Virus record (IMG/VR): IMGVR_UViG_3300026877_000062
Coordinates: 1-17,523 of that record
Strand: one strand, 5' to 3'
DNA length: 17,523 nt
In this document: positions 1-17,523 of the stretch, piece after piece
How the letters are laid out: every line of letters starts with the position of its first letter
Position numbering within the stretch: position 1 is the stretch's first letter
The notes under the pieces: generated by a model
Told to the model about the DNA's origin: nothing
Databases searched by the model: none
What the model saw: the letters and a program-made list of their open reading frames with translations, nothing else
Translations under genes and position numbers: made by a program

Positions 1-2
1 TC

Positions 3-626
3 CACTTTGCGTTCGTTTCCTACGTTCTCACACCGTTTTCCTTTCAATACCTCTTCTGGTCTCTCCAACTAGAAGAATGGATGTACTTAGCTATCCCCTT
101 CATTCATGCGATAAGTGATAAATGGAAGTTTTACGTCGCAACATCGCTAATTGTAGTGACGTTAATATATAGTGCATTTATCGTCTTCCTTCCTTACGAC
201 GAGTTTCACTTACTTTACTTTATGCCTCCCTTCTGGTTGGGGGCGTATGGGTGGGGGATAATTGCATACCTTTTGAAGAAGAGGGGTTATAGACCGGGAA
301 ATATACATTATATTATACTGGGATTACTGTTTGTGCTCTACGTTACATTAAACGCCCACAACGAGATAGCTTATGAGTTCTTCACGCGGTTCCTGATTTA
401 TAACCTGGCGTTACCCGCTTTCGCCCTCCTTATTCTGAACCCGCCCAGGGTACTTAGTCGTGTAACAGTCTTCTTAGGCGAGGTGAGCTATGGAGTTTAC
501 CTGTGGACTTTGCTGTTTCAAGAACTTTTTGGGGTAAGTGGAATACTTTACGGCGTCCTAACTGCAATTGCTACAGAGTTTCCGTTGAGAAGAAAGGAAA
601 TAACAAAAAGGGTAATGGAAGTGTAA
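3..626 (+). CDS. Acyltransferase-3 (OafA/YrhL-like) membrane O-acyltransferase, 5'-truncated by the window edge
   Basis: The frame is open from position 3. It reads FWSLQLEEWMYL upstream of and across the listed ATG (family motif WSLxxEEQFY) and FLGEVSYGVYLW (family motif LGxxSYxxYLxH). Multiple hydrophobic segments are present. Confidence 0.8.
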   Translation, partial: HFAFVSYVLTPFSFQYLFWSLQLEEWMYLAIPFIHAISDKWKFYVATSLIVVTLIYSAFIVFLPYDEFHLLYFMPPFWLGAYGWGIIAYLLKKRGYRPGNIHYIILGLLFVLYVTLNAHNEIAYEFFTRFLIYNLALPAFALLILNPPRVLSRVTVFLGEVSYGVYLWTLLFQELFGVSGILYGVLTAIATEFPLRRKEITKRVMEV

Positions 627-644
627 CTTAATTGGGGGTATTCT

Positions 645-834
645 CACGTCCCTTTATTGAAGATTACGATTACTTATGTGCAGCACGATGACTATTGATA
701 TGAATTCTTGCTTGCGTGCAAAATATAACTTATTGATCTTATTTGTTGCTTATGTGCGAAGGTAAAATTATTGAGAAATTCCTTTGCTTATGTGCAGACT
801 ACTAATTATTGAAATGATTCCTTGCTTATGTGCA
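645..834 (-). repeat. Orphan TIGR-like dual-repeat guide array (5 units)
   Basis: On the + strand, 13-nt repeats TTRCTTRYGTGCR at 670, 708, 746, 784 and 822 alternate with YTATTGA at 654, 692, 730, 768 and 806. All spacers are 9 nt and the period is exactly 38 nt. The repeats match the 3414-4341 array. Strand is inferred from the main array. Confidence 0.9.
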
Positions 835-907
835 ATAGGAGTACCCTCAATACTAGATAATAATCTCTGGCTTTTTATTTTTTAGCTTTCTTTCCGTGTT
901 ATCTTTT

Positions 908-1279
908 ATGGGTATATTAGAAGCTTATAAAGCGCTGAAGGACATAAAATACAGAGTTTCGAGTAATAATAAATCACTTCAAATAGTTGAAGCAAAAGAA
1001 AACCACGTGATGATATGCAGGGGGGATACATGCTTTGAGTTCTTTAAACCTGAAAAGCAAGGTAAATACTACGCAGTACCTGTTATAAAATGGAATGGGA
1101 ACGGTAGCAAGTTCAAAAGTATGGAAAAGAAGTACATAGCGCTGAGCGACTTAAATTATTATACAAACTCATCTTCCTTTAAAGACTTCGCCGACAAGAT
1201 GAAAAAAATTAAAGAAGTTGAGGAGGATCAAGCTAGATTATTAAAGTTATTCGATTATTTGCATCAAATGTTTATCTGA
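908..1279 (+). CDS. Hypothetical protein (probable start ATG 908 rather than GTG 896)
   Basis: ORF track. A T-rich TATA-like stretch lies about 25-35 nt upstream of ATG 908. No recognisable motif. Confidence 0.6.
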   Translation: MGILEAYKALKDIKYRVSSNNKSLQIVEAKENHVMICRGDTCFEFFKPEKQGKYYAVPVIKWNGNGSKFKSMEKKYIALSDLNYYTNSSSFKDFADKMKKIKEVEEDQARLLKLFDYLHQMFI

Positions 1280-1865
1280 ACTCTACCGGTAAGCCATTTA
1301 CCATAATTATTTTCCTATTAGTCCACGTTACCGATTTTATTCTCTTTTTCCCTTTCATTAAACGTCTGACGTTATTAAATGCTATAGGTAAATAAGTATC
1401 ACTTATATCTATCATTACCCCAACACCCATATCACGATTAACTAGTTTAATTAGGCCATTCTCAAGAAGTACTCCCGCTATAGCTTCACCTTCACTTATA
1501 TGATGATTAAACACACCCTCTACGATGTGTTTAAACCAATAGGCTTCAATATACCTTAACCTCCTAATAGGCCCGCAAATAGTTATAAATGGATATAAAT
1601 AATTCGGACTATCTAACCCTAAATAATACCTGTAACATACATGCTCTTTCACCCATTTTTTGCCCTCAAGGTAAAAATCTCCACTGTATAATCTCTTCAT
1701 GAAAAACCTGACTAAGTCTACCCCTTCGTTTGTTAAGTAGTAATCTTTTACTCTATCTGGTACTTTTCCGTCATAATACAACATTTCGTACCGCGTTACC
1801 AAATAGTCATATTTACTTGTCCATTCTAACCATTTAATCTCTTCTTTAAAGTATAGACCTATCAT
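1272..1865 (-). CDS. Hypothetical protein
   Basis: 197-aa ORF preceded by a GGGTGA Shine-Dalgarno site. Confidence 0.7.
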   Translation of the reverse strand: MIGLYFKEEIKWLEWTSKYDYLVTRYEMLYYDGKVPDRVKDYYLTNEGVDLVRFFMKRLYSGDFYLEGKKWVKEHVCYRYYLGLDSPNYLYPFITICGPIRRLRYIEAYWFKHIVEGVFNHHISEGEAIAGVLLENGLIKLVNRDMGVGVMIDISDTYLPIAFNNVRRLMKGKKRIKSVTWTNRKIIMVNGLPVEFR

Positions 1866-1947
1866 TTTCTCACCCCTATGTTGAATAATGCTAACAGAAT
1901 ATTAAAAAGAAAGGGGGCGTAAAGTCTCACAGGCGGGAAGCCGTCAG

Positions 1948-2256
1948 CTAAGCGCCGTATGTCTGTTGTCTCCAGTACCAGTAGTACGTTAGTGAGATTA
2001 CAACTATACCGAGGGCAATGAGTACGGCAACTGCATATTGATTTGAAAGAACTGCCAGGATGTAACTATAAACCACATAAAGGTCTTGATAAATGGCTAA
2101 AGTCCATGAAACCTGAGGAGAAGGCGCAGAAGATACCATGTCTTTAACAGGATTAAGGACAAACGATATACCCTGCAGTATGGAGGAGAAGATGAAAATC
2201 GCAAATAAGGCTATTACTATTATCGATACAATCGAGATTTGTTCCTGTTGTGCCAT
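1948..2256 (-). CDS. Small hydrophobic membrane/virion protein
   Basis: 102 aa with hydrophobic helices at both ends. Co-oriented with the candidate capsid gene. Confidence 0.6.
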   Translation of the reverse strand: MAQQEQISIVSIIVIALFAIFIFSSILQGISFVLNPVKDMVSSAPSPQVSWTLAIYQDLYVVYSYILAVLSNQYAVAVLIALGIVVISLTYYWYWRQQTYGA

Positions 2257-2277
2257 AAAAAAGAATCCGTAAATACA

Positions 2278-2547
2278 CTAATAAATAAAAACACGTTCTC
2301 CCTTCCTCAGTTGACGTAGATACCTCCTAGCTTTCTCTCTTGCTAATTCGTCAGCCGTTATCTTCTCGAGGAACGCTAGTCTGGCCTTCGCTAAGTCGTC
2401 ATCCATCTTAATGACGTTACACTCGTGGTCATACGTGTAACCTCTTCTCAAGTCCCTCATTATCATGTCTGGTATTTGCCAATCGTGAGTAACTAAAATA
2501 CTTTCCCTTCTATAGTAACAACTCCTTCTTCCCTTATAAATGTTCAC
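2278..2547 (-). CDS. Small basic protein, possibly nucleic-acid binding
   Basis: 89 aa, Arg/Lys-rich, GTG start. Lies between two hydrophobic virion-like genes. Confidence 0.55.
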   Translation of the reverse strand: MNIYKGRRSCYYRRESILVTHDWQIPDMIMRDLRRGYTYDHECNVIKMDDDLAKARLAFLEKITADELAREKARRYLRQLRKGERVFIY

Positions 2548-2587
2548 AAAAAGAAGTAGGAGAAAAAGTTAAAAAATAAAATTTAGC

Positions 2588-3028
2588 TTAGAACGTATCT
2601 GTGGACTTCATCAAGTACCTTATAACGAATATCAATGCTACGATTATTAGCACTACTACGAGGATCTGGAATATTGACCCTAAAGTTGGCGCTATTGGTG
2701 AAACGAAGTTGTAGTTGGCAGGGATTTTGACGGCAGTAGTGTTAAAGACGTTAAGGATATAAATGCCGACACCACTTACGATTGATACTGTTACCGCACC
2801 TACGACCAATACTACGATAGCTATTATTATGTATTTAAACTTGTCCTTATAATTATCGTCGTCGTCGGCCATCATTATCGGTAACCTAGTCGCTAGACTC
2901 ATGGCTGCGCTGCTTAGACTAATGAACATCGTCCTTATCGACATTATTACGTTGAGCAGTAGGCTTACTATGAATATTCTTACTACCGGGTTTAGTTGAG
3001 TGGATCTCATTGTAATAAGAGTTAACAT
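2588..3028 (-). CDS. Candidate major capsid protein precursor (two-helix hydrophobic hairpin, spindle-shaped-virus-like)
   Basis: N-terminal leader, then an acidic linker (ADDDDNYKDK), then two long hydrophobic helices joined by a loop with an N-T-T sequon. This is the same layout as fusellovirus VP1 precursors. The call rests on architecture, not on an alignment. Confidence 0.45.
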   Translation of the reverse strand: MLTLITMRSTQLNPVVRIFIVSLLLNVIMSIRTMFISLSSAAMSLATRLPIMMADDDDNYKDKFKYIIIAIVVLVVGAVTVSIVSGVGIYILNVFNTTAVKIPANYNFVSPIAPTLGSIFQILVVVLIIVALIFVIRYLMKSTDTF

Positions 3029-3054
3029 GCAGATTAAAAAATATACTAAAACGA

Positions 3055-3360
3055 CTATATACCTCTAGCTCCGATAACTATTCTATCTTTCTGCAACCTA
3101 TTACTATATAATACAATTATTGAACAATCAGTCCTTATTCTAATTAATTCGTTTTTGATTGTATTGCCTAAATCATCGTTACTGATTGGTAATATAACAA
3201 GAACTTCACTTACATCTTTAGGCAGTATGAGGTTAAAGAACTTCGTATAATCAGAAATTATCCTTAAGCTATAACTTTTAAGGTTGGAAATCTCTCTGCT
3301 TCTTGCTACAGTCATAATGAAGTCTTCGAGGTTTCTAATATCGGCAGAATTAGCTAGCAT
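3055..3360 (-). CDS. Sulfolobales conserved protein, possibly DUF4898-like
   Basis: 101 aa with an AGGAG SD and a TTTTAAAA TATA upstream. ISDYTKFFNLILP resembles my recollection of this family. Confidence 0.5.
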   Translation of the reverse strand: MLANSADIRNLEDFIMTVARSREISNLKSYSLRIISDYTKFFNLILPKDVSEVLVILPISNDDLGNTIKNELIRIRTDCSIIVLYSNRLQKDRIVIGARGI

Positions 3361-3413
3361 AACTCCTTAATTAACATTTTGCTTTTTAAAATTTATGTGT
3401 TCTATTCTTGAGA

Positions 3414-4341
3414 TTACTCGTGTGCAGTTCGCCTGTTATTGAGGTTTTGCCTTACTTATGTGTGCATAAGGTAAATTACCGAGAAATTCCTTTGCTTGTG
3501 TGCAGTTCGTCAATTATTAAATACTTTTGTTGCTTATATGCAAAGGTCGTCTTATCTACTTCCTTTATTGCTTATGTGCAGAGACTGGATTATTGAGATT
3601 TGGTTACCTGCTTATATGCAATCCGTGGATTATTGATTTACCATCTTGCTTATGTGCAATTATCGGCTTATTGACTTCTTATTTTGCTTGTGTGCAACGG
3701 CGTCATTATTGAGTCGATTTTTTGCTTATATGCGATTACTAACTTATTTATAAGATTTGTTGCTCATGTACATTAATAAATTTATCGAGGTGCAATTGGA
3801 TTCTTGTTTAATAACATCCTTTGCTGATGTGCAATCTATTTCTTATTAAGTATTCCTATTGTTGCTTGTTTGCAGCTATACTATTATTGAAATAGTTTCT
3901 TGCTTATGTGCAAGCACTAACTTATTTATAAGATTTTTTGCTTATGTGCATATCCACTATTATTGAAGTTTGCTCTTGCTTGGATGCATATGGTGTGCAA
4001 TGACAGTCTTATTGAATGGATGTTTTGCTGGTGTGCATGAGCGATTTTATTAAAACTCCTTACTGCTTGTATGCAAGTAAACCTTTATTGATGATGTCGT
4101 TTGCTTATGTGCAGAGGATAACTTATTGACTTCCTTGTTTGCTTATATGCATACTTATCTTTATTGAATTACCGAATTGCTTGTGTGCAAATAATATGTT
4201 ATCGATCCTTTCCTTTGCTTGTGTGCAGTCGTTTTTTTATTGAGATATATGGTTGCTTGTGTGCAATAGCGATTTTATTGAATTCTTATCTTGCTTATGT
4301 GCAATGCCTATCTTATCGACACGAACTATTGCTCATGTGCA
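3414..4341 (-). repeat. TIGR-like dual-repeat guide-RNA array (~23 complete units plus 2 damaged junctions)
   Basis: The + strand unit is TTGCTTRTRTGCA-N9-TTATTGA-N9, period 38 nt, with about 26 long-repeat copies (two of them partial). On the - strand it reads TGCAYAYAAGCAA-N9-TCAATAA-N9. It begins 1 nt after the stop codon of the 4343-5374 gene. Confidence 0.93.
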
Positions 4342-4342
4342 G

Positions 4343-5374
4343 TCATTCAATAACTTTTTTCTTCTTAAGCCATTCCACCACCTCATCTCTGTTTATTCCT
4401 AACTCTTCTATTACCTTTTCAAATTTCGCTTTATATTTAGTCGTTTTTATATCTATATAGTAGTCAGTCACAGGACCTATTATAAAGTCCTCATGTTTCC
4501 TTATTACTTCGTATTCCTTCCCTAGCACTACCTTATATGCTTCAGTTAGTGGCACTCCTTCTCTGTAGTGTAATGATATGGCAAAATACTGAGATAGTAA
4601 TAAGGATATTGCTTTCCTGATTGCAGTTCTCTGTACTTTTAGCTTAGGCCAGTCTGGGTGTTTAGATATTACCTCTTCTTTGAAACTTTTTACTATCTTA
4701 GCGTAAACACCCCCAGCTAATATTAAATTGTTTGCCAGAATCCCTAACAGGAACGTTTTTACATTTCTGTTATATTTGACGTTTCTTGCTGCTATACCAA
4801 CTAGTTTAGTGTTATCATTAGGACACAGCCACCCTTGTTCAGAGGGGATAGCAGGTTTTCCATCCGAAGATTCGCCGGCATAGTAATAGTAGTTGCAACT
4901 AGGGCACTGGAACATTACTGCCAATCCAGCATACTTCCTAAACTTGTTAATGTTATACTGGAACTGAGGTGGATATGCGTAAACGATGAGTCTAGCAGCG
5001 TTAGCTGGTCCTATACCTTTGATAAACGCCAGGAAGTTGGTAAACTCTGAGAATTTAGTAACAGTATCAGCTATGAGTCCTTCGACCGTCTCTTGTTGTT
5101 TAAGTAATTCCATGTATCTTTGTACGAGTTCGTCAGACGGTGTTTCCTCAACTACCGTTACTTGTTCACCGCATATAGGACATTTATCACGTTTTTCGTC
5201 TTCCTTCAGTAGAACTGCATGTTTATTTTTACATACAGTATATCTTCTTAGAAAGACCCAATCACTTTTCTCCTTTTTCGCGCCTATACGGTTTCCGAAA
5301 GCCACCCTAATTTTTATCAGATCATCTCTGAACGCTACTAAATCCTTCAAATATATTAGATCATTTTCACTCAT
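4343..5374 (-). CDS. tasA: TIGR-associated (TasA-like) Nop/IS110-related RNA-binding protein, nuclease-less, with two Zn-ribbon insertions
   Basis: It starts with the IS110 coiled-coil motif (LKDLVAFRDDLIKIRVAFGNRI) and contains the Transposase_20/Nop helical motif IKGIGPANAARL...KFRKYAGL. There is no N-terminal DEDD/RuvC domain. Putative metal-binding pairs are CKNKH...CPIC and CPSC...CPND. It directly abuts the dual-spacer array. Confidence 0.82.
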   Translation of the reverse strand: MSENDLIYLKDLVAFRDDLIKIRVAFGNRIGAKKEKSDWVFLRRYTVCKNKHAVLLKEDEKRDKCPICGEQVTVVEETPSDELVQRYMELLKQQETVEGLIADTVTKFSEFTNFLAFIKGIGPANAARLIVYAYPPQFQYNINKFRKYAGLAVMFQCPSCNYYYYAGESSDGKPAIPSEQGWLCPNDNTKLVGIAARNVKYNRNVKTFLLGILANNLILAGGVYAKIVKSFKEEVISKHPDWPKLKVQRTAIRKAISLLLSQYFAISLHYREGVPLTEAYKVVLGKEYEVIRKHEDFIIGPVTDYYIDIKTTKYKAKFEKVIEELGINRDEVVEWLKKKKVIE

Positions 5375-5543
5375 CTTTTTCCTCGCCTCTAAAAATTACT
5401 ATCTTTTTCTCTAGGTCAAGATATGGTTCTAATTCATTCAAAAAAACCGCTACTTTCGCTGGAACTAATATATAATATACCTTTACTTCCTTTCCGTTTT
5501 TCTTTTTTACACTTTTTACGTACCACTTTAACTTGAGTTCCAT
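5367..5543 (-). CDS. Unannotated 58-aa protein, AbrB/SpoVT-like swapped-hairpin DNA-binding candidate
   Basis: Manual translation: MELKLKWYVKSVKKKNGKEVKVYYILVPAKVAVFLNELEPYLDLEKKIVIFRGEEKDE*. Its stop overlaps the tas start (ATGAGTGA). A BRE/TATA lies about 22 nt upstream. Confidence 0.65.
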   Translation of the reverse strand: MELKLKWYVKSVKKKNGKEVKVYYILVPAKVAVFLNELEPYLDLEKKIVIFRGEEKDE

Positions 5544-5564
5544 AATATATAATTAAAACATTTG

Positions 5565-5579
5565 CTTAAAAAGTTTTTT
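5565..5579 (-). promoter_or_regulatory. Archaeal BRE-TATA promoter for the AbrB-like/tas/array operon
   Basis: The - strand reads AAAAAACTTTTTAAG about 22 nt upstream of ATG 5543, the spacing expected for a leaderless transcript. Confidence 0.6.
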
Positions 5580-5971
5580 CACCTATTTGCCAATCGTAAT
5601 AATAACTTGTGTAACATCATTACTATTATTAACGATGACATGGCAGCTATTAAAAACGACGTGACGTAATATATCAGTATATCATTTTCGGACGGCACAA
5701 CAACTACGTTGTAAAACCCTGGTTGCACGGTTGTGGAGTTCAAATATACACTCCCGTTTACTTCCAACACTCCCCCTCCGTCGACACTCAACGTCAAATA
5801 CGGACCCGAGGGGTAATAATAGTACTTCCCCGACGGCGTAAAGTTGTAAATACCAGGCTGGAAGTACATGTCGAAAGTATAGTAAGTCCTTGCGGTGAGC
5901 GTAGTCAGCGCTGAAGATATGGCAAGAGTTGAGAAGACGAAGACGACTGCGTAAAACACAACCTCCTTCAT
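5579..5971 (-). CDS. Membrane-anchored protein (N- and C-terminal TM helices, beta-rich middle), possible virion component
   Basis: 130 aa with a GGTGG SD and hydrophobic termini. N-x-S/T sequons NFT, NGS and NST. Confidence 0.65.
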   Translation of the reverse strand: MKEVVFYAVVFVFSTLAISSALTTLTARTYYTFDMYFQPGIYNFTPSGKYYYYPSGPYLTLSVDGGGVLEVNGSVYLNSTTVQPGFYNVVVVPSENDILIYYVTSFLIAAMSSLIIVMMLHKLLLRLANR

Positions 5972-6573
5972 CTTACCACCACGAAAGTAAACGAGGAGGA
6001 TTCTATATTTTCCCCCAATATTATAATATCCCTTTCCTCCCCTGCATATATACGAATCACGTTTTTATCGAAGATTACCTTTTTGACCTCCCTCGATGGA
6101 GGGAATGGTAAAGCGTAAAAGAACGGCATAGTCCCCGCGTTCACCAGTAGCAATGCGTATAGGTAGTCTTCGTACGGGGTTCTATTCTCTCGGCGAAGGA
6201 GCATTAAGAGGTCGTTATTACTATCGAAATAGTCAGGTTTTTTTACGTCAACCTTCTTCACCTCGATGTCCTTCTTTTTTTCTATTTCCTGTAGGTAAAC
6301 GAAGGGTTTTGTTGTTTCTTCAACGACATACGTGTACCTGAAATACTCATCTTCAATTTCAACAACGTTATCGGTAACTCTTGAGGACAGTGGGGTAGAG
6401 AACGTTGCTCTAAAACGAAATGAGGGAGAATCGTAAAACTCTCTGACTGCGGACAGAGCAAGAAATGTATCAATTGGTCTGTACTCCGTTTTCTTCAGTA
6501 ACTTGAGGTAATCTGAGACGACGTTTATTTTTACGTTATACGTAACTTCCAGATATGACAGTATGGTACCCAT
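5968..6573 (-). CDS. Hypothetical protein (probable start ATG 6573, not 6918)
   Basis: The upstream part of the listed ORF overlaps the + strand gene at 6656. ATG 6573 lies 18 nt after a TTTTTCTTATT motif shared with neighbouring genes. Confidence 0.6.
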   Translation of the reverse strand: MGTILSYLEVTYNVKINVVSDYLKLLKKTEYRPIDTFLALSAVREFYDSPSFRFRATFSTPLSSRVTDNVVEIEDEYFRYTYVVEETTKPFVYLQEIEKKKDIEVKKVDVKKPDYFDSNNDLLMLLRRENRTPYEDYLYALLLVNAGTMPFFYALPFPPSREVKKVIFDKNVIRIYAGEERDIIILGENIESSSFTFVVVR

Positions 6574-6655
6574 AAATTTAAGATGAGTTCCAATAAGAAA
6601 AACCTGAAGCGGGAAGGAAATCAGATTTTTCTTATTATACCTTTTTCTTTTTAAC

Positions 6656-7291
6656 ATGAACCCGCCTACAAGAATCGAAATAATAATATTAATTGTACTT
6701 TTAGTAGTCCTAGTCATGTTATTAGAGTACATTACATATACTAAGTTAAAATTAAGATGTCGTGAGATATTAAGACTTGAAATGATTGCATTAAAATTAG
6801 TAATTATTGATATGTTACACATTACTCTATTATGGCTAGTTATGACTTTACCACTAATTGGTATCGCTGTATTTACCGAGCTATCTGTGGTATTCGTAAT
6901 AGACTTGATACTCACCAAGGTGCGAAGTTTTCCACTTCTTGGTATTGAAATTGCGTACCTTTTCCTGTTTTTATATGCAGTTATGCTATTACTAGGTCGT
7001 TTCTTGGTTAAGTACGGATCTATCTACAAATTACCATTCGTATTTTTTGTGAGAAACGATGTCAGACAGTTCTTAAGAAAACACCAATATATACACATGG
7101 CACTGTTCGCAGGTTCTATAACGTACATCGCGATAATTATCGACCTTTTGATAATGCTCGTAGATGCTCCCTCGCCTTTATCAAAAGAGGTTATAGGCAT
7201 AATTACTGCACTTCTGCTCATTGAGGTTCTGCCTAATAAAAAATATGAGAACGCAATAAAGCTCTGTAAAAAATTTACCAGCTGTGATTAA
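6656..7291 (+). CDS. Multi-pass membrane protein
   Basis: 211 aa with about 5-6 hydrophobic segments. TTTTTCTTATT motif 19 nt upstream. Confidence 0.65.
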   Translation: MNPPTRIEIIILIVLLVVLVMLLEYITYTKLKLRCREILRLEMIALKLVIIDMLHITLLWLVMTLPLIGIAVFTELSVVFVIDLILTKVRSFPLLGIEIAYLFLFLYAVMLLLGRFLVKYGSIYKLPFVFFVRNDVRQFLRKHQYIHMALFAGSITYIAIIIDLLIMLVDAPSPLSKEVIGIITALLLIEVLPNKKYENAIKLCKKFTSCD

Positions 7292-7322
7292 CATTTTTCT
7301 TATTATACCCTTTTTTCTTCAT

Positions 7323-7658
7323 ATGAATAGGCTTGTCTTAAAATCGAAACAGGAATTCTTAGATTCGATAAAGAAAGCGTCAGTAATAATAGTATATGCG
7401 GAAACATCACTGCCGATTTTCCGTCAGTTTCTTTGTAGTATAGGAGAACTAAATGTGAGAGTATTAAGTTACGGCAAATACGAAGTGATAGAAGTACTGC
7501 CACACGTTGCTGACATATTTAAGCTATTCTGGTCAAAAAAGCCCAACGTAAAATACTATTTCATACAGAAGCTTGACGGGAACGATAAATACGGTGCAGT
7601 TATCCCTGCAACAAGCAACGAAATTGTTGAAAAATGGTTGGAGGACGAGATAAAGTGA
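7323..7658 (+). CDS. Hypothetical protein (probable start ATG 7323)
   Basis: In-frame ATG 18 nt after the repeated promoter-like motif. First gene of an overlapping operon. Confidence 0.65.
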   Translation: MNRLVLKSKQEFLDSIKKASVIIVYAETSLPIFRQFLCSIGELNVRVLSYGKYEVIEVLPHVADIFKLFWSKKPNVKYYFIQKLDGNDKYGAVIPATSNEIVEKWLEDEIK

Positions 7659-8038
7659 TAAAAAAGTACAGGGCATTACTTAAAGCACAATACACGCCCA
7701 CGAAGCTATTTAACTACCTTACGCAGTACGAGACACATGAAAACGCTGCAATTCTTTACGGTGACATACATTCTATAAAATCCATAGCGTTACTAAAGAA
7801 CGTTAAGATTAAACGTGTAGTATCGCCTCCCATCATCTTATCGTACCCTTTTGACGTTTATTATGATGAAGACGACGTAGTATTATATACTAAAATGAAC
7901 GACGCATTCCCACCGGAAGTTAAACAGCGCGTGAAGTCTATCCTCAGCATACTAAAGTGCATAAAGATGATGAAAGGAAAGAACAGTAACATATATTTAC
8001 TCGCGGTAAACGGGGTTGAAGAATGTCAAGCGGAGTAG
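7634..8038 (+). CDS. Hypothetical protein
   Basis: ORF overlapping both neighbours in operon fashion. The true start may be the GTG near 7655. Confidence 0.6.
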   Translation: MVGGRDKVIKKYRALLKAQYTPTKLFNYLTQYETHENAAILYGDIHSIKSIALLKNVKIKRVVSPPIILSYPFDVYYDEDDVVLYTKMNDAFPPEVKQRVKSILSILKCIKMMKGKNSNIYLLAVNGVEECQAE

Positions 8039-8394
8039 ATACAGGGATAGAGTTAACGCCGCTTAGGACTTACAGAGAGTTCGCCACTCATCTTCTTAAC
8101 AAGATCATCCACGAGGTGAATAACTATAGCATAGCATTCCCGCAGCGCAAAGCTTCATTCCTTGTAGTTGTCAGCTCAACTAAATCCTTATTGATGCACA
8201 TGGACAAGACTGATTATATCACTAAAAAGTCAGGAAAAAGTATAAACGAAATAATGAGAGAGCTTGAAAGGAAGGAAGGGGAAAATATTGACGATTACAT
8301 GGAAAGAACCCTAAAGCTGCTAGTTGAAATACTTAGCGAAATCGCAGTAAGTGAGAGCGTTATCTACCCGAACATGGGGGTTAATATATGGTAA
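8023..8394 (+). CDS. Hypothetical helical protein
   Basis: 123 aa with a GGGGTTG SD. Overlaps neighbours. Confidence 0.65.
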   Translation: MSSGVDTGIELTPLRTYREFATHLLNKIIHEVNNYSIAFPQRKASFLVVVSSTKSLLMHMDKTDYITKKSGKSINEIMRELERKEGENIDDYMERTLKLLVEILSEIAVSESVIYPNMGVNIW

Positions 8395-8723
8395 TGTTAT
8401 TGCTCAAGATCTTACTTGACATAATTTCCCTAATATTCCTAGAAGTATATGGTTTAGTATACCTTACTATAGCAGAGAAAATGAAACATCAGTCCATTGT
8501 TAAACTTGAGTATCTGTTTGTAGCAATAGGAGTAACTATGGTAGTTCTCTCTTATTTGTATCACTCTTCAACATCCCTCGTAATAGGTAGTCTACTTTTC
8601 TCTATTCCGTTAATAAGGATAGTATTAATAAAATGGAAGAAAAAATTAGTAAGGATATTAGGAGGTCTGTTAATAGATAAAATGAAAGAAAAATACATAG
8701 ATGGTGGTGTTAATATATGGTGA
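8388..8723 (+). CDS. Membrane protein, paralog of 8717-8956 with a C-terminal fusion
   Basis: Three hydrophobic segments. Shares IAE, VLSYLY, TSL and KWKKK with the next ORF. Confidence 0.65.
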   Translation: MVMLLLKILLDIISLIFLEVYGLVYLTIAEKMKHQSIVKLEYLFVAIGVTMVVLSYLYHSSTSLVIGSLLFSIPLIRIVLIKWKKKLVRILGGLLIDKMKEKYIDGGVNIW

Positions 8724-8956
8724 TACTCGATTTTATCTCTGCAGCACTCCTAGTAGTTTACATTATCGCAGAGAACCGATACCTGCCTACTGTTAATTTC
8801 GAGTTACTATTCGCAGTGATGAGTATGGCTATGGCCGTACTCTCCTACCTGTACAACTCTTTTACGTCTCTTACAATTAGCAGCATACTTTTCCTTCTCG
8901 TGGTGATAAGGATAATAAGAGTAAAAAGGGTGATTAAGAAATGGAAGAAAAAGTAA
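8717..8956 (+). CDS. Small membrane protein
   Basis: 79 aa, hydrophobic. Paralog of the preceding ORF. Confidence 0.65.
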   Translation: MVILDFISAALLVVYIIAENRYLPTVNFELLFAVMSMAMAVLSYLYNSFTSLTISSILFLLVVIRIIRVKRVIKKWKKK

Positions 8957-9135
8957 GCAGGATAATAGAGCGACTGTTGGTAGATGAGATGAAGGAGGAG
9001 TGCATAGATTACATCAGCGAAGATGACATCAATTACATTATACTATTCCTGGAAACCGGCGAAAGAAGAAAAAGCAAACTCGTCGAATGCCTAGGTGGTT
9101 ACGATGAGATTAGAAGATTATCAGAGCTATTATAA
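8941..9135 (+). CDS. Small acidic hypothetical protein
   Basis: 64 aa with a GGGTGA SD upstream. Confidence 0.65.
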   Translation: MEEKVSRIIERLLVDEMKEECIDYISEDDINYIILFLETGERRKSKLVECLGGYDEIRRLSELL

Positions 9136-9880
9136 CGTTTTACTTCCGATTTATCAGAAAATTATGGTACCGCAAACCAGGGGAGAGGGGTGGAACGTCC
9201 TATCACGTTTGGCTCACGATTTCCATTACAACCCCCTCGTCTGGTTCATAAGCAACGCTGTCAAACCTAAGGACTATTACACGCACGACGAGGTGATTGT
9301 CTACGGCGAGCCGGGGAGCGGTAAGACTAGTTACGTAATTCAGTCGATGCTTTACGTATATGAGGACGTGAGGGAAGTCAGGAGAAGGGTGGTGTTTGAC
9401 GTTGATGACCTAAAACAGCTACTGGAGAACATTAGGGACGGGCAACGGTATGACGTTGTACTTTTTGACGACCCTTCTGCAATAGGACTGTCTTCGACTT
9501 GGAACATGAGAAGTGCAGCAGAGAAGAGGAAGATGCTTGAGCTCTTTGACGCTTTCGTCTACGTAAAGGATTTTATATCGCTCATAATCTTCACAGTTCC
9601 ACGGCTGATAGGTGTAGCTAAATTCTTTCGCGACATCGCTACATGGAGGGTCCAAGTAAAGAAAGAAGGGAAGGTAATTTTCACAAGGAGGGAAGTGGCG
9701 TCAACACGGTCCGGGGCCCTGAAGGAAATCGACACTCCGGTAATGTTTTACTACGTCAAAAACCTGAGGATGCCCAACGAGATTTGGGACGAAATGATGG
9801 AGAAGAGAAGGAAAATTATCGAGGAAAGGATAGAGAGGTTCAACCGGAACGGGTCGGGGGGTGACGAAAATGATGTTTAA
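9104..9880 (+). CDS. P-loop ATPase, resembling fusellovirus B251-type / Zot-like viral ATPases
   Basis: Walker A GEPGSGKT and Walker B VVLFDD, about 260 aa. ATG 9104 follows a GGTGG SD. Confidence 0.8.
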   Translation: MRLEDYQSYYNVLLPIYQKIMVPQTRGEGWNVLSRLAHDFHYNPLVWFISNAVKPKDYYTHDEVIVYGEPGSGKTSYVIQSMLYVYEDVREVRRRVVFDVDDLKQLLENIRDGQRYDVVLFDDPSAIGLSSTWNMRSAAEKRKMLELFDAFVYVKDFISLIIFTVPRLIGVAKFFRDIATWRVQVKKEGKVIFTRREVASTRSGALKEIDTPVMFYYVKNLRMPNEIWDEMMEKRRKIIEERIERFNRNGSGGDENDV

Positions 9881-10409
9881 GGACTACGTTGAGAAAATAC
9901 TCAAGGGCGAATTTGCCTACAAGAACGGACAACCGCAGCCCGTCACGATCTCGAAGATAATTGCGGAAAGGGAAGGAAAAGAGTACGTCCCTCCGGTTGT
10001 CGAAATACTACCGAAGTCATTCATTAACGCTTTTATCGTTTCAGAAGATGCGAACACGGAAGGGCTGAAAAAGTGGGCGAATAATGTAATGGCCCCTATC
10101 GAAAAGCCATATGTAATGAAGAACCCTAATGCCCTTTTTTTAGGCAATTGGTACATTTACTTGGAGGAGGGGATTAATGTAGGGTATATATATGCAGCAA
10201 TAACTTTTGGTAATGTCCCCGTCTTGCCCTCATTTTTCAGAGATGAGTTCGGTGAGTGCGCAGTATATTACAACGCTGAGTTGATATATCCGCATTTCAG
10301 GTTTTCCCTCGCCGACTTGTATAAAACACTGACTAGCGTTTTCAAGAATGAGAGGCTGTATTTCTCAAAGATTAATTGTTTGCTTGAATCTTCCTCTTTC
10401 TCTCTGTGA
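9870..10409 (+). CDS. Hypothetical protein
   Basis: ORF coupled to the ATPase. A GGGGGTGA SD precedes ATG 9870. Confidence 0.65.
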   Translation: MMFKDYVEKILKGEFAYKNGQPQPVTISKIIAEREGKEYVPPVVEILPKSFINAFIVSEDANTEGLKKWANNVMAPIEKPYVMKNPNALFLGNWYIYLEEGINVGYIYAAITFGNVPVLPSFFRDEFGECAVYYNAELIYPHFRFSLADLYKTLTSVFKNERLYFSKINCLLESSSFSL

Positions 10410-10436
10410 GCTATTCCGCTTGCTAACTTGTTTTGC

Positions 10437-10485
10437 AAAAAGTTTAAATACCGGTTTAATAAAAAGTATAATTGGGGATAAAAAA
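10437..10485 (+). promoter_or_regulatory. Strong early-type viral promoter plus SD
   Basis: AAAAAGTTTAAATA...GGGGATAAAAAA-GTG, the same design as the promoters at 11966-12017 and 12104-12152. Confidence 0.7.
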
Positions 10486-10941
10486 GTGTCCTGTCAAAAC
10501 ATCTTATGTAAGAGTGTGTATGAGAAAGGTTATTTGTGTAATACTAATAACAATAAGAAGTTAATAATAATGGAAATCAACAATGATTTTCCAGTAGTGA
10601 AATTTGATAATGATAAAATTATAGATATATCTTTATATGAATATAGTAATAATCTTAAAACAGCATCTCAATGTGAATGTGAAGAGATTGATATCAGTCT
10701 TGATATATTGTATCAAGCAGAGTATTTACCACGAGTATATTATACAGTGTATGAAATAAAAATTAACAAAAATAATATGGAATTCTTATTAATTGAGCAA
10801 TTAGATGCCTCATTTTCCTTGATCGTAAACTATTATCCATGTGATAACCTCAATGAGTGTAAGAAAAAGATTGAGAAAGTTCAAAATTCATTAACATATT
10901 CGTGTAAAGGAAAAATCAGAGAAGCATATGTTGTGAAATAA
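10486..10941 (+). CDS. Hypothetical Cys-containing acidic protein, candidate anti-defence protein (start GTG 10486)
   Basis: An in-frame GTG directly follows the promoter/SD. The listed 10348 start overlaps the upstream gene and the promoter. Confidence 0.6.
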   Translation: MSCQNILCKSVYEKGYLCNTNNNKKLIIMEINNDFPVVKFDNDKIIDISLYEYSNNLKTASQCECEEIDISLDILYQAEYLPRVYYTVYEIKINKNNMEFLLIEQLDASFSLIVNYYPCDNLNECKKKIEKVQNSLTYSCKGKIREAYVVK

Positions 10942-11527
10942 AACTAAGTTAATTTTTTCTTTTCTAGTTTTACATAGGTTACTTTTCCGTGCATTTTCAA
11001 TACTCCACTTCTGTCAAATTCAGCTAACGCGTTAAAGTATTGTTTGTGACTAGTTTAAAATATGTATGGGCTTAGTTTAAGTGCAGCAGCTGCTATATCT
11101 TAAAAATCAATTAATTTTATAAATTATTCATAAGAGAATGAAGAAATTATCATCGTTATTTCGTGTAATCTTACACTGAATTCATAAGGACATGAAGGTA
11201 ACAAATGATATAAAGCAGCATAAAATTCACGACTTATCAGAAACTGTAGAATTTGACTAAATCTTTTTTCTTTTCTTTCTTTCTTTTTCTTTTGCGAAAT
11301 GTTTATTCATAATGTAACTTTTCCTTATTTTTAATTACTTCTGATTATACCATTAAGTAAGCTGAGACTATATGCCTATCAAAACTCTTTTCCCTTATTA
11401 TCCTATCGTTATACTCAGAGTTTATAGCACCCTTAGAATTAACTAACATAACGTTAAAACATAACCTAAATGAGAAGAGTAAAACGAAAAAGAAAAAAGA
11501 TGAACTTTTTAAAAGGAAAAGAAAAAA

Positions 11528-11965
11528 TTATTCGGTCTGATCTGAGACATAATAAAATAGTGGCAATTGATCTTTGTTGTTTATTAATAATGTTCTTATA
11601 TTTTCTGGTAGATCGTCCAGTGTCATTTTTTGTTCTTTTCTTTCGTATAGTTCCCATTTTTGCAATTCTTCTAAAGCTCCGTCCTCCTTTAATTGAACGA
11701 CTTTTATTACTATATATGTATTTCCTAAGTTGCTTCTCTTCACACTGTATAGAAGGTACTTAGCTGGGAATAGTAAATATGTTCTTGTCCCATGACTTCC
11801 AGATTTTGTCGTGTGCAACCTTGAACTTATCACCTTGCCACTCTTAAATGAAATTAGTACTGTATCGTCAAAGCCACCCATTCCTGTTCGTCTGTATTCG
11901 AATGACACGACTATTGGTTTGGGTTTGGCTTGGGTTTGGTTTGAAGTTTGGGGCTTTTCACTCAT
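11528..11965 (-). CDS. Hypothetical protein resembling Sulfolobales virus early genes, candidate anti-defence protein
   Basis: Starts MSEKPQ after a GGGGTGA SD; the listed GTG 11977 is part of that SD. It has its own early-type promoter. Confidence 0.7.
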   Translation of the reverse strand: MSEKPQTSNQTQAKPKPIVVSFEYRRTGMGGFDDTVLISFKSGKVISSRLHTTKSGSHGTRTYLLFPAKYLLYSVKRSNLGNTYIVIKVVQLKEDGALEELQKWELYERKEQKMTLDDLPENIRTLLINNKDQLPLFYYVSDQTE

Positions 11966-12152
11966 CTGTTTTTTCACCCCTAAATAAACTATTGTACAAA
12001 CTGATATTTAAACTTTTCTACTAATCAGTTAGCAAACTAATTGTATATTATTTGCAGCAGCTTCTCTGGTATTCTTCCTTTTCTTTTTCCTAACCAGTTG
12101 ACCAAAAAGTTTAAATACTAGTTTTTACATAATTATAATTAGGGGTGAAAAA
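11966..12152. promoter_or_regulatory. Divergent pair of near-identical early promoters
   Basis: - strand: AAAAGTTTAAATATCAGTTTGTACA...TAGGGGTGAAAAAA. + strand: AAAAGTTTAAATACTAGTTTTTACA...TAGGGGTGAAAAAATG. Confidence 0.75.
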
Positions 12153-12587
12153 ATGGCAGAAGAAACCAAAAATGAAAGTAAAAACTATAATTTTTTGGTT
12201 TATAAATACGATACTTACGGAACTTATGGTCAACACGAAAAAGTTATAAAACTCATCATAGATATCGACAACAAATCCCAAAAACCCCTTTGGGAATTTA
12301 TAAACGTGAAATGGGAAAACAACGACAGTAGAAAAAATAAGCATAGAGAAGCATATGCAAAAGAAGAAGATATTATGAAGATGAAGGGAAAAATCTTAAA
12401 AGTGGTAATAGATTATCAGAGTTCTAGAAAAAGAGAAATAAGTATAAAATATTATTATATTTCTGATGATGGACTACAAGAACTAAAAGCAGAAACAGGA
12501 ATAAGAATAGGAGAGAAATATTATGATATTATAGAAGTCAACGGCAAAAAAATAATGGTAAACAAAGACGAGGTGGTAGTTCAATGA
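12153..12587 (+). CDS. Hypothetical protein, candidate anti-defence protein
   Basis: 144 aa preceded by an early-type promoter and SD. Confidence 0.75.
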   Translation: MAEETKNESKNYNFLVYKYDTYGTYGQHEKVIKLIIDIDNKSQKPLWEFINVKWENNDSRKNKHREAYAKEEDIMKMKGKILKVVIDYQSSRKREISIKYYYISDDGLQELKAETGIRIGEKYYDIIEVNGKKIMVNKDEVVVQ

Positions 12588-12823
12588 AATTAGATGAGTT
12601 TAAGGCAAAAGCTTTAGCGAAATTGATTGTATATGAGCCTGAAAATGATAGAGAAAAGGAACTAATATCAATCCTTGTCTCTAAAATGAATTATTTAAAC
12701 ATAGACACACTAACAGATCTTATGATGACATTATATGAAATCAAGGAAAACGAGAAAGACGTTACTGAAGATTTCAAAAATAAAGTTAAGGAAATAACGC
12801 TACTTGCATCACAATTATTTTAA
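12584..12823 (+). CDS. Small acidic helical protein
   Basis: ATGA overlap with the upstream gene and a GAGGTGG SD. Confidence 0.7.
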   Translation: MKLDEFKAKALAKLIVYEPENDREKELISILVSKMNYLNIDTLTDLMMTLYEIKENEKDVTEDFKNKVKEITLLASQLF

Positions 12824-13102
12824 GATATTGACTTCCTTGAGAACTCAAGATAAAAGTTTTCTTTTTTTCCTATTTTACTTTTCCCTACTTTTCTATCTTT
12901 GAAGATTATAGGATATTCTATAACTTTTAGGTTAGATTTGATAAACTAACACTAGATACAGAGTTTATTCACGCAAAGCTGCACTATTAGCATTAGATTG
13001 TGAAACAGCTAATGGTTATGAATTCCAAATTTGCTCAATATTTAAAAAATGGGAGCTGTTGAGCTGAGTCGCTGGAAATTTAATTGTCATACGTGGGTCA
13101 CC

Positions 13103-13507
13103 TCAGCCCTTCCACATATAGAGATCACAAAAAGATTTACTGACTCTGAAAGTATCTATTATATTATTTCTCCTTGAGTATCTACTTAAAAATTCCGTAT
13201 ACCAAAACTGTAAGCTAAACTCATCCATTCCTATTATTATCTTCCCTAACTCGTTAATCCTCGTAGCATAAACTTTCCTAATGGTTTGTCTCACACCACC
13301 ATAAACTATCATAATTTTAAACAGTCTCTCGTTCTCAGTCCTTATAGTTTTCTTAGACCTCTTATATTCAACATTAACGTTCTTGAGAATAATATCATAA
13401 ATTTCACTTAAACTCACAGCAGCCTTAAAGACTCGTGAGCTACTACTGTTTCTTATAATGTAATAATAAATCCTATTAGGGCTAGTTTCTCTTATGAGGT
13501 ACTCCAT
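13103..13507 (-). CDS. Hypothetical basic protein
   Basis: 134 aa. Last gene of a tightly packed - strand operon. Confidence 0.7.
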   Translation of the reverse strand: MEYLIRETSPNRIYYYIIRNSSSSRVFKAAVSLSEIYDIILKNVNVEYKRSKKTIRTENERLFKIMIVYGGVRQTIRKVYATRINELGKIIIGMDEFSLQFWYTEFLSRYSRRNNIIDTFRVSKSFCDLYMWKG

Positions 13508-13508
13508 C

Positions 13509-13703
13509 TTAACACACCTTAAGGAGTTTTTTTACTTTCTGTTTCGCGAAACTCCTGAGTTTGTTTGTTGTGAATAAATAGCATAGAATTAGATGTTTGT
13601 TGTCATCATATGCATGGACGTAGAAATGCTGATAGACATTAAGATATTGCCTTCCGCATGCTGGACACTTGGTTAGCACATGGATTCGTGCATGTTGTTT
13701 CAA
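13509..13703 (-). CDS. C2H2 zinc-finger protein
   Basis: CPACGRQYLNVYQHFYVH matches C-x2-C...H-x3-H. The start codon is uncertain. Confidence 0.65.
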   Translation of the reverse strand: MKQHARIHVLTKCPACGRQYLNVYQHFYVHAYDDNKHLILCYLFTTNKLRSFAKQKVKKLLKVC

Positions 13704-13755
13704 TGAGAATAACCGAATAGCTGTAAAACCGCAAATTGGGCATCTATACGTTTTC

Positions 13756-13989
13756 TCACCCTTCAGATTCTAAATATTTTGCGATAGCTATCCTAATCAG
13801 TTCACTTTTTGAAACTTTCATTTTGCTAGCTGCCTTCTCTAACTTTGCATTCAGTTCTGGCGGTAGTCTGAATGAAATTATATCCATACCCCAATCTCTA
13901 CGACCACTTTTGTAAGGTTTCGGTAGTTTGATATATTCCACTCTTATCTCCATTTTCTTCACCCTTTTTCCTTCTTCCATAGAAACCAC
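13756..13989 (-). CDS. Ribbon-helix-helix (CopG-family) transcriptional regulator
   Basis: IISFRLPPELNAKLEKAASKMKVSKSELIRIAIAKYL is a typical RHH pattern. The true start may be the internal Met of MEIRVEY. Confidence 0.85.
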   Translation of the reverse strand: MVSMEEGKRVKKMEIRVEYIKLPKPYKSGRRDWGMDIISFRLPPELNAKLEKAASKMKVSKSELIRIAIAKYLESEG

Positions 13990-14222
13990 CCTTCAAGTCC
14001 CTTACACTCACCTTCGCTAATTACAGTCATTATTTTGTCGTCAGTAATGAAAGATTTAAGCTCGCATTTAACTGAATCCTCATCTTCTAACCATATACCG
14101 CTTTCATCTTGGTGGATTACGTACTCCTTTCCCCTAACGTCAAAGTAAATATTGAATTTACCGTCAACCAGTATGTAGTTAATCTTAACAGCATATACGT
14201 ATAAATCTTCAATCATCACCAC
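13959..14222 (-). CDS. Hypothetical protein
   Basis: 87-aa ORF in the operon, with GAGGTGA upstream. Confidence 0.6.
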   Translation of the reverse strand: MVMIEDLYVYAVKINYILVDGKFNIYFDVRGKEYVIHQDESGIWLEDEDSVKCELKSFITDDKIMTVISEGECKGLEGWFLWKKEKG

Positions 14223-14406
14223 TCACCTCTACCATGCCCATCTTTTGCTTAATTAAATTATCCAGTTCCTTGGCAAATGTATCGGTAAGCTTTTTGGCAT
14301 CTAAAAGCATTTCTAGTTCTTCCTTCTCTTCAAGGTCATTATCAAGGATATCGTTTAATATAGCTTCAATTGCAACACAAAGCCTATAAAGGCTGTTTAT
14401 ATTCGT
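14209..14406 (-). CDS. Hidden 65-aa acidic helical ORF beginning at ACG (non-canonical or mutated start)
   Basis: The open frame (T)NINSLYRLCVAIEAILNDILDNDLEEKEELEMLLDAKKLTDTFAKELDNLIKQKMGMVEVSGDD* fills the gap in the operon. ACG is 6 nt after GGTGA. Confidence 0.5.
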   Translation of the reverse strand, partial: TNINSLYRLCVAIEAILNDILDNDLEEKEELEMLLDAKKLTDTFAKELDNLIKQKMGMVEVSGDD

Positions 14407-14412
14407 ACCTCC

Positions 14413-14838
14413 TCACCCTCTTTTTGCCTTATTTGCTAGAGCATCATACGTCTTTTCATCACATATATTTTCACATTTTACCAATTCTTCTAAAACAGCA
14501 CCGTAAATCTTTGCTCTCAATAATAACACCTTACCCTCATTATATAATTGCTGTACTTCTTCGGCATTTAATACCCTTCCTTCTTCCAACCTAAAGCCTA
14601 GTACTACAATATAGATAACATCACCAATTCCCGCCTTTATGTTCACTCTATTAACCACAAAGCTAGTTTTACATAGTGCGTTAACCAAATCAATGGTTCC
14701 CTTATGTCCTATTGCATTTGTAACATTATTGCTAATGGTCTCGCAGAATTCCTCTCTATTTACAGCTGAAAACTCCACATCGGACGGCAGTTGAGATAAC
14801 ATAGATGGGCTAAACGCATTAGCTAAATAGGTAGTCAT
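14413..14838 (-). CDS. acrIII-1: AcrIII-1 / DUF1874 viral ring nuclease (cyclic tetra-adenylate-degrading anti-CRISPR)
   Basis: Family motifs YLANAFSPSML, AIGHKGT (catalytic His), NR and RLEEGRVL, as in SIRV1 gp29 / STIV B116. Confidence 0.9.
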   Translation of the reverse strand: MTTYLANAFSPSMLSQLPSDVEFSAVNREEFCETISNNVTNAIGHKGTIDLVNALCKTSFVVNRVNIKAGIGDVIYIVVLGFRLEEGRVLNAEEVQQLYNEGKVLLLRAKIYGAVLEELVKCENICDEKTYDALANKAKRG

Positions 14839-14853
14839 TTACTCACACCTTAG

Positions 14854-15162
14854 TCAGCGATTTATGTTCCAAATTAATAGCGTTATTAATTTCAAAATTT
14901 CCTCTCTTGCACCTTCTTGTAGTTTCTCATTTTGTGTAAATCTGTATACATTGAACAGTTTCTCAATATCTTTTAGAATGCTATTAATACTGCGTTCCTC
15001 AGGACTCAAGTAGATGAAATTGATTTCACTTCCATCCTTTGTTTTTACGTTTGCATATAACTTGTAGTATTCTGTGTGCTTACCTTGAACCTCCACAACT
15101 TGAATAAAAAAATTTATATTAATTTCTTCCTTTAACACCTCTTGGAGTTGGGGTTCAACCAT
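14854..15162 (-). CDS. Hypothetical protein, first gene of the acrIII-1 operon
   Basis: 102 aa preceded by AAACTTTATATA (BRE/TATA) and a GGGAG SD. Confidence 0.7.
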   Translation of the reverse strand: MVEPQLQEVLKEEININFFIQVVEVQGKHTEYYKLYANVKTKDGSEINFIYLSPEERSINSILKDIEKLFNVYRFTQNEKLQEGAREEILKLITLLIWNINR

Positions 15163-15241
15163 TTTTACTCCCTAGTATAGTGTATGTCTGATATAATATA
15201 TAAAGTTTGTGGTATATGCGTAGTACACATATAACATGCAC

Positions 15242-15643
15242 CTATTTATATCTACTTAGATGTGGTCCAACACCAAACGGGATAAACGTTACCATACGAA
15301 AAGGCATCATAGACCGTAACTCCTTCCATACTATCTCTCTACCCCTTACCTCAGTATCTATATAACATTCTACCAACCTCAGACAGACGAGGAGATCTTT
15401 AAGCACCTCCTTAACGCCTTTTTCGTCATTTACAATATGGACATTAAGCGTTATTTTATCCTCTTCTACATTAAGATATTTAATAGGAATATGGACATGG
15501 GGTTTTTTAGCTGCTTTGACTGGGCTGTACACGGCATAAGCACCCAACGTATTTTCGAAAATTAGCAGAGTCCCCGAACTTGTCTGTGCCACACCCGCAA
15601 GTGTCGTATCGCCTATAACCTCTACCTCAACGCCGTGAGTCAT
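15242..15643 (-). CDS. Hypothetical protein
   Basis: 133 aa. Its start overlaps the stop of the large ATPase. Confidence 0.65.
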   Translation of the reverse strand: MTHGVEVEVIGDTTLAGVAQTSSGTLLIFENTLGAYAVYSPVKAAKKPHVHIPIKYLNVEEDKITLNVHIVNDEKGVKEVLKDLLVCLRLVECYIDTEVRGREIVWKELRSMMPFRMVTFIPFGVGPHLSRYK

Positions 15644-17523
15644 TATTTTTTGAATACCCCATCACCTCCGTTTTTATACCCTAAAATGGGGAGGCATTCC
15701 TCAACCTTGTTCACGACGTTAGCTTCTCCCTTAAAGAGCTTCATTAACTGTTCCTCACTCACTTCGTTTCTAGCGTAGAGCTGATAAGATATTGCACCTA
15801 AGGAAAAGCCCATACAATTTTCAAACTCCTCTATCACCGGTTCACCGCTTTTTTCCTCTTCTTTCTTCTCTTCCTCTTTTGCCTCTTCTAACATCACCAG
15901 TAATTTAACACCGTCCTCCGTTATCGACCACAAGTAGACGTTGCCGGGTTTCTCGAACTCTACTAGACCACGGTTGGCTAACCCCATTAATAATTCCTTG
16001 GTCGTTGAAGTGTCAAGACTGTTATCGGACGCAATTTGTGAAGTCTTCAGTTTCTCCGTCCTACGTTCGTGCAAATACTTCAACAACTTTATCTCGACTT
16101 CCGATACTCCGAAGGACGCGATTACAAACTTCCTTAGAAGGTATTTTTTGAACAAGTCCAACGTTTCCTCATCTACCTTGTCCTTGTTCAGCAACATCGC
16201 TAGAATCTGTAGAGCAAATGAAGCAAAATTTGCTATCCTAAGTGACACAGTACGTGAGAACGGCAAAGATGATGTTAACATTTCAAATATACTTTTTGGA
16301 ACGTTAGCGAATCTAGGTGTATAAGTCATCCACGCTAAAAGTGCTAATTTCGTGATATCGTCGTAGTTGAACTCATCTTCGTTTCTATTTGTGTTCTCGT
16401 AAATCTTCTGTATTATTTTTTCGACGTCTTTCTTCTCTCTAATAATAGCCACGGGAATGAAACGTGACAGGATTTGAGTCTTCTGGCTGCTATCAGCTTC
16501 CTCAATGTTAACTACAGACGTTATAACGGACGGTGCATAATCCAGAAATATCTCAACTGGTTCACCATCTACTACAGTAAGTGACCCTCCACGTCCTGAT
16601 GTCATTAACATACTCAGCAACTTTAACGCCCTCAGGTTGGTAATCTCCTGCAAATACAACAATCTCCAGCGTAAGTAGTCAGACCCCTTTTTACCCAAAT
16701 AAACAACACTCTTTGGCGTAACATCAACAACGTTATAATGATAACCATCCGGTATCATGTGCACAATACTCTCAATCGCATGTGACTTTCCTGAGCCCGT
16801 ATCACCTAATACCAGGATACCAATCCTCTTCCTTTTTGTCGTGAACAACATTTTAAACGCCATTAAAGCAAGTAGCTTCACGTCCTCATCACCCACGTGA
16901 TATTCTTCGCTCTTTTCGATAAAGTACCAAATCCCTTTCTGCTTTATCTTCTCCCACAATTCCGGGTAAGCCTTGGCAAAGTATTCGTAGATCTTCACCC
17001 TCTTCTCATTCTTAGACTTCAGTGTTTGTAGCCGTGATTCTATTGACTCAAGTATTTCCTTTATTGACGGCTTGTAATCTGTTATTTTTGCAATCTTTTT
17101 CACTGCATCCTTCAACGAGTTTTCACCGCAAACGTAACCGTTCTTTGAAGGCTTACATTCAATCATTATGTCATTATATCTTATCTGAAAATAATATGCA
17201 GTAAAAATAACAACGTCTTCTCCCTCAAACCTCAATTCGTCTCCGAACGCTGAGAAATCTACAATTACTCTATGTCTACTTGAACCAATTATTTCTAAAT
17301 GTTTCGGATCTTCGTCAAATTTACTTGAATGTGTTTTTTCAACTGACTTTTCCGGCGTTTCCGGCGCAAATAACCTGCCTGTTTCGGTTTTTCCATCTGC
17401 GCCGGGATTTTTTGTTTCCGGCGCAGATTTACGTACTGGTCTAGTATTTTGTAAATCTGCGCCGGGATTAGTATTTTTTATCATTGCGCCGGGTTTAGAA
17501 TTTGTATCATTTACGCCTGGTAA
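15643..17523 (-). CDS. Large P-loop ATPase/helicase (MCM-like AAA+) with winged-helix domain, probable replication protein; probably 5'-truncated
   Basis: Walker A GDTGSGKS, Walker B-like LLYLQE and Arg-finger-like ILSRF. A wHTH-like segment runs KTSQIAS...LANRGLV...WSITEDG. The frame stays open from ATG 17484 to the window edge (LPGVNDTNSKPGA). Confidence 0.75.
   Translation of the reverse strand, partial: LPGVNDTNSKPGAMIKNTNPGADLQNTRPVRKSAPETKNPGADGKTETGRLFAPETPEKSVEKTHSSKFDEDPKHLEIIGSSRHRVIVDFSAFGDELRFEGEDVVIFTAYYFQIRYNDIMIECKPSKNGYVCGENSLKDAVKKIAKITDYKPSIKEILESIESRLQTLKSKNEKRVKIYEYFAKAYPELWEKIKQKGIWYFIEKSEEYHVGDEDVKLLALMAFKMLFTTKRKRIGILVLGDTGSGKSHAIESIVHMIPDGYHYNVVDVTPKSVVYLGKKGSDYLRWRLLYLQEITNLRALKLLSMLMTSGRGGSLTVVDGEPVEIFLDYAPSVITSVVNIEEADSSQKTQILSRFIPVAIIREKKDVEKIIQKIYENTNRNEDEFNYDDITKLALLAWMTYTPRFANVPKSIFEMLTSSLPFSRTVSLRIANFASFALQILAMLLNKDKVDEETLDLFKKYLLRKFVIASFGVSEVEIKLLKYLHERRTEKLKTSQIASDNSLDTSTTKELLMGLANRGLVEFEKPGNVYLWSITEDGVKLLVMLEEAKEEEKKEEEKSGEPVIEEFENCMGFSLGAISYQLYARNEVSEEQLMKLFKGEANVVNKVEECLPILGYKNGGDGVFKK
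17351..17493. repeat. Cluster of CCGGCGCA repeats in alternating orientation, including a 15-bp perfect inverted repeat
   Basis: CCGGCGCA at 17361 and 17418; TGCGCCGG at 17398, 17458 and 17485. CCGGCGCAGATTTAC (17418-17432) pairs with GTAAATCTGCGCCGG (17451-17465). Confidence 0.8.

Follow-up and report, generated by a model that had tools for sequence, protein, structure and literature searches.

A second TIGR-type array at a fixed slot apart from the tas gene in a relative of Sulfolobales viruses

The window analyzed here is a stretch of DNA of 17,523 nucleotides, equivalent to IMG/VR contig 3300026877_000062, whose nearest GenBank relatives, the Sulfolobales viruses YNP1 and YNP2, share 76-77% DNA identity with parts of it. 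Besides a long array next to its tas gene, the window carries a genuine second array of the TIGR type, referred to below as the mini array, which occupies a fixed position apart from tas and is neither an assembly artefact nor a random new seed. The best explanation as a whole, which we consider rather probable, is that the mini array is a detached second TIGR array in an inherited slot, which would be expressed from a separate transcript, would depend on Tas provided in trans and would serve in repression. The first-pass annotation had proposed a satellite array acting in trans; judged from the sequence, a trans-acting satellite under separate control is a reasonable interpretation.

Architecture of the mini array and its slot

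The 13-nt edge repeats of the mini array start at positions 670, 708, 746, 784 and 822 on the plus strand, with a spacing of exactly 38 nt. Compared with the plus-strand consensus TTGCTTATGTGCA, they showed 0-2 mismatches, three of the five edges being off consensus. Upstream of each edge, a 9-nt spacer, a 7-nt loop (TTATTGA, once CTATTGA) and another 9-nt spacer were found; that is, two short repeats alternate with two 9-nt spacers, the feature of dual-repeat TIGR arrays. Scanning the window with a composite pattern made of the loop, nine variable positions and the edge, with up to three mismatches allowed, returned 24 matches compared with 0.00 expected from 200 shuffles. Five of these matches were located at 654-834 and 19 in the main array (3414-4341), which has the same repeat sequence and orientation as the mini array, and Tandem Repeats Finder also reported the 38-nt period at both arrays. 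A tandem repeat of a different kind, with a 27-nt unit in about three copies, was observed at the contig end (17438-17521), where it overlaps the start of a 613-aa ORF (15643-17484).

The mini array holds five edge and five loop repeats, but the complete edge-to-edge units number only four (670-834), since the one closest to the acyltransferase gene was broken by a deletion of 17 nt. The first "unit" (645-669) is without an upstream edge. When the window was aligned with its relatives L226, L221 and L296, in which the acyltransferase-side start of the array consists of a truncated edge, CCCCTTATGTGCA, and a spacer, precisely this terminal truncated edge and its spacer were missing from the window. 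The corresponding end of the mini array in contig L232 showed a separate loss of 11 nt, independent of the 17-nt deletion. The array proper (670-834, strand not assigned) therefore comprises five edges and four complete 38-nt units (spacer of 9, loop, spacer of 9 and edge of 13 nt), and the degraded end unit (627-669, given no strand) comprises a conserved short G/C hairpin region (GGGGG...CCC), the loop at 654-660 and one spacer. The first-pass annotation had described five units with the same 13-nt and 7-nt repeats, 9-nt spacers, 38-nt period and orientation as the main array; the repeats, the period and the orientation were confirmed, and the number of units bounded by edges on both sides was corrected to four. 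It had also named an assembly artefact as one of the findings that would speak against its proposal. Contig L229, which was assembled independently, contains the same four units in the same order, with 94.5% identity over 165 nt, and the mini array is therefore not an assembly artefact.

The left anchor of the slot is a gene fragment of the acyltransferase-3 family (Acyl_transf_3; 81-626, plus strand; Pfam E 4.8e-09), and the right neighbor is a 127-aa ORF without an informative Pfam match (896-1279, plus strand), called here the 896 gene. Neither neighbor is Tas-like, in agreement with the earlier statement that no Tas gene is adjacent. The distance from position 834 is 2.58 kb to the start of the main array at 3414 and 3.5 kb to the tas stop codon; adjacency to a Nop-domain Tas gene was found for the main array and not for the mini array.

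Between the mini array and the 896 gene, a 35-nt flank (835-869, given no strand; ATAGGRGTACCC...CTAGATAATAATCT, also recorded as ATAGGRGTACCC...TAGATAATAATCT) accompanies the mini array in relatives. It lies on the 896 side in most array-bearing contigs and is missing from the checked contigs with an empty slot, and a 61-nt tail beyond the mini array is 98-100% identical in L238 and L229. With minus-strand transcription this flank would be a leader, and with plus-strand transcription a trailer. Next to it, upstream of the 896 gene, lies an A/T-rich element with the core T5 A T6 (870-895, given no strand), which is kept in relatives without a mini array. From its sequence and position, the element is probably the TATA region of the 896 gene, and it might additionally drive divergent transcription or, by its T-tract, terminate that of the array. 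Scanning for sigma-70 promoters and hairpin terminators, which are bacterial models not applicable to archaea, yielded nothing useful. Small RHH-like ORFs on the minus strand were observed in the same slot in L012 (14870-15500) and L025 (6540-6818), as well as in the mini-array contigs L220, L221, L227, L246 and L284; such an ORF either replaces the mini array or precedes it, leaving about 30 nt to the first edge.

Occurrence in relatives and exchange of units

A survey anchored on the acyltransferase gene covered 16 viral and 80 metagenomic loci, which were classed by what comes after this gene. The slot up to the 896-gene homologue was fully covered in 28 contigs, of which 18 contain a mini array of 2-8 units, and four shorter contigs show the start of a mini array in the slot. 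The remaining 10 slot-covering contigs are without an array, some of them with a small RHH-like ORF instead. This comparison of presence and absence in relatives, which the first-pass annotation had put forward as a check, always placed the array in one fixed slot with a conserved flank and a conserved core of units, and gave no support to the earlier suggestion that units can be seeded at new loci. Given the fixed slot, the conserved flank and the conserved unit core, the mini array is therefore an old inherited locus.

Several other layouts were found among the relatives. YNP1 contains tas together with a single long array built of the window's repeats; both are missing from YNP2. A single array runs straight from the acyltransferase gene to tas in six contigs (L254, L256, L258, L274, L275 and L292), and the full layout of the window (mini array, block, main array and tas) is repeated in L232, L238 and L248. 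Contig 3300026885_000046 (37.5 kb) contains a 7-unit mini array in the usual slot, with tas about 12.8 kb away and the main array in the opposite orientation; its relocated, inverted cassette consists of the homologues of ORFs 5968-6918, 5579-5971 and 5367-5543, tas and the main array. The main array in L014 and L037 (IMGVR_UViG_3300026885_000046) adjoins homologues of the window genes at 9095-10409, one of which (9095-9877, 261 aa) carries the PHROGs label of a DnaA-like replication initiator. The mini-array contigs L221, L246, L284 and L226 have no tas within 2-4 kb past the block. Past the block in L226, only two three-edge array fragments about 400 bp apart were observed (9095-9681), with no tas in the last 1.4 kb, pointing to a main array that has been disrupted. 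The ends of L007 (IMGVR_UViG_3300005860_000274, 7.2 kb) are exact mirror images, each with tas and eight units in opposite orientation, and look like a hairpin-type assembly artefact.

The two arrays of the window are separated by a block of six genes (835-3400, 2.6 kb). The 896 gene is on the plus strand and the other five are on the minus strand, namely 1272-1865, 1948-2256, 2278-2547, a 146-aa membrane protein with a PHROG match as a virion structural protein (2588-3028) and a DUF4898 gene (3055-3360). A foreign insertion was considered as the origin of this block and rejected, given that its genes, including that of the virion structural protein, are conserved neighbors in YNP1, YNP2 and many contigs. 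The main array (3414-4341, given no strand) has about 24-25 edges, mostly in 38-nt phase, and ends 1 nt from the tas stop codon. Its units are degenerate at the tas-distal end (3414-3464), and its phase is broken at three points, where intervals of 61 nt (3760-3821), 41 nt (3821-3862) and 49 nt (3976-4025) replace the 38-nt step. A further, incomplete edge, TGTGCA, is located near 3995, and one unit is duplicated internally (3735-3759 and 3913-3937, 15/18 identical). The phase breaks, the partial edge and the duplicated unit, in the region of 3760-4037, look like scars of unequal recombination.

When the units of the mini arrays were compared, the core unit aaatataac/tcttatttg was letter-identical in about 10 contigs and one base off in two more, in contigs whose flanking genes share only 83-88% DNA identity. 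A core pair was found in about 12 contigs, consisting of this unit and its left neighbor xxxxxatga/tatgaattc, followed by the edge variant TTGCTTGCGTGCA. Units vary on both sides of the core, and turnover is therefore not polar, unlike that of CRISPR arrays. Most of the distinct mini-array units (70 of 76) are private to mini arrays, and the other six match units in main or single arrays of other genomes at 15 or more of 18 positions. The fourth unit of the window, aaggtaaaa/gaaattcct, is identical to a main-array unit of L248 (18/18), shares 16/18 positions with a unit of L271 and is near-identical to a unit in the main array of the window itself (3467-3491); it was also found in YNP1 and in L037, where it comes first after tas. 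The mini arrays of L282, L227 and L284 likewise contain units that match single-array units at 17-18 of 18 positions. Such units in common with main and single arrays point to array splitting or recombination, not to new seeding. An orthology of the mini array with the acyltransferase-proximal end of the single arrays was considered and found no support; the leaders differ, the units of the window are absent there, and the sharing concerns other mini arrays only.

Comparison of the window with L238 revealed 92-98% identity in the block (835-3400), 86% in the acyltransferase gene and 81% in tas, with no mini-array unit in common. Both arrays therefore look like recombination break points, and the block like a swappable recombination module bounded by the arrays. 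Spacer composition was examined in the window and its related loci, with 238 distinct units in all. The two spacers of a unit were found to differ: the plus-strand spacer preceding the edge is T-rich and G-poor at positions 5-8, and 81% of the units have a purine directly after the edge, a bias that may reflect target preference or RNA constraints.

Transcribed strand, Tas protein and proposed mode of action

The 38-nt unit (13 + 9 + 7 + 9) has an edge of 13 nt with an 8-nt gap and a loop of 7 nt with a 2-nt gap, and it departs from the canonical 36-nt unit of TIGRFinder (box C of 3, spacer of 9 and box D of 2, with 4-nt gaps). Repeats of 8-12 nt, with exceptions, are allowed in such arrays (Faure et al. 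2025, PMC12045711). On the minus strand, which is the tas-sense strand, the edge reads UG-CACAUAAG-CAA. It starts with a box D (UG), ends with a CNA box C, and can form a C:G pair and an adjacent inner G-C pair; a box D start, a CNA box C end and a C:G pair make up the published edge-repeat rule (Faure et al. 2025, PMC12045711). Both minus-strand edge motifs are on the lists of TIGRFinder, and the box and pair positions are 96-99% conserved in 246 edges from 13 loci. The loop on the minus strand, UCAAUAA, keeps the leading U and the final AA, its pair cannot be formed, and it does not follow the canonical box C/box D covariation in either orientation. Neither the edge nor the loop fits CNA on the plus strand. 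G:U wobbles in the 246 edges were balanced with respect to strand, with 5 and 7 variants on one side and 4 and 7 on the other, and Rfam returned no family at gathering score anywhere in the window, including the box C/D RNA models.

From these and the following features, we consider it fairly likely that the mini array is transcribed from the minus (tas-sense) strand and not from the plus strand. Counted for the minus strand were the fit of the edge to the box D and box C rules, the position of the main array directly at the tas stop codon, a placement known from expressed systems whose arrays lie downstream, and the location of the broken or degenerate units of both arrays on the same, tas-distal side. 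The least variable spacer positions in 57 homologous unit pairs, a6 and b6, were counted likewise; they correspond to position 4 of the minus-strand spacer, beside the published seed. Counted for the plus strand were the 5'-truncated first edge in relatives, the tidy units that this strand also gives, the T5-T6 tracts after both arrays (872-883 and 4355-4360) and a TATA-like run (3383-3391) about 25 nt before the first edge of the main array. The A/T elements that bear on the strand are also explicable as promoters of the 896 and 3055 genes or as Lys codons of tas.

The tas gene (4343-5374, minus strand) encodes a TasA-like protein of 343 aa, assigned by its fold using AlphaFold2 and Foldseek. 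Pfam gave no family for this protein, and a sequence search against PDB chains gave nothing meaningful (best E 0.48). Its weak PHROGs matches are labeled "transposase", which we take to mean IS110-type transposases. Hot-spring metagenomes contain 71 homologues at 59% identity or more, all unannotated. The AlphaFold2 model, built from 16 of these homologues, had a mean pLDDT of 88.4 and a pTM of 0.81. The best Foldseek match of this model was TasR (9mty; E 1.2e-4, probability 1.00, TM 0.47/0.54), followed by TasH (9w04/9vzx), likewise at a probability of 1.00, and then by IS621 bridge-RNA recombinases, a kinship that is expected for a Nop-domain Tas protein (Faure et al. 2025, PMC12045711).

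The predicted fold includes a Nop domain and a coiled-coil dimerization arm. The N-terminus opens directly with the long coiled-coil helix (3-30), and the only extra elements are two Cys-rich zinc-ribbon insertions (32-77 and 154-194). No nuclease family (HNH, RuvC) was found in Pfam or PHROGs, and no nuclease domain was recognizable. Since the protein begins with a coiled-coil helix and has two ribbons and no nuclease family, it was classed as TasA-like; a cryptic metal-finger nuclease is just conceivable. Dual-repeat Tas proteins cut their own tigRNA in the edge repeat via a C-terminal Tyr/His loop (Xu et al. 2026, 10.64898/2026.09.09.750476). The protein of the window has an unstructured stretch near the C-terminus (292-311) with an invariant H294 and the near-invariant Y305/Y306; by their location, these are candidate processing residues that may be equivalent to the Tyr/His dyad.

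With six unrelated genes between the mini array and tas, the mini array needs its own transcript or that of a neighbor and could use Tas only in trans; on either strand it is outside the tas transcript. The case for separate control is made stronger by contig 3300026885_000046, with its mini array some 12.8 kb away from tas and inverted relative to the main array. We propose that transcription would start from the conserved flank at 835-895 and run on the minus strand toward the acyltransferase gene. The short precursor would then be bound at its edge and loop repeats by a dimer of the single TasA-like protein, encoded 3.5 kb away, and would be cut in the edge repeats to give four 38-nt tigRNAs. 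Arrays reduced to 1-3 units are known to undergo processing as long as they have complete edges (Faure et al. 2025, PMC12045711). With each tigRNA as its guide, the nuclease-less Tas dimer would be directed to a DNA site of 18 bp, which is expected to consist of spacer B adjacent to the reverse complement of spacer A; only B+rc(A), taken on the true strand, is compatible with the 8-nt 3' overhang that has been reported. As this Tas is without a nuclease, the expected outcome is binding or repression, not cutting, and TasA proteins bind DNA and act as RNA-guided repressors (Xu et al. 2026, 10.64898/2026.09.09.750476). The mini array and the main array draw on one pool of units, and recombination within the arrays reshuffles the units and the block between them.

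Potential targets were searched for using both geometries, rc(A)+B and B+rc(A). The units of the window gave 18 matches in eight related genomes at up to three mismatches, compared with 16.0 expected, and no target beyond chance was found in the window itself. For the 238 distinct units, 36 and 18 matches were obtained in 835 kb of related contigs at up to two mismatches, compared with 17-62 for shuffled units, with none at 0-1 mismatch. The widely conserved unit matched 60 and more than 119 IMG/VR contigs in the two geometries, none of them from the hot-spring samples that hold these viruses. It also gave 43 matches in GTDB genomes, none in Sulfolobales. We regard the matches in both collections as unrelated background.

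Alternative readings and relation to known systems

The same observations were weighed for other readings of the locus. The mini array could be a non-functional relic, that is, the acyltransferase-side stump of an array split by the 2.6-kb block, drifting to loss and holding no useful guides. Such a split would agree with the six contigs in which a single array leads directly from the acyltransferase gene to tas, and with the 17-18/18 identity of units in L282, L227 and L284 to single-array units. Decay could also be read from the end unit, broken in the window by the 17-nt deletion and separately in L232 by the 11-nt loss, from the substitutions in three of the five edges, from the absence of the array in 10 of the 28 slot-covering contigs and from the lack of targets found in related viruses and contigs. 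However, the core unit stayed identical in about 10 contigs though their flanks differ by 12-17%, and the 38-nt phase of the mini array is perfect, compared with the three phase breaks of the main array. The 35-nt flank is conserved specifically in array-bearing contigs, and the 70 of 76 units private to mini arrays indicate a repertoire of their own and not a decaying copy. A relic seems to us a rather unlikely explanation, and we retain that of an inherited, detached array.

It is also conceivable that the main role of the mini array is not to guide its own Tas, and that it serves as a decoy for the Tas of co-infecting viruses or as a recombination hot spot for cassette swapping; we consider this improbable. 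The block of the window and L238, at 92-98% identity between an acyltransferase gene of 86%, a tas of 81% and two differing arrays, is what a hot spot would leave, as is the inverted and moved tas-array cassette of another contig, and the mini-array contigs L221, L246, L284 and L226 show no tas within 2-4 kb past the block. Nevertheless, any repeat array is expected to recombine at its repeats as a side effect, without this having to be its function. Conserved spacers, as seen in the core, would be unnecessary in a decoy, and the one long contig checked does encode tas. Finally, the repeats are A/T-rich and regularly phased, and a DnaA-like replication gene is located elsewhere in the window (9095-9877), as might be expected if they were no guide array at all and served to bind proteins at the DNA level (as iterons or an origin element), or if they were an assembly artefact. 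This is very improbable, given that the sequence, the phase and the two-repeat grammar are identical to those of the array abutting the Tas-fold gene, that the segments between the repeats vary among genomes and the repeats are fixed, as in guide arrays, and that about 20 contigs, assembled independently and coming from several samples, have this structure.

A TIGR array can thus persist for long away from tas, in a slot that is fixed, with a conserved flank of its own and units that are mostly private. The origin, growth and expression of TIGR arrays have been called an enigma (Faure et al. 2025, PMC12045711), and surveys so far have sought arrays around tas genes (Xu et al. 2026, 10.64898/2026.09.09.750476); finders centered on tas, and those looking for 36-nt units, will miss loci of this kind. 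No description of orphan TIGR arrays was found in the literature searched, and the word "orphan" is absent from both main TIGR papers; within that literature, it stands beside "tigRNA" in a single general review of genome engineering. The locus offers a natural test case for loading of Tas in trans, separate regulation of guide sets and recombination-driven array evolution. A wider proposal, which we make tentatively, is that detached TIGR arrays are a regular, selected feature of this lineage. They would have their own promoter and largely private guides, would use the same TasA in trans under separate regulation, and would act as recombination joints that exchange the structural-gene cassette and guide units between co-infecting viruses. 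If this wider proposal is true, the mini array would be the first orphan TIGR array described, and it would bear on how TIGR arrays are reshuffled. The arrangement is modestly novel and represents an incremental extension of the known TIGR-Tas system, not a new kind of system.

Medvedeva et al., in 2019, reportedly described mini-CRISPR arrays borne by Sulfolobales viruses and engaged in interviral targeting. Like orphan CRISPR and viral mini-CRISPR arrays, the mini array is a short guide array of an archaeal virus, located away from the effector gene, and it would rely on an effector in trans. The CRISPR grammar, in which a single repeat of about 25-36 nt alternates with spacers of comparable length, was not found here, where repeats of 13 and 7 nt alternate with 9-nt spacers. 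The effector family is likewise different and comes from the same virus, and no spacer match beyond chance was found in related viruses.

Closer similarity was found with the dual-repeat TIGR-Tas systems, including the array in Acidianus tailed spindle virus (Faure et al., Science 2025, PMC12045711). They share the tandem arrangement of alternating edge and loop repeats with two 9-nt spacers, a Nop-domain Tas beside a long array, an archaeal virus as carrier and, if the tas-sense strand is read, an edge of the form UG...CAA with a C:G and an inner G-C pair. The unit is different, with 36 nt and two repeats of about 9 nt in those systems and with 38 nt, a 13-nt edge and a 7-nt loop here; moreover, the mini array is without an adjacent Tas, and its loop does not mirror box C/box D of the edge. 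Arrays are known upstream, downstream or on both sides of tas (Xu et al. 2026, 10.64898/2026.09.09.750476). The systems of that study resemble the present one in their nuclease-less TasA, the self-processing Tyr/His loop being only a candidate here. Their arrays flank tas directly, whereas six genes (2.6 kb) intervene in the window, and about 12.8 kb together with an inversion in a relative; unlike them, the detached array described here has its own repertoire of units at a conserved slot.

Follow-up and report, generated by a model that had tools for sequence, protein, structure and literature searches.

The locus studied here raises the question of whether a protein that has the scaffold of an RNA-guided nuclease, is encoded beside a repeat array and contains no nuclease motif acts on DNA as a cutter, a recombinase or a binder. 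Both the scaffold and the array belong to the TIGR-Tas systems, a compact and recently described class that targets DNA under RNA guidance and requires no PAM. The gene at 4343–5374 encodes a TasA, i.e., a Tas effector that lacks a nuclease. In a hot-spring archaeal virus resembling Sulfolobales virus YNP1 and Acidianus tailed spindle virus (ATSV), this TasA likely serves a TIGR-Tas system of the dual-repeat type and would act as an RNA-guided DNA binder without cutting.

Genomic context of the tasA gene

The window, i.e., the whole stretch of DNA that was analyzed, is the entire 17,523-nt IMG/VR contig IMGVR_UViG_3300026877_000062, and all of the features described below lie on its minus strand. 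Sulfolobales virus YNP1 aligns to ~25% of the window with 77% nucleotide identity, and a virion structural protein homolog, a DUF4898 protein and a DnaA-like initiator are encoded near tasA, which places the window in a virus of Sulfolobales. The tasA ORF (4343–5374) is intact, with an ATG start and 343 codons plus a stop, and its annotation as a nuclease-less TIGR-associated Nop-domain protein is based on the ORF together with profile and fold matches.

Upstream of tasA, a small ORF (orf58; 5367–5543) overlaps the tasA start by 8 nt, and the two genes are probably co-transcribed. The product of orf58 matches phrog_18276, a family with no assigned function. The heptamer TTTTTAA at 5566–5572, located 23–29 nt upstream of the orf58 ATG, was read from the sequence as a candidate and possible archaeal TATA-like element. 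In addition, orf58 was considered as a conserved partner of tasA and rejected because it is confined to YNP1-like loci, where it lies upstream of tasA, its position in ATSV and in the loci L004, L007 and L008 being taken by unrelated ORFs.

Family assignment and absence of a nuclease domain

The best NCBIfam match to the tasA product was TIGR_Tas_endo (NF052498; E = 3.8e-12, profile positions 4–212 of 215), with a score of 46.6 bits that did not reach the cutoff of 100 bits for this family. The match spans the whole model, is divergent and is broken by two insertions; the model itself is named after the endonuclease forms of Tas. A match to phrog_33543 was also obtained (E = 6.7e-210). A single-sequence PDB search with the tasA product returned nothing useful and a clade profile was needed, and the profile of the wider clade matched TaTasR (9mty) with E = 3.1e-37 and SpTasH with E = 1.1e-18, compared with 0.08 for IS621. 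The AF2 model of the tasA product, which was built on the clade alignment, had a pLDDT of 86.3 and retrieved TaTasR 9mty (E = 2.4e-5), SpTasH and the IS621 recombinase in Foldseek, in that order and with prob 1.0. Taken from the AF2 model, Foldseek and the profiles, a Nop-domain fold with a two-helix coiled-coil dimerization element is present in the tasA product. The similarity to TaTasR, SpTasH and IS621 in both profile and fold, together with the adjoining TIGR array, thus bears out the identification as a nuclease-less Tas protein that had been made in the initial annotation from the letters of the DNA.

The first structural element of the AF2 model is the coiled-coil helix at aa 3–30, with nothing N-terminal to it. 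Neither RuvC nor HNH was detected in the tasA product by Pfam (E ≤ 10) and no nuclease family was returned by NCBIfam, in agreement with the earlier description of a protein that starts directly with the coiled coil, without DEDD/RuvC or an evident HNH domain. The NCBIfam IS110 profile aligns to the tasA product over positions 123–260 of 343 only, past the RuvC part, and the N-terminal DEDD RuvC-like domain of IS110 is absent. Moreover, a catalytic serine of the IS621 S241 type is not found at the equivalent loop, which holds a candidate Zn ribbon instead, and Ser169/Ser170 of the tasA clade are not kept in the wider zinc-ribbon clade. The Nop5 N-terminal fibrillarin-binding domain is likewise absent from the tasA product, as judged from the AF2 model.

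Coiled coil and Nop core

Coiled-coil helix 1 (aa 3–30; 5285–5368), with which the protein starts, was delimited by AF2 and by the IS110 profile match from position 123, and helix 2 (aa 81–105; 5060–5134) was delimited by AF2 and aligned to TaTasR residues 143 onward. Helix 2 leads into the first Nop C-terminal segment (aa 106–153; 4916–5059), which was recognized by alignment and Pfam and comprises the IKGIGPANAARL helix-hairpin-helix and the YAGLAV motif. Within this segment, Pfam Transposase_20 gave a weak match at aa 115–152, and G120 and G122 are the sole invariant columns across distant relatives. The Nop C-terminal helices (aa 197–284; 4523–4786) align to both TaTasR and SpTasH, and are placed by AF2 at aa 203–220, 223–238, 244–272 and 276–284.

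Candidate zinc modules at the tip and the wedge

The initial annotation had described two Zn ribbons, one inside the coiled-coil region and the other at the position of the IS110 serine loop. The first motif, CKNKH...CPIC, does lie between helices 3–30 and 81–105, within a beta module (Zn module 1; aa 31–77; 5144–5284; AF2 and conservation) at the tip of the coiled coil, with C48, H52, C65 and C68 as candidate ligands. Strands were predicted by AF2 at aa 32–35, 38–41, 43–48, 53–55 and 71–77, and in the model this 47-residue all-beta module stands in for the 3-residue tip of TaTasR. The second motif, CPSC...CPND, directly follows YAGLAV and belongs to Zn module 2 (aa 154–196; 4787–4915; conservation and profile alignment) in the Tas wedge loop, with C157, C160, C184 and D187 as candidate ligands and a Tyr-rich strand (Y162–Y165) in which Y162, Y164 and Y165 are invariant.

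The candidate ligands at both sites, four per site and on predicted beta strands, are invariant in the 21 clade members compared (59–100% identity). Each set consists of three Cys plus either His (module 1, C3H) or Asp (module 2, C3D), and neither site is therefore a four-Cys ribbon; the motifs named in the initial annotation thus stand, with this correction to their ligand sets. At the second site, more distant relatives carry CPxC...CPxCG. Matches of the modules to zinc families (rubredoxin-like, LysW, HVO_2753, RNAP subunit P and Nop10) were all weak, with E values of 0.02–1.5. On the basis of the invariant residues, both modules are predicted to bind zinc, and they might contribute thermostability or a partner interface, as suggested in the initial annotation. 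Neither module is unique to this tasA product: among 150 representative relatives, a Cys-rich tip occurs in about two dozen clusters and a four-Cys wedge in about thirty, some of the latter without the tip module.

The Nop region of TaTasR has been partitioned into coiled-coil helices K109–D138 and A142–H168, the tip R139–D141 and the wedge G210–K230, and the Tas wedge loop parts the displaced DNA strand from the RNA–DNA duplex and touches the tigRNA (bioRxiv 10.64898/2026.09.09.750476). By a residue count derived from the profile alignment, Zn module 2 is inserted between TaTasR D214 and N215, within the wedge. The IS621 profile alignment stops at chain residue 241, and IS621 S241 is the catalytic serine, in the loop between Tnp helices 3 and 4 (PMC11208158), which upholds the earlier placement of CPSC...CPND at the IS110 serine-loop position; nevertheless, it is more apt to regard Zn module 2 as an elaboration of the Tas wedge loop than to call it a trait of IS110. 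A ribbon with an invariant Tyr-rich strand at the wedge could plausibly serve as a strand separator. We propose that this clade has elaborated the Nop scaffold at two points already known to vary, with one zinc module at each. Such modules were not found described in the TIGR-Tas primary literature searched, and a search for TIGR-Tas together with zinc returned reviews only.

The C-terminal loop and extension

Residues 276–301 correspond in the alignment to the final Nop segment of TasR and TasH, including its conserved Tyr/His loop. This part contains the CTD5 loop (aa 285–301; 4472–4522), which was defined by conservation and by hmmalign to SpTasH and holds Y288/H294 as a candidate dyad for pre-tigRNA processing. 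When SpTasH, translated from the phage genome, was aligned to the clade HMM with hmmalign, Y288 fell on SpTasH Y289 and H294 fell one position before SpTasH H296. SpTasH Y289 and H296 have been reported as the metal-independent catalytic residues of pre-tigRNA processing (PMC13421893). Since Y288 and H294 are invariant in the 21 clade members and align with this pair, the transcript of the array is likely to be self-processed by the Y288/H294 loop.

Beyond this loop, the C-terminal extension (aa 302–343; 4346–4471) was modeled by AF2 as a low-confidence linker followed by two helices (312–325 and 329–338). The additional C-terminal helices that had been noted as a helical tail of ~70 aa are thus present, and the tail is shorter than supposed, since aa 276–301 belong to Nop and ~42 aa extend past the domain shared with TasR and TasH. 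The extension is kept across the clade and partly in distant archaeal-type relatives. No Pfam match was found for it, including when it was searched alone to check an HTH-like impression.

TIGR arrays

The main TIGR array (3386–4341) starts 1 nt past the tasA stop codon and consists of ~24 units of 38 nt, as determined from unit parsing, information content and repeat families. Each unit is composed of an edge repeat UGCAYAYAAGCAA (13 nt), spacer A (9 nt), a loop repeat UCAAUAA (7 nt) and spacer B (9 nt), and the per-position information content separates these four blocks sharply within the 38-nt unit. The main array is a dual-repeat TIGR array as in Faure et al. 2025 (PMC12045711). It differs from the canonical form in the length of its unit, 38 nt compared with 36 nt, and its loop repeat (UC...UAA) mirrors the edge repeat (UG...CAA) less neatly than in TaTasR. 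According to the information content, the 13-nt and 7-nt repeats contain no K-turn-type box C/D motifs. In addition, a second, short TIGR array was located at 645–834, based on a TRF period of 38 and reading of the sequence; its 5 units are built from the same repeats, and the final edge repeat that would close them is missing.

Conservation of the tasA–array pair

A word-indexed search recovered 71 clusters at 59–100% identity, mostly metagenomic, with a few labeled as Sulfolobus or Thermofilum MAGs, and an exhaustive HMM search of 1.84 billion representatives identified 297 relatives. A truncated IS110 had been foreseen in the initial annotation for the case that all homologs carried an N-terminal RuvC; the close homologs are instead 337–382 aa long, apart from a few shorter partial matches, which leaves no room for a nuclease domain. 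Furthermore, the nearest 50%-identity clusters have at most 36 residues ahead of the coiled coil.

In each of the 12 IMG/VR loci that encode a relative, the present contig being one of them, tasA is followed on the same strand by an array of 38-nt period, and an array also adjoins tasA in ATSV and YNP1. The gene upstream of tasA varies between lineages. With a constant array and a variable upstream gene, the conserved module is therefore tasA plus the array and nothing else. Among annotated viruses, tblastn detected only YNP1 gp71 (81%) and ATSV gp16 (79%), and downstream of the ATSV gp16 gene, a repeat_region of 915 nt (9232–10146) with identical repeat sequences is annotated. The tasA gene and its array are orthologous to TasA and the TIGR array of ATSV and YNP1.

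Spacers and target search

Each spacer pair gives two possible 18-nt targets, and both orders were tested; spacer B followed by the reverse complement of spacer A was taken as the target order because it is consistent with the reported 3' overhangs. Within the window alone, no convincing spacer target was found with up to 3 mismatches. When 154–175 spacer pairs were searched with up to 2 mismatches against ~330 kb, comprising the window, 11 IMG/VR loci and the full ATSV and YNP1 genomes, 7–9 matches were obtained compared with ~6–10 in controls in which A and B had been re-paired. Exact scans of IMG/VR with four spacer pairs of the window gave 0, 0, 3 and 2 matches, all of them in GC-rich phage or cyanophage-like contigs and therefore attributed to chance. 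An exact scan of a genome collection with one spacer pair that is conserved in this contig and ATSV found only unrelated bacteria among the matches listed.

Arrays of different viruses share few identical units, and 34 near-identical units were counted compared with 1.4 expected from shuffles, showing descent with point changes. In homologous units, spacer B was not more conserved than spacer A (57 vs 52 differences). In total, 175 distinct spacer pairs were parsed from at least a dozen related viral arrays, some of them shared by descent, and these related arrays constitute a dataset for TIGR spacer targets and for array change.

Proposed mechanism and alternative explanations

A likely activity as an RNA-guided DNA binder is assigned to the tasA product because the scaffold and the array are present and a nuclease motif is absent. 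This assignment, which had already been preferred to a cutter or a recombinase in the initial annotation, fits the behavior of other TasA proteins, which bind without cleavage. FpTasA co-purifies with processed tigRNAs (PMC12045711), MbTasA binds matched dsDNA in EMSA, leaves it uncut and reversibly represses a reporter and a chromosomal gene (bioRxiv 10.64898/2026.09.09.750476), and the PlTasA structures have the same dimeric scaffold. By analogy, the present TasA is expected to bind DNA without cleaving it. Points that weigh against this reading are the NCBIfam score below its cutoff, the 38-nt unit, the less neat mirroring of the repeats, His and Asp as the fourth ligands, the one-residue offset of H294, and spacer searches that yielded no target beyond chance.

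In the mechanism proposed, orf58, tasA and the array would be carried on one transcript, and TasA would dimerize via its coiled coil and bind the edge and loop repeats of the transcribed array. The transcript would probably be cut within the edge repeats by the Y288/H294 loop, by homology with SpTasH, yielding ~38-nt units. In each tigRNA, spacer A would then base-pair with one strand of the DNA, and the neighboring 9 nt on the opposite strand would be paired with spacer B. Without RuvC, HNH or the IS110 catalytic apparatus, the complex would remain on the DNA and block transcription or replication of the target, which would stay uncut. In this complex, zinc module 1 would take the place of the 3-residue coiled-coil tip, and zinc module 2 would turn the wedge loop into a rigid, Tyr-rich zinc ribbon.

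Several other explanations of the same locus were weighed against this one. TasA might be a targeting subunit only, with its zinc modules or C-terminal extension recruiting a viral or host enzyme (nuclease, helicase or methyltransferase) to the site selected by the guide, in which case the effect would go beyond passive blocking. Three additions, namely the tip module, the wedge ribbon and the 42 C-terminal residues, are missing from the solved TasR and TasH structures, the HNH docking surface of SpTasH is formed by the wedge loop plus a beta hairpin, and operons with a ParB-like gene have been reported for another TasA group (PMC12045711). However, no gene beside tasA is conserved across lineages, with orf58 replaced in ATSV and the other loci mentioned above; tasA and the array alone are constant, and a ParB-like gene was not found among the window ORFs scanned. 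Recruitment of such an enzyme is accordingly regarded as unlikely. An action on RNA, in which TasA would be a viral box C/D-like scaffold whose spacers pair with RNAs of the host or the virus, for instance directing or blocking 2'-O-methylation with host fibrillarin and L7Ae, appears very unlikely, even though box C/D machinery is present in Sulfolobales hosts. The Nop domain and the coiled-coil dimer are also found in Nop5 of archaea, and tigRNAs are similar to minimal box C/D RNAs (PMC12045711), but a protein that starts at the coiled coil does not have the Nop5 N-terminal domain that holds fibrillarin, K-turn-forming box C/D sequences are lacking in the repeats, TasR is inactive on RNA substrates and the TasA proteins tested bind dsDNA.

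It is highly improbable, moreover, that one of the zinc modules conceals a nuclease, such as a degenerate HNH-like fold, with which DNA would be cut after all. Such a fold could be read from the conserved Asn50 and His52 beside the Cys ligands in module 1, and many HNH domains are zinc-stabilized; yet module 1 is predicted to be all-beta and helix-free, and therefore not a beta-beta-alpha-metal fold. Neither the whole protein nor the module alone gave an HNH match in Pfam (E ≤ 10), Foldseek gave no nuclease match, and the HNH domain of TasH lies N-terminal to the coiled coil rather than at the tip. Finally, the weak IS110 and transposase profile matches could point to a truncated, decaying IS110 transposase without its RuvC, for which there is next to no probability: the full-length ORF is kept across the 71 clusters of similar length, a TIGR array always adjoins the gene, the TasR profile match is far stronger than that of IS621 (E = 3e-37 vs 0.08) and the catalytic Ser-Gly loop is not conserved in the wider clade. 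With the nearest clusters beginning so close to the coiled coil (within 36 residues), a truncated IS110 was excluded.

Significance of the locus

Taking the tasA product as an RNA-guided DNA binder, the distinctness of the locus was overrated in the initial annotation, as TasA is the commonest Tas form described and Faure et al. had already cited the ATSV paper for the earlier observation of a similarly organized array in a virus of archaea (PMC12045711). The locus adds nothing categorical, because the ATSV and YNP1 orthologs are in the set from which the family was defined. What it does provide is a modest new detail, the zinc decoration of both tip and wedge in TasA proteins of a dual-repeat clade that occurs in viruses of hyperthermophiles, with structured modules placed exactly at these two points, which have been described in the literature as variable mainly for stem-loop systems. 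Moreover, a nuclease-free programmable DNA binder of 343 aa that is presumably naturally thermostable might be useful.

A more speculative and unlikely extension of the DNA-binder reading is that the tip module, the Tyr-rich zinc-ribbon wedge and the two-helix extension could together be an adaptation to 80 °C that actively pries DNA open and clamps it, or docks a host or viral partner. If true, this would point to a use of TIGR-Tas beyond steric repression, such as silencing a host defence or a rival virus, and the shared, slowly diverging spacers would indicate a common conserved target, potentially the first natural TIGR target to be identified.

Comparison with known systems

Compared with the IS110/IS621 bridge recombinases, the tasA product has in common the coiled coil and a Tnp/Nop-like domain, with zinc module 2 at the position of the S241 loop, whereas the DEDD RuvC domain, a conserved catalytic serine, a bridge RNA and transposon ends are all missing, and a many-guide array occupies the place of the bridge RNA. 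SpTasH of Salicola phage CGphi29 (PDB 9W03/9W04) shares the Nop core and a Tyr/His processing loop that aligns with Y288/H294; unlike the tasA product, it carries an HNH nuclease at its N-terminus, its wedge loop is short and its spacers total 16 nt in length.

The closest solved structure by both profile and fold is TaTasR (PDB 9MTY), a RuvC-bearing Tas nuclease from a Thermoproteota archaeon. The coiled-coil dimerization helices, the Nop C-terminal domain with its conserved C-terminal H..YIxP loop, and a dual-repeat tigRNA with two 9-nt spacers are common to both. TaTasR alone has an N-terminal RuvC domain of ~108 aa; its tip spans 3 residues and its wedge loop 21, and it lacks a C-terminal extension, whereas the tasA product is nuclease-free and carries a 47-aa zinc module at the tip, a zinc ribbon of ~43 aa at the wedge and 42 additional C-terminal residues. 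FpTasA, MbTasA and PlTasA are likewise solo nuclease-free Nop effectors. They bind processed tigRNAs as well as target dsDNA, and their roles are those of repressors or programmable binders. They are bacterial or phage proteins, none of them from a hyperthermophile virus, and MbTasA and PlTasA use stem-loop tigRNAs, in contrast to the dual-repeat array found here.

The nearest relatives are ATSV gp16 (YP_009230269) and YNP1 gp71, both annotated as hypothetical, which have 79% and 81% identity, respectively, over the full length and the same architecture of 343–345 aa. Their upstream neighbors differ, with a 45-aa ORF in ATSV and an orf58 homolog in YNP1, and their spacer content is mostly unlike that of the present contig, whereas the edge and loop repeats are identical to those of this locus and the array lies, as here, directly downstream of the gene on the same strand.

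Near-duplicate units and irregular junctions in the TIGR arrays

In the main TIGR array (3386-4341, minus strand), which lies beside the gene for the nuclease-less effector TasA, two 38-nt units at 3735-3772 and 3913-3950 (both minus strand) were near-duplicates, differing at 3 of the 18 positions of their spacer pairs (spacers A and B of one unit) and both carrying the variant loop repeat TAAATAA, suggesting that arrays grow by duplication of units followed by point change. In addition, two irregular junctions were found on the same strand, namely a 49-nt unit with an extra truncated edge repeat (3989-4037) and another of 61 nt whose loop repeat is degenerate (3773-3833); both junctions may represent scars of recombination or deletion.

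Moreover, a second TIGR array was identified at 645-834, on the same (minus) strand as the main array and approximately 2.5 kb farther on, consisting of five 38-nt units that share the edge and loop repeats of the main array, with no edge repeat to close it. The unit of this short array at 796, with spacer A AGGAATTTC and spacer B TTTTACCTT, nearly copied the main-array unit at 3504.

Gene content around the arrays

Upstream of tasA, the small ORF orf58 (5367-5543, minus strand), which matched phrog_18276, overlapped tasA by 8 nt at the start codon; a TTTTTAA element was located 23-29 nt upstream of the orf58 ATG. This ORF preceded tasA in YNP1-like loci only; in ATSV (Acidianus tailed spindle virus) and other lineages its place was taken by unrelated small ORFs. 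Four context genes are all consistent with a contig from a YNP1-like virus: a fragment of the acyltransferase family where the contig begins (81-626, plus strand), a virion structural protein homolog (2588-3028, minus strand; phrog_16261), a DUF4898 protein (3055-3360, minus strand), and a DnaA-like replication initiator (9095-9880, plus strand; phrog_5484). A 27-nt tandem repeat, present in about three copies (17438-17521), occupies the extreme end of the contig, within, or slightly past, the start of a 613-aa ORF (15643-17484, minus strand).

Comparison with the arrays of related viruses

In the ATSV record, a second repeat region (11703-11992), about 1.5 kb beyond the main TIGR array of that virus, is labelled a 'possible viral CRISPR locus'; TIGR-type units were not detected in this region by TRF at score 40 or by a unit-pattern search. 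Across the arrays of the window and the related viral loci L003-L014, spacer content was mostly specific to each locus, but 34 near-matches of spacer pairs (at most 5 of 18 positions different) were found between arrays of different viruses, versus 1.4 expected from shuffles. In one such near-match, an ATSV unit and the unit at 4075 in the window differed at 2 positions. Overall, the differences within these near-matches fell equally on spacers A and B.
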